Part shown: piece by piece, positions 1-64,000 of the stretch
Layout: each line of letters starts with the position of its first letter
Position numbering within the stretch: the stretch's first letter is position 1
Source: Saccostrea cucullata
Lineage: Eukaryota
NCBI RefSeq assembly: GCF_032062105.1
Contig: NW_026927936.1
Location: 62,001-126,000, forward strand
Length of the DNA stretch: 64,000 bases
Reading direction: 5' to 3'
The notes under the pieces: generated by a model
The model's database searches: none
The model's input: the letters and a program-made list of their open reading frames with translations, nothing else
What the model was told of the DNA's origin: nothing
Made by a program: the position numbers and the translations under genes

Positions 1-710
1 TACAAAATAGGAGCTGAGTAAACATGGACCTCCAAAAGATCAGGCCGACCGGTCACACCCGCAATGTGCTCCTTGTCATGATCGGGAAATAATGTATACA
101 ATTCAATGTATTAATAAAGGACTAACAATTAGTGTGAAAAACGTCAGTCAGCGTTTGACTCAATGATAAATTATATTTGCTGACAAAGTCATTGTACCGG
201 CCATAGAACTTACGAAATGATGAGTTTGAATGAACCTGCTGAAATTCTTGTTTCATCAACTTGTTTGTCAATAATTAAATCTCGTTGTAGAAATTGTTCA
301 TACGTAGAGCATGTTCTTGCGTATCGAATCAACTGAGATATGTTAAGTCCGTATGCATGTGATGAAGGAATATTGCTGCATAAGTAAGGAAAGTTGACGA
401 TAGAAAAGTTAAAGTCATCACTTTTATCATAGACCTTGGGTGTTAGTTTACCGTTCACGTCTTTTTCAAGTAAAATATCCAAATACATGTGAAACAGCTG
501 TGTCAGTTCTCAAGCTCACCAGGATACTGGTATATCGTATCGACATAGGAATGGAAATTACCATTGTTAATTGACAATACGCCGTCGATATATCTAGATG
601 TTGTAATGAAGGCCACAGCAAGTGTTTTCATCTTTTCACACATAAGATTTTACACAAATTCTGCTTCATATGAATACAAAAATAGATCTGCTAATAACGG
701 AGCGCAGTTG
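1..710 (-). mobile_element. Degraded Penelope-like retroelement fragment (RT core to 3' UTR; probably Naiad-type with C-terminal RT)
   Basis: Minus-strand translation gives NCAPLLADLFLYSYEAEF, RYIDGVL (YIDD motif decayed) and YLDILLEKDVNGKLTPKVYDKSDDFNFSIVNFPYLCSNIPSSHAYG..SQLIRYARTCS (ORF 210-488), with stops and frameshifts. The family 3' motif (GGTCACACCC, GGACCTCC) is at 1-65. Confidence 0.85.
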
Positions 711-714
711 AATG

Positions 715-1760
715 TCTAAATACTGGAGTTCCTAGTTGACAACGTTTATGTAGTCTTTGGAGACGAAGTCTTCCAACAAACTGGTTGAATCCTGATGAAC
801 ATCAATTAGCCGACCTGTTTTTTTTTCTATGAAGCAGTATTTATTGTAAAAAAAAAAAAAAAAAAAAAAAAAATTAAAGTCATGAGAGGTCATTGCTTCA
901 ACTCGACAGTTAGATATACCGAGGTCATTTTAGAAATTAACAATATTTTTTCCATATATACTTCGACTATCCCAGTGAAGATGAAATAATAGACATTAAA
1001 GAGTCTGTCATTCCTGTTTGATATTTGAGTGTTAAACTGACTATAGACGACAAAGACCAACTAACAACTTTATTTTAAGACAATCGAGATGACTTCAGCT
1101 CTTCCATCAAGTTTTCTTATCATTCATGTAGTAATATTCCGCTTTATCCTGCAAATGATCTTTATGTTTTTCAACTTATTTGCTACTTAAGAGCAAGCTC
1201 TTGATACGATAAATTTTAAAATCTAAAGTAGGGTACGCACACAAAAGTTGATATTGCAAGAATTTCAACAACTTGGTTTAAAGTCAGGATTTCGTAAATT
1301 CTATGGTCATTATAAAAGGCACATCAGATTATGAATATACCTACGGAATGTCCCGTCTACTTACTGTAGATTGGGAAATATTCACGACGGTTTTAATTTC
1401 GCTATGTTCACGATTTATTAAATTTCCGCGAAATTAAACCCATCGTGAATTTTATTATTAGTCTTAAAAGTGTTTAAATTTTGAATTAATTTCTTGCAGC
1501 ATGAAATTAAAACCATCGCAAATAGTACTTTTTGAGATATCGTGAAATTTTAACACCGTGGAATATATTAAACGACTTACAGTATTCAATTCATAGGGCT
1601 GTGATCTATCAACAGGGGATGGTTACTCTTCCTAAGCACCTGATCCATCCTATGGAATTTCGAAGAGGTCGTTTTGATGCCCTCTTCACAAATTTTATTG
1701 TTTATAGAATTTTTGAGATCATCGCCGTTTGTTGTTTTTACCTTTTTTATCAACACTGTC
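715..1760 (+). mobile_element. Second degraded Penelope-like fragment, head-to-head with the first, interrupted by poly-A (848-872) and a MITE
   Basis: Plus-strand remnants LEFLVDNVYVVFGDEVFQQ, LADLF..YEA, FNSTVRYTEV (decayed RYIDD), YPSE and RDDFS. The 3' motif CAGGGGATGGTTACTCTTCCTAAGCACCTGATCC is at ~1613-1646. Confidence 0.75.
1364..1582. mobile_element. Non-autonomous DNA transposon (MITE) with CTGTA...TACAG ends and TA target-site duplication
   Basis: TA|CTGTA at 1362-1368 and TACAG|TA at 1578-1584. Internal repeated (C)GCGAAATTAAA / CGTGAA motifs occur in both orientations. It sits inside the Penelope-like fragment, which resumes after it. Confidence 0.7.
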
Positions 1761-4177
1761 AAATGTAAGGCATTCGCATACATAGCTTTTATAAAGTTCA
1801 CTGAAATTCAACATGTGCTATACAATACTTCTGCATCTCAAAGCTTTGTCATATTAACACTCTGAAGTTATCGCGTTTCAATTTATGTTTGAAACAACCT
1901 GTTGCATGTTTACGTGACGGGAATTCAAAAAGAAACTAGTATACAATACGCATCTGACCATCAACTCTCTTATAATTATTCAAAACACATGAACATGCAT
2001 TTTACAAATTGTTCATTCTATATTGTTTTTTTTAGAATAGAGTGAAAATATATTTCTCATATTTCTTGAACTCTGCAAAGTTAATAGTTTTGGTTATCTT
2101 ATTTTCTCTGTGTCTATTATAAGTTGATCCAAACCTTTTCCTTGAGGATATAATTACCTTTTTCCATAGCTCAGTTTTTGATGAATGATGCCATTTTTCT
2201 TCTCTAAACTTGGAATTATTTATTTTCTCAAAGTCTTTTAAATCAAATTTAATGGCGAACGTTTCTACTGCCGTTGAATTCTTCATTTATCACGGAAAAA
2301 TAAACATGTTGGCAAGCGAAACCTATTAAAAAAATTTGGTGATGTAAGTTTTGTTAATTGTAACTTCATCATGCCTGCTGTTATGAATTGTGTGAATTAA
2401 ATTTCCTATTTGTATATTTGATTAAAAAAGTCTTCCACACCCTGTATTAATCAGATTTTTAAAAATGGATATTGCTTCTAGGTTCAAGAGAGTAACATGC
2501 AACGCACGAATCTAAATCTCAACATCAGAGAATCTATAAGTTCTTTACACCAAATTTTGAAAAAAAATTAAACATTAAAATTTTCTGCTTGAAAAGATAT
2601 ATTTGCAAATGTTATGAACAAATTAAGGAAGGAGTACCGAGATCTCTTTTTCTTTTTATCTTTGTTTTCATTTATAACTCGCAGCAAGAATACATTAGAA
2701 GAGGTGGCATTTTAATGTATATATGAAATGTCTATGTGTGTGTTTTTCACCTGCCAGGTGTTCTAATTTTCTGTTCTCTCCAATAACCTTGCGATCCTCT
2801 CACCTTTCTCACTTTAAATGTTGAAAGCCTCGGATATTTCTCGGTGGTCTTTGCAGACCCACAAATTTTTCCCGGTTGAATCACAGCGCCCAGAACGAGG
2901 CTAACATTTTCTTAATTTGAGTGAGTTTATTAAAAACTTATATTTTCTGTTCATCGAACAGTCTCAACAAAGAGACCAATGCAGTGAAAATCTTATAGAT
3001 TTTTTCCCTCAAATTTTCTCCCAACAGGATACGATAGATCTGGACGATCAAAGAGCATTCCGGCAAACATTAGTTCGCATCATTTGCTCCTCATTTTAAT
3101 CCTCTTTGACATCTTCCGGTAGCTTGAATTTTGTATGAACATCCTCTTTAATATTGATTCATCATTTAAATAAATTTAACTTTATATACTTTAACTTTAA
3201 AAGGATTTGGAAATTGGAACCCCATCGATATAAAGAAGGTTTTAGAAAAGGACCCCTAGATATTAAGATGCGGGTGATTGTTTCTGAAGTAAGTAGAAAA
3301 TCTAAAAATTGAAAATTTCAAACGATATTTTTGAAAAATAAAAAATAGTGTTTAAAATGTTAAGATTATGGATTAAAGTATTATGATTTTATAAGCAGAT
3401 GTTCTATATGGTTTTTCATTTTTATATAGCACCCCTACGTCGCTAACAGTTATAAGTGGATTAAATAAAGAAGTTAAAATGAATAAAAAGTTGATAAGCT
3501 CTTTATAAACAAGTAGTTAACAGGTATCACACAGTTAGGATATTGTGTCGATTTCCTTTAATCTCAAAGTTTATCATCCAGAGAGAATTAGATTTTTTTA
3601 AAGTAAATTCTCCTTATATTATAAAATTTATTAATATTCTAGAACTGTTTATTTCATTTTTATTTTTTTAAAGTAGTAAATTCATTAGGTATTATTTCTC
3701 TTGGAAAAGGAAATAGGGCAGTGCATTTTGTTTTTATAGCTACATGTATTTTAAAAGAGTTTATTTCATTATATTAACCATACAGAGACATCTATTGTTT
3801 GAATTTGCAGTTTATAAAATTAAATGACATATTTTTTTAAAGTTGAGTACTGTACTATTTACTTATATTTTATATTCTTTACCCATTTTAAACTTTGAAA
3901 AACTGTCTGTATCAAAACGTTTTATTGTAAAAGTTATATAGTTTTTTTCATTTTGATTATGTAGGTATCCCAATTCAATTGCAATATGTATTTTATTTAC
4001 GTTCATGTTATACCACAACAAAATAAATAAATGTTCCATTGATATGTAATCTTTAATAAATTCTAAATAATCAAAATTTCTGAAGATTTGTCATTTTTCA
4101 AGAATAAATTTTCATTTCGTTAAATTTAATTAATTTTTTGTTAACTTTTTCTTCCTTTAAACTTCACATTACATATA

Positions 4178-4560
4178 ATTATCAAAGACCTATATATAAT
4201 AAACAAATGCTAAGTATTTAAGTTTAATGTTTTATTCGAGTTGGCAGGTATTGTCCACAGTGGTCTACACAACAGTGGGGCAGCCGGCAAAATGGCATAC
4301 CCCCAACATCAACATAAGTTGTGCCCTCCCTGACGGGAAAAGTAGCACGCTGGGTTGACCTCATTCGTGCTACGGACACATTTCAACACAAATTGTCTTT
4401 TAATTATATTATTTTGCTTTAGATTTACATTATATAAGATATAATTTTCAAAGTCAACATCACATATATCAACATCAATCATCACTTATATCAACATCAA
4501 CCACAAAAAGTCAACAAAATCAACAGTTCAATGGTTAAATTGAAGGTGACGATTTCGCCA
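4178..4560. repeat. 383-bp direct repeat B, copy B2
   Basis: Matches 5171-5553 base for base by eye (offset 993). Confidence 0.95.
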
Positions 4561-4919
4561 ATACGACCACTGTGAAGTATAGTCTAATGTCTTTCCCCGA
4601 GCTCCTTGAAATCATGGATAAATCGCCAAGTTGACACCTGTCACGCATGGTATTTGGTCAGAGATCATTCCAAAGGTCCTAGAAAACGGAAATAGCGGGC
4701 AATCCTGATCAGCACCGTCAGTCTCCTTCAACGAAATCTCTTAATACCTGAAAAGACAAAAACAAAACCACACAGCAGAAAAAGATTCTCAATAAAATTT
4801 CCATAACTTTAATAAATTGGCTATACCTAACCCATGAAAAACAATGTATACGTAAATTAAACAAACAAAAGGAGAAAGAGTAATACTTAACACCTAGCTC
4901 AAGGGTTGAGGTGGGAGGG

Positions 4920-5172
4920 TATTTCATAATACAGAAAAATAAATCGGATACTTTCATCACCCACCTTTCACTTTCATTGATGCATAGAAAAGGGGAGATA
5001 ACCCGTAAACCTAGTAACTACGTACTGACACTGTATGGATGGATAAATAAATTCCGGCTTATCTCATTTATTAATTTTTCACAAAAAGGAGGTGAATGAT
5101 GACATATAATCAAAGGATATATAGAGCTTAGATAACGACGCATATTATGAGATGAACTCAAATATGCGGTAT
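4920..5172. repeat. 253-bp direct repeat A, copy A2
   Basis: Matches 9612-9864 base for base by eye (offset 4692). Confidence 0.95.
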
Positions 5173-5553
5173 TATCAAAGACCTATATATAATAAACAAA
5201 TGCTAAGTATTTAAGTTTAATGTTTTATTCGAGTTGGCAGGTATTGTCCACAGTGGTCTACACAACAGTGGGGCAGCCGGCAAAATGGCATACCCCCAAC
5301 ATCAACATAAGTTGTGCCCTCCCTGACGGGAAAAGTAGCACGCTGGGTTGACCTCATTCGTGCTACGGACACATTTCAACACAAATTGTCTTTTAATTAT
5401 ATTATTTTGCTTTAGATTTACATTATATAAGATATAATTTTCAAAGTCAACATCACATATATCAACATCAATCATCACTTATATCAACATCAACCACAAA
5501 AAGTCAACAAAATCAACAGTTCAATGGTTAAATTGAAGGTGACGATTTCGCCA
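5171..5553. repeat. 383-bp direct repeat B, copy B1 (abuts A2, sharing AT at 5171-5172)
   Basis: Matches 4178-4560. Confidence 0.95.
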
Positions 5554-8500
5554 CATGGGCACCGTAGGTGCCCACCGCCACCTGGTGGGGGTAGGCAACT
5601 TCAATTTAACCACCCACCATGGACTCCTAGCCTACTCAAAACCCTCAGCAACCCATCCGTCGTGAACATCACTCTCTCTCATATCCAACCCACTGTAGAT
5701 TTATGCTGCATTAAAATAAATCTGGTTACCCTTCAAATTTACCGTGCCTTACCCCCCCCCTTTTCCCTGATTTTATATCTTTCGAAGTTGTATTGCTTTG
5801 GGTCTCTATTTCTGTTATTAATATCCAGCTATTTTACTCAGTCAGGAAGAAAGAACTAACTGGACTAATGTAAGAATATAAAGTGGAAAATATGTCTTAA
5901 CTAGATTTATCCCTCCTTTTTTATTTATTGGTTTATTCATTTGAATTTTATTTCTTATTCATTTTTAGGTAATTTGAAAGAAAAATTTGTAATATACTTT
6001 CCTGCAAAGATTACAAACAAGATGAATGAGATGAGCACCTATACTCTCTACCCCCCCCCCCCCCCCCTTAAGGATGATTAAGTTGTTCCTGTATTGTAGA
6101 ATAATTTTAAGTGTTCATATTCCAACTCTGTCAAGTGCAGAACATATTTTGTGATATTTTGTAACGTATCTTGCCAGTTCTGTAGAAATGAGCTTATCTA
6201 AGTACTACTTTATTTTTTAATCCAAGCTCTTCCGAAGACCATGTAAAATTGATTAAATCTTGTATATACTATTTACCTTTGAAGCCAAGAAACACAATAG
6301 GGTACATGTACTTTGTATTTACCCCTAAGCATTTGTTAATGTGGATGGACTGCACCAGACATGTAAGGCACATATGACTAAAACCTTCATTCTAAATCCC
6401 TTTCCGGCTAATACTCTATCAAATAGGCATGATCGTACTACACCTTAAGCTTCCTACGTTGGGAATTTTGGGGAGGGACCCCTCCCCCTTTCCTCCTGCA
6501 AAAATATGCTGTGGAATGGGTTATTAAAATTATAAACTTCAAAATTATTTTTAAGGCTGTAAAAAATACCTTTATGATAGAGAGCATGAAAATTAATATG
6601 CTAAATTAGTGTAAACCTATCCTTTCTATAATACCCTAAAATGCTGTCGAAGTTTATTTAATCTTAGCACTATGAAAAGTTAACTCCTACTCACTTGTGG
6701 ATTTGTATTTATATCCCCTAGCTAATCTATATTTTACTCAAGCATGCTAGAGGTTCACAACGAGATACTTTTGACTTGGCTCCGAGGTACATAAGGAGCA
6801 TAGGGCCGTTAACTGGGGCTCTTATACATGTAGGAGTAACCTGTATTTGTACCCATTAGCTGATGCATGGATGTAATTTACATGTACATATGCAATTATG
6901 CACCGACTAATGCATCTTGATCCCATACAAGATAAATGTGTAAACAGAAAATAATTCTGCTAACTGCTCACATGAGATGAGGGATAAACACATACCATAT
7001 TAATACCTGCGAATGGCAACTGGGTTTGAACTGATATTTTCAATGAAGAAATGCCCCTAAAATATGCAAATGTGTAAGCTAACAGTAAGCGCCTACTATA
7101 AAAAAAGAAAATATTGTAGGAAATGGGTCAGATTATAATCTAGCCTGTGGTATAAAATGTATCTAACACCCCCCCCCCCTCCCCGAATTTGTATATCTAT
7201 GCTGTTAGGAAATCTCGCCTTATGCGGTTCTTTCATCTTATTTATTTATTTATTTTTAAATCTTATAACTCCACATGAATAAAGCAAGTTACCTAAACAA
7301 TTTATCCTTTTTGAGTTTAAAATCTGTGAATATAGAATTTTAACTGAAGCAAGTTTTATCTGTGTGAAAATAGCAAATCCTTTTTTATCTAATAACTTAG
7401 AGACACAGCAAAAGCCAACACTGACAAAAATTTAAGCCCTATTTTAAACCTTATACTGGAAGTTTCATTATAAACCCTCTTTATTTTATTTATTTGTTTA
7501 TTTATTTATTATTTTGACCATTCATACAGCATATGCCATAAGGAAAATACATCTATTAGAAAGACCAGCACTGCGAACCTTATTCAAATGAGTCTGCATT
7601 GACTTTAGCACCTAAAGAACTCTGTAATTTGTCCCTCATCCCTTTCTGAAACTGAATTACTTGATTAAAACTGGTAAAAGTTCAGGGACTTGAAGTTGCA
7701 TTTCCTATTTTGAGGTTCACTTTCCCTGATGAGAAAGATAACTCAAAGGAATAATGTTAATTTCCTAATAATTTTGACAAGATTAGCCTATCAATTATTA
7801 TTATTTATTTATAATAGTCTTTTATTTGTAGAATTATATTTAAATACCTAAAGATTTTCTTCTTGTATAAGTCTTAAAGAACATTGACGGGAAATAAAAG
7901 CCCGTGCTGAAATTTATCTCTGTGTGAATTATCGACATTTTTGGAATAGTGTATATAATGAATTGAGTAAAATAAGTTTACCTGATTTTCATGTTAACTT
8001 AAGATAGTACAAAACTTTTCATTTACTAAACACAACTATATAAGATACAAGGCCTTTATGCAGTTAAGGGGTGAGAAGGCATTAAATGTATGTGTCTTTA
8101 TTGTGTTATCATGATATCAACAAACCTGCTCAAATAAGGTACAGGCCCTGTTAGAAAAATTCATAATTATGTTTATATACACTGAAGACGGCTTCCGAAT
8201 GTTCAAACAGCCTGACCTTCATTTATTTCCTTTATTTATAACTTGAACCAAATCAAAATGTCAACACAGAATATATATGTGAAACAAGCCTTTGACCCCC
8301 CTCTTACTTAATCTGAAGACTTATATATACATATATTAACCAGCAAAATAATAGCTAGACTTGCTAGACAATAGATATCTACATGTACTTAATTAAAATA
8401 AAATTCGGGAAATCCTATCTATATCAACTAGTGAACCATTGAGGCCCTAAATTACTATGCACATTGTTATTATTCTGGTTGAGTCTGAAGCTGTCCTCCT

Positions 8501-9611
8501 TTTCAAGCCCCCTAAGAGAAGAGATATCCGAATAGATGAGGATGCTGCTGGTCCTAATATAACTATTAATATGTAGATTTGACAGACAATGTACAATTCA
8601 ACTTGGGTGCATAGAACCTATGCCCCCAGCTTTAACAGCCTGAATTGTTCACTGCAATGCTTCCGTGCAACTGATTACACAAAATCTATTTAGTCATCAT
8701 TCATATTTACTTACCTTGAGTTTTGTCATAGCATGTGTACATGTACAACTGTAAATATGTATAAACAAATACACATCTTATTTCATGTTAAATTCATATA
8801 CATAAAAATGCATTAATTGTAATATAACAATTAACATTCAAAAGCACCACAATTTGTTCTTTATTTTACTTCAAATTATTTTATTTCACAATTGATTACT
8901 GCCTTTGTTGCAATTCTATACCTTCCAAGCCTCTCTTTGGACCATTGTTTAGGTTGAATGGCCTTGATTGAAAATTTATATCCTTTAATTAGAGTTCTGT
9001 TCCTATGTGAATCAGGGTAAATAACATTTCTAAAGACATGATACAATAGCTTTATCAAACTTTAATTTATTTTCAATCTGTATGTTTTCTATTTATTCAC
9101 TGTTTTAAGGAAAAGTTTTTTATGTCACAAAATATTTTGACTGATAAACTGATAAATACAACAAGCCCGAAGTTACAAAATAACCCATCCCCATATTGTA
9201 AGAATTATAACTATGCATATTCCCATTTCTAAACCCCCTAAAGATAGGCCAAGGGAACTAAGTATCTAAATATAGGCTACCATGTGTACGGATGTTTGAC
9301 CAATGACCTTGAATAACACGGACCGAATAAAGTTGAATTTCAAACCTATTTTTAGATTAACTCATTTTGTTTAAATAATATTTCACTAAGTACGTTTTTC
9401 CTCATTCAAAATATACTGATGAAGTTGGTTATTATTACCATACTTGTGTATCTTGTACCATGTGCCAGTGTTTAAAGTATGGATGGGAGGCAAATCCATC
9501 TGTTTCAATCCAATGAAATATTTGCCATCGAGCAATATCAATGTTGATAAGATAATCCATGTTAATTCTTTGACAGAAACTTAACTTTAAAAACTGGAAA
9601 TTATTAACAAA

Positions 9612-9864
9612 TATTTCATAATACAGAAAAATAAATCGGATACTTTCATCACCCACCTTTCACTTTCATTGATGCATAGAAAAGGGGAGATAACCCGTAA
9701 ACCTAGTAACTACGTACTGACACTGTATGGATGGATAAATAAATTCCGGCTTATCTCATTTATTAATTTTTCACAAAAAGGAGGTGAATGATGACATATA
9801 ATCAAAGGATATATAGAGCTTAGATAACGACGCATATTATGAGATGAACTCAAATATGCGGTAT
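9612..9864. repeat. 253-bp direct repeat A, copy A1
   Basis: Matches 4920-5172. Confidence 0.95.
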
Positions 9865-10620
9865 CATATTTCTTTTTTATTTTACAATAAACTTAAGAAA
9901 GTACATATACTTGATATTAAATAATACATTTACTTTGGAAATTATTTAGAGAATGGTTTTCAAATACTTTTTGAATAAGATTACCAAATTTTGTACTTAG
10001 TACTTAGTATTTCTTAATATGAAAAATATTTGATTGTGAAGTTTATGAATATTGAACTGTAGTGAAATATTAATGATTTTGTTTTCATTAAGGCTTTTTG
10101 TTTGTACATTTTTGGTTTTCATCTATATGTATAAAGATCAGGCAATGTACAGATATCAGAATATTTTAAATATGCCATGCAATATATCATGCTTGTTTAC
10201 TAGGTATAATGATTTGTGATTTGTAATCTTATACATCCATTCATTTGAGAAAACAGTGAGTAACAAAAGGTAATCATTTTCTGTTTAATTTGAATTATCA
10301 GATTTCTGAACGAAACAACCCGTGCTTTGGTGTTGGTAACAATATTGTTAATTTTTTTCTTACTAGAACAATAAAAACAAAAACAATGATACAGAACTTA
10401 ATAAAAACGACGCAAATGATAAATAAAACTTTATAACATTAAACAAAAAATTAATGTGTTATGAAATGATTTTACAGAAAAACAAACATTTTAAATTTAT
10501 TAAGAAGTAGGTAATTATATAATAAAAAGTTAAACGTATCTCAGTTTTGAAATAAAAAGTTATCATGTTACTTTTTAGAATTGGAAATAATAAGTATGTA
10601 TATATTTCAGAAAGAAAATA

Positions 10621-10720
10621 AAATATATGGAGAAAATGAACAGTATTCAAGCTCAAAAGTACAAAAGAAAAATACAATATTGAAGAAGAGCAAACACGGA
10701 CCTCTAAAACATCAGAGTTG
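10621..10720 (-). mobile_element. Penelope-like 3'-end remnant
   Basis: GAACAGTATTCAAGCTC...GAGCAAACACGGACCTC aligns with copies at 1-45, 17812-17935, 32767-32876 and 33471-33562. Confidence 0.65.

Positions 10721-64000: not shown

What the first reader, a model, noticed from the sequence alone, without database searches (positions are those of the whole stretch)
4178..9864. Young 5.7-kb ORF-less element with TOC1-like split direct repeats (A-body-B-A-spacer-B)
Seen: a 383-bp pair (4178-4560 = 5171-5553) and a 253-bp pair (4920-5172 = 9612-9864) interlock, and both look identical. On the minus strand the order is A1, 4058-bp body, B1A2 abutting, 359-bp unique spacer, B2. The outer ends reproduce the internal B1|A2 junction and share only an AT core (empty site would read ...CATATA-AT-CATATTT...), with no conventional TSD or TIR. 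Known: A1...B1A2B2 split direct repeats define PAT/Ngaro-type DIRS-order retrotransposons, which integrate a circular intermediate by tyrosine recombinase. The non-autonomous Chlamydomonas TOC1 has this layout including a unique spacer between A2 and B2. Inference: a recently mobilised non-autonomous YR-retroelement in a mollusc, carrying 4 kb of non-RT cargo, inserted in the Pax6 upstream desert.
Basis: partly seen in the sequence, partly recalled or inferred. Interest (0 to 1): 0.8.

Follow-up and report, generated by a model that had tools for sequence, protein, structure and literature searches.

The report
Gene-less Ngaro-type retrotransposon copy in oyster
This 5.7-kb stretch is a very recent insertion of a gene-less mobile element of the tyrosine-recombinase (Ngaro/DIRS) retrotransposon kind. 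It belongs to a family with about 85 full copies in this oyster genome, so it is a well-documented example of a known kind and not a new one.

Summary
A (4178-4560 = 5171-5553) and B (4920-5172 = 9612-9864) are 100% identical pairs, interlocked as A1-spacer-B1A2-body-B2.

It is a real, dispersed family and not an assembly artefact:
- The genome holds 85 internal B|A junctions and 258 B ends.
- The junction is followed by the body in 68 copies and by the spacer in none.

Three tests support a replicative, recombinase-type element:
1. Paralogous empty sites of one copy show precise insertion, with no duplication and no loss, at a TTAT that matches the element's own end-to-start junction (GGTA|TTATC). 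TAT follows the right end in most copies examined.
2. A1/A2 and B1/B2 of one copy are more alike (98-100%) than copies are to each other (94-98%), and they share private variants. Both repeats are therefore remade from one template at each cycle.
3. An intact RT + tyrosine recombinase + GDSL-hydrolase (Ngaro-like) element in the same genome has the same A1-body-B1A2-spacer-B2 layout.

The element has no ORF and no detectable RT, recombinase or hydrolase remnant. No coding partner with matching ends was found among 13 recombinase families sampled.

Other notes of this scan report similar non-coding Ngaro-type elements elsewhere in this genome.

Verdict: new member of a known kind.

The parts
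4179..4560 (-). Terminal repeat A1 (382 bp; 4178 is a target base). On the inferred minus-strand reading it is the Ngaro-type 'B2' repeat. It is the most conserved part of the family.
   Evidence: 100% identical to 5172-5553. It is 96-100% identical even in lineages whose body is 63-89% identical. Left junctions of 22 copies always start TTATC, preceded by a variable base.
4561..4919 (-). Unique 359-bp spacer between A1 and B1 (the 'A2-spacer-B2' spacer on the minus-strand reading).
   Evidence: It is present once per composite copy, with 136 first-look candidates in the genome and the 40 scored at 91-100% identity. It is 86-90% identical in old lineages. An intact Ngaro-like element in the same genome has a 394-bp spacer at the equivalent place.
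4920..5171 (-). Internal repeat B1 (252 bp), ending GCGGTA.
   Evidence: 100% identical to 9612-9863. It shares the variant 115C>T with B2 of this copy.
5131..5176 (.). Hairpin spanning the internal B1|A2 junction (5171|5172). GATAA (5131-5135) pairs with TTATC (5172-5176), and an 8-bp stem CGCATATT/AATATGCG plus a 4-bp stem lie inside.
   Evidence: RNA fold energy is -16.9 kcal/mol with z = -4.9 on the + strand, and -18.3 with z = -4.1 on the - strand; 0 of 200 shuffles fold as well. The differences seen in reads and older lineages at 5130, 5138 and 5147 fall at unpaired positions. The 3' arm is conserved in 258 genomic sites.
5172..5553 (-). Internal repeat A2 (382 bp), abutting B1.
   Evidence: The junction sequence ATATGCGGTA|TTATCAAAGACC is found 85 times in the genome.
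5554..9611 (-). Non-coding internal body (4058 bp). Its first ~125 nt (5554-5677) are as conserved as A.
   Evidence: No ORF exceeds 111 aa. tblastn and profile searches with resident Ngaro RT, YR and hydrolase proteins find no similarity. At least 28 full-length bodies at 89-100% identity are in the genome, and partial ones reach down to 74%.
9612..9863 (-). Terminal repeat B2 (252 bp; 9864 is a target base). It is the Ngaro-type 'A1' repeat on the minus-strand reading.
   Evidence: Right junctions of 18 copies read GCGGTA + n + TAT. This copy reads GCGGTA|TCAT, one of the few without a T at +2.

Best explanation
Window 4179-9863 is a recent insertion of a non-autonomous tyrosine-recombinase retrotransposon with Ngaro-type split direct repeats.

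Read on the minus strand, by analogy with coding Ngaro-like elements of the same genome, the layout is:
- A1 (252 bp)
- non-coding body (4058 bp)
- B1 (382 bp) abutting A2 (252 bp)
- spacer (359 bp)
- B2 (382 bp)

Inferred cycle:
1. An RNA that lacks most of the two outer repeats is reverse-transcribed by enzymes supplied in trans.
2. The missing outer repeats are rebuilt from the internal B1A2 copy, so that the two ends can be joined into the same sequence as the internal junction (GGTA|TTATC).
3. A tyrosine recombinase then exchanges strands between that junction and a genomic site that resembles it (A|TTAT). The element is inserted with no duplication and no loss of target bases.

Shown here:
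- the architecture and its fixed order in all copies
- precise insertion at a TTAT site
- the preference for a junction-like target
- repeats remade together at each cycle
- the same layout in an intact RT-YR-hydrolase element
- reads of the family in poly(A) RNA libraries

Inferred only:
- the RNA ends and the transcribed strand
- the joined or circular intermediate
- the enzyme source
- any role of the junction-spanning hairpin in bringing the ends together
For: (1) Architecture. The genome holds 85 B|A junctions and 258 B ends against 0 in the reversed-pattern control. All composites have one order: the junction is followed by the body 68 times and by the spacer 0 times.

(2) Integration. 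Two paralogous empty sites on the same contig as copy C23227 read ...TTTTTCATG|TTATATATTTG... The filled site reads ...CATG|TTATC...GCGGTA|TTATATATTTG... There is no TSD and no deletion. Across copies, the right flank has T at +1 in 10 of 18, T at +2 in 15 of 18, A at +3 in 17 of 18 and T at +4 in 17 of 18. The left flank has A at -1 in 13 of 22. This mimics the junction GGTA|TTAT. It fits the published observation that DIRS-order elements are flanked by a short sequence, one copy from the circle junction and one from the target (PMC7192593).

(3) Repeats remade each cycle. Eight variants seen in no other sampled copy are present in both repeats of their own copy:
- C15112 B: 172A>G
- C20703 B: 58T>A and 250G>A
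- C23845 B: 94A>C
- C23227 B: 27G>T and 78G>A
- C149 A: 52A>C and 250G>T
Within-copy identity is 98.0-100% against 94-98% between copies, in four copies of diverged lineages.

(4) An intact resident element (L070) has RVT_1, Phage_integrase and GDSL-like ORFs. Its layout is A1 187 bp, ORFs, B1 548 bp abutting A2, a 394-bp spacer and B2. Its right flank starts with the first 5 nt of its own A. Several other sampled recombinase families show direct repeats spaced 0.4-1 kb apart in the sampled flank.

(5) The genome has at least 1184 recombinase candidates, many with intact frames.

(6) Oligo-dT RNA reads cover A, B and the B|A junction at depth 50-200.
Against: - No coding relative with homologous A/B ends was found. 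Every sampled copy bearing the A/B ends is non-coding. Thirteen sampled recombinase families share no sequence with the element.
- The RNA evidence is weak. The reads are unstranded. They carry fixed differences, so they come from sister lineages. Their depth profile roughly follows mappable copy number, so element-driven transcription and transcript ends are not shown.
- No empty allele of this particular locus was seen.
- A two-junction circle should open at either junction, yet only one permutation exists. Canonical Ngaro and PAT families also occur in one fixed order, which is my own knowledge and was not tested here.
- At the left junction the element's T is always kept, while the matching position at the right junction varies. 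A simple exchange within a 4-bp core does not explain this.
Confidence: 0.8

Rival explanations
1. It is a DNA-only tyrosine-recombinase element (Crypton-like, non-autonomous). The composite would be excised as a double-stranded circle and re-integrated at junction-like sites without any RNA step. The identity of A1/A2 and B1/B2 would be kept up by gene conversion between the repeats.
For: Insertion without TSD at a site resembling the junction fits any tyrosine recombinase. Recombinase genes are abundant. No RNA intermediate is demonstrated.
Against: Every sampled private variant of young copies that lies in a repeat and is shared is present in both repeats. Within-copy identity exceeds between-copy identity in all four lineages tested, which would need very efficient conversion. 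The exact layout, including the spacer, is that of a resident element that encodes RT as well as the recombinase.
Confidence: 0.12
2. It is two independent short and long units (A-spacer-B and A-body-B) that share ends and sit in tandem. They would be mobilised as single-stranded or rolling-circle DNA (Helitron-like, or IS200/IS605-like with a subterminal hairpin and a guide pairing).
For: A subterminal hairpin lies next to the 3' end, and GATAA can pair with the TTATC or TTAT cleavage or target site. Insertion is often between A and T. Solo A-spacer-B and A-body-B forms exist: C22514/C22989 and C9813.
Against: Only the order short-long exists genome-wide, 68 to 0. No long-long, short-short or long-short tandems were seen. 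The ends are TTATC...GCGGTA, not TC...CTRR. The repeats of one composite share private variants, which faithful DNA copying of two separate units would not give. The solo forms are the expected products of recombination between A1/A2 or B1/B2.
Confidence: 0.04
3. It is an assembly artefact, or a rearranged LTR-retrotransposon derivative (LARD/TRIM-like).
For: Identical repeats can be mis-joined by assemblers. The within-copy repeat identity is LTR-like.
Against: The same layout occurs in 85 places on many contigs, including lineages 13-25% diverged. Independent public runs hold the junctions. There is no TSD, no TG...CA ends and no complete LTR at either end.
Confidence: 0.02

Closest known systems
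Ngaro-type YR retrotransposons (DIRS order), including the intact RT-YR-GDSL-hydrolase element found here at G000:C12352 (L070)
   Same: Both have split direct repeats with an internal B1A2 junction equal to the joined termini. In both, a spacer of about 360-390 bp lies between A2 and B2. In both, the flank starts with the first bases of the element's own A. Neither has a TSD. Some Ngaro elements are reported to carry a hydrolase (PMC7192593), and Ngaro is reported as abundant in the mollusc Lottia (PMC4157794).
   Different: This element has no ORFs and no detectable protein remnants. It shares no nucleotide similarity with the 13 sampled coding families. Its repeat lengths differ (252/382 bp against 187/548 bp).
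TOC1 of Chlamydomonas reinhardtii (non-autonomous DIRS retrotransposon; PMC9940879)
   Same: Both are non-coding elements of about 5.7 kb of the YR-retrotransposon order with an unusual split terminal-repeat arrangement. The details of TOC1's layout are recalled from memory only, because the original paper is not held.
   Different: TOC1 is from a green alga and is assigned to the PAT/Toc branch, which carries a methyltransferase. Here the resident coding elements with the same layout gave no methyltransferase hit and carry a hydrolase, which points to Ngaro. No sequence relation is expected.
SIRE/VIPER of trypanosomatids (a non-autonomous element derived from a YR retrotransposon; PMC6681497, PMC12278014; not read in detail here)
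   Same: It is a precedent for a high-copy non-autonomous derivative of a YR retrotransposon.
   Different: SIRE is a short element related in sequence to its VIPER partner. Here the element is long (5.7 kb) and no sequence-related partner was found.
Cryptons (YR DNA transposons; PMC3212892)
   Same: Integration is by recombinase, without a true TSD, at sites sharing a few bases with the element's joined ends.
   Different: Cryptons move as DNA and lack split direct repeats that are remade at each cycle. The concerted identity of A1/A2 and B1/B2 points to a replicative, template-copying step.

Membership tests
DIRS-order YR retrotransposon, Ngaro/PAT type (as a non-autonomous derivative) | Split direct repeats A1...B1A2...B2, with the internal junction equal to the joined termini | tested here: met
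   The same holds in 85 genomic copies.
DIRS-order YR retrotransposon, Ngaro/PAT type (as a non-autonomous derivative) | No target-site duplication; a short core at both ends, one copy from the element's junction and one from the target | tested here: met
   Paralogous empty sites carry a single TTAT. The right flank reads nTAT in most of 18 copies. The published description is in PMC7192593.
DIRS-order YR retrotransposon, Ngaro/PAT type (as a non-autonomous derivative) | Outer repeats restored from the internal copy at each cycle (repeats of one copy evolve together) | tested here: met
   Eight private variants are shared by both repeats. Within-copy identity is 98-100% against 94-98% between copies.
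DIRS-order YR retrotransposon, Ngaro/PAT type (as a non-autonomous derivative) | Encodes reverse transcriptase/RNase H and a tyrosine recombinase | tested here: not met
   No ORF exceeds 111 aa. tblastn, tblastx and profile searches find no RT, YR or hydrolase remnant. The element can therefore only be a non-autonomous member.
DIRS-order YR retrotransposon, Ngaro/PAT type (as a non-autonomous derivative) | A coding relative with homologous ends in the same genome (the source of enzymes) | tested here: inconclusive
   Thirteen YR families were sampled out of at least 1184 candidate sites, and none is similar. All checked A/B-bearing copies are non-coding.
DIRS-order YR retrotransposon, Ngaro/PAT type (as a non-autonomous derivative) | RNA intermediate (a transcript spanning the internal junction) | tested here: inconclusive
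   Oligo-dT reads cover A, B and the junction, but they are unstranded, come from sister lineages and follow copy number.
DIRS-order YR retrotransposon, Ngaro/PAT type (as a non-autonomous derivative) | Extrachromosomal cDNA or a circle carrying the joined ends | not testable with these tools
   It needs long reads or PCR for the order body-B|A-spacer, which is absent from the genome (0 hits).
Helitron / rolling-circle element | 5'-TC...CTRR-3' ends, insertion between A and T, and DNA copying without remaking of repeats | tested here: not met
   The ends are TTATC...GCGGTA. A at -1 (13 of 22) and T at +1 (10 of 18) are frequent but not constant. There is a single fixed order of units. The repeats evolve together.
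LTR retrotransposon derivative (LARD/TRIM) | Complete LTRs at both ends, TG...CA termini and a 4-6 bp TSD | tested here: not met
TOC1-like (Toc branch of PAT elements) | Relation to methyltransferase-bearing PAT/Toc elements | not tested
   Only a layout analogy is available. The resident element with the same layout gave RVT_1, Phage_integrase and GDSL hits and no methyltransferase hit. The TOC1 paper is not held.

The most novel reading that the evidence does not exclude
The family may have no sequence-related partner at all. It would be recognised in trans through structure: the junction-spanning hairpin, in which GATAA pairs with the element's first bases TTATC. The same pairing could bring the two ends of a linear single-stranded cDNA together for joining. 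It could also select TTAT genomic targets by base pairing, which would be a nucleic-acid-guided choice of cleavage and target sites like that of IS200/IS605, but in a eukaryotic YR retroelement. The extreme conservation of A plus the first ~125 nt of the body (96-100% while the body drifts to 63-89%) would then mark the cis-acting RNA or DNA module.
Probability: 0.1. Interest if true: 0.7.

Novelty: new member of a known kind. Interest (0 to 1): 0.35.

Why it matters
The mechanism of YR retrotransposons rests largely on models. The Dictyostelium work read here (PMC7192593) tests the DIRS-1 model experimentally. This family offers a clean natural data set in an animal:
- about 85 composites of several concurrently young lineages
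- a verified empty site
- a defined junction-like target (A|TTAT)
- a fixed permutation (68 to 0)
- direct sequence evidence that both outer repeats are rebuilt at every cycle

It also supplies a diagnostic product for the joined intermediate. The order body-B|A-spacer is absent from the genome, so any read or amplicon showing it would mark a joined or tandem intermediate.

For the locus itself, the insertion is a very young structural variant about 43.5 kb upstream of a Pax6-like paired-box exon. It may be polymorphic in oyster populations. No regulatory effect is shown.

Tried and rejected
- Rfam (E up to 1) and tRNA scans of 3500-10500 gave only a chance snoRNA-like hit. I therefore drop the ideas of a hammerhead/retrozyme, an HDV-like ribozyme or a SINE head in A.
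- A 24-aa similarity between a minus-strand ORF in A and the hydrolase of the resident Ngaro-like element (tblastn E = 0.06) was not confirmed by Pfam or by a profile of four resident hydrolases. I treat it as chance.
- Long B-to-B spacings, checked in two copies, did not hide a coding version. C416 is a copy at about 87% identity with a 1.27-kb nested insert. In C3311 only 700 bp of the internal region was read, and it is body-like at 72%.
- The older lineages C4879 and C7066 are also non-coding.
- The junction hairpin of the resident coding element is not significant (z = -0.9), so the hairpin is not shown to be general.
- No alternative haplotig of this locus is in the assembly, and no empty-site joint was seen in reads.
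- The pile-up of read starts at 4217 was considered as a minus-strand poly(A) site, because it lies 14 nt after an AATAAA. It is equally explained by clipping of reads from a lineage that differs in A positions 15-39, so it is not used.
- For variant listing, a majority letter per column of the A and B alignments was computed inside a script. It was not printed or kept.


Full report
**Observation**

The two repeat pairs are exactly as described:
- A = 4178-4560 = 5171-5553 (383 bp, 100%).
- B = 4920-5172 = 9612-9864 (253 bp, 100%).
- Similarity beyond the pair ends is at chance level.

On the + strand the order is:
- A1
- spacer (4561-4919, 359 bp)
- B1 abutting A2
- body (5554-9611, 4058 bp)
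- B2

No ORF exceeds 111 aa. There are no inverted repeats of 30 nt or more, no tRNA and no Rfam family.

**A real, dispersed family**

The window lies on contig C10073 of a 1.17-Gb assembly.
- A, B, spacer and body each hit many contigs, with the same A-to-A spacing (993 bp) and B-to-B spacing (about 4.7 kb).
- A 23-nt B-end pattern occurs 258 times, against 0 for the reversed control.
- The internal junction ATATGCGGTA|TTATCAAAGACC occurs 85 times.
- Full-length bodies range from 100% down to 89% identity, and partial matches reach 74%.
- Three older copies that I read in full keep the same layout and are also non-coding. They are C416, C4879 and C7066, with bodies 63-89% identical.
- Genome-wide, the junction plus A is followed by the body in 68 cases and by the spacer in 0. 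The composite is therefore one mobile unit with one fixed order, not two independent monomers.
- Rarer forms are what recombination between the repeats, or internal deletion, would give. They are solo A-spacer-B (C22514, with its haplotig twin C22989), A-body-B (C9813) and body-deleted minis (C909, C8736).

**Ends and target**

I used 22 left and 18 right junctions, with haplotig twins removed.
- The element always starts TTATC and ends GCGGTA.
- The base before it varies (A in 13 of 22).
- The right flank reads T (10 of 18), T (15 of 18), A (17 of 18), T (17 of 18).
- The internal junction is GGTA|TTATC, so targets mimic the element's own end-to-start junction.
- In this copy, bases 4178 (A) and 9864 (T) are target bases. 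The element proper is 4179-9863.

A direct test came from copy C23227, whose flank belongs to a local triplicated segment.
- The two uninterrupted paralogues read ...TTTTTCATG|TTATATATTTG... and ...TTTTGCATG|CTATATATTTG...
- The filled site reads ...CATG|TTATC...GCGGTA|TTATATATTTG...

Insertion is therefore precise, with no duplication and no loss, at a TTAT identical to the element's first four bases. This matches the published description for DIRS-order elements: a short sequence flanks the element on both sides, one copy from the circle junction and one from the target (PMC7192593).

**Repeats are remade at each cycle**

I compared 38 A and 34 B sequences. Eight variants seen in no other sampled copy are present in both repeats of their own copy:
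- C15112 B: 172A>G
- C20703 B: 58T>A and 250G>A
- C23845 B: 94A>C
- C23227 B: 27G>T and 78G>A
- C149 A: 52A>C and 250G>T

Only a few variants are confined to one repeat.

In four copies from diverged lineages, A1/A2 are 99.7-100% alike and B1/B2 are 98.0-100% alike. Between copies, A is 96-98% and B is 94-98%. There is no fixed A1-versus-A2 or B1-versus-B2 difference anywhere.

This is the LTR-like signature of a replicative cycle in which both copies of each repeat come from one template. It argues against faithful DNA copying of a dimer.

**A coding element with the same layout**

A Pfam Phage_integrase search found at least 1184 candidate sites, many with open frames. The best family encodes RVT_1, Phage_integrase with its SAM-like domain, and a GDSL-like hydrolase.

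A full copy (L070) has this layout:
- A1 (187 bp)
- the ORFs
- B1 (548 bp) abutting A2 (187 bp)
- a spacer (394 bp)
- B2 (548 bp)

Its right flank begins TAATA, which is the first five bases of its own A. Some Ngaro elements are known to carry a hydrolase (PMC7192593).

Read on the minus strand, the window element has the same plan, spacer included. Several other sampled recombinase families show direct repeats spaced 0.4-1 kb apart in the sampled flank.

**What was not found**
- No nucleotide or protein similarity links the element to this family or to 12 other sampled recombinase families.
- Every A/B-bearing copy that I read is non-coding. The enzyme source remains unknown.
- RNA evidence is weak. 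Oligo-dT reads of two 2026 runs cover A, B and the B|A junction at depth 50-200. That is too deep for DNA contamination, which would have to be about 40% of the library. But the reads are unstranded and carry fixed differences of a sister lineage, for example the TG insert after 5185 that about half of the genomic copies also carry. Their depth also roughly follows mappable copy number.
- No empty allele of this locus was seen.

**Conserved module and hairpin**
- Against old lineages, A is 96-100% identical and the first ~125 nt of the body are 98-99% in two of the three old copies compared (88% in the third). B is 92-95%, the spacer 86-90% and the rest of the body 63-89%.
- The B|A junction lies inside a strong hairpin at 5131-5176, with z = -4.9 on the + strand and -4.1 on the - strand. 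Its outer stem pairs GATAA with the element's first bases TTATC.
- Lineage differences at 5130, 5138 and 5147 fall at unpaired positions.
- In a linear single strand this pairing would place the 5' end next to the 3' end. I offer that only as an inference. The equivalent hairpin in the coding element is not significant.

**Context**
- A PAX paired-box exon lies at 53400-53891 on the + strand, about 43.5 kb downstream of the element. The Pfam E-value is 8e-68 and the best PDB match is PAX-6 at 3e-71.
- Notes of this scan, which are AI notes and were used as leads, call this genome an oyster. They list several other coding and non-coding Ngaro-type elements in it, including a followed-up 7.4-kb gene-less one. 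The scan has therefore met this kind before on other DNA of the same genome. I found the coding element and the layout independently here.

**Verdict**

This is a young copy of a non-autonomous Ngaro-type YR retrotransposon family, with 0 differences over 636 bp of repeats. It is a new member of a known kind. The corrections concern the core (TTAT, not AT), the nearest relatives (Ngaro-like, not PAT/TOC1), the 'cargo' (the family's own non-coding interior) and the missing partner.

Noticed in passing
L070 (G000:C12352:20300-29800), element about 3016-8461: This is an apparently intact Ngaro-like retrotransposon. It has an RT ORF (637 aa), a tyrosine recombinase (313 aa) and a GDSL-like hydrolase (195 aa). 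Its split repeats are 187 and 548 bp, with a 394-bp spacer between A2 and B2. At least six copies 97-99.6% alike are in the genome (L061-L066).
   Followed up: partly
G000:C23227 around 982.9-995.2 kb (L020, L058, L068, L069): The flank of one family copy belongs to a local segment present three times on the same contig, at 91-97% identity. Only the middle copy carries the insertion. This provided the empty sites.
   Followed up: yes
G000 contigs C22781/C7780 and C22514/C22989: These contig pairs share about 99% identical flanks around the same insertion, so the assembly keeps haplotig duplicates. C7780 carries many extra differences in its A1 (21 positions), possibly from a low-quality contig.
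   Followed up: no
window 53400-53891 (+): This open frame encodes a complete paired-box domain (Pfam PAX, E = 8e-68) whose best solved-structure match is PAX-6 (3e-71). The element lies about 43.5 kb upstream of it.
   Followed up: partly
window 4236-4385 (-): The GC-richer core of repeat A folds better than shuffles on the minus strand (z = -3.1; + strand z = -1.5). It is 96-100% conserved across lineages, and too few substitutions exist to test covariation.
   Followed up: partly
window 10610-10664 (right flank, query positions 745-800): A motif of about 50 bp here matches hundreds of places in the genome at 88-100% identity (482 first-look candidates). It is probably the edge of another short interspersed repeat.
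   Followed up: no
L073-L084 (12 sampled tyrosine-recombinase loci of G000): At least three more families (L075, L079, L083) carry an ORF of about 205 aa after the recombinase that aligns with the GDSL-like hydrolase. Several loci show direct repeats spaced 0.4-1 kb apart in the sampled flank, so split repeats with a spacer may be common among this genome's YR retrotransposons.
   Followed up: partly
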